DNA of 64,000 bases from positions 9,379 to 73,378 of the forward strand of contig CALFUK010000016.1 in assembly GCA_937929945.1 (NCBI GenBank), read 5' to 3'. Position 1 is the stretch's first letter; every line of letters starts with the position of its first letter. The notes under the pieces were generated by a model. It was not told where the DNA came from, ran no database searches, and saw nothing but the letters and a program-made list of their open reading frames with translations. Positions 1 to 64,000 of the stretch are shown here, piece after piece. Both the position numbers and the translations under genes were made by a program. This DNA comes from an uncultured Saprospiraceae bacterium (GTDB lineage Bacteria; Bacteroidota; Bacteroidia; Chitinophagales; Saprospiraceae).

Positions 1-1231
1 GGCACGCCTCCTCTACGTTGATATAGCCGTCCGTGATGATCACTAAGGATCGTGAGCCATGCTCATCATGCTTAGGTATGGCCATGGCTTTCTGTACAGC
101 AGATAGAAGCTCTGTGCCACCTCCTCCGTACTCGCTGGTCAGCAGCCTTTTGGCTGATTTGATATTGGCTGAGCTAGCAGGGATCGCCTGGGGCGCGAGC
201 ATTTTAGAATTGCCAGCGAATAGGACGACATTAAAATAATCCTCTGGTCGCATGGTGCTTAATAGATCATCCATCAGCTGCTTGGTGACCTCGATGGGAA
301 AGCCGTGCATGGATCCAGATACGTCTACAATAAAAATAAATTCTCGAGGTGTCACCTGGTCGATAGACACTCGCACAGGTGGCTCGATCAGTGTCAAAAA
401 GAAGTTTTCATCTTTTGATTCGTAAAAGAGTGTACCGCTTTCCATTCGCTCACCAGCCAGCTGGTAGGTGAATATGAAGTCTTTATTGCCTTTCGACTTA
501 TCGCTATCTTTCAGCTTGACTAGCAGCCGGCTTTGATCTTTATAGTCGGCATTCACTTGGTGGCTGAGGCACTCTGACTGCTTGATGGGCAGGGGAGACC
601 TGATCTCCATCTGTAGATCAAACTGATATGGCGCTTCCTGGCCTTCAGCTAGATAGGGATTCTGAATAGTGTTGTGCTTAGCTGGTGATGAGCTATATCT
701 GGGACCGACTACAGTCGGATAGACGAATGTATAGACACCACTTTCAGGCAGCAAAAATTCATTGTACTTCATGAGAATATCGATGGATTCTCCAGGCGAG
801 ATGTTTGCGACATTCATCGTGAAGACATTCGGTTTATCTTGCTGCAGAAGACTGGCTCGCTTGCCTTCACTTTTAGCTTGCTCATAGTTTTGCTTGGCTT
901 TTCGTTTTTCCTGGATTTCAGCTGTGATCACCCGATCGCCGATGTGCATCTCCATATGATAGACAGCTGCTCTGGTAGATGTTGGAAATACATAGATGGC
1001 CTCGATGGCCTCAGTACCGTCATTCTGATAGCGCTGGCGCAGTGTGACATCAGCTATAGGCCCTGCCAGCGTAGCTGATACATTTGTAGACAGTAGTGAG
1101 AATGATCCTGGGATCGTCTTCTGACTAATGATGTCGAAGTATGGACTTTCATTATGATCACGATCTTGCTGTGCAAAAGATAGAGTAGGCACGATGGTAA
1201 CCAGTAAGATGACTCTTAGTATCGCATTCAT
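1..1231 (-). CDS. VIT (vault protein inter-alpha-trypsin) + von Willebrand factor A domain secreted protein, 5' part only (gene runs off window start)
   Basis: Reverse translation from ATG at about 1229-1231 gives MNAILRVILLVTIVPTLSFAQ (signal peptide), then VIT-like region, then FIFIVDVSGSMHGFPI (vWA MIDAS DxSxS motif). Not in ORF track because the stop lies left of position 1. Confidence 0.7.
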   Translation of the reverse strand, partial: MNAILRVILLVTIVPTLSFAQQDRDHNESPYFDIISQKTIPGSFSLLSTNVSATLAGPIADVTLRQRYQNDGTEAIEAIYVFPTSTRAAVYHMEMHIGDRVITAEIQEKRKAKQNYEQAKSEGKRASLLQQDKPNVFTMNVANISPGESIDILMKYNEFLLPESGVYTFVYPTVVGPRYSSSPAKHNTIQNPYLAEGQEAPYQFDLQMEIRSPLPIKQSECLSHQVNADYKDQSRLLVKLKDSDKSKGNKDFIFTYQLAGERMESGTLFYESKDENFFLTLIEPPVRVSIDQVTPREFIFIVDVSGSMHGFPIEVTKQLMDDLLSTMRPEDYFNVVLFAGNSKMLAPQAIPASSANIKSAKRLLTSEYGGGGTELLSAVQKAMAIPKHDEHGSRSLVIITDGYINVEEAC

Positions 1232-1328
1232 TTGTTTTATGTTTTAGGGCTGAACGGCTATCTGCGAGTAGGAAAGAATGCGCGAACATAATAGGCATCT
1301 TAGCTATCTCTATCATAGACGATTCATG
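1232..1328 (-). promoter_or_regulatory. Copy A of conserved ~95-nt leader element ending at the vWA-gene ATG (box CATGAATCGTCTATGA + ...GATAGCCGTTCAGCCCTAAAAC..ATG)
   Basis: 16-mer TCATAGACGATTCATG (plus strand 1313-1328) is identical at 8374-8389. The 3' part aligns with copies B/C. Contains mini-ORF ATG AAT CGT CTA TGA. Confidence 0.6.
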
Positions 1329-1673
1329 ATTCTGTAATTGATAATGGAATCAAGGTACAGATGCGAAGCAGTCCTTGGAGGGGCCGATGATCATGTGAGA
1401 TGTGTGGGAGAGTATGCGCTAGAAGGAGTATAGTATTCGTTTGAAGCAGTAGCTGTCACGCTGAGCAGCTCGGAAGTTGTTCGTTGGAAGTTGATAAAAA
1501 AGCCAAACCAATACCAACACTTTGTAAGCAGTTCAAGCAATTGTACCCACGTTAACTAGATTAGTCAAAAATTTATAATTGGCTTAGCTTTTTTTGACTA
1601 CTACAAGTATATCGTTATTATCTAAAAGCTTGTTTTCATAATTTCCCGATGGTCATTCTCAGTTTCCTTTTGG

Positions 1674-3422
1674 TCAGGATTCATCTATGATTTTAATCCT
1701 GATGAGCACATGAGTGCCCTTTTTTTCTCCATTTGTCGAGATAGAATAGTGCTCTCCATCTTGGTCGTTGATGTAATTGAGCCTTTTTTCTGTGATATAC
1801 ATTCCCAGTGAATCTTGCTGTGTTTGCTTCTCATCCATTCGTATGCCTGCCCCATTGTCTTCCACGGAGACATTGATGTAGTCACCTTGCTGATCCATTG
1901 ATATCTTGATCATGGATTGAGTTTTTATGTTGGCGATTCCGTGTACGATTGCATTTTCAACAAATGGCTGAATCAATAGTGGACTTATATGGACCTGAGA
2001 TTGGTTTATGCTGGGTTGAACTGTGATCGTGTAGGAAAATTTATTCTTAAATCTCAATTGCTCTAGCTCTAAGTAGCTATGGAGCATGGTGACTTCTTCG
2101 GCGATAGACACTTTTGCTTTGACGGAAGCATTCAGATTTTGCCTGATCAGCTTGGCAAATCTTGACAGATAGTCCATTGCTTTATCTTTCTTGTTATCCA
2201 TGATAAAATTCTGAATCGAGTTCAAACAATTGAAGATAAAATGGGGGTTCATCTGAGCTCGCAAGGCAGACCTTTCTAATTCTTTAATTTCTTGATCGAC
2301 TTGTAGCGCCCTTTTGATTTTACTATAGCCCTGCACGATCAGGTAGCCACATAAGCAGAGTAACTCAATGAACTGGCCAATCATCGCACTGTAGCGAAAC
2401 CCACTACCATACTCTAAGAACCCGATGAATGACAAGGGCTTAATCACAAACCCTATGACGACTGACACATAGCTGATGAGCAAGATCTTATAGAATCCAG
2501 GAGAGGTCGCATAGAAGCAAGCTCTGATCAATACGTATAAGTAAGCACATATTCCTAAAATGGATAGTGCATTATAGAATCCGATGAATGCACTGATATG
2601 CAAGTCATATACGCCTGTCAGTACCATGCCAATCATGATGATACAAGTGAGACTCAGTGCCTTATGCGCGTAGTCAAAAATAAGCTTGAGTCTCGTGACG
2701 GGAAGTAAGTGATGGCCTATCTGTATTAGAGCTAACAGACCTGCGAGAACAGACACATACAGTGGTTTTCCTCCAAGTGAAAATGGGAGATGCACACCCT
2801 GCTCGCGCAGATGAAACACATTAGAAAAGATAATGTAGAGACAGAGCCACAAGTAAATGCTTTTGCCAGAGACAATGAGAGAGATTAAGGCGTAAATGAA
2901 AAACAGAAAAAAGGCACCAAAGAATAAGCCATTGATAAAATTGCGAGAAAGAAGTAGTTGATGAAACTCCTCTGACTCAAACACATAACATGGAATATTA
3001 AAGTCAGGTCTGTTTTTCACATCTAATTGTAAGAGTACGGATTCATGCTGCTTGACACGGAGATCAAGGAAATTTTTTGCTCCCGCTAGTTCGTTACTTT
3101 GGTACAGCTGCTGCTCAGTACCATCTTCATAGGTAGCTCGGAGTGAAAACTCATCGACTAAGTGATTATCCAACACCAAGGTGATGTCTTCGATCGAATC
3201 TTGATTAAGGATGTAACAATAGTATGACTTATGGTTATCATAATCCTCTGATTTTACCTGGGTCAGCGCTTCGATCCCTTCGGCAGATTGATCAATAAAT
3301 AGAATCCGCATTGTCTGATCATCGACCTGAGTGATGACATTCCGATTGAGTTCTGTCGGTGTATACTGAGCGATGGACGGGAGAGTTATACCAGCCCACA
3401 GGCAGCACAGGACAAACCACAT
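1674..3422 (-). CDS. Sensor histidine kinase, 7TMR-DISM extracellular/7TM sensor + LytS/YehU-type His_kinase + HATPase_c
   Basis: Signal peptide, seven-helix hydrophobic block, NPHFIFNCLNSIQ H-box typical of PF06580, C-terminal HATPase (DNGAGI). No response regulator adjacent. Confidence 0.8.
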   Translation of the reverse strand: MWFVLCCLWAGITLPSIAQYTPTELNRNVITQVDDQTMRILFIDQSAEGIEALTQVKSEDYDNHKSYYCYILNQDSIEDITLVLDNHLVDEFSLRATYEDGTEQQLYQSNELAGAKNFLDLRVKQHESVLLQLDVKNRPDFNIPCYVFESEEFHQLLLSRNFINGLFFGAFFLFFIYALISLIVSGKSIYLWLCLYIIFSNVFHLREQGVHLPFSLGGKPLYVSVLAGLLALIQIGHHLLPVTRLKLIFDYAHKALSLTCIIMIGMVLTGVYDLHISAFIGFYNALSILGICAYLYVLIRACFYATSPGFYKILLISYVSVVIGFVIKPLSFIGFLEYGSGFRYSAMIGQFIELLCLCGYLIVQGYSKIKRALQVDQEIKELERSALRAQMNPHFIFNCLNSIQNFIMDNKKDKAMDYLSRFAKLIRQNLNASVKAKVSIAEEVTMLHSYLELEQLRFKNKFSYTITVQPSINQSQVHISPLLIQPFVENAIVHGIANIKTQSMIKISMDQQGDYINVSVEDNGAGIRMDEKQTQQDSLGMYITEKRLNYINDQDGEHYSISTNGEKKGTHVLIRIKIIDES

Positions 3423-3480
3423 TTTGAGGATGGCTGTATCCGCTAGACTTAATATCTGTATACCTTTGATGATCGCTTAT

Positions 3481-5508
3481 TTATGGCTTGGCGTCTTTCT
3501 TGTGGCCATGCTCTTTGAACCAGCCTGTAATATAGCCCACTTTAGCCAGAAGATTGCTCGGCTTCGCGGCTATGCCATGACCGGCTTCTTGGATTCTGAC
3601 CAGCGACGCTGGAATCTGTCGCATCTTCAGCGCCTGATAATATTGCTCTGATTCAGACATCGGGGTCCTGTAGTCTTGCTCTCCTGTCAAAAGCATCGTA
3701 GGTGTATTCACTTGGCCCACCAGTGAGATGGGTGATCGCTTCATGTAGTGCTCGGGATCTTCCCAGGGCTTCATCGGAAACCAGTAATCCACCACGCCAG
3801 GTATATCAGCTGTGAGTGCCCAGCTGTACCAATTGATTACGGGCTTGGCGACGACTGCTGCTGCGAAGCGGTCCGTCTTGCCGATGCTCCAGCTGGTCAA
3901 GACACCACCTCCGCTACCTCCAGTGATGAAGAGCCGATCTGTATCGATATAGCCTTTCTCGATCACGGCATCGACACCAGACATCAGATCATCGTAGTCA
4001 TTCCCTGGATAATTATGATGGATGAGATTTGCGAAATCCTCGCCGTAGCTGGTGCTGCCTCGCGGATTCGTGTAGAGAACCACATAGCCTTGACTGGCGA
4101 ACAGCTGCAGCTCTGCGGAGAAGCGATCGCCGTAATTAGCGAAAGGCCCACCGTGGATTTCCAGCATCAGCGGGTATTTCTTCTCAGGATCAAAATCAGG
4201 GGGTGTCATGATCCAACCTTGAATTCTTTGACCGTCATAATCAGACTCATACCAGATTTCTTCTACCTGACCCAGTGCCTTGTGCGCGAGCAAGTCTTTA
4301 TTAACAGCAGTTAAAGTCTTCGGCTTTGTGAATGATCGAGACACGACAGCAAGTTCCGCTGGCTGGACAGGTGTCGACTGTGTAAAGGCTATCAGACCAT
4401 CATGAACATCATAGTCGCCGCCATCATAGGGTCTGCCAATAGAAGAACCGCCTAAATTATGAGCCAGGTTTTTCATTTCCCCTGATGTGCTGATGTAGCC
4501 TATTTTCGTATTTCCTTCTTGATCATACTGAAAGTAGAGACCCTTACTGTCCTCACGCCATGTCAGATGGTAGAAGGATAAGTCTATATCCATGGAGACG
4601 CAGCGACTGTCTGAGCCATCTACATTCATGAGGTAGAGTCTCTCTTCTTGATGTCCCAGCTTTTGATCATCGTAGCCGAGATAAGCGATGGTCCTCCCAT
4701 CAGGGGATACTGCAGCTGCGTGGTCAGGGCCGTATCGGCTGGTGAGTGCTTTAGCCTGCAGACTAGCAATGTCCATGACATATACTTCTGTATCGAAGGG
4801 ATTCATTTCTCGATCAGTCCTCTGATTGCTGGAATAATAGATGGTCTTACCATCAGGTGCCCACACAGCGGCTGAGTGATTGTAATCGCCTGTGGTGATC
4901 TGTCGAGGTGTACCTCCTTCCGCCGGCATCAGAAAGAGCTGACTGTAGCTTTCATCCTGAAGGCCGCTGCCGTCTGACCGATACACCAGCCGGTCTATGT
5001 ATTTAGGGGCGGGTGCCCAGGTAGCGCCTTCTGGTTTCTTTGCCTTGTAGATGCCTTTCTCCGCTTGTTTTTCTACCCTCATATTGAAGAGCAGCCACTC
5101 GCCGTCAGGTGACCAGCTGATGTTGGAGGGTGCTGTGGTCAGATTGGTGATGCTGGAGCTTTTGCCATTGTCTAGCCACATCATGTGAATCTGTGGCTTA
5201 CCTGAGCCGTCAGAGACATAGAGTATTTTGGATCCATCAGGCGACCATCGCGGGGAGTGATGACTTTCATTGCCTGAAGTCAGTGGCCTGTGTGCGGAGC
5301 CATCTGCTTGGATGGTCCATAGATTAGACAAGCGGCTGTCCGTCATCACATCATTGAATGATCTGGCATAGACGATGGTCTTACCATCTGGCGCTATCTG
5401 AGGATCAGTGACGAACTCTAAGTCGTATACATCCAAGGGCTGAAATGTGTCTTGGGCAGTGCTAGAAAATATGAAGCAAAATGCGAAGTAGAAAATTAGC
5501 AGTCTCAT
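3481..5508 (-). CDS. S9 family serine peptidase (prolyl oligopeptidase/acylaminoacyl-peptidase type) with N-terminal TolB-like beta-propeller
   Basis: Signal peptide. Repeated WSPDG propeller motifs. Catalytic GGSGGG nucleophile elbow and C-terminal His (EAGHGI). Confidence 0.85.
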   Translation of the reverse strand: MRLLIFYFAFCFIFSSTAQDTFQPLDVYDLEFVTDPQIAPDGKTIVYARSFNDVMTDSRLSNLWTIQADGSAHRPLTSGNESHHSPRWSPDGSKILYVSDGSGKPQIHMMWLDNGKSSSITNLTTAPSNISWSPDGEWLLFNMRVEKQAEKGIYKAKKPEGATWAPAPKYIDRLVYRSDGSGLQDESYSQLFLMPAEGGTPRQITTGDYNHSAAVWAPDGKTIYYSSNQRTDREMNPFDTEVYVMDIASLQAKALTSRYGPDHAAAVSPDGRTIAYLGYDDQKLGHQEERLYLMNVDGSDSRCVSMDIDLSFYHLTWREDSKGLYFQYDQEGNTKIGYISTSGEMKNLAHNLGGSSIGRPYDGGDYDVHDGLIAFTQSTPVQPAELAVVSRSFTKPKTLTAVNKDLLAHKALGQVEEIWYESDYDGQRIQGWIMTPPDFDPEKKYPLMLEIHGGPFANYGDRFSAELQLFASQGYVVLYTNPRGSTSYGEDFANLIHHNYPGNDYDDLMSGVDAVIEKGYIDTDRLFITGGSGGGVLTSWSIGKTDRFAAAVVAKPVINWYSWALTADIPGVVDYWFPMKPWEDPEHYMKRSPISLVGQVNTPTMLLTGEQDYRTPMSESEQYYQALKMRQIPASLVRIQEAGHGIAAKPSNLLAKVGYITGWFKEHGHKKDAKP

Positions 5509-5711
5509 GTATCAGATTTTAGGAGAAGGTAAGGAAACTATTAGAAAGTCTTAATATTCAGCGTGGGAACAAATCCAGTACTGAGATAGACTAATGGAAT
5601 TAGCATACATGTTTTTGATTAGCACTGTCTTCCTCTTCTCGTTTTCGGTTTAATTCTTCCTTGGCAACAAACTGTATTTTATCGTCCATGTATTTAAATC
5701 ATAAAGACATG

Positions 5712-8294
5712 CTAATCTGGTATGCGGATCATATCTCCAAAAAATAAGGCATTTAAGAAGAGCTTATTCGTACCGTACCATGAGCCTCTGAAATTTGGAT
5801 TTTCTGCAAACAGCACTACGCGTCCGCTGCCCACTTCACTCACGATAATGGACGCTGACTTTTTAAGATAGTCATTCATGTTTTTCTCCGTGATGAAGCC
5901 ATCGATGTGCGGCTCATCCGTATACAGACCGACATTGGCATAGGGGTTTTGACTTGGCTGCAGCCACACCGTACTATTACGATACACAGGTATCTCAGAT
6001 TCACGGTAGCCGTAAGCTATTGGGTGGGTGATGTCCAGGTCTATCTCGAGGATAATGCCACCGATTCTCTCTTGTCCTAAGTCTTCACGAGCATGAACAT
6101 AGGGCATCCGGAGTACAGGGGCTTCTTCATTTTTGATTTCTTTTTTATCATCATCTTTATCTGCTTTGACGAGGGCTTCTTTGACGAGTTTTTTTCGGAT
6201 AGCCCAGGCACTTGCTGTCCTTGAAGTAATAAGGGTATTGCCTTTTGACACCCAGTCTTTTATCTTCTGGATAGCAGAAGAGTCTAGCTCACTATAGCTC
6301 GCTGATACGAGAATCATGGTATTATATTCAGTAAGATCTACTCTGCCGAAGCGACCGATGGGCAGCTTAGTGATCGGCATATCCACGCGCTGGTCTAAGA
6401 GGTGCCATACCTCACCCGCTTCGTAGCCACTCACACTACCTTGGATTAGCATGATTGCTTGGGGTTTCTGCACAGGACGGATCGAGCCACTGCCCAGATC
6501 AACACCTGCAGTTGCATAGCCGGTGTCAGCGGTATAAATATCGACACCATATTTGTTGGACGCTTGTTTTGTAAGATCATATAGTTTTGAAGAGGATATG
6601 CTTTGTGAAGCTACGGGTATCACCAGACTGCCATATGTCATTGATCGTTCTCCATCATCGGTCTTGATGCTGAATGGTTTTTGAGATACATTAACCTTGA
6701 CATCCTGATCCAGAAGATGGTACAATAAGGCTGGTGCATTGTAGTCTTCCCAAGGGATGATATAGGCATATTCACTTTGTGGATAAGTGCGAGACTGGAG
6801 CTGCAAATCATCCATTGTCACGGGGTCGCCCGTGCTCAGGCTGGAGGAGACTGCGGCATAGGGCATGTTATAGAAGTTAGCGAGAGACCAGGCTGAGGCA
6901 TCATAGAAGACGCTGTCTTGAAACTCATCGTAGGTCTCGAACATGGTCTGCACCATACGATATTGAGCTTGATCTGTCGGAACAAAATAAGCCTGCGCTG
7001 CTGAGAAGGCTTTACCATTTTGTCTGGTGTCTTTTTGTAGCTTGTAGACGTCAATGTGGTGCAACAGCAGCTTATCTAAAAATGCAGCATTTCGATTTTT
7101 ATCATATGCATCTCCGAAGACATAGCCTTTGACATTTGATGCCCTAGCCCGACTGATGGAAGACTGGAAAAATTCTCGTTGATACTCATGCAGGTAGTCT
7201 TTATTTTCTACAGAAGCCTTCACGGTGGCTAGGCTGGATATATACTGATTTCTGATGGTGAAGGCAAAGGTTAATTCGCCTCTGTCTCTGCTCTGGACAT
7301 GACCGCGAGAACTGGCCTGCTCAAAGAGCAATCCCAGTCCGCCCTGGATGTCAGGGTATGATGAGCCGTAGCCAGGATAGGTGCCATCGAAGACTTCCTT
7401 GGTGAAATACAGTGAGCCTACTTCATCCAGCGCGCTGCTGAAGTATCCGGCAAACATCTCATTCAGATCGATGTAGTTTTTCTTTGGCATGATCGGATCT
7501 TTTGAACCATTCGCCTTCATCGGCTCGAAGAAGAAAGTAGAGCCAGTGCCCATCTCATGAAAATCAGTGACGACATTAGGATACCAGTCGTGATACCACG
7601 TCAGTTTGCCACGGCTTTCCGGATTGATCCCCAGTAGCCAGTCCCGATTCAGGTCAAACCAGTAGTGATTCGTCCGCCCTCTGGGCCAGGCCTCATTGTG
7701 CTCCACATCCATTGGGTCATCCACGCGCGGTGAGCCTTTGTGCATGTTAGCCCAGTGGGTGTGGCGGTCTCTGCCATCGGGATTGATAACAGGGTCTAAG
7801 AAGATCACGGCATGTTCTCTGTATCGCGCAATGTCTGGATGATTAGATGCGACCATGGTGTAGGCTGTGAGCAGGGCGGCTTCTCCACCTGAGGGCTCAT
7901 TGCCGTGCACATTGTATCCTAGATTAATAAAGATAGGTAGTGAGCTGGAGGCCTTCTTATCAGATGTAGGATCTACTAAAGAGAGATGCTCTTGGCGCAG
8001 TGACTCCAGATTATTGATGTGGGCTGGCTGGCTGATCTGGAGCATCACCAGCTTGCGATGGCCGAAGGTCTGCCCATATTCTATCAGCGTCGCACGATCA
8101 CTCAGTCTGGCCAGTTCCGCTAGATAAGCCACCATTTGATCGTGTCGTGTGTGGTGATCTCCTATGGGATATCCCAGAAATTCTTCAGGACTGGGTATGG
8201 TACTCTCGAAGGGTGCATAAGCTTTGTAAAAGTAGTCTTGGGCAGTAGCCAGCTGAAATATCCCAGCAAAAAATAAAAGTAAACCTAATCTCAT
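5712..8294 (-). CDS. M14 family zinc metallocarboxypeptidase, large multidomain secreted form
   Basis: Signal peptide MRLGLLLFFAGIFQLATAQ. Zinc-binding HGNEPSG motif and carboxypeptidase-A-like core followed by about 500 aa of extra domains. Confidence 0.8.
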   Translation of the reverse strand: MRLGLLLFFAGIFQLATAQDYFYKAYAPFESTIPSPEEFLGYPIGDHHTRHDQMVAYLAELARLSDRATLIEYGQTFGHRKLVMLQISQPAHINNLESLRQEHLSLVDPTSDKKASSSLPIFINLGYNVHGNEPSGGEAALLTAYTMVASNHPDIARYREHAVIFLDPVINPDGRDRHTHWANMHKGSPRVDDPMDVEHNEAWPRGRTNHYWFDLNRDWLLGINPESRGKLTWYHDWYPNVVTDFHEMGTGSTFFFEPMKANGSKDPIMPKKNYIDLNEMFAGYFSSALDEVGSLYFTKEVFDGTYPGYGSSYPDIQGGLGLLFEQASSRGHVQSRDRGELTFAFTIRNQYISSLATVKASVENKDYLHEYQREFFQSSISRARASNVKGYVFGDAYDKNRNAAFLDKLLLHHIDVYKLQKDTRQNGKAFSAAQAYFVPTDQAQYRMVQTMFETYDEFQDSVFYDASAWSLANFYNMPYAAVSSSLSTGDPVTMDDLQLQSRTYPQSEYAYIIPWEDYNAPALLYHLLDQDVKVNVSQKPFSIKTDDGERSMTYGSLVIPVASQSISSSKLYDLTKQASNKYGVDIYTADTGYATAGVDLGSGSIRPVQKPQAIMLIQGSVSGYEAGEVWHLLDQRVDMPITKLPIGRFGRVDLTEYNTMILVSASYSELDSSAIQKIKDWVSKGNTLITSRTASAWAIRKKLVKEALVKADKDDDKKEIKNEEAPVLRMPYVHAREDLGQERIGGIILEIDLDITHPIAYGYRESEIPVYRNSTVWLQPSQNPYANVGLYTDEPHIDGFITEKNMNDYLKKSASIIVSEVGSGRVVLFAENPNFRGSWYGTNKLFLNALFFGDMIRIPD

Positions 8295-8389
8295 ATGTTT
8301 AAATTTCAGGGTGAAATGCCTATCATCAAATAACTAAGTTAAATCATCCACTTGGGTGTCATAATTATCTGCGTCATAGACGATTCATG
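8295..8389 (-). promoter_or_regulatory. Copy B of conserved ~95-nt leader element ending at the M14 carboxypeptidase ATG
   Basis: About 85% identical over 95 nt to copy C2 upstream of the epimerase gene (48065-48160). Starts with CATGAATCGTCTATGA (mini-ORF MNRL-stop), ends GATAGGCATTTCACCCTGAAATTTAAAC-ATG. Confidence 0.65.
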
Positions 8390-8762
8390 CGATGTTTCGG
8401 TGATGGTAAAAATGAATTATTGATTGATACTTGTAAAATATAAAATTATTTTGCCGATCTGCTGGTCTTATCAGCTTATTCATGGGTACGTCACTATTTA
8501 TGGGCAGCTAATTATGATCAGTGTGTGTCTTCTAATTAGATATGTGTTTTATAGATATTTGGCTATGGCTCTATCGCCAAAGGAAATAAATGTCAGCTTT
8601 AGGACGATAAGAACCTTGGTGTTGCCAATTCTAGCTTCTCAATCTGAATCAAATAACTATTTTAACGGATCAGTGTTTCATGAGTTATTGAATACATGAT
8701 TAAACATATGATGAACAGTCAAATAACTGCTGTTAGTCACACAAAGCAAAAATTGTATATAT

Positions 8763-9506
8763 ATGAGAATCATTCCTAAAGAAAAACAAGCATATGGAGC
8801 CTTTAATAATGGCGAGATTGTAGAAAATAAGCCCATTGGATTTCCACAGGACGGAGGTGATGTGAAGCCCTTTTCTAATCTATTTTACTGGGCGAATGCG
8901 ATAGCGCTGAAAGACAGTACCATAGGCTTGCATCCTCATCAAGGTTTTGAGATCATGTCGTTCATTCTGGAAGGGACCATCAGGCACTTTGATACGCAGA
9001 TGAATGCTTGGAAAGACTTGCACGCCGGAGATGTACAGATCATCAGAGCGGGCAGTGGCATCAGTCATGCCGAGCACATGATGGAAGGTTCGCGCATGTT
9101 TCAGATATGGGTGGATCCTAACCTGAATAAGACCATGACTCAGCCAGCCAGTTACAGTGACTATAAGGCAGATGAGTTCGCACCAGTGCCGTCTGGGGCT
9201 AACACCGTGAAGACCCTTATCGGTAGCAGCAGCCACTTTCAGCTGGACGCACAAGGACTGACCGTACAGGAGGTTACAGTGGGGGATCACTATGAGCTGG
9301 ATGTGGCAGCGGAGCAGAATGCGGCGGTCTATGTCTTGGATGGTGCGCTGACAGTGGGTGAAGAGTCCTGTGCTACGGATGATTTGGTCTTATTGGAAAG
9401 TGGTACGGCTCGCTTCTCGGGTGAGGGCAAGCTGTTCATCATCAAGTGCCTCAGCGAGCCAGGGTATCAGACTTACGCCAATATGATGGCATCGCGCGCT
9501 AACTAA
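8763..9506 (+). CDS. Pirin family protein (cupin)
   Basis: HPHQGFEIMSFILEGTIRHFD metal-binding cupin motif characteristic of pirin. Length 247 aa. Confidence 0.85.
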   Translation: MRIIPKEKQAYGAFNNGEIVENKPIGFPQDGGDVKPFSNLFYWANAIALKDSTIGLHPHQGFEIMSFILEGTIRHFDTQMNAWKDLHAGDVQIIRAGSGISHAEHMMEGSRMFQIWVDPNLNKTMTQPASYSDYKADEFAPVPSGANTVKTLIGSSSHFQLDAQGLTVQEVTVGDHYELDVAAEQNAAVYVLDGALTVGEESCATDDLVLLESGTARFSGEGKLFIIKCLSEPGYQTYANMMASRAN

Positions 9507-9522
9507 TTATTACCGTTTACAA

Positions 9523-10422
9523 ATGAAATATCGGAAACTGCCTCGGGCAGATATAGAAGTCAGTGAGCTGGGCTTTGGCTGCATGTCTTTAGATCTGAAG
9601 GCTGAAGGGACCGCCCAGCTGCTGCAGTAGGCAGTGCACCAAGGTGTGAGCTATTTTGACACCGCTGATCTGTATGACGCTGGGGAGAACGAAGCCGCTG
9701 TAGGCAGAGCGCTGAAAGCATACAGGCAGGAGGTGATTATCGCTACGAAGGTGGGCAATGAATGGAATGAAGATTTTACCTCATGGAGGTGGAATCCATC
9801 GAAAGGTTATATCCTGAAAGCTGTAGATGCCAGCTTGAATCGGTTACAAACGGATTACATTGATATCTATCAGCTGCATGGAGGCACCATTGATGACCCC
9901 ATAGATGAGGTCATCGAAGCCTTTGAACAATTGGTCTCCATGGGTAAAATTCGATATTATGGAATATCCTCGATCAGACCCAATGTCATCAATGCCTATT
10001 TGAAGTCAAGCCGCATCGTCAGTAATATGATGCAGTATAGTCTACTGGACCGCCGACCGGAAGGCCAGTGCCTGGATCAACTTCAGGAAGAAGGGGCAGG
10101 AGTCATGGTCAGAGGTGGAGTGGCTAAAGGACTTTTGATTGATAAAGAGCCGAAGGACTATCTTGGACATGGCGCAGCGGAAATTGAGAGGTATCAGAAA
10201 CAGTTTTCCACAGCTTTAGTTGGTGACCACAGCAGGCAAGAGCTGGCGATGAAGTATGTTCTCGCACACCCCGCAGTGAGCAGCTGTGTGCTGGGCATGA
10301 GAACGAATAATCATTTACAATCGGCTATAGCTGCTATTAATGGGGGTCCACTTCCACAGGATGATTACGAAAAACTGCAAGCCATCTTTCCCCAGCGGCA
10401 CTACGACAAACACTTAGTTTAA
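9523..10422 (+). pseudogene. Aldo/keto reductase interrupted by a single in-frame TAG (9628-9630); track ORF 9634..10422 is the C-terminal 262 aa
   Basis: Upstream in-frame ATG at 9523 encodes MKYRKLPRADIEVSELGFGCMSLDLKAEGTAQLLQ-stop-AVHQGVSYFDTADLYD, a canonical AKR N-terminus. Combined length about 298 aa matches AKRs. Confidence 0.6.
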
Positions 10423-10424
10423 GC

Positions 10425-11441
10425 TTAGGTTTTTAACACATCTATAGCCTGTGTGATAATTGCCTTTTTTTGGTTGATGCTGAGCTCTAAGGGTAGCTGG
10501 GCAATGCCCACCAGACGCCTGATGATCTCCACTGCAGCGAAGCGTTCCACGAGACTCCAGTCGATATCTTGATCCGTGAGGTAGTAAGATAAAAAGTTGG
10601 ATTCGCTGATATTGGATTGCTCTGATAATCTGAAGTGAGCGAGAATGACGGACAAGTCAAACTCTCTGGGTCCTACGAAACAAAACTCCGGATCCAAGAC
10701 ATACAGACCACCATCAGAATTCATCCAGCTGCCAGGGTAGAAGTCACCGTGGAGTAATGACGTACCAGGGGATAGGTACAGCTCGCCTAATTCTGCTGCC
10801 TGCTTGATAACGGCTGGCTCTGCATAGACCAGCTCTGCTACCGCCGTCAGTCCTGCTTGGATACTATCTAGCTCGAAACCATTATCGCTGCGAAAAGGCA
10901 GATCAAAAATGTGTTGGTGATTGAGCAGTCGCATCTCTTGATTATTGGGAAATGCTTCGGGCTCTATGCAGTGGAGTCGGCTGAGGAAATCTCCTAAAGA
11001 CCTGCAATTTTCTTCGGATACTTGCTGACCATTCTGATATAGATAGCTGAAGTCCTGAGTCTCGCCCAGATCCTCCATGATGAGGATGTATGCATCAGGG
11101 TTGTTGTCCAGCATCAGTGGCGCATTTTGTGATAGATGTGTGTCCCGTCTGATCTCTTCGTAGAATTTGGCCTCAATGATATTCCGCTCCATGGGAGCAT
11201 CGATCTGCGGATATTTTTCTACCCAGGGCCTGGCCTGCTTCAAGATGAGTGATTTACTACTTGTCTTCACTCGCACCACGCAGTTCATATTGCCCCCAGC
11301 TAAGGCATCAGCAGAGATGATGTGTTCACCACTTCCCATCAGGCCCCTGCTTGAGATATAGGCTGAGAGGCCATCTAGGTTATCAGCATCTAAGAAAAAT
11401 GTAGCAGGATAACGCTCCAAAAACCGATCTCTTTTGTCCAT
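10425..11441 (-). CDS. Phosphotransferase-family kinase (APH fold), methylthioribose-kinase (MtnK)-like
   Basis: GGNMNCVVRV resembles the MtnK GDGNLN ATP-binding motif, with APH-like catalytic region (HGDFYPGSWM). Track ORF extends to 11582, but that would overlap the divergent neighbour; Met at 11441 is the likely start. Confidence 0.5.
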   Translation of the reverse strand: MDKRDRFLERYPATFFLDADNLDGLSAYISSRGLMGSGEHIISADALAGGNMNCVVRVKTSSKSLILKQARPWVEKYPQIDAPMERNIIEAKFYEEIRRDTHLSQNAPLMLDNNPDAYILIMEDLGETQDFSYLYQNGQQVSEENCRSLGDFLSRLHCIEPEAFPNNQEMRLLNHQHIFDLPFRSDNGFELDSIQAGLTAVAELVYAEPAVIKQAAELGELYLSPGTSLLHGDFYPGSWMNSDGGLYVLDPEFCFVGPREFDLSVILAHFRLSEQSNISESNFLSYYLTDQDIDWSLVERFAAVEIIRRLVGIAQLPLELSINQKKAIITQAIDVLKT

Positions 11442-11513
11442 GTAATAACAAATATCTGATTTATCTGTGCTAATAAAGACCGGATTCAAGAGAGTATGTA
11501 TAAATTGATTTGC

Positions 11514-12452
11514 ATGAGACATTTTGTTTGGCTGCTGTACATCTGGATGAGCGTGTATTACCTTACTGGCTGCACGAATCATGGCACCGCCGTGGATGAA
11601 GGCATCCCCTTAATCATTGATGCGGATACGGCTAATGAGGTGGACGACTTGTTCGCGCTTGCATCGGCGATATTGGAGCCGCGATTCAATCTTTTGGGGA
11701 TCACGGCGGCGCAATTTCATACCTCACCATTAGCAAGTGATACGACGGTCTTGGAGAGCCACAGGATCAATCGGGAGTTATTAGCCTTGATGGATCGAGA
11801 AGACATCCCAGCACTGATTGGGAGCAACCAGCCCATCTCTGCTGATCAGCAGGAAGAGTTGTCACAGGCGGCACAGTTCATCATAGACCAGGCGCATCGC
11901 CATAGCCCAGAGCAGAAGCTTCACATCATCATTTTAGGTCCCTGTACGAATATAGCAGCGGCGATTCTTCACGATCCATCAATCATCAGTCACATCAGTG
12001 TACACTATTTGGGCTTCTGGCATGAGCCAGAGACGAATGTCTATGACCTGAAAGAATTTAACTCTGGCAATGATACGCTGGCTGTCAATCTCTTACTCAA
12101 TACTGAGGGATTAGAATTGGATGTGATGACGGCTACTACATCTCAGCACTTGGTGTTTGAGAAGAAGATCGTGGACCAGCACCTGAAGGGCCAGCAGGGC
12201 CTTGGTGAATACCTAGTGAATCGGTGGGACAACTATAATCGATGGTGGACCCGCAAAGACCCAGAGAAGCGAGAGTGGATCATGTGGGACGTGGCTATTG
12301 TGGAGGCACTCGCCAGACCCCATCTTAGTACGGTAGAGACCTTTACGACTCCACCTGAAAATACGAAACGCTACATTGGCATCCACACCAACATAGAGGT
12401 CGAAGAAATGGAAAAAGTCTTCTGGGATAAGTTGGATGAATTCATAAAATAA
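11514..12452 (+). CDS. Inosine-uridine preferring nucleoside hydrolase family lipoprotein
   Basis: IIDADTANEVDDLFALA = IU_nuc_hydro DXDXXXDD motif. Lipoprotein signal MRHFVWLLYIWMSVYYLTGC. Track ORF starts at 11496; start choice is uncertain. Confidence 0.8.
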   Translation: MRHFVWLLYIWMSVYYLTGCTNHGTAVDEGIPLIIDADTANEVDDLFALASAILEPRFNLLGITAAQFHTSPLASDTTVLESHRINRELLALMDREDIPALIGSNQPISADQQEELSQAAQFIIDQAHRHSPEQKLHIIILGPCTNIAAAILHDPSIISHISVHYLGFWHEPETNVYDLKEFNSGNDTLAVNLLLNTEGLELDVMTATTSQHLVFEKKIVDQHLKGQQGLGEYLVNRWDNYNRWWTRKDPEKREWIMWDVAIVEALARPHLSTVETFTTPPENTKRYIGIHTNIEVEEMEKVFWDKLDEFIK

Positions 12453-12560
12453 GTCTCTAAGGGTGGGTAAGGAAGAATTTTTCCCTGATCATTGATTTAG
12501 TAATATATCCGCCGTCAAAATAGAAAAAACCATAGCTTTGCCCCGAAATTTTCATTAGAG

Positions 12561-13904
12561 ATGGCTACACCGCAGACAGTTGCATTTCATACCTTAGGCT
12601 GTAAGCTGAATTATTCTGAGACCTCTACGATCCAACGCAAGTTCGAATCAGCCGGCTATGGAGTGAATCCCTTCTCAGATCCTTCTGATATCTATGTCAT
12701 TAATACTTGCTCTGTTACTGACTTTGCTGATCGGAAATGCCGCAAAGTGGTCCGAGATGCACTCAAGAGAAATCCGCAAGCCAAGGTGGTAATGATCGGC
12801 TGCTATGCACAGCTGAAACCCAAAGAAATATCAGAAATCCCAGGAGTGGATCTGGTGCTGGGCGCTGCTGAAAAATTCAACGTGCTCAACTACATCGACG
12901 AAATCAGCCAGTCGCCCGAAAAGGGATTGATTAAATCTTGCGATGTACAGACTGTACATGGTTTTGAAGCATCTTTCTCCTTTGGTGATCGGACCCGTTC
13001 GTTTCTGAAAGTGCAGGATGGCTGCGACTATAAGTGTAGCTTCTGTACCATACCGCAGGCGCGTGGTGCCAGCAGGAGTGCCCGCATAGAGAGCATCGTG
13101 GAGCAGGCTCGCCATATCGCTTCATTAGGTGTGAAAGAGATCGTACTGACGGGCGTGAACATCGGAGACTTTGGCCTGTATCAGTCTCCTGATGGCTTCA
13201 AGCGAGAGCAGAGCTTTTTAGATTTGATCACTGCACTTGACCAGGTGGAAGACATCGAGCGCTTTAGAATATCCTCCATCGAGCCTAATCTTTGTTCTAA
13301 TGAGATTATAGAATTCGTAGCTGGCTCGCAGCGCTTTGTCCCACACTTCCACATGCCGCTGCAGTCAGGATCTGACGAAGTGCTGCGGTCTATGAAGCGG
13401 CGATATAAGCGAGAGCTATATGCAGACCGCGTGGCCTTCATCAAGCGCCTCATGCCACACTGCTGCATCGGTGTGGATGTCATCGTGGGATACCCCATAG
13501 AGACGGAGGAACTATTTGAAGAGAGCTATGACTTTATCCATGGTCTGGACATCAGCTACCTGCATGTCTTCACTTACTCTGAGCGCAATAAGACACTCGC
13601 TGCTGAAATGCCTGACCAAGTTCCCGTGCACTTACGAAGGCAGCGCAATGAAATGCTGCGCATCCTATCCGATAAAAAGAAGCGAGCTTTCTACGAGCAA
13701 CATGTAGGTACGACTAGAAGTGTGTTATTCGAAGAGAGTAAGACAGAAGGCATGATGACGGGCTTCACTGATAACTATGTGAAGATAGAAACTCCTCTGC
13801 AGGCAGAACTGCTAAACGAAAGCCACCAAGTGCAGCTCCAAGAAATTAATAACGCAGGAACTGTTAGCTCATCTATAGTAAACGCGAGTGAGGTGACTCA
13901 TTGA
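12561..13904 (+). CDS. mtaB: tRNA t6A37 methylthiotransferase MtaB (radical SAM MTTase)
   Basis: N-terminal MTTase domain (AFHTLGCKLNYSETS), radical SAM CSFCTIPQARG, C-terminal TRAM-like region. 447 aa. Confidence 0.8.
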   Translation: MATPQTVAFHTLGCKLNYSETSTIQRKFESAGYGVNPFSDPSDIYVINTCSVTDFADRKCRKVVRDALKRNPQAKVVMIGCYAQLKPKEISEIPGVDLVLGAAEKFNVLNYIDEISQSPEKGLIKSCDVQTVHGFEASFSFGDRTRSFLKVQDGCDYKCSFCTIPQARGASRSARIESIVEQARHIASLGVKEIVLTGVNIGDFGLYQSPDGFKREQSFLDLITALDQVEDIERFRISSIEPNLCSNEIIEFVAGSQRFVPHFHMPLQSGSDEVLRSMKRRYKRELYADRVAFIKRLMPHCCIGVDVIVGYPIETEELFEESYDFIHGLDISYLHVFTYSERNKTLAAEMPDQVPVHLRRQRNEMLRILSDKKKRAFYEQHVGTTRSVLFEESKTEGMMTGFTDNYVKIETPLQAELLNESHQVQLQEINNAGTVSSSIVNASEVTH

Positions 13905-14061
13905 TAGTTTACTTTGCCTTTTACCGCTTTGCTACGAATCCTCTGTGTCTCTGCCTGATGTTGATAGGCTATTGAAAGGGGGACTTGCTTACAGATATTG
14001 AAATCATTTTGGATATCCAGAAGCTTTAGTTCATAGTTGTTCTCTTTTGCAAAGTTGTCAA

Positions 14062-14108
14062 TAGAAAAAGCCCGATTACAAACAACTGATAGCTGAAAAT
14101 ATCGGGCT
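14062..14108 (-). terminator. Putative rho-independent terminator for the tandem lipoprotein genes
   Basis: Minus strand: GCCCGAT..(27-nt loop)..ATCGGGC followed by TTTTTCTAT. The loop is long, so moderate confidence. Confidence 0.35.
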
Positions 14109-14138
14109 TCTATACTCTTGTCATATCTATCCAGATGC

Positions 14139-14507
14139 CTATCTGATGTTTACTTTACGCTTCACTTCTTCTGTATTTCCTTCGTTATCAAATGCAGTGA
14201 TAACGATCTCGAGATCCTCGACTAGAGCTGCCATCGGGTTTAGGGTAATATCGAAATCGAAGTTTGCATTAGCTGTCCCTCCGCCTCGTAAAGTCTCATT
14301 TAGACCTAAACTGGCTACATTAAACTGTATACTGCTGACCTCCACATCATCAGTCACTTGGCAAGCAATGAAAATGGTATCACCAGGTGCAAATACTTGA
14401 CCATCAGTTGGCGAATTAACTGTAAGGGTAAGGCCACTGTCTCCACCACAAGATTGAAAGAAAAAGGCTGTGACACATAGGCTGAGGATTGCTACTACTT
14501 TGTTCAT
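14139..14507 (-). CDS. Small lipoprotein, paralog 1 of a tandem pair
   Basis: Lipobox FQSCGGDSG. About 55% identical to the adjacent 14543..14923 product (shared GDSGLTLTV.SPT.GQ.FAPGD, SSIQF). Confidence 0.55.
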   Translation of the reverse strand: MNKVVAILSLCVTAFFFQSCGGDSGLTLTVNSPTDGQVFAPGDTIFIACQVTDDVEVSSIQFNVASLGLNETLRGGGTANANFDFDITLNPMAALVEDLEIVITAFDNEGNTEEVKRKVNIR

Positions 14508-14542
14508 TTGTTTTAATTGTTTAGAGGTTTAAAATCGAGTGC

Positions 14543-14923
14543 CTATCTGATATTTATCTTACGCTTTACTTCTTCCGTATTCCCTTCATCATCAAATGAT
14601 ACAACTACGATTTCGATATCGTCCTCTAAGGGCGTCATAGGGTCTATCGTGACATTGAGTAGAAAGTCTTCTCTTTGATTGAGCATGCCTGGAAACGTCT
14701 CATTGATGCCTAATCTTGAAATGGTAAACTGTATACTACTGATGGCTACATCATCGCTTGTCGTGCCAGCGATCGGTATGACGTCACCTGGAGCAAACGA
14801 TTGACCTTCGGTAGGCGTACTCACAGTTAGGGTAAGGCCACTATCTCCGCCACAAGACTGCAAGAAAAGGACTGCGATACATAGACTAAGAATAGTGATT
14901 GCTTTGTTCATCTGTTTAATCAT
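14543..14923 (-). CDS. Small lipoprotein, paralog 2 of a tandem pair
   Basis: Lipobox LQSCGGDSG. Conserved 3' flank GCCTATCTGAT shared with paralog 1, indicating tandem duplication. Confidence 0.55.
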   Translation of the reverse strand: MIKQMNKAITILSLCIAVLFLQSCGGDSGLTLTVSTPTEGQSFAPGDVIPIAGTTSDDVAISSIQFTISRLGINETFPGMLNQREDFLLNVTIDPMTPLEDDIEIVVVSFDDEGNTEEVKRKINIR

Positions 14924-15051
14924 ATTTTTAGATAGTAACGTCTCACAAAGTCAATCCATTGCTTACTTATTACTCTGAGTGAACTATTTCCTTTGTGGTA
15001 AAAAGCTCATAAATCAGTATCATGGTGCCCCATCAAACCTAAGCGCTATTC

Positions 15052-16302
15052 TCACATCGCCACGGCCTGCATCAGCTGCGCACAGATGATCGCTCCATAG
15101 GTACCCAGGGCGTAGCCCAAGACCGCCATCAGGACTCCGACGGGCGCCAGCGACGGGCTGAATGCTGATGCCACGACGGGCGCAGAGGCCGCTCCGCCCA
15201 CATTAGCCTGGCTGCCTACGGCCACAAAAAAGAAAGGTGCCTTAATCAGCTTAGCCACGATCAAGAGGATCGTAACGTGGACCAGCATCCAGATGATCCC
15301 CACGGCAAAGAGCCCCAAATTATTAAAGACTTCGCCGAGATTCATTTTCATGCCGATGGTCGCTACGAGTATGTAGATAAAGATAGAACCCCATCTGGAT
15401 GCGCCGACTCCCTCTAAGCGTCTGGCCTTAGTAAAAGAAAGTCCCAAGCCGATGGTAGTCGAGAAGACGATCAGCCAAAAGAAGGATGACATCAGTGAGT
15501 TTAGTCGGAAGCGATTCAGCGTTTCTTCATGTCCTGCCATCAGTGGTGTCATGATGTCTTTACCCCAATGCGACAGGGCGACTCCTCCAAAGGCGACAGC
15601 CATCAAGACAAAGGTGGTGGTCATGGTCGGCATGCGTTCCACGCCTTCTCGATAATCAGCCACACTTTGCTTTAGCTCCTCTATGGCAGAGGTGTCCGCC
15701 TTCAGCCAGGCATCGATCTTCTCACTGCGGCTGGCGCCATACAGCAGGAAGCCCAGCCAGATATTGGCGACGACGACATCGATGACGACCATAGTGCCAA
15801 AGAGATTGTCACCCACTTCATAGATCTCTTTCATGGCTGTCTGATTCGCTCCGCCACCGATCCAGCTACCCGCTACCGCAGAGAAGCCTCTCCAGATCTC
15901 GTCTGGATTCGCATCGATCACTCCAGGCGCTACGTAGGATACAATCAGTAAGGCCAGCGGTCCGCCGATGATGATCCCAGCTGTCGCTGCGAAAAACATG
16001 ATCAATGCCTTAGACCCCAAGTTTAGCACACCCTTAAAGTCGATGCTGATGCACAATAAGATAAGACTGGCTGGAAGCAGATACCTCGATGCTACGAAGT
16101 ACAGCCGTGACTCATCACCAGAGATGAGTCCCAGTGGCCAGTTACACAGCGCTGGTAAAAAGTAGCACAGAAGTAAGGCTGGCACCACTCGATAAAATTT
16201 TTGCCAGAAAGCTGTCTTCAATTCTGAAGTGTAGAATACGGCGGCTAAGATGGAGAGCAGTATGCCTAAGACGATGGCGTCATTGGTGAAAAATGGGGTC
16301 AT
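15052..16302 (-). CDS. Polytopic membrane protein, putative transporter (DUF819-like)
   Basis: 416 aa, about 11 predicted TM helices, Gly/Ala-rich. Family assignment is from memory only. Confidence 0.4.
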   Translation of the reverse strand: MTPFFTNDAIVLGILLSILAAVFYTSELKTAFWQKFYRVVPALLLCYFLPALCNWPLGLISGDESRLYFVASRYLLPASLILLCISIDFKGVLNLGSKALIMFFAATAGIIIGGPLALLIVSYVAPGVIDANPDEIWRGFSAVAGSWIGGGANQTAMKEIYEVGDNLFGTMVVIDVVVANIWLGFLLYGASRSEKIDAWLKADTSAIEELKQSVADYREGVERMPTMTTTFVLMAVAFGGVALSHWGKDIMTPLMAGHEETLNRFRLNSLMSSFFWLIVFSTTIGLGLSFTKARRLEGVGASRWGSIFIYILVATIGMKMNLGEVFNNLGLFAVGIIWMLVHVTILLIVAKLIKAPFFFVAVGSQANVGGAASAPVVASAFSPSLAPVGVLMAVLGYALGTYGAIICAQLMQAVAM

Positions 16303-16522
16303 AAGTCTAAAATAAGAGACTCCCCTGAGAATGCAGCGTAATTCTGCTTTCTGAAGCTAAATATTTTAGTAGCGGCCTTCATATATTATGATGATGATCA
16401 TCAATTCTATAAGTAATGATTCGTCTTTACCTTCGGTTGATTTGATAAGCTTAGATACGGGGGGATAGTTTTTTTCTTATAGCTATGTAGCAAGATGCTG
16501 GTCAGACCTTATACCGAAATCT

Positions 16523-17755
16523 CTAATATAAGAAGCCAAAGAGCCATAGCGGAATCTGTCTTCCTCTACCTATTTCAATACCATCTGATGCAATTAGGTA
16601 ATCCTTGAGGTGTTTGACTTGAGTCGCTTTTTTATTTTTACCTCCTACCTCAATGGTGAGATAATCATCGACTAAGAAGTCGCCTTTAGTGGGCAGGCTT
16701 ACACCATGTTGATATTTTAATTGATTAAAAACAAAAGTCTCTCTGACATGCCCCAGCTCCGTATTATTCTCAGCAATGGCAAAGAGCAAATTTGTATTTT
16801 CAAGATATACTTTGTCAGGCTTTTGCAACATAGAAATGCCTTTTTGAGGGGTCGAAAGTAAGCTGACTAATTGTGCAGATTCTAGATAATGAAAGTAGTG
16901 AACCAGGATATTTCGATTGAGTCCGATGCGCTCACTCAGTTTTGAAATATTTGGTTTGAATGGGACAGAAGAAGATATCGCATAGAGTAGCTTCGCTATC
17001 TTAGTAGCATGAGTGACATTGTAGCCTTCCAAGTATTTCAGATCCACTTCCAGGATCATTTTGATGGTTTGATTTAGCTTGACACCATAGACCGCTGTAC
17101 CTTCTAAAAAGTAAGGATAGTATCCGTGACGGAGATAGTCTTGAAAAGCAGCTAATGGCTTGAGCTGCTTCACTATTTCTGAAGCAATAGTAAGGTGGTT
17201 ATCTAACAAATCAGATAGTGAATAGGTCCTGAAAGCCTTCCCTTGGGTAAAAGCTAGATACTCTCTAAATGATAAGCCCTGCATATGATAAATGACAGCC
17301 CTTCTGCTGAGATCAGCCTGCGCATTTAGAATTTGAATGATCGACGAGCCAGTAAATACCATATACAGCTCTGGATAGTAATCATAGGCATTTTTAATTT
17401 CGATTGACCAATTATCGTACTTATGGACTTCATCCAAGTAGAGGTATTTACCACCATACATGACAAAGCTTTCAATGAACTCTGTCAATTTGTGATCAGC
17501 AAAATACAAGTCATCTAAGTTGATAAAAGCGACGGACTCATTCAGCTCTCTATTTAGTTTGATGTGTTGCAGCAGCATCGTGGTCTTGCCAACACCCCTT
17601 GTTCCTTTGATGGCTATCAGTCGCTGACTCCAATCAATTTGGCCCATCAATTCTCTAGTAATTGAAGTGTTTATTTGATTGATTCTGACTTGGCTTCTGC
17701 GTAGTAAGCTATCCATATGATATCCGATAATACGAACAAAGTGAGCATTATGCAA
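16523..17755 (-). CDS. AAA+ ATPase, AAA_14 + DUF4143 (COG1373) family
   Basis: Walker A GTRGVGKTT, Walker B LYLDEVH. C-terminal DUF4143 region with a putative PD-(D/E)xK-like D..EVGGK. Confidence 0.75.
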   Translation of the reverse strand: MHNAHFVRIIGYHMDSLLRRSQVRINQINTSITRELMGQIDWSQRLIAIKGTRGVGKTTMLLQHIKLNRELNESVAFINLDDLYFADHKLTEFIESFVMYGGKYLYLDEVHKYDNWSIEIKNAYDYYPELYMVFTGSSIIQILNAQADLSRRAVIYHMQGLSFREYLAFTQGKAFRTYSLSDLLDNHLTIASEIVKQLKPLAAFQDYLRHGYYPYFLEGTAVYGVKLNQTIKMILEVDLKYLEGYNVTHATKIAKLLYAISSSVPFKPNISKLSERIGLNRNILVHYFHYLESAQLVSLLSTPQKGISMLQKPDKVYLENTNLLFAIAENNTELGHVRETFVFNQLKYQHGVSLPTKGDFLVDDYLTIEVGGKNKKATQVKHLKDYLIASDGIEIGRGRQIPLWLFGFLY

Positions 17756-17828
17756 CTCTAAGATTGCATTTTATATGAAAATTGCTATTTCATAATGGCA
17801 TTTTAAAGATTCTGATTTACGAAGGGAC

Positions 17829-17863
17829 ATAAAAAAACCCTTATCAGATATCTCTGGTAAGGG
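17829..17863 (-). terminator. Rho-independent terminator downstream of the small ORF 17887..18126
   Basis: Minus strand: CCCTTACCAGAGATATCTGATAAGGG hairpin (11-bp stem, one G-U) followed by TTTTTTTAT. Confidence 0.6.
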
Positions 17864-17886
17864 TCTTAATCAAATGTCTGTTTCGA

Positions 17887-18126
17887 TTACTGCAGCTTAG
17901 CCTCTAAGGCTGTGATGTTACTATACACCATCAGCTCTGAGATGACACTGGCAGAAGGCAGAAAGCTCACCTTAGGTAAGCGCTTAAAAGCCTTCATCAG
18001 GCTCTTATACTCCTTCCAAAGCGTACTATCCTCTTGGATCGCATGCTCCATCTCCAAGTGCTCAAGTGGAGCCGCATCTTTGTAAATGAATCGAATGATT
18101 TGATTTTGAGTGTAAGCTTTCTCCAT
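17887..18126 (-). CDS. Hypothetical small protein (79 aa)
   Basis: ORF ends about 25 nt upstream of a strong intrinsic terminator. No recognisable domain. Confidence 0.35.
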   Translation of the reverse strand: MEKAYTQNQIIRFIYKDAAPLEHLEMEHAIQEDSTLWKEYKSLMKAFKRLPKVSFLPSASVISELMVYSNITALEAKLQ

Positions 18127-18305
18127 ATAGTGAGTTTAATTGTAAAAAAATAAGCATAGTCCATATAAAACATTGATTATTCCGAATTATTGTATTGTTA
18201 AGAGAATCACAGACAGAATGCCAATCGGATAAAAGCAACAGGATCAAGACATTACTCGTGAATATTAGTCAAAATACTTACATTACATATGCTAATAAAT
18301 AATGT

Positions 18306-21287
18306 ATGAAAAAAGCATTTCTACTGATCATCTGCTGCCTCTCAGCTCATATGGCTGATTCTCAGATATCCAACGTCCTGCAATACAGAAATATAGGTCC
18401 GACCAGAGGTGGAAGAGTCACGGCTGTGGCTGGGGTAACCACGCACCCTGACACCTACTACATGGGTGCCACAGGAGGAGGTGTTTGGAAGACGGAAGAT
18501 TACGGCACAAGCTGGAAAAATATTTCTGACGGATTTTTTGCGACACCTTCTATAGGGGCCATCAGAGTCCACCAAGACAATCCTGATATCATCTATGTAG
18601 GTACCGGCACAGATGGCCTTAGAAGTAATATCATTTCGGGAAAGGGGGTGTATAAATCCGAAGATGCTGGCCAGAGCTGGACCCACATCGGACTGGAAAA
18701 GACGGGGCACATCGGAGCTGTAGAAATACATCCAGATAATCCTGATGTCGTCTTTGTCGCCGCCATCGGAAATGCCTTCGTAGCTAATGAGGAGCGAGGC
18801 ATCTATAAGACCATGGATGGCGGCCAAAGCTGGGAGAAAGTCCTATATCTATCTGATCGCACCGGCTTCTCTGATTTGGAGTTTCATCCCACTAATCCTG
18901 ATATAATATACGCCGGAGCTTGGCAGGCGCAGCGCACGCCCTGGACCATCATCTCTGGCGGGACGGAGGGTGGTATCTTCAAGAGTGAGGATGGAGGCAG
19001 CTCGTGGCACCAGTTGGAGCAGGGCCTGCCTGAGGGCATCATAGGAAAGATAGACCTGGCCGTGAGTGCTGCCCAAGCCGACAAGCTCTACGCGCTCATC
19101 GAGGCACCAGAAGGCATTGGCGGGCTGTACAGCTCTGAGATGCAGGGTGATAGCTTCCAGCTTGTCTCTACGAAGAAAGAGCTGCTGGATCGGCCCTTTT
19201 ACTACTGTAATGTCGATGCTGATCCGCAAAATGCAGAAGTCGTTTATGTGAATTCCACCAGGTTCTTCAAGTCGACCAATGGTGGGAAAGATTGGAAAAA
19301 AATAAGTACACCTCATGGAGATAATCACGACATGTGGATCAACCCCACGGACTCCATGCTCTGGGTGCAAGGAAATGATGGCGGGGCCAATGTCACCTTC
19401 AACGGAGGTAAAAGCTGGTCCAGCCAAATGAATCAGTCCACTGCTGAACTCTATCAAGTAGATGTGGACGATCAAAATCCATACTGGCTGTACGCTGGTC
19501 AGCAGGATAACTATACGACGATATCAGTACCCAGCAGTGTGCCCTATGGCCTGCAAGCAGGAGGCATCGGATACGTGAGAAATACGGGTGGCTGCGAGAC
19601 TGGTCCTGCAGTGCCTAAGCCTGGTAATCCCGACATCGTCTATTCTAACTGCAAGGGCAGGTTCGGGGTGTATAACAAGAAGACAGGTCAAGAAAAAAGA
19701 TACTACGTAGGCGCGTCTAATATGTATGGCCATAATCCTAAAGACCTGCAATATAGATTTCAGCGCGTATCCCCCATCCACGTATCGCCTCATGATGCTG
19801 ATGTGGTGTATCACTGCTCTCAATTTGTCCATGTGACCAGAGACGAGGGTGAGACCTGGGAGACCATTTCGCCTGATCTGACGGCATTCACAGAGGAGAC
19901 GCAGGTGATCTCAGGATCGCCTATCACCAGGGACATCACGGGAGAAGAATTCTACAGTACCATCTACGCCATCAGAGAGTCTGCGATAAGCCAAGGGCTG
20001 ATCTGGGTGGGGGCTAATGATGGCCCTGTGCATGTCACTAAAAATGGTGGGTCAGACTGGACAGATGTCACACCCGAGATGGAGGGCGGCGGCCGCGTGG
20101 ACTGTGTCGAGCCATCCACACACCGACCCGAGAAGGCCTACGTCAGCATATTGCGCTATCAGCTGGGTGACTGGTCACCGTATATTTATAAGACAGATAA
20201 TTATGGTGCTGAATGGACACTCATCACAGAGGGCATCCCAACGGACTATCCTGTACGTGTCGTCAGAGAGGACCCACAAGTCGAGGGCCTGCTTTATGCT
20301 GGCACGGAGTACGGCATGTATATTTCCTATGATGACGGAGCGCACTGGGAGAGCTTCCAGCAGAACCTACCCGTGACGCCCATCACCGATATCAAGGTAC
20401 ATCAGCATGATCTGGTATTATCCACGATGGGCAGAGGCTTCTGGATCATGGATAATCTGACACCTCTCTATGATGAGCTCTCTACGGACAAAGACATTGT
20501 CATGTTTAAGCCGAAAGATCAATACAGAAAAAGGTATCGAGGGACAAACAAAAAGTCGGTTCCTTATTATCCATCAGCTTCTGTGGACATTGATTATTAC
20601 CTTCCGGAGGATAGCCCAAAGCAAATCCGACTGGACATACGGAATGAGGCTGGAAAGATCATCAGAACCTTCTTCAGCCAAGTCGAAAAAACGGATGACG
20701 AGGATAAAGAAGCAGAACGAGATATGGCTACCGGTTTCATTGAAGAAGGTATGACGGCTGCGCTGAAGACCACTAAGGGAAGCCATAGGTTTCACTGGGA
20801 TATGAGGCATGCAGGCCCATGGGATGCCAAAGCGTCGAAGGCGTATAAGAGTGGTCCATTAGTCAGTCCTGGTAGTTACTCTGCCAGACTTACTGTAGGT
20901 GGTGACATAGAAGAACAGTCCTTTGAAATTATGGCTGATCAAAATGTATTGGACAGTGGTGTGAGTCTTATGGATATAAAAGGACAGGAGGAGCTTGCGC
21001 TCAACATAGTATCACTCATCAACAAAGCAAAAAGACAACTCCATCAGCAAGAGGAGAATCTGAAAAAATTAAAAGCTGATGAGAAGAAGGATGCTGATAA
21101 GCATGTTGCTACAGAAGCCATCATCGCTAAGCTAAAGACACCCAAAGGCAGGTATCAGCAGCCAGCGCTCATAGATCAGATGTCATACTTGTACTCGATG
21201 CTAAAGCAAGCGGACCAGAAGCCTGGGCAAGACGCTTACAAACGATTCACTGCTCTGTCTGACCAATACAATGCATTGATGCAATAA
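18306..21287 (+). CDS. Secreted BNR/Asp-box repeat protein, sortilin/Vps10-like (often annotated glycosyl hydrolase BNR repeat)
   Basis: Signal peptide. Many S-x-D-x-G-x-(S/T)-W Asp-box repeats (TEDYGTSWK, SEDAGQSW, TMDGGQSWE, SEDGGSSWH, TNGGKDWK, TRDEGETWE, KNGGSDWT, TDNYGAEWT). Confidence 0.75.
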   Translation: MKKAFLLIICCLSAHMADSQISNVLQYRNIGPTRGGRVTAVAGVTTHPDTYYMGATGGGVWKTEDYGTSWKNISDGFFATPSIGAIRVHQDNPDIIYVGTGTDGLRSNIISGKGVYKSEDAGQSWTHIGLEKTGHIGAVEIHPDNPDVVFVAAIGNAFVANEERGIYKTMDGGQSWEKVLYLSDRTGFSDLEFHPTNPDIIYAGAWQAQRTPWTIISGGTEGGIFKSEDGGSSWHQLEQGLPEGIIGKIDLAVSAAQADKLYALIEAPEGIGGLYSSEMQGDSFQLVSTKKELLDRPFYYCNVDADPQNAEVVYVNSTRFFKSTNGGKDWKKISTPHGDNHDMWINPTDSMLWVQGNDGGANVTFNGGKSWSSQMNQSTAELYQVDVDDQNPYWLYAGQQDNYTTISVPSSVPYGLQAGGIGYVRNTGGCETGPAVPKPGNPDIVYSNCKGRFGVYNKKTGQEKRYYVGASNMYGHNPKDLQYRFQRVSPIHVSPHDADVVYHCSQFVHVTRDEGETWETISPDLTAFTEETQVISGSPITRDITGEEFYSTIYAIRESAISQGLIWVGANDGPVHVTKNGGSDWTDVTPEMEGGGRVDCVEPSTHRPEKAYVSILRYQLGDWSPYIYKTDNYGAEWTLITEGIPTDYPVRVVREDPQVEGLLYAGTEYGMYISYDDGAHWESFQQNLPVTPITDIKVHQHDLVLSTMGRGFWIMDNLTPLYDELSTDKDIVMFKPKDQYRKRYRGTNKKSVPYYPSASVDIDYYLPEDSPKQIRLDIRNEAGKIIRTFFSQVEKTDDEDKEAERDMATGFIEEGMTAALKTTKGSHRFHWDMRHAGPWDAKASKAYKSGPLVSPGSYSARLTVGGDIEEQSFEIMADQNVLDSGVSLMDIKGQEELALNIVSLINKAKRQLHQQEENLKKLKADEKKDADKHVATEAIIAKLKTPKGRYQQPALIDQMSYLYSMLKQADQKPGQDAYKRFTALSDQYNALMQ

Positions 21288-21359
21288 ATCTATAATCACT
21301 AATTAACCAGCTAGATGCTGGACAAAAAATCACTACCCGATCGACATTCAGGTATAAAA

Positions 21360-22265
21360 ATGAATCTTATGAAAAATCTAATTCTCTCTATCATGTGCTT
21401 CGGTGTGTTAATAGCCTGTAAGCATGATCACCCACATGCACCGGATGGCAGTCATATCTCTGCTGACGGAGGCGACGGTCACAGCGGACATGACCATGGC
21501 GATGAGCACTCACATGATACCCACGATCATAATGGGCACAGCCACGATGATGGGCATGACCACAGTGGGCACGAGCATGATGCACACGATCACGAGGGGC
21601 ACAGTCACAGTGACCAGAGCTCTTCGCACAATGCACTTTCAGCGCAAGAAAAATCAGAAGGCTGGACCTTACTATTCGACGGTCAAAAGATAAATGAGTG
21701 GACTGGCTACAAGTCAGGCATCAGCTCTAAATGGACCGTGAGTGATGGTACGATCTACTTTAACCCTAAGGCTGATGGAGCAGAAGGAGATATCCTCACC
21801 AAGAAGGAGTATGAGGATTTTGAGTTAGTGCTGGACTGGAAAATATCTAACTGTGGCAACAGTGGTATTTTTTGGAATGTGGTCCAGGATGAGCGTTTTG
21901 ATCGGACCTATCAATCTGCGCCTGAGATGCAAATATTAGATAACAAGTGCCACCCAGATGCAAAAATCCAGAAACACAAAGCAGGTGATTTGTATGATCT
22001 AATCGAGACCAGTAGCATGACTGTCAAGCCAGCGATGGAGTGGAATTCTATCAGAATCGTATCGAAAGATAGTCACTACCAGTTCTACCAAAATGGTGTC
22101 AAGGTGGTAGAGTTTACCATGCATGATGAGAACTGGGACAAGATGATTGCTGATAGTAAATTCAAGCAGTGGCCTGGTTTCGGTGAGGCGAAGCGTGGTC
22201 ACTTAGCTTTACAAGATCACGACGATGAAGTATGGTTTAGAAATATAAAGATCAGGGAGATATAA
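21360..22265 (+). CDS. Lipoprotein with His-rich low-complexity region + DUF1080 (3-keto-disaccharide hydrolase-like) domain
   Basis: Lipobox LIAC. About 60-aa HxHD/GHSHD repeats. C-terminal WTLLFDGQKINEWTGY...LTKKEYEDFELVLDWKIS..GNSGIFW typical of PF06439. Track start 21315; Met at about 21360 is preferred. Confidence 0.65.
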   Translation: MNLMKNLILSIMCFGVLIACKHDHPHAPDGSHISADGGDGHSGHDHGDEHSHDTHDHNGHSHDDGHDHSGHEHDAHDHEGHSHSDQSSSHNALSAQEKSEGWTLLFDGQKINEWTGYKSGISSKWTVSDGTIYFNPKADGAEGDILTKKEYEDFELVLDWKISNCGNSGIFWNVVQDERFDRTYQSAPEMQILDNKCHPDAKIQKHKAGDLYDLIETSSMTVKPAMEWNSIRIVSKDSHYQFYQNGVKVVEFTMHDENWDKMIADSKFKQWPGFGEAKRGHLALQDHDDEVWFRNIKIREI

Positions 22266-22426
22266 GCATGTCTGGGCGAATACTGTTGTTGGATTATGCT
22301 AGGTGTCCTTTCACTGAGTACAGCTGACTATCATGGCATCTTGATTGTGTGCACTCGAGTAGCAGCCGTTCAATCTATGAACGGATAAAGAAAGCGGTTC
22401 CTACTAATAGTCGCAGCGAATTAAAT

Positions 22427-22536
22427 CACACTATAAGAACGAAAATCGTGAATAATTACACATTTTAAGAACGAATAATGTGAATAATTACACATTTTAG
22501 GAACGAATAGTGTGAATAATTACACATTTTGGAAAC
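22427..22536. repeat. 3.4 tandem copies of a 32-bp unit GAACGAAWANNGTGAATAATTACACATTTTRR with inverted-repeat core TGTGAATAATTACACA
   Basis: Read directly: copies at about 22427-22458, 22459-22490, 22491-22522, partial 22523-22536. Ends about 34 nt before the ATG of the DUF4143 ATPase gene. Confidence 0.8.
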
Positions 22537-22569
22537 GAATCATCAGAAAATATTGTACAGTCTATCGTA

Positions 22570-23901
22570 ATGGACTTTAAGAGAGAAGCATTCGGACAGT
22601 TGCAAGCGTGGAAATCTAAAGCGCGACGAAAGCCCTTGCTACTGATGGGTGCTCGTCAGATAGGCAAGACCACCTTGCTCAAGGCTTTTGGTGACTCAGA
22701 ATATGAGCAACTTATCTACCTGAACCTAGAGCGGCAGCCAGAAGTGCATGCCTTTTTCACGGGCAGCAAGGACCCTAAATCCATACTGGATAAAATAGCC
22801 TTATTGCAAGGTCAGGAGATCAATGAGCACAGCAGTCTGCTGGTGATTGATGAGATCCAAGAGTGTAGAGACGCTCTGATCGCCCTCAAGTATTTTCAAG
22901 AAGAAATGCCAGAGATCCACATCATTGGGGCTGGCTCGCTTTTAGGACTGAGCCTGGGCAATAATCGATCCTTCCCCGTGGGCAAAGTGGAATTCTTGGA
23001 CATGTATCCGCTATCATTTTCTGAGTATTTGGCAGAGGCTGATCCTAAACTTTACCAAGCGTTTCATCATTATTTAGACACTGATGAACTGGAGCAGATA
23101 CCAGAGGCTTTCTTTCACCCCATGAATCAGGTATTCAAAGAATTTCTTCTTTTTGGAGGGATGCCAGAGGTGGCAGCGCTCTATCTCAATTCCAGGCATG
23201 TCTCAGAGGCACAGCAGGTGCAAGATCAAATCCTGAGGGCTTATGAGCTGGACTTCGTCAAGCACGCTGATAAGACGACGTCTACAAAAATCCAGCAGAC
23301 CTGGAATTCTATCCCCTCCCAGCTGGGCAAAGAAAATAAGAAATTCATCTACAAAGTGATACGCTCAGGGGCCAGGGCCAGAGAATACGAAGAAGCCATC
23401 CAGTGGCTGGTCCAGGCAGGACTTGTCTACAAGGTAGCGAGAGTAGAGAAAGCGGGCGTGCCACTCAAAGCCTATGAAGATGTTACAGCATTCAAACTGT
23501 ATCTATTTGAGACTAGTCTTCTGATTCGGCTGGCGGGTTTGGATCCAAAGACCTTCATTCAGGGAGATCAATTTTTTACAGAATTCAAGGGTGCTCTGGC
23601 AGAAAACTATGCAGCCCAAGCACTCCGGCGAACACTGGGACATGCTCCATACTATTGGACATCAGAAGGTAAGGCAGAAGTAGATTACGCCATAGAGCAG
23701 AGCGGGCTCTGTATTCCAGTAGAGGTGAAATCTGGTACAAATACAAAAGCAAAAAGTCTGGTAACTTACAGAACAAAGTATGACCCAAAAGTCAGCATCA
23801 GGATATCGAATCAGAATCTGGAGCTGAGGGATGGTCTGCTCAGTATCCCGCTCTTCTACGCGGAGCACTGCGACAGGATGATCAAAAAAGTATTAGGCTA
23901 A
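22570..23901 (+). CDS. AAA+ ATPase, AAA_14 + DUF4143 (COG1373) family, second paralog
   Basis: Walker A GARQIGKTT, Walker B LLVIDEIQ. C-terminal EVDYAI...IPVEVKSG resembling PD-(D/E)xK. Confidence 0.75.
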   Translation: MDFKREAFGQLQAWKSKARRKPLLLMGARQIGKTTLLKAFGDSEYEQLIYLNLERQPEVHAFFTGSKDPKSILDKIALLQGQEINEHSSLLVIDEIQECRDALIALKYFQEEMPEIHIIGAGSLLGLSLGNNRSFPVGKVEFLDMYPLSFSEYLAEADPKLYQAFHHYLDTDELEQIPEAFFHPMNQVFKEFLLFGGMPEVAALYLNSRHVSEAQQVQDQILRAYELDFVKHADKTTSTKIQQTWNSIPSQLGKENKKFIYKVIRSGARAREYEEAIQWLVQAGLVYKVARVEKAGVPLKAYEDVTAFKLYLFETSLLIRLAGLDPKTFIQGDQFFTEFKGALAENYAAQALRRTLGHAPYYWTSEGKAEVDYAIEQSGLCIPVEVKSGTNTKAKSLVTYRTKYDPKVSIRISNQNLELRDGLLSIPLFYAEHCDRMIKKVLG

Positions 23902-23977
23902 GATGGTCCTCCATTCTCTACACACAAGGATTCTAAATATGAGGCAATTATTTCTACCGTATGATTGTTAGCAAAGT

Positions 23978-24448
23978 ATGCATAAGTTCGCCATGGTTCT
24001 GATATTTCTTTTAGCGGGAGCTGCTCATGTCCAAGCACAGGAGAAAGCTCCAGCGTTCAGCTTTCATCATGTAGATGGCCAGTCGGCCTCACTCTCAGAT
24101 CTGAGAGGAGAGGTGCTCTACCTCAGCTTTTGGGCCAGCTGGTGTAAGCCTTGTATCGTGAACTTTGAGAAGTATGAGCAGACTCGCGATCGGTTACAGG
24201 AGATGGGTATCACCTTGCTCAATGTCAACATTGACCAATCAGAAGAGAAGTGGAAGCAGGCTATGGAGACACACCATATCAATGGAATACACGTCAGAGG
24301 ACAGGACCTGGATTCGCTGCAGTCGCTGTATCAGCTTTATTCCATACCCAGCTATGAGATCATCAATAAAAGAGGCGAATTCGTCTATCTCTCAGATGGT
24401 GGCAGCCGTGATATTTTTCAAGAGTTTGAGGTTTGGATGAAAGAATAA
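23978..24448 (+). CDS. TlpA-like thioredoxin-fold thiol-disulfide oxidoreductase (secreted)
   Basis: Signal peptide. WASWCKPC redox motif. Confidence 0.8.
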   Translation: MHKFAMVLIFLLAGAAHVQAQEKAPAFSFHHVDGQSASLSDLRGEVLYLSFWASWCKPCIVNFEKYEQTRDRLQEMGITLLNVNIDQSEEKWKQAMETHHINGIHVRGQDLDSLQSLYQLYSIPSYEIINKRGEFVYLSDGGSRDIFQEFEVWMKE

Positions 24449-24615
24449 AGCCCGCAATTCTTGGCGACTGCGAGCTTTATTGCACATGAAAAACTATCTA
24501 CGACGAAGATAAGCGACACACAGGGGCTAAAACAATCGCTATTTTTAGGGATTTTTCTTCTTTAGATTTGAGTTGTAATAAGTAATTTATTCATACGCGA
24601 AAATTCAACTCTCAC

Positions 24616-25689
24616 GTGATTAACGAATTCATAGCTAACTGGCTCAACCTCATTATTACCACATTTTTCTTTGTCGTCCTCTATTTGGTTGTCAAGATAT
24701 TGATGTCTCGCCAGTCCAAAGGAAAGACTGATTTTTCCATTATAAAATCGATTACTCTCTTTACGATTGCTCTGATTGGTATCGTGGCCATTGTACTAGC
24801 CATACCGATGTCTAGTGATACAAAAGGCCAGATTACCAGCCTGATCGGCATCGTGCTTTCTGCGGTATTTGCATTAAGTTCAGCTACATTCATCGGTAAT
24901 GGCTTAGCAGGTATCATGATGCGCGCCATTAATAATTTTAAACCTGGAGACTTCATCTCTGTAGGCGATCATTTTGGCAGAATCTCAGAGAGGGGCCTCT
25001 TCCATACCGAAATCCAAACGGAGAATCGAGACCTGACTACCCTACCTAATTTATTCTTGGCTACGAATCCTGTCAAGGTCACCAGGGCTTCAGGATCCTT
25101 CGTGTCTTCAGAAGTGTCTCTGGGCTATGACGTGTCCAGGATTACTGTAGAGAGCAAACTCTTAGAAGCGGCCAAATCTGCTGGACTGACGGATCCATTT
25201 GTCCACATCACAGGGCTGGGTGACTTTTCAGTGGTCTACAAAGTACACGGCCTACTCAGTGATGTCAGAACCTTGCTCACTGCTAAGTCCAAGCTGAATG
25301 CCATGGTCCTAGATCACCTGCACAATGCAGGCATAGAAATCATGTCGCCCACCTTTGTCGGCCAGCGCCAGGTGAATGAAATAGAGTTCATTCCGCAGAA
25401 AGCCAGGCACACTGAGCTAAAACAATTAGAAAAAGATGTGAAGGCATCAAGAAAGGCAGAAGAGCTGATATTTGATAAGGCAGAAGAAGCAGAATCCATC
25501 GAGCGGCGCAAAGAAAACGTAGAAAACATTGACAAGAAAATCGCAGTCCTACAAACGGAGATTCAAGAATGTGAAACCGATGAAGGCAAAGAGAGACTGA
25601 AAGAAAAAATAGCCAATCTAAAATTGGTTAAAGACAAAATACAAACCAAGATCGTAGAGAAAGCTGAGGAAATCAGCCAGAAGGAATGA
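24616..25689 (+). CDS. Mechanosensitive ion channel family protein (MscS-like) with K/E-rich coiled-coil C-terminal tail
   Basis: TM helices then MS_channel beta-domain (GDFISVGDHFGRISERGLFHTEIQTENRDLTTLPN). About 90-aa charged tail. Confidence 0.7.
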   Translation: MINEFIANWLNLIITTFFFVVLYLVVKILMSRQSKGKTDFSIIKSITLFTIALIGIVAIVLAIPMSSDTKGQITSLIGIVLSAVFALSSATFIGNGLAGIMMRAINNFKPGDFISVGDHFGRISERGLFHTEIQTENRDLTTLPNLFLATNPVKVTRASGSFVSSEVSLGYDVSRITVESKLLEAAKSAGLTDPFVHITGLGDFSVVYKVHGLLSDVRTLLTAKSKLNAMVLDHLHNAGIEIMSPTFVGQRQVNEIEFIPQKARHTELKQLEKDVKASRKAEELIFDKAEEAESIERRKENVENIDKKIAVLQTEIQECETDEGKERLKEKIANLKLVKDKIQTKIVEKAEEISQKE

Positions 25690-26005
25690 ATTAGCCTTCG
25701 CTCTGTGCAACTGGAATACTGTAAGCCACGGCGTGAGCTGCATTCAATAGGCTAAATAGATATACTTTTTACGCCAAGTTCTGGTATGCTGCAAGATCTT
25801 CCACGATGGGTTGATATGTGTCAAGAATCTCCTGAATCCAGAATTATTAGACTCATCTTGCCCTCCATAAAGTAGACGATGATGGATGTAGATTATATAA
25901 TTCGTATTTTGGATTATCTAATCATAATAATTCACAAACGTCAATGACAGAGATAATTATGTTTAGTTATTTACTGACAGGCATTGTGCCTCGAAATTTT
26001 AACTC

Positions 26006-26479
26006 ATGGAATTAAAGATAAACGGTAAGAACATTCAGGTCGATGTAGAAGAGCAAATGCCTTTACTCTGGGTGCTGCGAGACGAGCTCAATATGACAGG
26101 CACTAAGTACGGCTGTGGTGTAGCAGCTTGCGGAGCCTGCACCTGTCTTGTGGATGGTGTGGCTACGCGTACCTGCACCCTGGCGGTATCATCAGTGGTG
26201 GGCAAAGAGATCAAAACCATCGAGGGCATTGCGTCTGATGGACAGCTCTCAGCCGTGCAGAAAGCCTGGATACAGCACCAAGTGCCTCAGTGTGGCTACT
26301 GCCAGTCAGGACAGATCATAGCGGCAGAATCACTACTGGATGAAAAAGCTAATCCCACTGATGAGGACATAGACCAAGCTATGACTAATATCTGCAGATG
26401 TGGCACGTACCAGAGGGTGAGAGAAGCGATTCATACTGCTGCTATCTGGAGACAAGAAGAAAATTCCCTATTAGGATAA
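26006..26479 (+). CDS. (2Fe-2S)-binding small subunit of molybdopterin oxidoreductase (IorA/aldehyde dehydrogenase small subunit-like)
   Basis: Plant-type ferredoxin CGVAACGACTC and second cluster CGYCQSG...CRCGTY motifs. 157 aa. Confidence 0.85.
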   Translation: MELKINGKNIQVDVEEQMPLLWVLRDELNMTGTKYGCGVAACGACTCLVDGVATRTCTLAVSSVVGKEIKTIEGIASDGQLSAVQKAWIQHQVPQCGYCQSGQIIAAESLLDEKANPTDEDIDQAMTNICRCGTYQRVREAIHTAAIWRQEENSLLG

Positions 26480-26497
26480 GCGTACAAAACACTAACT

Positions 26498-28780
26498 ATG
26501 GCTAATCAAGAAAAAAATAATAAAGAAAGATCAACGGCAGCTAAATGGGGACGGCGCGCTTTTATCGGCGTGGGTGGTCTGGCAGGCGTAGGTCTCCTGG
26601 TCGGAATCGGCGGCACGGTCTACGTCAATAAAAAAATAAAGAAGTATTCTGGGATCGGTATGGGAGAAGGAGATTCTCTCAATGCTTGGATCCGCATTGC
26701 TCCAGATAATACCATCACGCTGGCCGTACCGAGAGCCGAGATGGGGCAGGGTATCTACACCTCTATTCCCCAGATGATAGCTGAAGAACTGGAGGTAGAT
26801 ATGTCCACGATTCAAGTCATCCAGCCACAGCCAGAAGCGCCATACTCCAATACATTCTTACTCACCCAAGAGGCGCCTAATGCATTCAAGGGCTACAGTA
26901 TGATGGAAAAAATCTACGCTGTGCTACCTATAGTCGCTACGGGTGGAAGTACGAGTATCGTAGATGGATTCAATAACATGCGTTATGCTGGCGCCACTGC
27001 CAGAGAGGCACTGAGACAGGCAGCCGCTGCTCGCTGGGATACGGAGCTAAGCAGCTGCAAGGCGGAGAAGGGCTACATCATCAATACAGTAAATGATGAA
27101 AAGCTTAGTTATGGGCAGCTGGCCGAAGCTGCTGCCAGCATAGAGATAAAAGAACTTCCGGAACTGAAAAAGAAGTCAGACTGGAAAGTAATCGGGACAC
27201 CCGTACAGCGCTTAGACATTCCTGAAAAGGTGACTGGCACGGCACAGTTTGGCATAGATGTCAGACCAGATAAGATGCTGTACGCTGCCATGAGGCACCC
27301 GACGACCATAGGAGGTAAAATTACCGCGATCAATAATCAAGAAGACATAGAAAAAAGAGCTGGTGTGGAAAAAGTGGTGTTGACAGAGTACGGCGCTGCG
27401 GTCATAGCAAATAATACATGGCGAGCCAAAAACGCCGCCCTGGCACTTAGGTTAGAAGAAGATTCAGCTGGCAATGAAGAGATCTCTTCTGCGGGCATTT
27501 TGGCGCAGATGAAAGAGGTACTTGGAGAGGCAGCTATAGCCACACCTGAACAAGAAGGAGATGTAGATGCGGTCATCAATGATGAGAATAACACAGTCAT
27601 CGAAAGCCTGTATGAAGTGCCCTATCTGGCACACGCTGCCATGGAGCCGCTGAACTGTACCGTGCTCGTAGACGGTGAGGATGCACAGGTGTGGGTCGGT
27701 CATCAGGGATCATCCATAGCACAAAATTCCGTTAGTGAAGTCACCGGTATCAGTAAGGCTAACATAAAGGTCCACAGCACTTACCTGGGCGGAGGATTCG
27801 GTCGGCGAGCTGAGCCAGACTACGTCAGAAAGGCGGGAGCTATCGCTAAAGAGATGCCAGGCATCCCTATCCAGACGGTATTTACCAGAGAAGAAGACAT
27901 GCGTAATGACATGTATCGGCCGGCTGCTCTCAGTCAGTTTAAAGCAGTAGTCAGTGCTGATGGCGAGATAGCTGCTTGGGATAATAAGATGGCGCTCCAG
28001 TCAGTCAGTAACAGCTCTATGTCACGGATCATGCCTGCCATGGCTGTATCACCTGCCAAGGATGTAGCGACTACTGAAGGAGCAGCACACCTGCCCTACA
28101 TCATGAAAAATAGAAAGGTCTCATTTGGCCAAGTAGACCTACCTATCCAGGTGGGATTCTGGAGATCAGTGGGTAGTTCTCAGAATGCCTTTTTCACGGA
28201 GAGCTTCTTAGATGAGTGCGCCTCCGCATCCGGGCAAGATCCCTATGAATTCAGAAGAAATAAACTCAGTGATCATCCACGATTCAAAGCTGTACTGGAG
28301 AAGGTGGCAGCGATGAGTAACTGGGGTGCACAAGATGGTAAGTACCGAGGCATGGCGCTGCATAAATCATTTGGCTCGATCGTTGGGCAGGTAGCTGAGA
28401 TCTCGAAGCTGGGTGACAAACAATTTTCCATAGACAAATATTACAATGTCATCGACTGTGGTATGTACATCAATCCTGATACCGTAGAAGCGCAGATGGA
28501 AGGCGGCATTGTCTTCGGTCTTTCGGCAGCACTCTACGGAGAGATCACCTGGGACGAGGGCGAGGTGCAGGAGTATAACTTCCCACAGTATGATATGGTG
28601 AGAATGAACGTGTCCCCTAAAATAGAAAACCACATCATGGAGAATGAACATTATCCAGGTGGCGTAGGGGAGCCGGGTACACCACCCGCAGCTCCCGCAC
28701 TGACTAATGCCATATTCGCAGCGACAGGTGAGCGGATCAGGAAGCTACCCATTGTGAAGCAGGGCTGGTCTTTTGCCTAG
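26498..28780 (+). CDS. Molybdopterin-binding large subunit, xanthine dehydrogenase family (IorB-like), Tat-exported
   Basis: Twin-arginine signal GRRAFIGVGGLAGVGLLVG. 760 aa with aldehyde oxidase/xanthine DH-like C-terminus. Confidence 0.8.
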   Translation: MANQEKNNKERSTAAKWGRRAFIGVGGLAGVGLLVGIGGTVYVNKKIKKYSGIGMGEGDSLNAWIRIAPDNTITLAVPRAEMGQGIYTSIPQMIAEELEVDMSTIQVIQPQPEAPYSNTFLLTQEAPNAFKGYSMMEKIYAVLPIVATGGSTSIVDGFNNMRYAGATAREALRQAAAARWDTELSSCKAEKGYIINTVNDEKLSYGQLAEAAASIEIKELPELKKKSDWKVIGTPVQRLDIPEKVTGTAQFGIDVRPDKMLYAAMRHPTTIGGKITAINNQEDIEKRAGVEKVVLTEYGAAVIANNTWRAKNAALALRLEEDSAGNEEISSAGILAQMKEVLGEAAIATPEQEGDVDAVINDENNTVIESLYEVPYLAHAAMEPLNCTVLVDGEDAQVWVGHQGSSIAQNSVSEVTGISKANIKVHSTYLGGGFGRRAEPDYVRKAGAIAKEMPGIPIQTVFTREEDMRNDMYRPAALSQFKAVVSADGEIAAWDNKMALQSVSNSSMSRIMPAMAVSPAKDVATTEGAAHLPYIMKNRKVSFGQVDLPIQVGFWRSVGSSQNAFFTESFLDECASASGQDPYEFRRNKLSDHPRFKAVLEKVAAMSNWGAQDGKYRGMALHKSFGSIVGQVAEISKLGDKQFSIDKYYNVIDCGMYINPDTVEAQMEGGIVFGLSAALYGEITWDEGEVQEYNFPQYDMVRMNVSPKIENHIMENEHYPGGVGEPGTPPAAPALTNAIFAATGERIRKLPIVKQGWSFA

Positions 28781-28806
28781 CAGCCATGAATAAAATAGAA
28801 ATTGAA

Positions 28807-28843
28807 AGGATCAGGTGATAATTTATCTGGTCCTTTTTTATTA
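28807..28843 (+). terminator. Rho-independent terminator after the iorAB-like operon
   Basis: AGGATCAG..(12-nt loop)..CTGGTCCT 8-bp stem followed by TTTTTTATT. Confidence 0.6.
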
Positions 28844-28970
28844 AGGTATTTGCCTGCTTGTAGGAAGCAAGGACTGTAAGTACTGCGTAATCAATACGCA
28901 TACTGCGTGAAAAAATCGACTGAGAGCTCACAGCAGTTGATAAAGTAAGCTGACAGATATTTAGCTACGC

Positions 28971-30485
28971 TTATTCGATGAAAATCCGCTTATGTAAATT
29001 TCTATCAGCAGATATCAGCTGAAGATTATACAGGCCCGGAGCCACATCAGAAACATCTACGGATTTAAGCAGCTGCTCATCAGGCTGCACAGTTTTGATC
29101 AGCCTGCCATCAATAGAATACAATTGTATGGATTTGATTGATAGATCAGCGGGTGAAGAGAAGTGCAATACACTGGTAGTGGGATTAGGATAGATTCTGA
29201 TCGCAGCTTCATTAAGCCGCTCATCCACAGTAGGCGAAGTCATATCCCGCAAGGAATTAAAGAACTCGACTGTCTCAAGAAAGGCGGGCACGACGCAGGA
29301 GCCGTGAGTTCCATTTTCATCAATCAAGACTGCCTTGACATCTTCATCGCCAGTCTGCATCAGCACGTCTTCTGCTGTCAGGGCATTCTGAAACCATACC
29401 TGCTCATCTGCGCCACAGTACATCATCCTCACCGGCGCCTGAGGGGACCAATCAATAACATCATTGTCTTCAAATGCTCGAGAGATCGGGTGGTCTAAGC
29501 GATTGATGATGATGTCTAACACATCCTCTTTTAGCATCAGCCGTGGTGATATAAGATCATTTTCTTCTAGCATCAAGTTTCGTAATTCAGCATTGAGCTG
29601 GCCTAAATCGATCTCTTCTCTGGCGAAGGACTCAATGGGGGCAATGTACTTATCTATAAAAAAGTCAGACAGGGCTGATGGAAATTCGTCTTTGTAGGCT
29701 CTCTGATATGATAGAGTGGTCCACGCTATATATCCTAAGAATGGAAACTCTGCTTCTACCAGGGTGAATTCTATCATGTCACCTGAAATGCTGTACGGTC
29801 CTGACATAGGTGCAGATGCAGTGACAGTGATCTGATCAGCATAATCTCGCTCAATATTTCTGTGTGCTGCCATGGCAGCATGGCCACCCTGAGAATATCC
29901 CGTGATGAAGAGCTGATCGCTGGCGGTGACACTATTGTCATCGAGAGTGGTGAGGAACTCATCTAATGCAAACAGCATATCAATGGCAGCTTGTGCTTCT
30001 GAATCAGCATGCACATAAGGATGAATGCCTCTGGATGTTCCGAGACCTTGGTAGTCAGGTGCGATGGTGATGTATCCGAAAGAGGCTAAGGCCAGCCCGA
30101 GCTCCCATCCACCTCTCAGCTGTGAGGGTACGTCATCTCTGGAGGATACAGTACCGTGCTGGTAGATAGCTCTTGGAAAACTGCCTGACTCACTTGAGGG
30201 TATCATGATCAACCCACTGGCTGTATCTAATCGGCCCTCTAAATCAGTCGTGGTGTATAAGACACTGTATGCGTCTACCGCATGATCTACATCTGTACCG
30301 AGATTAGACTCAATGATAAGCTCAGGCAGACTGATGGCCAGATTAAAGTCGATCAATTTTTGGGCGATCAGGCTCGGTACAGCCATCAATAAGCAGATTG
30401 TCACGGTAAGTAGGAGTCGCATAGGCATTGTTGTTTTATGCTTCAATGTACAGAATTCATATTCCAATTTCGGCCTTAAGGCCAC
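28971..30485 (-). CDS. Secreted alpha/beta-hydrolase (lipase/esterase GYSQGG) with T9SS C-terminal sorting domain
   Basis: Signal peptide. GxSxG nucleophile GYSQGGHAA. C-terminal IRIYPNPTTSVLHFSS...LYSIDGRLIKTV Por-secretion CTD. Confidence 0.7.
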   Translation of the reverse strand: MALRPKLEYEFCTLKHKTTMPMRLLLTVTICLLMAVPSLIAQKLIDFNLAISLPELIIESNLGTDVDHAVDAYSVLYTTTDLEGRLDTASGLIMIPSSESGSFPRAIYQHGTVSSRDDVPSQLRGGWELGLALASFGYITIAPDYQGLGTSRGIHPYVHADSEAQAAIDMLFALDEFLTTLDDNSVTASDQLFITGYSQGGHAAMAAHRNIERDYADQITVTASAPMSGPYSISGDMIEFTLVEAEFPFLGYIAWTTLSYQRAYKDEFPSALSDFFIDKYIAPIESFAREEIDLGQLNAELRNLMLEENDLISPRLMLKEDVLDIIINRLDHPISRAFEDNDVIDWSPQAPVRMMYCGADEQVWFQNALTAEDVLMQTGDEDVKAVLIDENGTHGSCVVPAFLETVEFFNSLRDMTSPTVDERLNEAAIRIYPNPTTSVLHFSSPADLSIKSIQLYSIDGRLIKTVQPDEQLLKSVDVSDVAPGLYNLQLISADRNLHKRIFIE

Positions 30486-30742
30486 CTATACAGAGATTTA
30501 AGTGTGAGATGATAGATGAAAAGGCCACAACATAGAAGTCGGATGCTAAATTGATTCGCGTGATATGTCAGTTAATGATCACAAGCAGTTACAGGATCTA
30601 AGTCTATAGTTTGGGCTCATAATTGACTAACTTGAGCAGACCCCGCACTCGTTCATCAGCAGAATCGATGCGTTCATCTATATACTCGGCGAGATGAAAC
30701 TTCATAGACTTAATAAAATGTTAAGAAAGAAACTGTAGGAAA

Positions 30743-31270
30743 ATGATTGAATTACTCACATGGATCTCCCTCATCAGTGGCGGCGTCTTGATCCTGCTGC
30801 TGCTCCTCTCACTACTCGGAGGCTTAGAATTGGATGTCGATATCGGAGGCGATACAGACATGGACAGTGGCGACTTAGGTATCATCAAAGGCTTGCTCAC
30901 CTTTCTCTCCATCGGCTCATGGGTGGTGAAGCTGGTCTTAGCTATAGATCAAAATCCCATCATCGCACTGACCATCGGCATTGTATCTGGCCTGGTGGCT
31001 GTGTATCTGCTCAATCTGATGCTGAGGCTACTGCTCAAAAATCAATCAGAGGTCAACTGGAAATCAGAAGATGCTCTATACAAAGAAGCGAAGGTATACC
31101 TGAAGATTCCTGCTAAGCAAGGCTATGGCATCATCCACGTCAACATCAATGGTGCCATCCGAGAGTTAAAAGCTAAAACCATCAACGAAACTGAAATAGC
31201 CACTGGAGAAAAAGTTCTCGTGGAAGACATTGTCGATAGCTTCGCCAAAGTCTCACTTATTACATCATAA
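30743..31270 (+). CDS. NfeD-like/YqiJ-family membrane protein (partner of flotillin)
   Basis: N-terminal TM helices with acidic loop. C-terminal OB-fold-like region (GYGIIHVNINGAIRELKAKT). Immediately precedes flotillin gene. Confidence 0.6.
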   Translation: MIELLTWISLISGGVLILLLLLSLLGGLELDVDIGGDTDMDSGDLGIIKGLLTFLSIGSWVVKLVLAIDQNPIIALTIGIVSGLVAVYLLNLMLRLLLKNQSEVNWKSEDALYKEAKVYLKIPAKQGYGIIHVNINGAIRELKAKTINETEIATGEKVLVEDIVDSFAKVSLITS

Positions 31271-31289
31271 TCATTAAAACTTTACGAAT

Positions 31290-32711
31290 ATGACTAATGG
31301 AATATTAATCTTAATTGGCTTCATCGTTTTAGTAGCCATCCTATTACTTCTCTTCTTTGTCAGCAGGTATAAAAGATGTCCTTCTGATAAGATACTTGTC
31401 GTCTACGGTAAGACGGGAGGCGAACAATCTGCCAAGTGCTACGCCGGAGGAGCTGCCTTCGTGTGGCCTGTGATACAAGACTATAAGTATTTAGATCTCA
31501 CACCGCTGTCTATAGATGTGAATTTGCAGGATGCGCTGTCTAAGCAAAACATACGAGTATCAGTCCCAGCCCAATTCACCGTCGGAGTCTCTAATAAGCC
31601 CGAGCTGATGATTGCTGCTGCGGAGAGACTGCTGGGATTAGAGCGTCCTGATATCAGCTCCCTGGCTCATGACATCATCATGGGACAGATGAGACTGGTG
31701 ATAGCGAATATGGACATCGAAGAGCTGAACACGGACCGAGATAAATTCGTCGAGTCTGTCTACCGTAACGTAGGGGATGAGCTACACAAGATTGGCCTGG
31801 AGCTGATCAATGTAAATGTCACAGACATCCAAGATGAGTCTGGCTATATCCAGGCGCTGGGTAAAGAAGCTGCAGCCAAAGCGATCAATGATGCAAAGGT
31901 CAAAGTCGCCCAAGAAGTCAGAACTGGATCAATTGGTGAGGCTGAAGCACAGCAAGATCAGCGGATCAAAGTCTCTGATGCGAACAGCCGGGCGGAAATA
32001 GGAGAAGCCGTAGCCGAAGCTTCAGCTCAAGAAGGAAAAAATAATTCTGCGATCAAAATCGCTAACTCTAATGCGACCAGAGATATAGAAATGGCAGAGG
32101 CTAAGCGACGATCCACCGCAGCTGAGAAAGTGGCTAGTGCCAAGGCACTAGAAGAGGCCTACCTCGCTGAGAAGTCAGCGGAGGAGGCTAGAGCCTCTAT
32201 GGAGAACGCTAAGCTAGAGGCAGATCAAATCGTCTTTGCAAGCATCGAAAAGCAGAAAGCAGTGATCGCAGCGCAGGCCGAAGCAGAAAGACAAAGAGAA
32301 ATAGCTAAGGGTGAGGCTGATGCCATCCTGTCCAAGCTGATGGCGCAAGCTAAAGGCCGAGAGGAGTTGCTCAAAAAGCAAGCTGAAGGCTTTAACAAAT
32401 TAGTACAAGCAGCCGGTGGAGATCCCCAGAGCGCCATTGGATTCTTGATGGTCGATAAGCTGGCAGAGCTGGCTGAGATTCAGACGGGAGCCATTAAGGA
32501 TCTGGACATTGACAAGGTGGTGGTATATGATAGCGGCAATGGACAGGGCGTGGGCAATTTTGTCAAAGGTCTCTACGGCATGATGCCTCAGCTCAATGAC
32601 TTCTTGAATCAGAGCGGGATGAACTTACCAGAGAGCCTGGTCAAGAAATCTGAGCAGGAGAAGAAGACCCACTCTAATGGTACGGTGGAACCACCACAGG
32701 AGGTAGAATAG
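31290..32711 (+). CDS. Flotillin family SPFH-domain protein (YqiK-like)
   Basis: N-terminal TM anchor, SPFH/band-7 domain, long Ala/Glu-rich coiled coil (EA-repeat) tail. Confidence 0.85.
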   Translation: MTNGILILIGFIVLVAILLLLFFVSRYKRCPSDKILVVYGKTGGEQSAKCYAGGAAFVWPVIQDYKYLDLTPLSIDVNLQDALSKQNIRVSVPAQFTVGVSNKPELMIAAAERLLGLERPDISSLAHDIIMGQMRLVIANMDIEELNTDRDKFVESVYRNVGDELHKIGLELINVNVTDIQDESGYIQALGKEAAAKAINDAKVKVAQEVRTGSIGEAEAQQDQRIKVSDANSRAEIGEAVAEASAQEGKNNSAIKIANSNATRDIEMAEAKRRSTAAEKVASAKALEEAYLAEKSAEEARASMENAKLEADQIVFASIEKQKAVIAAQAEAERQREIAKGEADAILSKLMAQAKGREELLKKQAEGFNKLVQAAGGDPQSAIGFLMVDKLAELAEIQTGAIKDLDIDKVVVYDSGNGQGVGNFVKGLYGMMPQLNDFLNQSGMNLPESLVKKSEQEKKTHSNGTVEPPQEVE

Positions 32712-32732
32712 CTTTAGTAGAACAGTTTGAAA

Positions 32733-32769
32733 TGGCTCGCTTGTATCCCAAGCGAGTCATTTTTATTTT
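32733..32769 (+). terminator. Rho-independent terminator after the NfeD-flotillin operon
   Basis: TGGCTCGCTTG-TATCC-CAAGCGAGTCA hairpin followed by TTTTTATTTTC. The T-run overlaps the stop of the convergent gene. Confidence 0.6.
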
Positions 32770-34118
32770 CCCACCATCAGGGTATATAGCTTTTTCATTT
32801 TTTTAAGATCACGCTTGACGGGATCAAAAATGCTATTGTGAACATTATAGGTGATGTGGGTATTCAGCAGATTTTGAGATTGGAATGCCCCTAGGCGCTC
32901 CATTGCTTCATCCAAATCACCACTGGACTCCTCCAGTAAGGCTCCGTCCATCACCACCATAGGCTGCTCTAAAAATGAATAAGGCCGCTCTTCTACAAAT
33001 GAATACAGCTGGTATGGAAAGCCAGTGCCACAGCGAAAGCCTATCATCCGCTGATAGCCTAGTGTACTGTCCTTGGCTATGCCTGCATCTTCCAAGATAG
33101 CGGGTGTTTTCTCGAAGGAGAAGCGGAGAAAGTGCTGCCGATTATGGATCACATCTGCTTCCAGGACCTGCTCTAATCTTTGTTTTTCTTTGCTCAGCAG
33201 GTCTGCCTTAAATCCACTGTTATAGCTGCCGTGGAGTCCGATTTGGTAGCCACGTGCCTCAGCTAAAGCAATGCATTGCTCAATAATTGGATTGTTGACT
33301 TGATAATAATTATCATGTTTAGTCTCGCCTCCAGCCATCAGATAGAGTACTTTATCTTGAAAATCTATTGTTGATGAATCAACTAACAAAAAGAAAAAGC
33401 TGTTAAATGGGTCTTTTTTAGAATTAAATTTTGACTTAGCGTAAAATGTCATATTTTTTCTGATGCCATCTATCCCGTTGTCCAAAAAAGCTCTGGCAAA
33501 GCTTCTCAAGCTGCGCTTGGTGCCTCGATACTTCTCTAAGACATCTATGTCGTGGGAGAGGCTATAAGTCGTCTGCCGATCATCCGTGGCAAATCCTAAA
33601 GCGCGGTAGAGCGCCAATACCAGCTGATCCACGACAGGTAGTTGCTGCAGTCCGTGCCGGACCAGCAACTGATCTCGCTCCCACATCATATCCCAAGGGT
33701 CTCTGACGAACCCTGAGCAATGATACTCTTCATAGCGGCTGAGGTGAAAGAAGAGTGTCTCCACAAGGTCAAAGCCAAAGACATTTGCTGCTATAAAAGC
33801 ATCTTGTAAGCGAGGATTAGACTTGGCCTCTACGGAGTGGATATGGCTATTTTGGTCTTCATAAGCTCTGCATGATAAGCTCAGATTACTCAGCACAGCA
33901 TCTGAGAAAAGCAGCTTTTGTTGTGGTATTAGATATGTCGTGGGGCGTGGATGGGGCCCATAGGCAATGCTGATGTTAATTGGTAAACTGGGTGTGGGAT
34001 TTAGTACGAACTGGACTGGCTCTTCAGGTTTTAAAGGATGGCGTTGGATAAAGTCTAAGACATACTGGATTCTTGCTACATAGATAGGCTTGGCGCAGTA
34101 TACTCCGATCGTCTTCAT
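32763..34118 (-). CDS. Hypothetical protein, possibly polysaccharide-deacetylase-like (first gene of deacetylase/FemAB-like/AsnB trio)
   Basis: 451 aa, no confidently recognised motif. Call is based mainly on genomic context. Confidence 0.3.
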   Translation of the reverse strand: MKTIGVYCAKPIYVARIQYVLDFIQRHPLKPEEPVQFVLNPTPSLPINISIAYGPHPRPTTYLIPQQKLLFSDAVLSNLSLSCRAYEDQNSHIHSVEAKSNPRLQDAFIAANVFGFDLVETLFFHLSRYEEYHCSGFVRDPWDMMWERDQLLVRHGLQQLPVVDQLVLALYRALGFATDDRQTTYSLSHDIDVLEKYRGTKRSLRSFARAFLDNGIDGIRKNMTFYAKSKFNSKKDPFNSFFFLLVDSSTIDFQDKVLYLMAGGETKHDNYYQVNNPIIEQCIALAEARGYQIGLHGSYNSGFKADLLSKEKQRLEQVLEADVIHNRQHFLRFSFEKTPAILEDAGIAKDSTLGYQRMIGFRCGTGFPYQLYSFVEERPYSFLEQPMVVMDGALLEESSGDLDEAMERLGAFQSQNLLNTHITYNVHNSIFDPVKRDLKKMKKLYTLMVGK

Positions 34119-35071
34119 TCGCCAAGCTGAGTAAATGCATTAATGAACCTGAATAAGCCACGCTTCTGATAGACTCGCAGGTAAGGTAGCTGAACCGCTC
34201 CAAACGATCGGAAGACCCTTTGAAATCGCTCAATCATACTGCCGCAGAAATCTAAGCTGTGGTAGTCCTTATGGTGCTCTTTGATCAGCCGCCAGATCAG
34301 ATAGGATACTGCTCCACTGCTCCGCAGATCGGGATCACTCCCGATCATTAGACTGTATAATGTGCCGTGCTCCTGAAGAAGATAGACACAGGCATGCACC
34401 TGATCCTGCTGGTCCAAAGCGACCAGTATCTTACGCTTGGATCGCTGAGCGATGGCCTTGTCCAAGGTCTGGAGCAGCGGAAGATCAAAAGGCATGGCCT
34501 TGGACTGAGCAGCGAATGATTTTTGATTGAGCTGGTATATCGTACTGATGTCTTCGCTTGTCTCAAAGCGCAGCCTGTCTTCCGCCTTTCTGATCTCAGT
34601 CCTCACACTGCCTTCGAAATCATTATAGATGGTCTCCAGGGACTGACTGAGATCAATCTTTGAGCTGTAGTATGTCGCTTGTTGCAGGCCCTCCCAGTGG
34701 AGTATTTGGCCATTAGAATACTCAGGATGAAAATGTTGATTGAAGTAGGCATATGCAGGCAGCTGCTGGACCAGATCGGCTACGACTTTTCGCTCGAAGG
34801 CGTACTGTCTGGATAGCTTAGACTGGCGCAGTGGATACTGAAATATGATGCCCAGATAAGGTGTCAGTATTGGCTGCCGCAGGAGCTTCATCCCATATCG
34901 CTGCTGGTGAAAGTAGGCCAGTGCACCCTGTAGCCTGCCGTCCTGATCCTGACTGATTACGACATCCCAAGCCTCAGGACCACAGACTGCATCCAGCCAC
35001 CAGGGCTGATGAAACATTGAGATTGTCTCATCTGTGTCACAATGCTGGTGATATATCTCCTTATTCGTCAA
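34115..35071 (-). CDS. GNAT-fold N-acetyltransferase of the FemAB-like/Acetyltransf_6 type
   Basis: MFHQPWWLDAV...LLRQPILTPYLGIIFQY resembles PF13480 FemAB-like GNAT proteins. 4-bp overlap with upstream gene. Alternative start at 35017. Confidence 0.5.
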   Translation of the reverse strand: MTNKEIYHQHCDTDETISMFHQPWWLDAVCGPEAWDVVISQDQDGRLQGALAYFHQQRYGMKLLRQPILTPYLGIIFQYPLRQSKLSRQYAFERKVVADLVQQLPAYAYFNQHFHPEYSNGQILHWEGLQQATYYSSKIDLSQSLETIYNDFEGSVRTEIRKAEDRLRFETSEDISTIYQLNQKSFAAQSKAMPFDLPLLQTLDKAIAQRSKRKILVALDQQDQVHACVYLLQEHGTLYSLMIGSDPDLRSSGAVSYLIWRLIKEHHKDYHSLDFCGSMIERFQRVFRSFGAVQLPYLRVYQKRGLFRFINAFTQLGE

Positions 35072-35094
35072 TAAAACATCATATTTATCAGATC

Positions 35095-36858
35095 ATGTGC
35101 GGAATATTCGGCATCATAAATATAGATAAAAGACCAGTCGATCAGTCAGAACTAAAGGACGGTATCAAACTGCTGGAGCACCGGGGTCCGGATGGGCAGG
35201 GCTATTACCAGGATAAGCAGTTGGGCCTGGCTGCATGCAGGCTGAAAGTCATGGATCGTAGCGATGCGGCTAATCAGCCTTTTCGGTGGCAGCAGTACGT
35301 CTTGTTATTTAATGGCAGCATATATAATCATGAAGAACTGCGGGCTGAACTGATAGTGGCAGGATATCAATTTGATTCGGCCTCTGATACAGAGGTGATC
35401 ATCAAGGCGTATGACCACTGGGGACATGCCTGTTTGGAGCACTTCAATGGCATGTGGGCTATTATGATCTATGATCAGTCCTCACGGGAGTTATTCATTG
35501 CCAGAGACAGATTTGGCATCAAGCCATTGTACTATTATCAATCAGATACGCAGTTGGTCTTTGCTTCAGAAATCAAAGCTTTCACTCAGCTGCGATCGTG
35601 GAGAGCAGAGGCTAATCTAAAGACTGTGACGACGTATCTGGCTTATGGCATGCAGGACTACAGTGAGGAGACTATGTTCGCCAGGGTCCGCCATGTGCCA
35701 GCTGCCAGTTGTGCCAGTTATCGCCTTGACGGGCATCAGCCATTAGAGTTTAGCAGGTACTATGCTTTAGAGTCAGATGATACGTTTAAGCTAAGTGCGC
35801 GAGCAGGCATCGACCAATTTCGATCCATATTTTACGACGCTGTCAGTCTGCGGCACAGAGCTGCCTATGATCTTGGCAGCTGTCTTTCAGGAGGACTGGA
35901 CTCTTCCTCCGTCTTGTGTGCATCGGCGAATGTGCCCCGAAGTATCTCCGTGACCTATGACCAGCCTGAGATCAATGAGTCTAGCTACGTGGCTGCCGTG
36001 ATCCAGAAAATGGGTGGTAAAAGTCACCAACTATCGCCATCATTAGACGGCCTGCTCTCGGCACTGCCGGCCCTTATCTGGACACAGGATGAGCCATTCT
36101 CTTCCGCCAGTGTGTATGCACAGCACGAGCTCTATCGGAAAGCGAATGAGCTATCACTCAGGGTGATGCTGGAAGGCCAAGGCGCAGACGAGATACTGGG
36201 CGGCTACGATATATTCTATCTGAGCCTTCTGAAGCAGCGCATGAGCATGCGTCCACTCAGCGCTGCCTCTACCATTTTTCACATAGCGAAGCAGTACGAC
36301 AATGGCTTTGGTCAGGCATGGCGACGCTACAGTCAGTATAGGTCCAAGAAAAAGAATACTTCGCTCGCTTGGCTGAGGGCAGCAGTAGAACTGCCCGTAA
36401 GAGAGACTGAAACTTCGATCAGTGACACCAGCCGATATCTGCTCCAGCACATGGGCCTGCCTGTGTTGCTGCACTATGCAGATCGGAATAGCATGGCTCA
36501 CTCCGTAGAGGCACGACTGCCATTTCTAGATCATCGGCTGGTCGAGTTTTGCCTGAGCCTGGGAGATGATATGAAGATCAATCGAGGTGTACGCAAGTGG
36601 ATCCTGAGAGAAGCGATGAAGCACGCACTGCCTCGGCGGGTGTATGAGCGCAAGAATAAGCTGGGCTTTGAGACACCTCAGCGAGCTTGGAATGTGGAAC
36701 ATAAAACGAAGATTGATCAACTGACCATGCGATCCATTACTAACTTGTCAGCGGTGGTCAATCCCCAACAAAGTACTGCCATAAAGGATGACGCTATCAA
36801 ATGGAGACTGATCAGCCTGGCGATGTGGGCTGAGGTATTTGGGGTAAAAAACTTGTAA
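35095..36858 (+). CDS. Asparagine synthase (glutamine-hydrolysing), AsnB-like amidotransferase
   Basis: MCGIFGI class-II glutamine amidotransferase nucleophile at N-terminus. SGGLDSS PP-loop motif. 588 aa from this Met (track ORF starts at 35017). Confidence 0.9.
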   Translation: MCGIFGIINIDKRPVDQSELKDGIKLLEHRGPDGQGYYQDKQLGLAACRLKVMDRSDAANQPFRWQQYVLLFNGSIYNHEELRAELIVAGYQFDSASDTEVIIKAYDHWGHACLEHFNGMWAIMIYDQSSRELFIARDRFGIKPLYYYQSDTQLVFASEIKAFTQLRSWRAEANLKTVTTYLAYGMQDYSEETMFARVRHVPAASCASYRLDGHQPLEFSRYYALESDDTFKLSARAGIDQFRSIFYDAVSLRHRAAYDLGSCLSGGLDSSSVLCASANVPRSISVTYDQPEINESSYVAAVIQKMGGKSHQLSPSLDGLLSALPALIWTQDEPFSSASVYAQHELYRKANELSLRVMLEGQGADEILGGYDIFYLSLLKQRMSMRPLSAASTIFHIAKQYDNGFGQAWRRYSQYRSKKKNTSLAWLRAAVELPVRETETSISDTSRYLLQHMGLPVLLHYADRNSMAHSVEARLPFLDHRLVEFCLSLGDDMKINRGVRKWILREAMKHALPRRVYERKNKLGFETPQRAWNVEHKTKIDQLTMRSITNLSAVVNPQQSTAIKDDAIKWRLISLAMWAEVFGVKNL

Positions 36859-36902
36859 ATTAGGACATAATGTAGTATTTTTGGGACAAATGGCATAATA
36901 AT

Positions 36903-37400
36903 ATGATTACAGCAAAAGTCAATGAAGCCTTACGGAAAGAGTTGGAGAATATCAGTGGGACATCATCAGATGGACAGGTAGCTGAGCCAATGGCCGCTTA
37001 TGGTATGACCATGAATAAGCTGCTGGATCAGAAGATGCTGCTGCTCTCCCTCATTGAGGCAGGAGTGAGCAGTCAGTTTTTTTTCACTCTCGTTGAGGAG
37101 AGCTCTTACAGTCTGACAGATTGGTGCCATGTCACTAATATTCCTTATCGCACTCTACAGCGCTACCAAAAAGATAATACCATGCTGAAGCCCATATACA
37201 CAGAGAAGATATTTGAATTTGTAGAAGTCGTCCAAAAAGGCGTAGATGTCTTTGGCAGCTCTGAGAAATTTGAGCGGTGGCTCTATAAGCCAAAGTTTAT
37301 TTTCCAGGATAAGCGGCCTATTGATCTACTCAGCAGCTCATTCGGTAAGGAGCTGGTCATGACAGAGCTGGTCCACATAGAGCACGGTATTTTTGCATGA
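36903..37400 (+). CDS. Type II antitoxin, Xre/MbcA/ParS family (DUF2384)
   Basis: C-terminal FERWLYKPKFIFQDKRPIDLLSSSFGKELVMTELVHIEHG matches the DUF2384 toxin-binding signature. 4-bp ATGA overlap with the RES gene. Confidence 0.75.
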   Translation: MITAKVNEALRKELENISGTSSDGQVAEPMAAYGMTMNKLLDQKMLLLSLIEAGVSSQFFFTLVEESSYSLTDWCHVTNIPYRTLQRYQKDNTMLKPIYTEKIFEFVEVVQKGVDVFGSSEKFERWLYKPKFIFQDKRPIDLLSSSFGKELVMTELVHIEHGIFA

Positions 37401-37858
37401 TTTGCTACCGATTGGCGAAGGCCCAATATAAGGATTCACTCAGTGGATATGGCGCCGCTCTGCGGGGCGGCCGATGGAATAGTGTGGGAGTAGAGATCAT
37501 CTATACAGCATCCAGCCGGGCACTGGCGATGGCAGAAATGTTAGTCCATATCGATGTGGAGGATGTACCTGATGACTACCATATGATGAGAATTGGCGTA
37601 CCTGATACGATAGCACGAAATATCATATCACAAAGTGATCTGCCTACTCACTGGAACAAAATGATCGAGTACCTACCGCTGTCAAGATCTCTGGGTGACC
37701 GCTTTATTAAAGATAAAAGATACGGCGTGCTCAGCGTCCCATCCGCAGTGGTCAAAGGCGATTTTAATATTTTAATTAATCCATATCATGAGGGCTTTTC
37801 GAAGATCGAAATCTTGAGTACGGAGCCATTTCCATTTGATCAAAGACTGTTCTGTTGA
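37397..37858 (+). CDS. RES-domain toxin (NAD+-targeting, ParT/MbcT-like)
   Basis: Conserved R (ALRGGRWN), E (ALAMAEMLVH) and S (VLSVPSAV) in canonical order. 153 aa. Confidence 0.75.
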   Translation: MICYRLAKAQYKDSLSGYGAALRGGRWNSVGVEIIYTASSRALAMAEMLVHIDVEDVPDDYHMMRIGVPDTIARNIISQSDLPTHWNKMIEYLPLSRSLGDRFIKDKRYGVLSVPSAVVKGDFNILINPYHEGFSKIEILSTEPFPFDQRLFC

Positions 37859-38048
37859 TCTCGCATTCTCACTGGATCAATCAGAATTATAGCTAATCGG
37901 TCAAAGTCCAATAACAATTGATGCCAACCAAAGAGAAAATTGACAACCTCAAAAGGGAATTGCCTAAAGTAAAGCTCTCATCTGTTTTAGGCATGATATC
38001 GCTGTAAACCCTAACGAATCTTCAAATGACTTGAAGTATCTTTAGCTT

Positions 38049-39794
38049 ATGGCTAAGCATATCTACCTCATCACATTTCTATTATTATCATGCATATATA
38101 TCCCGCTGACGGGGCAGATGACGACTAAGAACTATACACTCTCCAATGAAGACTTTCCCAATCCAGAGCGTGGCTTTTATCGGTACTCTGAGACCAGATC
38201 CACCAATTACAGTGTATTGAGCCAAAGCTTATTAGAAAGCTACAGGGCGCTGCACCAGCCACGAGGCACTGCGGCCTTTGAAATATACAGCACATTGATA
38301 TTTCGCTATTTCTTCTTGGAGGACTTTGTGGATGCGCCTATATCTCAAGCTTATCTAGACAACATGCAGGCGGACTTTGATATAGCGAGAGCGGCGGGGG
38401 TCAAGCTTATCCCCAGATTCGCCTACACGGACAGAGTGGATGGGAGCGCGTGTGGCTCCTTCATCTGTCCCCCGTATGGAGATGCGCCCAAGGCACGTGT
38501 GCTAGAACACATAGAGCAGGTGGGCCCCTTATTGAAGAAGAATCGGGATGTGATCGCCGCCATACAGATGGGTTGGATCGGGGTCTGGGGAGAGCAATAT
38601 TATACCGACTATTTCGGCGATGCCTCTCAGGGTCCAAATTTTAAATTAACTGATCAAAACTGGGCGGATCGTTTAGACGTTTTACAAGCCTTTTTGGCGG
38701 CAACGCCTACGGACAGGATGATCCAAGTCAGATATCCGCAGATCAAACAAAAGACTATCTACGGAATACAGGCTCCCACATCATCTCTCCCTCTGACTGC
38801 CGCAGAAGCATACTTAGAGGATGATAAATCAAGGTTGGGATTTCATAATGACTGCTACCTGGCAAGTGACAACGACTTTGGAACATACATCGACTATGGG
38901 ACGACGAGCATGTCCTCACAGAGTGATACTACCCAGCTGAAACCTTATGCAGCTGCTGACTCAAAGTATGTTGTCGTCGGAGGTGAGACCTGCGCTGCTA
39001 ACAATCCCGATGATAACTGCTATCCAGCAGGCAGAGCTGACAGTGAGATGCGACGCATGCACTACTCCTACCTCAATGCTGACTATAACTATCCCGATGT
39101 GAATGCTGACTGGGAGGGCGACTGCATAGAAGACATCAAGCGCGATCTGGGCTACAGGCTCCATCTCACCACAGCTGCAGTCAGCAGTACGGCTGAGCCA
39201 GGAGGATCCATAGACATCACCCTACAAATAGAGAATACAGGATATGCAGCTCCCTATAATCCGAGGCTGGTGGAACTGATACTAAGAAACCAGATCACGG
39301 GGCAAAAACTCTATGCCAGTATCGACAGCGATCCACGAGACTGGCATGCTCATGCGACCACGACTGTATCACAGTCCATCTGCCTTGGCGAAGACCTGCC
39401 ACTAGGCAGTTATGAGGTCCTGCTGAATCTAGCTGATCCGCAAGCATCACTGATCGATCGGGCAGACTATGCCATCAGATTAGCCAGTCAATCTGGTAAT
39501 ACTGATCTGTGGGAACCAGCGACAGGCTATCACGACTTGGGCATAGAGCTGCTGGTGCAGGCAGCCAGCCAAAGTGTTTCATGCGCAGCCTCCAGCACAT
39601 TTGGCTACTGCCATCAGAACCTGTATGTATCCAATGTAGCGGTCAGTGAATATGTAGCTGCTGCAACGATTCGCACTGATGCTGTTATGGATACGCCATC
39701 TTCATTTATTGCGGGATTTGGGATTTGCCTGGAGCCTGACTTTAGCGTACCGCTCGGTGTGATGATGGAGGCCAAGATAGATCCTTGTGAGTAG
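38049..39794 (+). CDS. Secreted DUF4874/DUF4832-type putative glycoside-hydrolase-like protein
   Basis: Signal peptide. NPERGFYRY motif near N-terminus. Assignment from memory; moderate confidence. Confidence 0.45.
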   Translation: MAKHIYLITFLLLSCIYIPLTGQMTTKNYTLSNEDFPNPERGFYRYSETRSTNYSVLSQSLLESYRALHQPRGTAAFEIYSTLIFRYFFLEDFVDAPISQAYLDNMQADFDIARAAGVKLIPRFAYTDRVDGSACGSFICPPYGDAPKARVLEHIEQVGPLLKKNRDVIAAIQMGWIGVWGEQYYTDYFGDASQGPNFKLTDQNWADRLDVLQAFLAATPTDRMIQVRYPQIKQKTIYGIQAPTSSLPLTAAEAYLEDDKSRLGFHNDCYLASDNDFGTYIDYGTTSMSSQSDTTQLKPYAAADSKYVVVGGETCAANNPDDNCYPAGRADSEMRRMHYSYLNADYNYPDVNADWEGDCIEDIKRDLGYRLHLTTAAVSSTAEPGGSIDITLQIENTGYAAPYNPRLVELILRNQITGQKLYASIDSDPRDWHAHATTTVSQSICLGEDLPLGSYEVLLNLADPQASLIDRADYAIRLASQSGNTDLWEPATGYHDLGIELLVQAASQSVSCAASSTFGYCHQNLYVSNVAVSEYVAAATIRTDAVMDTPSSFIAGFGICLEPDFSVPLGVMMEAKIDPCE

Positions 39795-39958
39795 GGTTAT
39801 GGTATAGCTAAAGCTTTTAAATGTTACGTACCTACCTTGATGATGGACCTGTATCAATTTGTAATAATTGAAAGAGATGAATAAAATGTCAGTGACAGTA
39901 TTTGTGTTTACTTTCATTGGACGATTAAAGCCAATGATGTATTGAATGACATCCACCT

Positions 39959-41005
39959 ATGAATGCAAATACCATCAAGCCCCAGCAATTACTCTATCTG
40001 ATGATGATCATCTCTGCGCTCATGTTATGTTGTCGTGGCAATAGTCAGACAGAAAAGCCAGCAGCGCATAGAGCTCTCCACAGCAGTGAGTTTGTAAAGA
40101 TTCCCTTTATCACATTAGCAGTGGATACGATAGTGGCCCCGAATGCCCCGAATGCCATCACGCGCAACATCATAGAGGACACTAGGGGTAATATTTGGTT
40201 TGCCACTTTTACGGGTATCATCATGTATGACGGAGAATCATTTAGACAGATCACTGACGGTGTCAGCGAGGATCGATTTTTCTCCATTTTAGAAGACCGC
40301 AATGGAAATTTTTGGTTTGGCTCCATTGGTGGAGGTGTATACTTTTTTGATGGAGAATCATTTCAACACTTCACCACGGCTGATGGGCTGGTGGATGATA
40401 GAGTGCCAACTATTTATGAAGATAAAAATGGAGATCTATGGTTTGGGACATTAGCCGGACTAAGTCATTATGACGGATCGACATTTCAAAATTATACAAC
40501 AGATCATGGGCTACATAATAGTGATGTCAATTCAATCATCGAAGATCTGTCAGGAAAATATTGGCTTGGAACAAGGGGTGCAGCATTCACATATGATGAC
40601 CAAGCATTTACAACAATATTGACTCAGGACGGCCAAACATTTCAAAATGTGCGCCGCATCTTGGAGGATACTAAAGGGAATATCTGGCTAGGAGGTAATG
40701 ATGGTCTGTGGCGATATGATGGGCATGAATTCAAAAATTACACATCAGATTTTGTGGGCTATATTTATGAAGATAGAAGTGGGAATATTTGGACCAGCTC
40801 ACAAGGGGCAGGCGCACCAGGCTGGGCGCTCTCTCGATATGAGGCAATGGCTTTAGATGATCATGTCCCAACTGCATATTACATGAAAACAGGCGAAGGC
40901 ATGTTCTTTGGTATAATAGAAGATTCAAACAACAACATGTGGGTAGGTAGCCTGAATGGGGTATACCGCTATGACGGAAGTGGATTCGAATTTTTTAAAC
41001 GCTGA
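39959..41005 (+). CDS. Secreted two-component-regulator propeller (Reg_prop repeat) domain protein, stand-alone
   Basis: Six or more repeats of the NIWFATFTGIIMYDG / NFWFGSIGGGVYFFDG / DLWFGTLAGLSHYDG type. Confidence 0.65.
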   Translation: MNANTIKPQQLLYLMMIISALMLCCRGNSQTEKPAAHRALHSSEFVKIPFITLAVDTIVAPNAPNAITRNIIEDTRGNIWFATFTGIIMYDGESFRQITDGVSEDRFFSILEDRNGNFWFGSIGGGVYFFDGESFQHFTTADGLVDDRVPTIYEDKNGDLWFGTLAGLSHYDGSTFQNYTTDHGLHNSDVNSIIEDLSGKYWLGTRGAAFTYDDQAFTTILTQDGQTFQNVRRILEDTKGNIWLGGNDGLWRYDGHEFKNYTSDFVGYIYEDRSGNIWTSSQGAGAPGWALSRYEAMALDDHVPTAYYMKTGEGMFFGIIEDSNNNMWVGSLNGVYRYDGSGFEFFKR

Positions 41006-41095
41006 GTGCCACATCGCGTACAGTAGAGGGAGAAACGCGCTTAGACGGCAGGGATATAAAAGATCAGAGCAAAGTACGAATGAAAGTTTTCAAGG

Positions 41096-41605
41096 CTACA
41101 AAAACAGCATGATAAGTGTCAGCACAATACCACCCAAGGTAAAATACATACCCTTCCTAAAGACATTCGAAGAGGGGATAAACATCCAAAATGACGAAAT
41201 CACAAAGAAGAGAAGAGATGCGCCGAAGAAGAGATTCAGGTAGTACAAGGGGTCTTTAGTCGTGGCTTTGTGCATTTTAGTCATTTTACCAAGGACATAA
41301 GGCAGCTTCTTCACGGTATAGTCCGCAGCACCCGTCGAGCGATTATAGCTGCCCTGCTTGAAGTAGAGTAGATCGCCCTCAGTCCGGAGCACCTTCAGCC
41401 CCTTTACGCCTAAAGCTGATCCAAGCTTAGCTGGCTGAATGCCTGCAGCCACAGTCTTCTCATAGTGAATCTCTTGCTTGAGGAAGTCAGTATTTCTGAA
41501 GACGAGTACCATGCCACTGAGCGCATAGACAGCCATGATACCAGCTAAGAAAAAGCCTAAGTACCTATGGATGGTGCGCATGTTATTTCGAAGGGTCTGA
41601 CTCAT
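41096..41605 (-). CDS. PepSY-associated TM helix-type membrane protein
   Basis: IHRYLGFFLAGIMAVYALSG N-terminal helix and C-terminal TM helices typical of PepSY_TM proteins. Confidence 0.45.
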   Translation of the reverse strand: MSQTLRNNMRTIHRYLGFFLAGIMAVYALSGMVLVFRNTDFLKQEIHYEKTVAAGIQPAKLGSALGVKGLKVLRTEGDLLYFKQGSYNRSTGAADYTVKKLPYVLGKMTKMHKATTKDPLYYLNLFFGASLLFFVISSFWMFIPSSNVFRKGMYFTLGGIVLTLIMLFL

Positions 41606-41700
41606 GGGGGCTCATCATTTTGAAGAGCGCAAATATACATTAGTCCTATTAATATTTAAACGAAGTGTTAATGGAGTAAAGATCTGATAGCCCAGAAGAC

Positions 41701-43566
41701 TTACCTTCCTACGTGTACGAGTAGTACTGAGATATCTGAGGGTGATACACCTGAGATACGGCTGGCCTGGCCGATGGTCCTGGGTTTGATCTCAGTCAGC
41801 TTTTCTCGGGCTTCTGATGAGAGAGACTGAAGTGCGTGAAAATCAAAATTATCATTGAGCCGTACTTCTTCGAGTCGATTCATCTTGTCCACCATTTCTT
41901 GCTCTTTCTTCATGTAGCCTTCGTAGCGCATATTGATCTCGGCTAGACCGACGGACTCATGATCGAGCCCAGCTAATGCTAGCTCTAAGTCTGGGATCAG
42001 AGGGACTAATTGTGTCAGCTCCATTTTGGGTCGCATCAGGACCGAGGCGAATTTCACCTTTTGATTGATTGGAGCTGATCCGACTGACTCGAGGTATGGA
42101 TTCACTTGCTCTGGCGATACGCTGACTTTGCGGAAGACTTTCTCTATGGCAGCGGATGCATCCACTTTTTCAGTTACTCTCGCCATCCGATCATCCATGT
42201 GGTGCATACCGATCTTTTGTGCCAGAGGTGTCAGCCTCAGATCAGCATTGTCCTGACGGAGTAGAATGCGATACTCAGCCCTGGAGGTGAACATCCTGTA
42301 GGGCTCTTTGGTCCCTTTATTAATAAGGTCATCGATCAGTACACCGATGTAAGCTTCTGATCGTTTGAGGATAAAAGGATCCTGCTCCTTGATGGCGAGA
42401 TGAGCATTGATGCCAGCCATCAGCCCCTGAGAGCCTGCCTCTTCGTAGCCTGTCGTGCCATTGATCTGCCCAGCGAAAAACAGGTGCTTCACCTGCTTCG
42501 TCTCCAAGTTAGCTTGCAGCTGTGTCGGCGGAAAGAAGTCATACTCTATGGCATAGCCAGGTCTGAACATCTTCATATTCTCGAAGCCGGGTACCAGCTG
42601 CAGCGCCTTGAATTGGACATCTTCTGGTAGCGAAGAGGAGAAGCCATTCACATAGATTTCGCAAGTGTCTCTGCCCTCTGGCTCGACAAAGAGCTGGTGC
42701 CGATCCCGATCTGCAAAGCGATTGATCTTATCTTCTATGGATGGACAATATCGAGGGCCTAAGCCTCTGATGCGCCCATTGAACATGGGTGATCTGTCGA
42801 AGCCCGTCTGTAACACTTCATGAACTGCGGGATTCGTGTAGGATACATGACAGGGTATCTGGTCTGTGATCTCAGGTGTATTCGTATAGGAGAATTTACC
42901 AGGAGACTCATCACCAGGCTGTAGCTCCATGGCATCCCAGTTAAGCGATCGGCCATCGATGCGCGGCGGTGTCCCCGTCTTCATTCTTCCAGACTCGAAG
43001 CCTAACTCGACGAGCTGCTCGGTGATACCTGTCGCTGCTCGCTCGCCTGCTCTGCCTCCGCCAAACTGCTTTTCTCCAATATGGATGAGTCCATTGAGAA
43101 AAGTCCCATTAGTAAGGACGACGGCCTCAGCTTCTATCTCCAGACCTATGCCAGTCTTTATGCCTTTGCAGACTCCGTCCTTTACGATCAGGCTGGTGAC
43201 CATCTCTTGCCAGAAGTCGATGTTCTCATGCACCTCTAGCATATTCCTCCACAGCCGAGCAAAGAGCATCCTGTCACTCTGAGCCCGTGGACTCCACATA
43301 GCAGGTCCCTTGGACTTATTGAGCATGCGAAACTGGATCGCTGTGCGGTCCGTGATGATGCCAGAATATCCACCCAGCGCATCGATTTCTCGGACGATCT
43401 GACCTTTAGCCACGCCACCCATGGCAGGATTGCAGGACATCTGTGCGATGGTCTGCATATTCATGGTGGCCAGCATGACTTTGGAGCCCATATTAGCTGC
43501 AGCTACTGCTGCTTCGCAGCCAGCATGACCAGCACCGACTACTATGACATCGTATTTTGGAAACAT
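41701..43566 (-). CDS. mnmG: tRNA uridine-5-carboxymethylaminomethyl synthesis enzyme MnmG (GidA)
   Basis: FAD-binding [16 protein letters not shown] and full-length GidA architecture. Track ORF extends to 43593, but MFPKYDVIV is the likely start. Confidence 0.9.
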
Positions 43567-43847
43567 AAGACCGCAAAGATAGGCTTGTTTCACGGATTGT
43601 CAATGATAACTGCTTCATTCTGATCGCTTGTCAATTATCCATCATATGTCTGACTTTCATGCCTACAATTCAATTACATAAATTATAGCGTGCATCGTGT
43701 AGACTAGATACTACGCTGTAGGGTATGGTATATATCTTGATATTTTATTCAAAAAATGCTTAAATTACAAATAGATATTCTTTACCATTCGCATCAAAAG
43801 GCTGTACTAATTAAAAAAATAATGCGCGTAAATAAATATATAGCCAA

Positions 43848-45137
43848 TTGAAACAGTATATCTTAAATATTGGTGATGACCAGAAATATAGCAAGATCAG
43901 AAGGGCAAAGAACCGCGTCTATAATATGTTTTTGTTTTTCTGCTTGATAGCTGTATCTCTTACTCTGCTTACGAATGTCATCTCTTGGTCATGGACCCCA
44001 TTTGATAATTTGGTCTACATAGGAGGCTTTTCAATTCTTACAGTCTGCTTTTTATTAAATTATTTAAGATTACATGTTTGGTCAGTGATGACTATGAGTT
44101 TTGCCAGCATGAGTATTTTATGTGCGATGACCTTGATGTCTGGTGACTTGTTCTTGAGTTGTATCATCAATCTGTTTTTGCAGAGTTTCATCTTTGCCAT
44201 GATTGACTCGAAGAAGCTCATCGTGCTAGTCTTAGCGATTCAGCTATTGGTTGTCCTGATTACCATTGCTATCATAAATTCATCTTTATTGGACTTTGGC
44301 TATTTGGGATATGAGCCTGTTCAAAGATCTGTCCTTTACAGTATCGTATTCATATTATTAGCCGTGACCTTTGGTTATTTAAAGTCCCAAATCATTGCTT
44401 TTACTAGTGAAAATCGAAAACTGATCCAGCAGCTAAAGGGTAAAAATGAACAGCTTCGCCAAGCCTATGATGATATGGAGCGATTTTCATATGTGGTATC
44501 TCATGACCTAAAAGCTCCGCTGCGCAGTATAAATAGTTTTGCTCAGTTGATAACCATGAATATCAAAAAAGAAAATTACGAAAAGGTAAATGAGTCGTCG
44601 AAATACATTGGGCAAAGCGCCAAGAAGCTTTCAGCTATGATCGATGAGATCCTGACTTACTCCAAGTTAAATCAGAATAAATCTGCACTCAAAGACCATA
44701 TTGCCTTGGCTCCTCTGGTCTCAGAAATTAAAGATGAGCTTACTCAAGATGAACGACCTTTTGCCATAGAATACACTGACCCGTTAGGCAAAATATATGG
44801 TAACAGAATGAATATTAAAATGTTACTGCAAAATCTAATCGATAATGGTATAAAGTATAATAAGAATTCATGTCCAGTGATCAAAATAGACGCCTATCAG
44901 AAAGAAGATGCATTCGTATTAGAAGTCAAGGATAATGGTATTGGCATAGCACCAGAAGATCACTCAGATGCTTTTGCATTATTCAAAAGACTACCTACTG
45001 ATAAAAGGTATGAAGGCTCGGGAGTGGGCCTAGCTAACTGTAAGCGCATAGTGGAAAATCACCTGGGTGGTACCATCAGCATACAAAAGAATATTTCTGA
45101 GGGAACAACATTTAAAATCGTTATGCCTGCTTCTTAA
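43848..45137 (+). CDS. Membrane sensor histidine kinase (HisKA + HATPase_c), orphan
   Basis: Multiple N-terminal TM helices. H-box YVVSHDLKAPLRSI. G-boxes DNGIGI, GSGVGLA. Confidence 0.8.
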   Translation: MKQYILNIGDDQKYSKIRRAKNRVYNMFLFFCLIAVSLTLLTNVISWSWTPFDNLVYIGGFSILTVCFLLNYLRLHVWSVMTMSFASMSILCAMTLMSGDLFLSCIINLFLQSFIFAMIDSKKLIVLVLAIQLLVVLITIAIINSSLLDFGYLGYEPVQRSVLYSIVFILLAVTFGYLKSQIIAFTSENRKLIQQLKGKNEQLRQAYDDMERFSYVVSHDLKAPLRSINSFAQLITMNIKKENYEKVNESSKYIGQSAKKLSAMIDEILTYSKLNQNKSALKDHIALAPLVSEIKDELTQDERPFAIEYTDPLGKIYGNRMNIKMLLQNLIDNGIKYNKNSCPVIKIDAYQKEDAFVLEVKDNGIGIAPEDHSDAFALFKRLPTDKRYEGSGVGLANCKRIVENHLGGTISIQKNISEGTTFKIVMPAS

Positions 45138-45209
45138 TCAACAAAGCTAATTTCTATCAGCTTTCGTCATTTATGTCTGGATTGAGCTTTTGAGTATTAT
45201 CTTGTCATC

Positions 45210-47312
45210 ATGATACGAATCTCGATCTTCGTAAGTATCCTACTTCTGATTTGTGCTTGTCAGTCCGTGCCAGATGCTGAAATATATGCTGAGGTACAGA
45301 TAGCCAGAGATGCTTGGGGCGTAGCTCATATTAAAGCTAAAACGGATGCCGATGTGATATATGGATTGGCCTGGGCTCAGTGTGAGGATGACTTTGTGAC
45401 TTTACAAGAACAGATGCTTGCTAGTAAAGGTCTATTGGGAGAAATCAAGGGTAAAGAAGGATTGATCATAGACTTCGCAGTGAAATTCATGGGCTTACGA
45501 GAATCCGTAAATGAAAAATATAAGGCTGAGGTGACAGGCCAGTACAAGGTACTTCTGACCAGTTTTGTTAATGCTGTGAATACATACGCCGCTCTGCATC
45601 CTGATGAGCTACTTTTATCTGATGCCTTTCCTGTGACGGAGCAAGACCTGCTGGTAGGATATCAGTTGGGCTTAGTGGATATTTCTGGAGCAGGCGCAGA
45701 TCTGCAGAAAATACTCGAATCTAAACTGACTGGTGTGCTAGATCAAGACATCCAGAAAGGCTCTAATGCGATAGCCATCAGTGGTCGTAAAACGGATAGT
45801 GGCAATACCTTTTTAGCCATTAATTCGCATCAGCCAATGGAAGGCTGGTACTCCTGGTATGAGGCACACCTGCACAGTGATGAAGGTCTGAATATTATAG
45901 GTGGCACTTTCCCTGGAGGATTTATGATATTCCATGGGGCTAATGAACATTTGGGCTGGGCGCAGACGGTGAATCGTCCAGACTTATCTGATGTGTATCA
46001 GCTGACCATGCACGAAAAAAAAGAGCTTCACTATCGCTATGATGGAGAGTGGCTCAAGCTCAAGAAGAAAAAATACTGGTCATGGATGAAGCTATTCTCC
46101 ATTGTCAAAGTACCAATCAGTAGGACGGTATATGAAAGTGTATACGGCCCAACTTTCGAGACGGAGCAGGGTATATTCGCATGGTCATTCGCTGCTTCTC
46201 AGCACATCAGGATGGGAGAGCAGTGGTTCGCTATGAATAAGGCCACTAATCTGAATGAATTCAAGCAAGCGCTAGCCATGCAAGAGATAGCTTGCACCAA
46301 CATCGTCTACGCAGATAAAGAAGATAACATCTTCTATATCAGCAATGCTACCATCCCGATAAGAAATCAAAATTATAACTACAATCTTGTGCTCCCAGGA
46401 GATACATCTGCGACTATGTGGCGAGATGAATATTATCCCATTGATGCGCTGCCGCAGATCACTAATCCAGCTTCTGGCTTTTTATTTAATACCAATAATT
46501 CACCTTACAATGCTACTGCTGCTGAGGACGATGTGGTGCCTTCAGAACGTCAGCCAGTATTCGGTTACTTAGACGAGACAATGGATAATAATCGAAGTAA
46601 GCGGATCTTGCAGCTGCTATCAGATCTAGACACTATTTCTTACGATGACTTTAAGGCCATCAAATATGATCTGGTATATCCAGACACACTGGAGACACCC
46701 CACTTTAAAAACCTTGAATTACTATTGCAGTTAGAACCAGACCATTATCCTGAACTGGCGAGCCAAATCCAACAGCTCAATGAATGGGACCGCTCTCATG
46801 ATCTTAATAATATGTCTGCTGCGTTATTTCACCGCAGCTATAAAGCACTGGAAAATAAAAAGAAGGCGGAGAATAAGTATGTATACGGAGGTCAGATAAC
46901 TGAGGCTGATTGTGTCCGAGCGATTGAAGAAGCATCCCAGATTATGCAACAAAAATATGGCACTACACGGATCAAACTTGGCAGTGTACAAAGGCACATC
47001 AGAGGAGATATTAATCTTCCATTAGCTGGAGGTCCAGATGTCTTGGCAGCTATGTATACAGAAGAAGTAGTTGGTAGTACTCAATATAAAGGTATCGTGG
47101 GCGAATCTTATATTGCTCTGGTACAGTTTGGCGAAGATGGCACCTCCATAGAGACGGTGAATGCCTATGGTGCTTCTGCAGAGCCTGATAGTCCGCACTA
47201 CACGGATCAGATGGAGCTTTTTGCCAGCCAGCAGTTAAAGCCTATGAGCTTTGACATTGATCAGGTTTTTGCTGAGGCTGACACCATTTATCATCCGATG
47301 AAGATCAAGTGA
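45210..47312 (+). CDS. Penicillin amidase (Ntn-hydrolase) family protein, possible acyl-homoserine-lactone/penicillin acylase
   Basis: Lipoprotein-like signal. Internal GSNAIAISG (Ser N-terminal nucleophile of beta-subunit). 700 aa. Confidence 0.75.
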   Translation: MIRISIFVSILLLICACQSVPDAEIYAEVQIARDAWGVAHIKAKTDADVIYGLAWAQCEDDFVTLQEQMLASKGLLGEIKGKEGLIIDFAVKFMGLRESVNEKYKAEVTGQYKVLLTSFVNAVNTYAALHPDELLLSDAFPVTEQDLLVGYQLGLVDISGAGADLQKILESKLTGVLDQDIQKGSNAIAISGRKTDSGNTFLAINSHQPMEGWYSWYEAHLHSDEGLNIIGGTFPGGFMIFHGANEHLGWAQTVNRPDLSDVYQLTMHEKKELHYRYDGEWLKLKKKKYWSWMKLFSIVKVPISRTVYESVYGPTFETEQGIFAWSFAASQHIRMGEQWFAMNKATNLNEFKQALAMQEIACTNIVYADKEDNIFYISNATIPIRNQNYNYNLVLPGDTSATMWRDEYYPIDALPQITNPASGFLFNTNNSPYNATAAEDDVVPSERQPVFGYLDETMDNNRSKRILQLLSDLDTISYDDFKAIKYDLVYPDTLETPHFKNLELLLQLEPDHYPELASQIQQLNEWDRSHDLNNMSAALFHRSYKALENKKKAENKYVYGGQITEADCVRAIEEASQIMQQKYGTTRIKLGSVQRHIRGDINLPLAGGPDVLAAMYTEEVVGSTQYKGIVGESYIALVQFGEDGTSIETVNAYGASAEPDSPHYTDQMELFASQQLKPMSFDIDQVFAEADTIYHPMKIK

Positions 47313-47414
47313 ATTAAATCCAAATATTCGTAATCTACCCCTATAAAGCAGAGGGATTAAAAATACTTAGCGGAGCTATTATGCTACTTCATATAAAATG
47401 TGGCTCACTAAGCA

Positions 47415-47816
47415 CTATAAATCTGGCCTCTTACGATTGGCTTTTTTCTCTGCGTTTCGCTTTTTATTTTGCAGCCGTATCAGTTTAGCTGCTCTGCTGG
47501 GTTTGGCCTTCTTTCGCACCTTGGGGATGATCAGTGCGTTAGCTAATAGCGTGAGGCATCTCTTGATGACGATTTCTTTATTTCTATGTTGGCTGCGGCT
47601 CTCATCACACTGGAGGAGTAGTACTCCTTCTTTGTTGATTCGATTGGACAGGTTTTTATGGATTAAGGCTTTTTCTACATCGCTGAATGCCATAGAGCTA
47701 TTGATGGCTAACATGAGTTCTACCTTGGAGGAGACCTTATTGACGTGTTGCCCACCAGCCCCGCTGCTGCGGATGGCTTTGAATTGTAATTCTGATATGA
47801 GCTGGTCTCGATCCAT
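47415..47816 (-). CDS. arfB: Alternative ribosome-rescue factor ArfB (peptidyl-tRNA hydrolase, YaeJ-like)
   Basis: GGQHVNK (GGQ) motif and basic C-terminal tail (KKANRKRPDL). 133 aa. Confidence 0.85.
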   Translation of the reverse strand: MDRDQLISELQFKAIRSSGAGGQHVNKVSSKVELMLAINSSMAFSDVEKALIHKNLSNRINKEGVLLLQCDESRSQHRNKEIVIKRCLTLLANALIIPKVRKKAKPSRAAKLIRLQNKKRNAEKKANRKRPDL

Positions 47817-47969
47817 AAGTCAGTCTAACACGGAGCACTCCATAATAATTCCACAAGGTAATCTGGTGATTCAGTAGAGTCATATGCAACAGAGATGTAG
47901 CTGCTATTATTCACCTGGACTCAACAGCTTACTCCGAATAATTAATTACATTTAAATAATAAGCTAAGC

Positions 47970-48067
47970 CATATGAAACGTCTATGACCTAGATAACCAA
48001 GACATCCAAGTAGATGATTAAACTGAGTTATCTACTGATAGGCACTTCGCCTTGAAATAAAAACACA
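47970..48067 (+). promoter_or_regulatory. Copy C1 of conserved ~95-nt leader element (tandem with C2)
   Basis: ATGAAACGTCTATGAC...GATAGGCACTTCGCCTTGAAATAAAAACAC, about 80% identical to C2. Mini-ORF MKRL-stop. Confidence 0.6.
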
Positions 48068-48160
48068 TGAAACGTCTATGACGTAGATGATTAAGACACC
48101 CAAGGGTATGATCGAACTTAGTTATTTGCTGATTGGCACTTCGCCCTGAAATTATAACAC
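48065..48160 (+). promoter_or_regulatory. Copy C2 of conserved ~95-nt leader element, ends on the dipeptide-epimerase ATG
   Basis: ACACATGAAACGTCTATGAC...GATTGGCACTTCGCCCTGAAATTATAACAC-ATG. About 85% identical to copy B at 8295-8389. Confidence 0.65.
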
Positions 48161-49198
48161 ATGAAAATCACTTATGAATCAAAGCATCTTAAAAAGAGAT
48201 TTCCGCTGCGGATCAGCCGAGGACTCATCACGGGATCTGACAATCTCTTTGTGCAGGTACATAGTTCTGGTGTGACGGGCATAGGTGAAATGGCCCCAGG
48301 GAAAATCAAGAATGCTGATACGCCCGCAGCAGCTCAGAAGATACTGGAAGCTTTTCATGATTCTGGTATCGATGATTTATCCATCACAGAGATTCATGCT
48401 CGCGCATTAGAGTTTGGTGTGCCTCATGCTGCACTTGCGGCACTTGATATAGCACTATGGGATGCGAAGGCGAAGCAGGCGGGGATGCCCTTACACCAGT
48501 TACTGGGTATGCCATTACCGCGCGTGCCTACCTCAGTCACTATTGGGATAAATCCTCCGGAGGTCATCAGAGAGCGCGTGCCCCTGCTGCTAGAAGGGAC
48601 GGATGTCAAATCGCTCAAGATCAAACTGGGCTCGACTGAGGGCATAGAGGCGGACCAAGAGATGTTTAGCCAGGTCTATGAGAGTACCAGAGGCTACGAT
48701 GTGCAGCTGAGGGTAGACGCTAATGGTGGCTGGACCGTCAGTGATGCTAATGAGATGATTCCCTGGCTCAGGGATAGAGATGTAGACTATGTGGAGCAGC
48801 CACTCGTGGCGGGGCAAGAGGAAGACTTAGAAGCCATCTTTCATAATCGAGCTCTACCGATCTATCTCGATGAGTCTTGCCGTATGTCGACGGATATAGC
48901 TAAGTGGTATCAGTATGTCGATGGGGTAAATATGAAGCTGATGAAGTGCGGCGGGATCACCGAGGCACTGAGAATTATTGCTACGGCTAAGGCATTTGGG
49001 CTGAAGACGATGATCGGCTGCATGGGCGAATCCTCCGTCTCTATTTCAGCGGCAGCGGCGATATCTGGCTGTATCGATCACATCGACCTAGACTCACACT
49101 TAAATTTAGACCCCGATCCGTATACGGGTGCCAGTATGATAGACGGTATCATCACACCGACTGATAGATCGGGACATGGGGCTATTTTAAAATCATAA
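48161..49198 (+). CDS. Dipeptide epimerase, enolase superfamily (L-Ala-D/L-Glu epimerase type)
   Basis: KxK (LKIKLG), metal ligands D (RVDANGGW), E (YVEQP), D (LDES), catalytic K (MKLMKCGG). Confidence 0.85.
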   Translation: MKITYESKHLKKRFPLRISRGLITGSDNLFVQVHSSGVTGIGEMAPGKIKNADTPAAAQKILEAFHDSGIDDLSITEIHARALEFGVPHAALAALDIALWDAKAKQAGMPLHQLLGMPLPRVPTSVTIGINPPEVIRERVPLLLEGTDVKSLKIKLGSTEGIEADQEMFSQVYESTRGYDVQLRVDANGGWTVSDANEMIPWLRDRDVDYVEQPLVAGQEEDLEAIFHNRALPIYLDESCRMSTDIAKWYQYVDGVNMKLMKCGGITEALRIIATAKAFGLKTMIGCMGESSVSISAAAAISGCIDHIDLDSHLNLDPDPYTGASMIDGIITPTDRSGHGAILKS

Positions 49199-49202
49199 TA
49201 AC

Positions 49203-50246
49203 ATGTTTGACAAGACAAAGAAGCTGGCCATCTACATGCAGGACAGCCTAAACACTGATTACGGCAAAATGGGATTTGGCGTCATGCGCTATACAGATCA
49301 CCCCGTAGCCTGCGTGATCGATGATAATTTTACAGGACAGACGGTTCGCAGCGCAGTCGGACAGCCGTTTGAGATTCCTGTTGTGGCTACGATTGCGGAG
49401 GCAGAAGCCTTAGGTGCTGAGATTTTGGTCTTAGGGACCGCGCCATCTGGTGGAAAGTTTCCTGATGCATGGGTCGCTCCAGTGGAGGAGGCTCTTACTG
49501 CAGGTATGTCTCTTATCAATGGGCTCCATGATCGCCTGGCGGACCGCTTTGCTTCGCACATTCAGTCTGATCATCCGAGCCAGAAGATATGGGATGTGCG
49601 GCAGCCCACATTCAGCCCCACCATTGCGATGGCCAGAGCTGCCACACTTAGTAATAAGCGAGTGCTAATGGTCGGTACAGATATGGCAGCTGGTAAGATG
49701 ACGACGGGCCTCGAGGTATATAAGTGGGTCAAGCAGCAAGGCATCAGTACAGATTTCATCGCGACAGGACAGATTGGGATCACGGTGACGGGCAGGGGAG
49801 TGCCGCTGGATGCAGTCATCGTAGACCAGGCGGCTGGAGCCATCGAGACCTTAGTCATGGAGTCTAGTGAGCATGACATCGTATTCATTGAGGGTCAGGG
49901 ATCACTGCTTCATCCTGGTAGTACTGCTACCTTGCCATTGATGCGCGGGAGTTGTGCCACACACTTGATTTTGTGCCACAGAGCATTCGCGACTACCCTG
50001 AGGAATCCATCTCATATCCAGGTGCCATCTCTAAAAGATTTCATTAAGCTTAATGAAGAACTAACAGGCGTGTGTGGCTCACTCACCCAGGCGGCCTGCG
50101 TCGGTGTATCGCTCAATACCTATGGTATGACGGAAGAGGCTGCCAAACATAAGATTGACGAAGTAGAACAATTGACGGGACTGCCTGCGACTGATGTCAT
50201 TCGCTACGGACCAGATAAATTAGCTCAAGCCATCATAAATTCATAA
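49203..50246 (+). CDS. DUF1611-family protein (frequent neighbour of dipeptide epimerases)
   Basis: 347 aa, co-operonic (4-nt gap) with epimerase. Assignment from memory of family and context. Confidence 0.4.
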   Translation: MFDKTKKLAIYMQDSLNTDYGKMGFGVMRYTDHPVACVIDDNFTGQTVRSAVGQPFEIPVVATIAEAEALGAEILVLGTAPSGGKFPDAWVAPVEEALTAGMSLINGLHDRLADRFASHIQSDHPSQKIWDVRQPTFSPTIAMARAATLSNKRVLMVGTDMAAGKMTTGLEVYKWVKQQGISTDFIATGQIGITVTGRGVPLDAVIVDQAAGAIETLVMESSEHDIVFIEGQGSLLHPGSTATLPLMRGSCATHLILCHRAFATTLRNPSHIQVPSLKDFIKLNEELTGVCGSLTQAACVGVSLNTYGMTEEAAKHKIDEVEQLTGLPATDVIRYGPDKLAQAIINS

Positions 50247-50840
50247 ATGGAAATACTGAGAAAACTATTTGGGCCTTATAAAGATGAAGTCTGGGCCCAG
50301 CTGGCGCACGAGTTTGGCGGCGACTTTTTAGAGGGTGGCCTCTGGAATAAAGATGTCGTGCATGTCCAGGTGGATGCCTGGGAGATCGTGTTGGATACAT
50401 TTACCAGAAAGCAGGGTAAGCACAGGAAGACATACACCAGAATCATGGCTCCTTTTGTTAATCGAGATGATCTTTATTTTAAGATTTATCGTGCTGGATT
50501 CTTCACAGGCGTGGCTAAATATTTTGGCATGAAGGACATTCAGATTAATGACGAGTACTTTGATAAAGAATTTGTCATTAAGGGAAATGATGAATTTAAG
50601 ATCACCTGGATTCTGGATAACCCTGCGATGAAAGAGCAGCTGACTAATACAGAGCATGTCCATTTCGAGATTAAAAATAATGAAGGTCTTTTTTATAAAG
50701 ATGATTACAGTGAGGGTATCGACGAACTCTACTTTGAGAAGCGCGGAGTCATAAAGGACATCAATGAGCTACGGCATTTATTCCAGCTGTTTGCCCTCAT
50801 CTTGGATAAGATCACCGAGCTGGATTCTGGCTATGCCTAA
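50247..50840 (+). CDS. Hypothetical protein (197 aa), third gene of epimerase operon
   Basis: Start abuts the previous stop. No recognisable motif. Confidence 0.4.
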   Translation: MEILRKLFGPYKDEVWAQLAHEFGGDFLEGGLWNKDVVHVQVDAWEIVLDTFTRKQGKHRKTYTRIMAPFVNRDDLYFKIYRAGFFTGVAKYFGMKDIQINDEYFDKEFVIKGNDEFKITWILDNPAMKEQLTNTEHVHFEIKNNEGLFYKDDYSEGIDELYFEKRGVIKDINELRHLFQLFALILDKITELDSGYA

Positions 50841-50892
50841 GGCTCGCGCACACGGTAAAAATATAAAGTGAAGGACAGAGTAAATAGCAAAG

Positions 50893-51315
50893 ATGAATTA
50901 TAAAAAATCAATCGTGGGAAGTACGATCGCATTGATCGCGGGACTGAGTTGCTGCTGGCTTCCAGCCTTGCTTATCGCATTGGGTGGCGGGAGCACGCTT
51001 CTGAGCTTCAGCGATGGCGTGGAGAGTCTAAGTGGTATTTTCCTGACCCTCGGCGCAGGGCTCTTAGCATACGGCCTGTATCAATACCGCCAGAGATCTA
51101 CAACAACTCGTGTTGCCATTCTGCAATCCATCATCACCTGCCCTGAATGTGGTCATGAAAAACATGAGACTATGCCGACTAATGCCTGCCAATACTTCTA
51201 TGAATGTGAAAATTGTGCTATTGTACTGAAGCCTCGAGCCCAAGACTGTTGTGTCTATTGCAGCTATGGCACAGTGGCATGTCCACCGATTCAGTTAGAC
51301 GAGGGCTGCTGTTGA
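50893..51315 (+). CDS. Small Cys-rich membrane protein, MerT-like N-terminus (TM CC pair) + C-terminal Cys-rich metal-binding tail
   Basis: GLSCCWLPALLIALGGG resembles MerT TM1 (TCCLxPLVLxALG). C-terminal CPECGH...CENC...DCCVYCSYG...CPP (12 Cys). Confidence 0.4.
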   Translation: MNYKKSIVGSTIALIAGLSCCWLPALLIALGGGSTLLSFSDGVESLSGIFLTLGAGLLAYGLYQYRQRSTTTRVAILQSIITCPECGHEKHETMPTNACQYFYECENCAIVLKPRAQDCCVYCSYGTVACPPIQLDEGCC

Positions 51316-51402
51316 GGGGGTGAGTTTTACTTGGTAAGACTGTAGGCTGTTGGAGCCCAGTTAATTTTATAAATACTAAGCTGAATTATAGAAATAAACT
51401 AG

Positions 51403-52092
51403 ATGATCGAGAACCTTCCAACTTGGATTGAGATAGGATTTATAGCAACATGCATCCTGACCATAGGTCTTTTTCATTATTCGAATGGAAAACCAAATGG
51501 AATGACTTTTTTAATTGTGGTATGGTCCATAATGCATTCGGTGCTGGCGTATACAGGCTTTTACCAAATCACAGACACAAGTCCACCAAGATTTGCATTG
51601 GTATTGCTGCCAGTGACAGCCTTAGTGATCTATGGCTTGCTAACCAAGCAAAAAAGATATTTCCAAAAAAAGAAGATGCGTCTGAGCACTTTCTTACACT
51701 CAGTTCGTCTACCAGTCGAAATTATTTTATTCGGACTTTTCACGCATGAGATGATTCCTGAGTTAATGACTTTTGAGGGTAGAAATTATGATATCATCGT
51801 GGGCATTACCGCACCGATCATTGGATTATTGTATCTAAAAAGTAAAGTTAGCAGACAGCTTTTGCTGCTCTGGAATATTATCGGTCTGGGCTTTATCTTC
51901 TTTATTTTGATTAACGGTATTTTATCAGCAGAACTTCCATTTCAACAATTTGGTTTTGAGCAACCGAACCGAGCAATAAATTATTTTCCTTTTATTCTTT
52001 TGCCAGCGACTATCGTACCTCTCGTGATTTGGACTCATTTATCAGATATTATAAATCTAAGGCAGGAAATAAAAATGACCACAAAAAAGTAA
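51403..52092 (+). CDS. Hypothetical polytopic membrane protein (229 aa)
   Basis: Six predicted TM helices. No motif. Confidence 0.35.
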   Translation: MIENLPTWIEIGFIATCILTIGLFHYSNGKPNGMTFLIVVWSIMHSVLAYTGFYQITDTSPPRFALVLLPVTALVIYGLLTKQKRYFQKKKMRLSTFLHSVRLPVEIILFGLFTHEMIPELMTFEGRNYDIIVGITAPIIGLLYLKSKVSRQLLLLWNIIGLGFIFFILINGILSAELPFQQFGFEQPNRAINYFPFILLPATIVPLVIWTHLSDIINLRQEIKMTTKK

Positions 52093-52174
52093 TTTCCAAT
52101 TTAACTCTAGTTTAGTTGGCCATAGATTCGGACTGTGTCATTTACTTCTGTATCTACTGATAAGCATGATCTAA

Positions 52175-53380
52175 TCACTCGAGGCCATTCAGATAAGCAC
52201 CTACATACATACCCATACTGACACAGCCCTGGATGAGGTATCCTCCGGTAGGAGCATGCCAGCCCAGCATTTCTCCGATGCAGAATGCATCATTCATATC
52301 CTGCAATCTAAAGTGCTGGTCTACGGCATCGAAGTGTATGCCACCAAGGGTAGAGATGGCCTCATCGATGGGGGCTGCACTATGCAGGGTGATCGGGTAT
52401 TGCTTAATGTATCGGACGAGTACAGGTAAGTCTAAGAATTCTTCTTTCGTCAGCTGGGTCTTGAGAAGATAGATCTGGGCCTTGCTTAGTTTCAGGATGT
52501 CTCGCAGGGTACTTGTTTGGTTGACAGTAGATTCCTTCAGCTTCTTCATGATGGTCTCTGGGGTGAGTGTCGGCTTGAAGTCTATCAGCACCTGAGCTGC
52601 TGTGCCTGCTGTGAGTTTCTTCTGGATCTGTTCACTAAGGGCGTAGATGGCATTACCTTCTAAGCCAAAGTCAGTGATGACCACCTCACCTGCTTGTTGC
52701 TGATTGTCGATACTGATGCTGATGTTTTTCCAAGGCTCACCAGCATATCTTCTGATGAACTCTTCTGGCCACTTGACCTCAAATGCGCAATTAGCCGCCT
52801 GAAAAGCAGTGGTCTTGATACCTCGCTCAGTGAAGTGGGGCAGCCACTGGCCATCAGATCCGGTGACCTTCCAGCTGGCACCACCTAAGGCAAATACAGT
52901 GAAGTCCGCAGTCATGGTATCACCCCCAGTAAATTTGATTGTTCCTTCAGGAGTCCAACCACAGAATTCATGGTCGAATTTCAGCTTGACCTGTTGCTCC
53001 TTTAGTTGGGCTTCGATGGCTTGTAAGACTTGGATCGGCTTGATGCCTTTCTCAGGGAAGATTCTTTGACTACTGCCGACAAAGGTCGGTATTCCTATGG
53101 ATTTCAGCCAGTCTCTCAGGTCTTGATTCGAAAAGTGATGGACCACATGATCCATGCACTTCTCAGGTGTATAGCGACTCTTTAATTGAGTGGGGTCTTC
53201 AGCGTAGCTCATGTTAAATCCTCCGTCACCGGCCACTAAAAATTTTCTCCCGAGAGCATTCTTTTTCTCATAGATTGTCACCTGGTAAAGATCAGGATCA
53301 ATGGCAGCCGCAAGACTCATGCCGGCCGTACCTCCACCGATGATGGCAACCGTTCTCTTTGTCGTTTTTTTCATGTTCAT
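52175..53380 (-). CDS. HI0933/BaiN-like FAD-dependent oxidoreductase (aminoacetone oxidase family flavoprotein)
   Basis: VAIIGGGTAGMSLAA dinucleotide-binding motif. 401 aa. Confidence 0.75.
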   Translation of the reverse strand: MNMKKTTKRTVAIIGGGTAGMSLAAAIDPDLYQVTIYEKKNALGRKFLVAGDGGFNMSYAEDPTQLKSRYTPEKCMDHVVHHFSNQDLRDWLKSIGIPTFVGSSQRIFPEKGIKPIQVLQAIEAQLKEQQVKLKFDHEFCGWTPEGTIKFTGGDTMTADFTVFALGGASWKVTGSDGQWLPHFTERGIKTTAFQAANCAFEVKWPEEFIRRYAGEPWKNISISIDNQQQAGEVVITDFGLEGNAIYALSEQIQKKLTAGTAAQVLIDFKPTLTPETIMKKLKESTVNQTSTLRDILKLSKAQIYLLKTQLTKEEFLDLPVLVRYIKQYPITLHSAAPIDEAISTLGGIHFDAVDQHFRLQDMNDAFCIGEMLGWHAPTGGYLIQGCVSMGMYVGAYLNGLE

Positions 53381-53412
53381 CTTTATTTACGTGTTCGCGC
53401 TTTTGACACATG

Positions 53413-55590
53413 TCAAAGCACTAATAAGCCCTGATGGCGCAGTGCGTCCATGGGCCGATCATACCAGAAGGAGAGAAAGTCGGCGTGCTCTTGCTCATAG
53501 CTTTTTCTGAATTCCTTCATAGTGATGCTTTGCCCATGAGTAGCTGATAGCTTTATTAGCGTTTTAAGCAGCCATTCACCTGGACCCTGTTTTATTTTTA
53601 TCCGCTCTTGGCTCTGTCTATCATACACCTCGAATCTCATGATGCCATCAGCTATGGTAGCCTCCCCGACTGACCCGATCCATACCAAAAGGGCACTAGG
53701 CCTGAGCCCCACTTCAGGGACCTCGATCAGGCAGGACTCTATAAAATCTGTGGCTACACTGGTCTCTGGTATTTTGAAGTCAAACCATTCTTGCAGCGGA
53801 AAATCAAGGCAAACACCATGCATATAGTTATACAGTGATTTCTTAAGCCCATAGCTGAATTGATCATGATCGATGCCCGTACGATCTGTGAATGCCACTT
53901 CATTATCCGCAAAGCTGACTGCCTGTGGATGAGCGATCACACCAAAAGCTTCTGGCTCCATACCCACTGGACTGTGCGCCGTCATAGCGAACTGATGCCA
54001 GAACCCTGAATGGAGCACACCCAACTCAAACAACTGTCTGACCATCTCCAGGCTATCCACTGTCTCTTGTACGGTCTGTGTGGGATACCCGTACATCAGG
54101 TAGGCGTGTACCATGATACCAGATTCTGTAAAGTGGCGAGTCACTTGAGCTACTTGCTCTACAGTGACTCCCTTCTGGATAAGCGTTAGTAATCGGTTAG
54201 AGGCTACCTCCAAACCTCCAGATACGGCGATGCAGCCAGACGCCTGCAGCAGCCGGCAGAGATCATAGCTAAAGCTTTTCTCAAATCGAATATTGGTCCA
54301 CCAGCTGACCTGTAGCTCACGAGCTAATATCTCTAAGGCCACAGCTCGCATCAATGCTGGAGGAGCAGCTTCATCCACAAAGTGAAATCCGCGCTCACCT
54401 GTCTGAGCTATGATGGTCTCCATGCGGTCTACGATAAGGCTGGCGGTGATCGGCTCGTATAGCTTGATGTAGTCCAGTGAGATATCACAGAAGGTGCACT
54501 TACCCCAGTAACAACCGTGAGCCATGGTCAGCTTATTCCATCGGCCATCACTCCACAGGCTGTGCATGGGATTAGCCATTTCGATCACGGAGATGTATTG
54601 GTCCAGATGCAGGTCACTGTAGTCTGGCGTGCCCAGGTCAGCCTGCTTATAGTCTTGACGCAGGGATTCATTATGGTAGATCACTTGGTCTTCGACCTTG
54701 AGAAATGTGCGCTTATACAGCTTGTAATTTGGGTTTTGGGGGCTGGGATCCAGCACGTGGCTGATGAGTATTTCTATTGGCAGCTCGCCGTCGTCCAGGG
54801 TGATGTAGTCCATGTAGTCGAAGACTCTGGCGTCAGTGACTGAGCGCAGTTCTGTATTGGGGAAGCCTCCGCCCATCGCGATCTTAATCTCTGGATGAAT
54901 GCGCTTGATGTACTGAGCACACCGAAAAGCACTATACAGATTACCTGGAAAGGGGACAGACAGGCAGACTAATTTGGGCCGATGTTCTTCGATAAGCTCT
55001 TGTACGATTGGCAGGGTAAACTGATCGATGAAGCTCTCAGGACCTTGTAGTTCTTCATGCAGCTCATCAAAGCGATGGGCGCTCATGCCCAGTTTCTCTG
55101 CGTATCTGCTGAAGCCAAAGTGTGGGTCGAGGCAGGCTTTGATAAAGTCGGCGATGTCTTCTAGGTAAAGTGTGGCCAGGTACTTAGCTTTATCCTGGAT
55201 GCCCATACTACCGAAGGCCCACTCCAAGTCTTGCAGCTGAGTGAATCGGCTGGCCTGTGGCAGGTACTGCTCGGAGCAAATCAGTCTCGCGAGGGTCATC
55301 TGTTTGCCTTGTAGAAATGAGATCACAGAGCTAATGGTCTTAAGGTAGCTCTCTCTCAGATGATATATCCGGATGCTATTCTCATCTTTAATCGTCGATC
55401 TGCGCTCAGCCTCACCAAAGACTGTCTGTAAGCCATCAGAAGAAAATAGTGCGATGGTGACGTCGATCCCCAAATCAGCCTGATGAGCACTGATGCCTTT
55501 CGTATTGAGGAATCCTTTCAGATAGGCTGTTGCCGGATAGGGCGTGTTCAGCTGCGTGAAGGGAGGCGTGATGAGGAGTACGTCTTTCAA
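53413..55590 (-). CDS. B12-binding-domain radical SAM protein (725 aa), TTG start
   Basis: N-terminal B12-binding-like LLITPP...ATAYL fold, rSAM cluster motif GCYWGKCTFC (CX4CX2C as read). 32-nt gap to the downstream flavoprotein gene. Confidence 0.7.
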   Translation of the reverse strand: MKDVLLITPPFTQLNTPYPATAYLKGFLNTKGISAHQADLGIDVTIALFSSDGLQTVFGEAERRSTIKDENSIRIYHLRESYLKTISSVISFLQGKQMTLARLICSEQYLPQASRFTQLQDLEWAFGSMGIQDKAKYLATLYLEDIADFIKACLDPHFGFSRYAEKLGMSAHRFDELHEELQGPESFIDQFTLPIVQELIEEHRPKLVCLSVPFPGNLYSAFRCAQYIKRIHPEIKIAMGGGFPNTELRSVTDARVFDYMDYITLDDGELPIEILISHVLDPSPQNPNYKLYKRTFLKVEDQVIYHNESLRQDYKQADLGTPDYSDLHLDQYISVIEMANPMHSLWSDGRWNKLTMAHGCYWGKCTFCDISLDYIKLYEPITASLIVDRMETIIAQTGERGFHFVDEAAPPALMRAVALEILARELQVSWWTNIRFEKSFSYDLCRLLQASGCIAVSGGLEVASNRLLTLIQKGVTVEQVAQVTRHFTESGIMVHAYLMYGYPTQTVQETVDSLEMVRQLFELGVLHSGFWHQFAMTAHSPVGMEPEAFGVIAHPQAVSFADNEVAFTDRTGIDHDQFSYGLKKSLYNYMHGVCLDFPLQEWFDFKIPETSVATDFIESCLIEVPEVGLRPSALLVWIGSVGEATIADGIMRFEVYDRQSQERIKIKQGPGEWLLKTLIKLSATHGQSITMKEFRKSYEQEHADFLSFWYDRPMDALRHQGLLVL

Positions 55591-55957
55591 TGATCTGATG
55601 AATAAGTGTCCAATATAGATTGACTTTTCAAATGTCTAGAGTTTTGCATGAAATACCTGAGAGCAAAATGACTAAGTTTAATCTACTACTTGAGAATCAT
55701 ACACATTCATACCAAATGCGACCCCTACTCACAAATGCATTTTGGATTCGCTTAAGGTTTTTTCGATGCTGGCTGGCTATATTTATCCATGGGTCAGAAG
55801 CTATGATCACGATATAAATGTCGCAGGCTCTATGATAGGGATAAGCCTATATCTGAGTCAAGCCGACGACAAAACCTATCGTATATTTCATCCATAGACT
55901 GAAATTCCTAAAACAGTCTCTGAAACAGCTTATCTAGTGACTATAAAATTATAACCT

Positions 55958-56617
55958 ATGTGCTACTACCTTACGCTTAGCCTCTTGATTCTCATTAGTG
56001 TACCACATTCGCTGCTGAGTCAAGTCATCATCGACACGAGCTGTGAGACCAGTCAGCTAGAAAGTGGCACGAATGCGACAGGGCTGTATCAAGCCACTGA
56101 CAATCTCAGTTCTGTGGCGAGCATTGACCTGGGAGCCTCTGTGATCTACAATGCGGAGACACAGATCCAGCTTCTCCCGCAATTCTCCGTACCAGGGGGC
56201 AGCTGCTTTTTAGCAGAGATCACAGCTTGTGAGTCCGTACTAGCTGATGTGACGAATGTCAGTGTTAGTGGAAATCAAAATAGTTACAGCTTCTCGGTGA
56301 CCATAGAGAGTCCCGATACAGGCTGCAGCCAGTATGCTAACTGGTGGGAGGTCGTCAGCTTACAATGAGATCTGATCTATCGAAGAGTCCTTGGTCATAG
56401 TCATGTGAACGAACAGCCATTTATCCGATCTGGAGGGTCAGTCAATATCACTTCTACAGAAGAGGTCTACGTGAGAGCCTGGATGCATCCCACAGGATAC
56501 GGAGGCAAGGTGATGAAAGGATCCGTTGCTAATGGCTTCGCCTCGACGGTATTGTCTAAGCAGTTTGCAGTGGGACTAAGCCAGCAAGCACCATTACCAG
56601 GTAATTGTCCTTTTTAA
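55958..56617 (+). CDS. Secreted hypothetical protein, possibly interrupted by an in-frame TGA at 56366-56368 (track ORFs 55958..56368 and 56405..56617 share a frame)
   Basis: Signal peptide. 12 sense codons connect the two ORFs in-frame. Confidence 0.35.
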
Positions 56618-56630
56618 TGATTTAACGTAT

Positions 56631-57305
56631 TCAATACAGCAACTTCTCTGTAAAATAATTCAACATCTTCTCTACTTCATCGAACTCAGTATCCGTCACT
56701 GATACCTCTGTCAGTTTGGGCATGTGCTTAGCGAAGTAGATATGATTATTAGACATCTCGAAGAGATTGGAGGAAAGAGCAGCGGGATATTTGAAGTCAG
56801 GGTCTATCTCGGTGATGACCTTAGAGACTGACTCGGTGAGCTTATTGTAGTTTGTGAAAAAGCCCTTATCATTTTCTTTGTCTACTTCCTTTGTGTGATA
56901 GGCCTTCATGCCTTCGGAGATGACGACATCATGCAGGATACTTTCATTAATGTAGGCTATGTCTGGATTTTCTTTGGACGCGGAGACGAATGAATTGATG
57001 ATGATTTTTAATTTCTTTTTGGGGTCTGTGATGTTCCGTGTATTAATTTCTATCAGATAAGTCACCCACTCCCAATACCATGACACAAGATACAGCAGAA
57101 GCATGTGTTTGTTTTCAAAGTACCGATAGACAGACGCCTCAGTTGATTGTATCGCCGTAGCCAGTTTTTTGAAGGTGAAGCATTCGAAGCCTAATTCATT
57201 AATTAATAAAATACTGTGTTCTAATATCTTTTTACCTAATACAGAATCTTGGGGCTCCCGTAGATATAAGCCTTCATTCAGCTTGATTCTGATACCAATA
57301 CTCAT
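56631..57305 (-). CDS. TetR/AcrR family transcriptional regulator
   Basis: N-terminal HTH ILEHSILLINELGFECFTFKKLATAIQSTEASVYRYFENK. Confidence 0.8.
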   Translation of the reverse strand: MSIGIRIKLNEGLYLREPQDSVLGKKILEHSILLINELGFECFTFKKLATAIQSTEASVYRYFENKHMLLLYLVSWYWEWVTYLIEINTRNITDPKKKLKIIINSFVSASKENPDIAYINESILHDVVISEGMKAYHTKEVDKENDKGFFTNYNKLTESVSKVITEIDPDFKYPAALSSNLFEMSNNHIYFAKHMPKLTEVSVTDTEFDEVEKMLNYFTEKLLY

Positions 57306-57717
57306 GCTCGCGTATTTATGATGTATAAAGGTATAACATTAAGTAGTATATATGATAGTTCTATAACATCTGAAAGTGCTACCGCAAAGAGTTATGGAAC
57401 CTGATAGCTTATGGTATTACGCTGATACAATAGCGACTCGAGAGAGCTATTTTCAAGGGTCCTGATTCATATGTGTAGCAGGGCAGATGGGCTAGCTAAA
57501 ATTATATATCTTTCGAACATGAGAGCTAATACCTATACTGCTGTTGACATCGTGATGCGTCGCCTACAGCGTTCGTCGCCTGCACGCGGACATCAGTTAG
57601 AAAAGGATTACATTCTACACGTTTATCATAATACTGAGGCCTCGGCTCTTTTGTCGAGACTGGCAGATTTTTTATCATTCCAATTAACTCTTCCTTTTCT
57701 ACGAGGAGCCCTCTTGT

Positions 57718-60700
57718 ATGCCAATTAAGTTCATGCTCCATCCAGCGAATCTGATTTGTATATTATCAGCTTTGTTACTCGTCAGCTGCGCTAACCAAGA
57801 AGCTGAAAAGGCTGCTCAGGTCACCAGCGTATTAGCTACGGGTGCTTTTGATGAAGCCGATCAAGTGATATACACACTGGATGAGAGATTTACCCTGGAT
57901 CTGTGGGCACCAGGACCCTTACTAGCTAACGCAGTAGCCATCAGCTTTGATCATCAGGGGAATGCCTATGTCACCGAGACCAATCGTCGTAAAAGTTCTG
58001 ATTTAGATATTAGAGAACATGCAGACTGGAGGGTGGCGGATTTAGCCATCCAGAGTCTGGAAGATACACGCCGCCTTCATATAGAAAAGTTAGCCCCCGA
58101 GCTCAGTGATCACAACAGCTGGCTAGAAGACTTTAATCGGGATGGCAGTCATGACTACCGCGATCTGATGGTCCAGTCAGAAGTCATCAGAAAGATCTAC
58201 GATACCGATGGAGACGGACGAGCAGATGCATCACATCAGTATGCAGACGGCATGGATGATATGCTCACGGGTGTGGCAGCAGGTGTACTACACTATGATG
58301 ATCGCGTGTATGTGACTGCTGCACCTGACTTGATCAGCTTCGAGGATAGGGATCATGACGGTCAGGCTGATCGAAGGGAGATACTTAGTCATGGCTATGG
58401 CCTGCACATCGCTTTTGCGGGACACGATATGTCAGGACTGACCATGGGTCCCGATGGCAAGCTGTACTGGTCGATAGGTGACATGGGCATGAATGTGACG
58501 GATGAGGCGGGACGAGAGTGGCAGTATCCACACGAAGGCGCTGTGATGCGCTGCTATCCTGATGGATCTGGATTTGAAGTATTCGCACATGGACTGCGCA
58601 ATCCACAAGAGCTGGCATTCGATGCCTACGGTAATCTATTCGCTGTCGATAATGATGGAGACCATGCGGGGGAGAAGGAGCGCTATGTGCACATCATAGA
58701 AGGCTCGGACTCTGGCTGGCGGATCAACTGGCAGTACGGGAAGTATGATCAGCCATACGAAAGCTATAAGGTCTGGATGGATGAAGACCTGTCCATACCC
58801 TACCACGAAGGTCAGGCAGCTTACATTACTCCACCAATAGCACTCGCTGCAAATGGGCCGGCTGGCTTGGCCTTTCATCCAGGGACTGCCCTAAGTGATG
58901 CCTGGAACCAACACTTTTTTGTCACCTACTTCACAGGTAATCAGAAGAACTCTAAGCTGTCCAGCTTCGAACTCAAAGAAAAAGCTTCGAGTTTTGAGGT
59001 GATCAATGAACAGGATATTCTGACGGGCATCAACGGGACGGGCATCGCCTTTGGGCCTGATGGCGCACTCTACATCAATGACTGGAAGGACAGCTATGAT
59101 AAAAAGGAAGAGGGACGAATCTGGAAGCTGGATACTGCAGAAAAGCATTCAGCACGGAAGCAGACCCAAGACATCTTAGAAGCTGGAGCAGCCGGTCTCA
59201 GTAGCGGAGCTCTGCTTAGGCTTTTAGATCATTCTGACAGCCGTGTCCGTCAGATGGCTCAGTTTCAACTAGTGAAACATAAAGATGCGGAGGCTCTCTT
59301 AGCACATGCTAAGAAACAAGGAGACCTCTTTGGAAGACTCCATGCTATCTGGGGCTGTGGCCAGCTACTTATCCAGGATGAAAGCCTCGTAGCTGGTATG
59401 GTACCACTGTTAGAAAGTGAAGACGATCATGTCAAGGCACAAACAGCGAGAGTCATTGGTGATGCTGGATATGAAGATGCCTTTCAATATCTGGAAAAGC
59501 TGCTTAGTGATTCTTCCGCCTATGTCCGACGCTTTGCCATTGAGGCGATCGGGAAGACTGGAGATGGGAGCGTCTTCGATGAGTTGGTCGAGCAGCTCGA
59601 AGAGATATCCATCAGTAGAGACCCACATATGAGGCATACCATTGCTTTAGCTCTATCTCGTATAGATGCTGGTGGAAGTCAGTTGCGGACATTAGCCAGT
59701 CATCCGTCGGTGGATGTCAGGATTGGGGCTGTGCTAGCTCTTAGAATGATAGCCTCTGCGCAAGTGGCCTCGTTTCTAAATGACTCTTCAGCATTGGTCG
59801 TCGCTGAGGCAGCCAGAGCGATTAACGATGACGCATCCATACCAGCAGCTACCGAAGACTTAGCAGCCATACTCGGCTCTGGGACACACCAGACTCAGCC
59901 AATCATCAGAAGAGCCACCAATGCAAACCTGCGTCAGGCTGATGCGCCGAGCGCCAAGCGTCTAGCCCAATATGCAACCGATCCAGCTCATGATCAGACA
60001 CTTCGACAAGATGCTCTCTGGGCTTTAGGCTACTGGGTGAATCCGCCAGTCTTGGATCGTGTGGATAATCAGTACCGCATCTTAGAAAAAGGAAATCTGG
60101 CAGAAGCTCAGGCTGCATTTTCTACCGTATTCGATAGCTACGTGTCTGAGCAAGATGTTGACATGCGAGCCATGATATTGACAGTAGCTGGGAAGTTAGA
60201 TTATCAAGAGGCGGGACCTGCTATGGTCGACGTGCTTTATGATAAGACGAAGCAAGATAAGCTGCGCGTGGCAGCGCTGCAGTCGCTCTCCGCTCTGACT
60301 CATCCTCAGCTCGCGCAGGCAGTACGTACTGCCATAGCAGATCGCTCTAAGGCCATCAGAATAGCGGGACAAGACATTTTATCACAGTCAGACATCAGTG
60401 CAGCTGAAAAAGTAGACATCATCAAGGAGGTTCTGGATAAAGCGAGCTATCAAGAAAAACAAACCGTCATCCATACCCTATCACAAATAAAATCAAAGGA
60501 GGCAGAGTCAGTGCTGACTGATCTCATGCGGACGATAGGCAAGCAAGAAAAAGAGATTCAGCTAGATGTACTTCGAGCGGCAAGAACCTATGGATCTGCC
60601 AGCTTGGATGAATTGATCCAGGTCTATGAAGCTTCTTTAGACAGAGAAGACAAGCTGAGTCTGTATTCCACATCCCTCTATGGTGGTGATGCTGCAAGAG

Positions 60701-61113
60701 GTCAGGAGATCTTCGCGTATAACCAATCCGCTCAGTGTCTCAGGTGTCACCAGATAGCAGGCTATGGCAATGAGGTAGGACCAGCGCTGGATGGCATCGG
60801 TACATTACTGTCCAGAGAAGATTTATTGTTGTCATTGGTGGCGCCTGATGCGCGCATTGCACCAGGTTATGGCAGCACTGCTGTGAGCCTGAAAGATGGC
60901 AGGTCACTCGTCGGAGTCATTATTGCTGAAGGTGAAAACCAATTGGTACTAAAAGATCCTGCCGGACTAGAGCAAAGCCTGTCTCTGGACGAGATCGAGA
61001 GAAGAGAAGATTTGCCGTCAGGGATGTTCTCCCAAGAGAAGATTCTGACACCCGATCAGATTAGAGATCTTGTGGCTTTCTTGGTGAATCTGACAGCTGA
61101 TGGCGTAAAATAA
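57718..61113 (+). CDS. PVC-type putative membrane-bound dehydrogenase domain + HEAT repeats + C-terminal heme-binding CxxCH (cytochrome c) protein, 1131 aa
   Basis: Lipoprotein-like signal. N-terminal SGDH/PQQ-GDH-like beta-propeller. Central HEAT repeats (VRQMAQFQL, VRRFAIEAIG, VDVRIGAVLAL). C-terminal CLRCH heme-c site. Confidence 0.75.
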   Translation: MPIKFMLHPANLICILSALLLVSCANQEAEKAAQVTSVLATGAFDEADQVIYTLDERFTLDLWAPGPLLANAVAISFDHQGNAYVTETNRRKSSDLDIREHADWRVADLAIQSLEDTRRLHIEKLAPELSDHNSWLEDFNRDGSHDYRDLMVQSEVIRKIYDTDGDGRADASHQYADGMDDMLTGVAAGVLHYDDRVYVTAAPDLISFEDRDHDGQADRREILSHGYGLHIAFAGHDMSGLTMGPDGKLYWSIGDMGMNVTDEAGREWQYPHEGAVMRCYPDGSGFEVFAHGLRNPQELAFDAYGNLFAVDNDGDHAGEKERYVHIIEGSDSGWRINWQYGKYDQPYESYKVWMDEDLSIPYHEGQAAYITPPIALAANGPAGLAFHPGTALSDAWNQHFFVTYFTGNQKNSKLSSFELKEKASSFEVINEQDILTGINGTGIAFGPDGALYINDWKDSYDKKEEGRIWKLDTAEKHSARKQTQDILEAGAAGLSSGALLRLLDHSDSRVRQMAQFQLVKHKDAEALLAHAKKQGDLFGRLHAIWGCGQLLIQDESLVAGMVPLLESEDDHVKAQTARVIGDAGYEDAFQYLEKLLSDSSAYVRRFAIEAIGKTGDGSVFDELVEQLEEISISRDPHMRHTIALALSRIDAGGSQLRTLASHPSVDVRIGAVLALRMIASAQVASFLNDSSALVVAEAARAINDDASIPAATEDLAAILGSGTHQTQPIIRRATNANLRQADAPSAKRLAQYATDPAHDQTLRQDALWALGYWVNPPVLDRVDNQYRILEKGNLAEAQAAFSTVFDSYVSEQDVDMRAMILTVAGKLDYQEAGPAMVDVLYDKTKQDKLRVAALQSLSALTHPQLAQAVRTAIADRSKAIRIAGQDILSQSDISAAEKVDIIKEVLDKASYQEKQTVIHTLSQIKSKEAESVLTDLMRTIGKQEKEIQLDVLRAARTYGSASLDELIQVYEASLDREDKLSLYSTSLYGGDAARGQEIFAYNQSAQCLRCHQIAGYGNEVGPALDGIGTLLSREDLLLSLVAPDARIAPGYGSTAVSLKDGRSLVGVIIAEGENQLVLKDPAGLEQSLSLDEIERREDLPSGMFSQEKILTPDQIRDLVAFLVNLTADGVK

Positions 61114-61194
61114 TTTTGACTCATGCATATAAATTCTTGCTAACTTCTTTTCAGCTTTACTTCTGAGTACCCGAAAGACGAAATATAAACATAA

Positions 61195-62103
61195 ATGGAG
61201 CAAGAACGACTGATCCAACTATTCCAAGCAGAATCACTCGCGAAGGGATCGCGCCTCAAGAGATTGCTTCATGCACCTCTTAAATACATTCATGCTATGG
61301 TCTTGCGAGAGCTGATCTGCCGGATCAGAAATACGGATCAGCTCAGTTATTGTCGGACTTGTTTTGGGTTCGATATGTACATCAGGCTACCTGCCGCTAT
61401 GGATATCTACCTAGCTGGAGCTAAGTCCCATGATTCTGAACTCAGGCTTGCGAAATACATGATTCATCATTTACATGCTGATCAAATCTTTGTTGATGTC
61501 GGTGCGCACTTTGGCTACTTTACGCTTTTAGCTAACCTTTTGGTGGGTCAGCAGGGTATGGTCCATGCCTTCGAAGCAGCGCCTGACACATTCGTAGTAC
61601 TCCGTCAAAACCATAACAATAAGCATAGCATCCAGATACATAATCATGCAGTAAGTGATAATAATGCTGAAGTTGAAATCTACCAATTTCCTACGCAGTA
61701 TTCTGAATACAATACCTTGGACGTGGCTCAGTTTGAAACGGCGTCTTGGTTCGTCAAGAATCAACCCAAGGTGACAAAAATAAAGGCGGTTACATTGACA
61801 GATTTTTTTAACCAAAGAGGAGTGCATCCTCATTTAATCAAGATAGACGTAGAAGGCTCAGAGGCTAGAGTCATCCAAGGTGCTGCCGCCTATCTGCGCG
61901 ATCATGCTCCTGCTATCGTCATGGAATATCTATCTGCGGAAAGAGGTAACGAGGCACACCGAGCTGCGCACGATATGCTTTTAGCTTTTGGCTATGATGT
62001 CTATCGGATTGATCATCAGGGCTACCCATCAAAAATCAATGATATATCAGATTACTTCAAGAGTTATTCACTGGCCTCTGATAATCTGCTCTACCAAAAA
62101 TGA
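61195..62103 (+). CDS. FkbM family SAM-dependent methyltransferase
   Basis: VDVGAHFGYFT SAM-binding motif typical of FkbM domain. Confidence 0.7.
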   Translation: MEQERLIQLFQAESLAKGSRLKRLLHAPLKYIHAMVLRELICRIRNTDQLSYCRTCFGFDMYIRLPAAMDIYLAGAKSHDSELRLAKYMIHHLHADQIFVDVGAHFGYFTLLANLLVGQQGMVHAFEAAPDTFVVLRQNHNNKHSIQIHNHAVSDNNAEVEIYQFPTQYSEYNTLDVAQFETASWFVKNQPKVTKIKAVTLTDFFNQRGVHPHLIKIDVEGSEARVIQGAAAYLRDHAPAIVMEYLSAERGNEAHRAAHDMLLAFGYDVYRIDHQGYPSKINDISDYFKSYSLASDNLLYQK

Positions 62104-62145
62104 ACAGAATGATCGGGGCTTGATTGAATTAATGCAGACTGTATG

Positions 62146-62826
62146 TTAGCGCAGATTAATTTGCTTCAGCTGATTGCCTAGGATGATGTCCTTCATTTCT
62201 GATTCCAGAGCAGTAAAATCTTTTTTCAACACTGACTTTTCGATGACTCCTTCTTTGAGTAAATGGATCTGATCACAGGTCTCACTAAGGGTAGAGAATA
62301 TGTGGGAGGATATCAGAATGATTTTATTCAGTGCTTTGAGTTTTTTTATCAGTTCTATGATGATCAGGTTGCTTTGGATATCTACTCCATTGAAGGGTTC
62401 ATCTAATATGAGGACCTGATTAGCTTGCAGCAATATTCCCGTTAAGGCTAATTTCTTTTTCATACCGGTGGAATAGGTCTCAGCGTATTGGCCCAGGGGC
62501 AGATCAAATAGATTCTGGCTTTCAAAATTTTCTTCGGCTATCCCTCGTGAGATGAGCACGAGTTTCAGGTATTCCCAGCCCGTGATTTTTGACATCATGA
62601 TTGGCTGTGCGTCTAAGAATCCCAGGTCATTCTTCAGCGGACTGTTGGCATATTCTACTTCACCATCATGATTTTCTATACCCGCAATCGAACGGAATAG
62701 TGTGGTTTTTCCAGCGCCATTAGCCCCGACAATACCATAGACATGACCTGGCTCAAATTCTAAATTGATGTCACGGAGTACTTGATGATTGCCGTACGCC
62801 TTCGATAAGTGTTTGATGCGAATCAT
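62146..62826 (-). CDS. ABC transporter ATP-binding protein
   Basis: Walker A GANGAGKTT, signature YSTGMKKKLAL, Walker B ILILDEP. Confidence 0.85.
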   Translation of the reverse strand: MIRIKHLSKAYGNHQVLRDINLEFEPGHVYGIVGANGAGKTTLFRSIAGIENHDGEVEYANSPLKNDLGFLDAQPIMMSKITGWEYLKLVLISRGIAEENFESQNLFDLPLGQYAETYSTGMKKKLALTGILLQANQVLILDEPFNGVDIQSNLIIIELIKKLKALNKIILISSHIFSTLSETCDQIHLLKEGVIEKSVLKKDFTALESEMKDIILGNQLKQINLR

Positions 62827-63743
62827 AGCAGGATGGTTTCTAATTTATTCAATGCTTTTCTGTAGAACAGAGGAATCACAATAAGGAGCATCGGTGGTAA
62901 CCATAAGCAGATCATGAAGAGTATGATATGTGGTAAATTAATAACTGTCGGGAAGGCTGAGTATTTAGCTGCGATCATGGCGATGATAAATAAATAGCCG
63001 ACACCTTGGATAAGGCAGATGGCTGGCCAGGTCTGAGGAAAACGAATGAATAGCAGGATAAGAATGGGCAAGGTCAGAATAGTGGCATTAATCAGGCCTT
63101 GACGAATCTTAGCTCTAAGAAAATCTTCTGGTGATTTATTATGAATCCACACAAAGGATAGATGTTCTACAGAGAAGTAAAAGGAGATGCAGAGGAAGAA
63201 AACAAAAGCTAATACAAACAGAACCAGATTGGCATTATTGACTAAAACGGCCTGGACCAGAATATAAGCAATAAGGGGCAGGTACAAGACTGCCTTCCTA
63301 CATCCGACCGTAAATTCATGTGGACTCCGCCTAAAAGGTGTCGGGAGTTCTTTTTTGATGATACCTGTACGAGAGCTAAAGGCCAAAGCGACAGCGGCTA
63401 GACTAAGTATCATGCACTGGCTAAAAGCATTGTGGTAAAGTAGGATGATAACAAATGGTATGGCGCAAGCTGTATTTTCGATCAATCGTATCTGATAGAA
63501 TAGAGGCTTAGTGAATAGGGTCTTAGAAACATGAGTCGCTCCTCTCTGACCGATCGATTCGATGAAGACGAGTGCGATCACCAAGTAGATCCAAGTAGCA
63601 TATTCAGGGCTTTTGATAAAAATAAGCGCAGAGCCAAGTAAGAATAAGACCAAGAGAAGCGGGTAGGCTAAGACTGGCATCAGACCAAACTCTCTCACAA
63701 GCCGATTGAACCTTCTGAACTGCAGAAGAAAATAATAGCTCAT
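62823..63743 (-). CDS. Polytopic membrane protein, probable permease partner of the ABC ATPase
   Basis: 306 aa, about 8 TM helices. 4-bp overlap with ATPase gene. Confidence 0.45.
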   Translation of the reverse strand: MSYYFLLQFRRFNRLVREFGLMPVLAYPLLLVLFLLGSALIFIKSPEYATWIYLVIALVFIESIGQRGATHVSKTLFTKPLFYQIRLIENTACAIPFVIILLYHNAFSQCMILSLAAVALAFSSRTGIIKKELPTPFRRSPHEFTVGCRKAVLYLPLIAYILVQAVLVNNANLVLFVLAFVFFLCISFYFSVEHLSFVWIHNKSPEDFLRAKIRQGLINATILTLPILILLFIRFPQTWPAICLIQGVGYLFIIAMIAAKYSAFPTVINLPHIILFMICLWLPPMLLIVIPLFYRKALNKLETILL

Positions 63744-63744
63744 G

Positions 63745-64000
63745 CTAGCCTTGATTTTCGATGATGGTCCGGAAGGTCAGGTTGATCCTGGGCTGCTGTA
63801 CTTTTTTAGTCGGCGGCAGGCGGTGCAGCCAGTGTTTCTGAGTGGTGCCTTTCATCACCAGCAGGCTGCCGTGATCTAAGATGACGGGCACAGTCACTTT
63901 CTTTTCCTTGTGCTTGAAAGCGAATTTTCTCACGGCACCAAAACTCATAGAAGCGATAGCACCATTTTTCTTTAGGTCTTTTTCTCCATCGCTGTGCCAG
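63745..64000 (-). CDS. alkB: Alpha-ketoglutarate-dependent dioxygenase AlkB, C-terminal part only (gene continues past window end)
   Basis: C-terminus ...HWLHRLPPTKKVQQPRINLTFRTI matches AlkB (R.NLTFR). Upstream sequence to position 64000 remains open in-frame. Confidence 0.65.
   Translation of the reverse strand, partial: WHSDGEKDLKKNGAIASMSFGAVRKFAFKHKEKKVTVPVILDHGSLLVMKGTTQKHWLHRLPPTKKVQQPRINLTFRTIIENQG

Follow-up and report, generated by a model that had tools for sequence, protein, structure and literature searches.

A short non-coding unit of about 94 nt, which recurs directly upstream of unrelated genes within a 64-kb window (the whole stretch of DNA analysed here), is probably a lineage-specific, non-autonomous, MITE-like interspersed repeat, or putative mobile leader family, that has spread in its host genome. 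Several properties of the unit lead to this reading, namely that it is short and non-coding, that it exists in several diverged copies including a head-to-tail pair with a shared junction and a decayed relic, that a clean empty site is found in relatives, that the family appears restricted to one lineage, that its ends are conserved around a variable middle, and that the neighbouring genes are unrelated to one another.

Copies and architecture of the element

Pattern, profile and covariance model (CM) searches identified six copies of the element, 73–96 nt in length, at five loci within the window. All four copies that an earlier note on this DNA had described are present where it had placed them (the regions were read), and the covariance-model search that it had recommended, run on the window together with a profile, gained two further copies, C and F. 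Copy A (1232–1327, minus strand) is a full-length but divergent form of 96 nt (CM 84 bits, E = 5e-19), the 3' end of which abuts the ATG (1231–1229) of a VIT-vWA gene. Copy B (8295–8388, minus strand; 94 nt; CM 115 bits, E = 7e-27) abuts the ATG (8294–8292) of an M14 carboxypeptidase gene. Copy C (25933–26005, plus strand) is shortened to about 73 nt (CM 45.5 bits, E = 4.5e-9; nhmmer E = 1.6e-7 with a four-copy profile) and abuts the ATG (26006) of a gene encoding a Fer2_2 2Fe-2S subunit, which is followed by a gene for a molybdopterin-binding (MoCoBD) subunit. Copies D (47973–48066) and E (48067–48160), both on the plus strand and 94 nt long, are the first and second members of a head-to-tail pair recognised by pattern, alignment and CM, and the 3' end of copy E abuts the ATG (48161) of a dipeptide epimerase (MR_MLE-type)/DUF1611 operon. 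Finally, copy F (55632–55727, minus strand) is a decayed relic in sense orientation (CM E = 0.025), with its end placed 38 nt ahead of the TTG (55590) predicted to start a B12-binding radical-SAM gene; the score of its alignment with copy B (z = 8.2) lies above all of 300 shuffles.

Across the window, the copies lie on the minus, minus, plus, plus, plus and minus strands, and all six are sense-oriented and located 5' of a gene, with a base-exact junction on the ATG at four of the five loci. Pfam assignments of the genes downstream of the originally described copies (VIT and vWA; Peptidase_M14; dipeptide epimerase, then DUF1611) agree with those proposed earlier, and the claim that each of those four copies ends exactly on an ATG is borne out. 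The start codons concerned are credible, as the M14 and VIT-vWA proteins carry signal peptides and the N-terminus of the epimerase is identical to that of its orthologues. Two further sites were considered and rejected. A candidate 5'-truncated fragment at 14508–14556 (minus strand; GATAGGCACT ... AAAACAAATG) is similar to the right-hand portion of the element and directly adjoins the start codon of a gene for a Big_7 lipoprotein; it lacks statistical support as a copy (CM E = 6.5). The weak relative that the earlier note had suspected in front of the S9 peptidase (5509–5530) scores only about z = 1 against shuffles and has neither an nhmmer nor a CM match. The host is an uncultured member of the Bacteroidota; a type-9 secretion sorting domain is encoded in the window, and the closest protein matches come from Saprospiraceae, Cytophagales and Flavobacteriia. 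A LytTR-type sensor kinase adjoins copy A.

The order of parts is the same in four copies, in which the box CATGAAWCGTCTATGA is followed by about 50 nt, the box GATAGGCAYTTCRCCCTGAAAT, an A-rich stretch ending in AACAn, and the ATG. The first box occurs in the window three times exactly and once with a single mismatch (TATGAAACGTCTATGA, in copy D); when three mismatches are allowed, five matches are found in total, one of which is unrelated, against a shuffle mean of 1.34 at that tolerance. The second box has three matches in the window with at most one mismatch and none in shuffles. In a MAFFT alignment, ATGAAnCGTCTATGAnnnAGAT is invariant in copies A, B, D and E. The ends of the element read CGTCTATGA... 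on the left and ...CCCTGAAAT..AACAy on the right, and the length of the unit from ATG to ATG is exactly 94 nt in three copies and 96 nt in copy A. The earlier note had drawn attention to a constant distance between box and start codon; a spacing of 79–81 nt is indeed observed, but it merely follows from the fact that the whole unit is repeated.

Pairwise identity is 84% between the copies at 8295 and 48066, close to the approximately 85% originally estimated for this pair, and 79–80% for the other pairs of young copies (B, D and E), while copy A is only 63–65% identical to these three. BLAST gives 84.8% identity over 99 nt for B and E, 80.6% over 98 nt for B and D, and 82.5% over 103 nt for D and E. 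When the loci are compared by BLAST together with 400-nt flanks, no similarity extends beyond the element, neither the flanks nor the coding sequences being related. Because similarity is found only inside the element, the loci are not segmental duplications of one another, which the earlier note had named, in a form that includes coding sequence, as an outcome that would speak against a regulatory unit. Chance similarity or segmental duplication is an exceedingly improbable origin of the copies altogether: the A/T-rich composition of leaders is the only point in its favour, whereas E-values between loci range from 1e-21 to 1e-27, the similarity stops at the borders of the element and shuffled controls support the copies.

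The empty site and the distribution of the family

The epimerase locus could be compared with seven contigs from two related organisms, the epimerases of which are 88–89% and 84% identical to that of the window. The gene order of the relatives is the same as in the window and consists of an arfB-like RF-1 gene, the epimerase, DUF1611 and a gene of 197 aa. The spacer between arfB and the epimerase aligns to the window up to ...AAGCCAT(C), after which the relatives directly read ATGAAAATCAC / ATGAAAATCACTTATGAA, and the site is empty in all seven contigs, where ...AAGCCATC runs straight into ATGAAAATC. At the same point, the window continues from ...AAGCCAT into two successive units of 94 nt, each of which begins with ATGAAACGTC, and only then into ATGAAAATCACTTATGAA. 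The window thus carries 2 x 94 nt of extra sequence, placed exactly at the start codon of the epimerase. Since two independent relatives are without the element, an insertion in the host lineage is more parsimonious than a repeated precise deletion, and the alignments show the element to be an insertion relative to close relatives.

The element is also absent from the loci of M14 orthologues (78% and 69% identity), although the upstream region of the 78% relative is too diverged for the empty site to be defined base by base. A second empty site was sought at the VIT gene, where the best match is only 50% identical and no orthologue was found. The check in related genomes that the earlier note had proposed has thus turned out negative, as the orthologous epimerase and M14 genes of relatives lack the element. 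Furthermore, about 70 kb of the relatives' contigs yielded zero matches with the CM run without filters and with nhmmer, where approximately 6–7 would be expected at the density of the window. Only chance matches to the box pattern were obtained in genomes of 185,579 species (one genome each; the host species is not among these). The same holds for the two-box pattern in JGI metagenome contigs and for the box pattern in IMG/VR viral contigs, all matches having been checked by reading or with the CM, and PLSDB plasmids gave no blastn match. Chance matches alone in such large collections mean that the element is either lineage-restricted or variable at the positions that the patterns required; on this evidence, the family looks restricted to the host lineage. 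Within the 64-kb window, no transposase, recombinase, Y1 or RAYT gene was detected, and no autonomous partner was found there.

Structure, leader position and competing readings

The first ~77 nt of the element constitute an imperfect palindrome with three paired segments, in which TGAA pairs with TTCA/TTCG (P1), GTCTAT pairs with ATAGGC (P2), and (C)AGATAATTA pairs with TAGTTATTT(G) across a loop of 4–26 nt (P3). The outer arms of the palindrome are TGAAnCGTCTAT and ATAGGCAnTTCA, and the inner hairpin consists of AGATAATTA and TAGTTATTT around the loop of variable length, which is reduced to 4 nt in copy C, giving the perfect hairpin AGATAATTA-tgtt-TAGTTATTT. As an inverted repeat, the structure is imperfect, with about 10/15 positions agreeing between ATGAATCGTCTATGA and the reverse complement of TGATAGGCATTTCAC; its right arm lies approximately 21 nt inside the right end, and the two repeats are only about 50 bp apart. 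The element also contains the small hairpins CGTC-TAT-GACG and GGCA..TGCC. The last ~21 nt form an A/U-rich tail (CCCTGAAAT..AAACAy), which is devoid of AUG.

In the four full copies, standard pairs are present in 86% of cells, as opposed to 30–49% when the partners are slid against each other. In a six-copy structural alignment, which was made by hand and is biased by construction, each copy forms 14–20 of the 20 pairs, and there are double changes at five pairs, such as the replacement of TGAA/TTCA by ACAA/TTGT in copy C. The divergent copy A keeps a long hairpin with a different sequence. Covariation among the four sequences is not significant, the observed value being reached in 71 of 500 column shuffles, folding energies are only weakly better than those of shuffles (z from -0.7 to -3.3), and, of the two strands, the sense strand gives the better fold in three of five copies. 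The palindrome is real, and it may act as RNA, as single-stranded DNA or as a set of paired protein-binding sites; arms that both co-vary between subfamilies are also expected from co-evolution with a transposase. The idea that the hairpin hides the upstream AUG while the tail stays open was set aside, because the accessibility of tail and start codon in partition-function computations is equivocal.

A short direct repeat, ATGA(A)(A/T), borders the element on both sides; its left unit is the start of the mini-ORF noticed earlier, and its right unit is the gene's own start codon. Both units read ATGAAT in copy A, ATGAAT is followed by ATGAGA at the gene start in copy B, and copy C has CACAAA on the left and ATGGAA at the gene start. 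In the D–E pair, ATGAAA appears three times, at the left end, in the middle and at the right end, and the 3' junction ATGAAA of copy D is at the same time the 5' box of copy E. In A and D–E, the end repeats have the appearance of a duplication; those of B and C are degenerate. The left ATGAAW, which also takes part in the palindrome, may be the element's own rather than a true target-site duplication, as it is kept in copy B though the gene there starts with ATGAGA.

Both the ATGA..ATGA direct repeat and the mini-ORF ATG-AAW-CGT-CTA-TGA (MKRL/MNRL), as described in the earlier note, are present in the original copies A, B, D and E, and the mini-ORF is intact in all four. This conservation is the argument for an attenuator in which translation of the four-codon mini-ORF controls the downstream gene, a reading that nevertheless is very improbable and that we do not retain. 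The left box of copy C (CACAAACGTCAATGAC) contains no upstream ATG, so that the start of the mini-ORF is gone, and this start is also lost in the relic copy F. In addition, ATGAAW is most simply explained as a duplicated start-codon target, and the peptide lacks a regulatory-codon signature. At the epimerase locus, the sole locus scanned, no terminator is predicted across the element in gene orientation, and no terminator-like structure or terminator/anti-terminator alternative was found. All three forward frames are closed in the element, which is thus non-coding.

With regard to transcription, the motif AATTAATTAcATTTA is conserved in the arfB–epimerase spacer of every relative, the spacer being otherwise diverged, and the window retains the promoter-like motif AATTAATTACATTTA (47940–47954, plus strand; it contains TAcaTTTa, to be compared with TAnnTTTG, the -7 box of Bacteroidota) upstream of copies D and E. 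As this motif stays upstream, copies D and E would lie inside the transcribed leader. If the AATTAATTAcATTTA motif is the promoter, D and E would constitute nearly the whole 5' UTR. The earlier note had listed a small mobile promoter cassette among its alternatives; the mobile cassette comes close to the reading favoured here, but a promoter inside the element was not recognised. In its strict form, such a reading would require that transcription starts within the element, perhaps under an alternative or ECF sigma factor, and that the element activates the genes downstream of it. The sequence definition of a putative mobile promoter does apply to the element, which always points into a gene and the insertions of which are kept only at 5' ends. 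However, a scan limited to the epimerase locus gave no sigma-70-type promoter in gene orientation, TAnnTTTG has no match within 260 nt upstream of the starts of any element-bearing gene, the element included, copies A and D do not preserve the TTATTTG segment of the element, and a native promoter-like motif persists upstream at the epimerase locus. The scans covered the sigma-70-type and TAnnTTTG consensus sequences, and alternative sigma factors are outside their reach. Because no promoter motif was seen and the native motif is retained, a strict mobile promoter is less likely, and it is rated as quite improbable. The earlier statement that no known riboswitch or promoter consensus explains the element agrees with these scans (sigma-70-type, epimerase locus only) and with Rfam: a search of the whole window against Rfam 15 gave no match at the gathering score, and at E<=10 it gave only a spurious snoRNA match on the opposite strand.

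The genes downstream of the copies are functionally unrelated, comprising an M14 carboxypeptidase, a VIT-vWA protein, which is not a peptidase, the epimerase with DUF1611, the Fer2_2/MoCoBD subunits and a radical SAM protein, and two enzymes encoded in the window, the S9 peptidase and a penicillin amidase, are without the element. The earlier note had interpreted the unit as a leader marking a regulon of secreted peptidases and murein-peptide catabolism. Its description of a dispersed, shared and undescribed unit that abuts start codons stands, but the peptide-catabolism regulon does not, given the mixed downstream genes and the absence of the element from peptidases of the window and from the orthologues of relatives.

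A cis-regulatory leader can also be conceived independently of that regulon, as an RNA that binds a protein or a ligand, or as a DNA operator with the palindromic box CGTC-TAT-GACG at its centre. In this case, the genes would be under one signal and would have been recruited as co-regulation was advantageous, with mobility serving as a means only. Such a function, in both its molecular and its evolutionary part, is doubtful, even though several observations speak for it. ATGAAnCGTCTATGAnnnAGAT is 100% conserved in four copies though overall identity drops to 63%, all copies are sense-oriented and promoter-proximal, five pairs of the hand-made structural alignment carry double changes (including TGAA/TTCA to ACAA/TTGT in copy C), the proteins encoded at three of the five loci are extracytoplasmic or peptide-related, and the sensor kinase beside copy A is of the LytTR type. 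The identical left box of the 63%-identical copy A could likewise mean constraint in place, with a function at each locus. On the other hand, the element is absent at the orthologous loci of relatives and from all of the large collections that were searched, Rfam has no match to it, the functions downstream are mixed and neighbouring peptidases lack it, covariation is not significant, conserved ends are equally expected for transposon subfamilies, and the tandem duplication and decayed relic resemble the dynamics of repeats. Three other candidates were also discarded. For a LytTR operator, no LytTR-like direct repeats were seen by eye and no response regulator is located nearby; for an integron attC site and an inverton, the genes retain their chromosomal synteny with relatives, neither an R''/R' core nor a recombinase was detected, and a distance of only about 50 bp separates the inverted repeats.

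Returning to the interspersed repeat as the preferred explanation, its copies would have integrated by a mechanism that uses or duplicates the ATGAA core, be it target-site duplication, a recombination core or microhomology-mediated copy-paste. With the native promoter-like motif upstream, the element would then be transcribed as almost the entire 5' UTR, and its A/U-rich, AUG-free tail would replace the native translation-initiation region in a form usable by the Shine–Dalgarno-independent ribosomes of Bacteroidota. In Bacteroidetes, initiation is set by mRNA structure and by the nucleotides near the start codon, without Shine–Dalgarno pairing, and AUG is depleted from -21 to -1 (PMC6847099). 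Insertions at position -1 might be tolerated and retained because the tail supplies what these ribosomes need. The palindrome, in turn, may form a hairpin, either in the 5' part of the mRNA or in single-stranded DNA when the element is mobilised. A shared regulatory input would be a by-product of the common sequence and not the reason why these genes are grouped.

The base-exact junction with start codons is an unusual and unexplained feature of the element. In the window, ATGAA occurs 214 times in ORFs, approximately 38 times in non-coding DNA away from starts and elements, and 8 times at starts. Start codons thus account for 8 of the ~46 ATGAA sites outside ORFs, which corresponds to a chance of ~0.17 per locus if occupancy were random. 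A preference for ATGAA together with purging of insertions from ORFs does not by itself explain the association with start codons; either a sequence longer than ATGAA is the real target, or insertions have been retained only in the vicinity of starts. A more far-reaching possibility is that the element is a start-codon-homing mobile 5' UTR, which integrates specifically at ATGA(A) starts through the ATGAA core, and this we regard as unlikely. Under the same unlikely reading, the core would be common to the element's own ends, the start codon would be regenerated upon insertion, and a Shine–Dalgarno-independent initiation region together with a 5' hairpin would be delivered to the gene. If true, a single insertion would be enough to exchange a gene's entire leader, and the targeting of translation starts with base resolution would represent a new kind of target specificity for a bacterial repeat and a new route for the rewiring of expression.

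Significance and relation to known systems

If the repeat-family reading is right, annotation and interpretation are changed more than biology, and the common motif is no basis for inferring a peptidase or murein-peptide regulon. The locus would then be a clear case from nature in which a mobile sequence has taken the place of an entire 5' UTR, with filled and empty sites that can be read base by base. It could also serve as a test case for the minimal needs of the translation-initiation region in Bacteroidota, the ribosomes of which ignore the Shine–Dalgarno sequence, and for the spread of promoter-proximal repeats. Of all its features, only the base-exact placement at start codons has the potential to open up something new.

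Among known repeats, the ERIC/IRU elements of enterobacteria and the Correia elements (CREE/NEMIS) of Neisseria are short non-coding imperfect palindromes with many dispersed copies. They are inserted in transcribed intergenic DNA, where they form an RNA hairpin and can alter the expression of neighbouring genes, and they have terminal inverted repeats and a TA duplication and are found in both orientations at 5' and 3' gene ends. The present element is likewise a dispersed, short, non-coding imperfect palindrome; however, it is asymmetric, consisting of a palindrome and a 21-nt tail, it occurs only in sense orientation at translation starts, and its end repeat is ATGAA.

The IS200/IS605-derived PATEs and the REP/REPIN sequences, which depend on Y1 HUH transposases, are rich in hairpins and have no clean terminal inverted repeats. 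Their insertion is orientation-specific and occurs beside a short specific target, and tandem arrays are possible. The asymmetry of the element, its orientation-specific insertion next to a short motif and its tandem pair are features in common with these families. In contrast to them, the window encodes no TnpA or RAYT, the hairpins of the element are short, its target is not a known one, and its orientation follows the gene instead of the replication strand. With a textbook MITE, the element contrasts in its imperfect inverted repeats, its internal right arm, an end repeat that is possibly its own and the lack of a known transposase. Riboswitches and other structured leader RNAs in Rfam resemble it in their 5' UTR position and in conserved boxes around a hairpin; unlike them, the element has no Rfam match, is not found at orthologous genes, precedes heterogeneous genes and occurs in one lineage.

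A close likeness in sequence arrangement is provided by the putative mobile promoters (PMPs) of Matus-Garcia, Nijveen & van Passel 2012 (PMC3488235), where the members of a family share 80% identity or more over at least 50 nt and precede genes that are not homologous (PMC3488235). The pairs among copies B, D and E, with 80.6–84.8% BLAST identity and no similarity outside the element, fall within this definition. In both cases, highly similar stretches of 50–100 nt lie directly upstream of non-homologous genes in one genome, the coding sequences upstream and downstream are non-homologous, and families are often species-specific. In one PMP family that has been described, conservation spans about -5 to -120 with respect to the start codon (PMC3488235). 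The present element differs from PMPs in that no promoter was recognised inside it, so that it may be a mobile 5' UTR rather than a promoter, and it is further set apart by its base-exact ATG junction with an ATGAA direct repeat and by the empty site in relatives.

Spacer conservation and the radical-SAM gene

The intergenic DNA between arfB and the epimerase gene, which holds two copies of the element in the window, contains a single block that is conserved among all of the relatives (spacers of contigs L006, L009, L020 and L021), namely AATTAATTAcATTTA at 47940-47954 (+). Its sequence includes a -7-like TAnnTTTa motif and probably represents a shared promoter, serving either the epimerase operon or the divergent arfB gene.

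At the B12-binding radical-SAM gene (53413-55590, -), which is preceded by a decayed relic copy of the element, the first possible start codon is only a TTG. Because the in-frame stop just 5' of this start falls within the tail of the relic, insertion of the element may have reshaped the 5' end of the gene.

The lipoprotein locus and other gene pairs

Two tandem paralogous lipoprotein genes with a Big_7 domain (14139-14923, -) both begin with MNK..ILSLC..QSCGGDSGLTLTV. Within the 35-nt spacer and the terminal portion of the upstream gene, GATAGGCACT and AAAACAAATG look similar to the element's right-hand part, a likeness without statistical support. The adjacent segment at 14034-14131 (-), GAAGCCCGAU...AUCGGGCUUUUU, combines a strong, GC-rich hairpin with a T run directly after it, and probably serves the lipoprotein genes as their intrinsic terminator. 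It matches the covariance model of the element marginally (E=0.3) and was rejected as an element copy.

Two further gene pairs were observed in the window. Two AAA_14/DUF4143 ATPase genes lie on opposite strands less than 7 kb apart (16523-17755, -, and 22570-23901, +), and an Xre-like antitoxin gene (Xre_MbcA_ParS_C) overlaps a RES-domain toxin gene at 36903-37858 (+).

The sensor kinase and the VIT-vWA gene

A LytTR-type sensor kinase gene (7TMR-DISM/His_kinase; 1674-3422, -) is flanked by the S9 peptidase and VIT genes, and no LytTR response regulator adjoins it in the window. In a relative (contig L012, 8704-11210; 69% M14 identity), the M14 gene is followed by a LytTR response regulator and then by the same sensor kinase, and it is the place of this regulator that the S9 peptidase occupies in the window. 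The regulator gene seems to have been lost or relocated. The top database matches of the VIT-vWA gene (2-1231, -), which lies behind a divergent element copy, are only ~50% identical, and the adjoining genes have relatives at 70-89% identity; the VIT-vWA gene may have been acquired recently or may be evolving fast.
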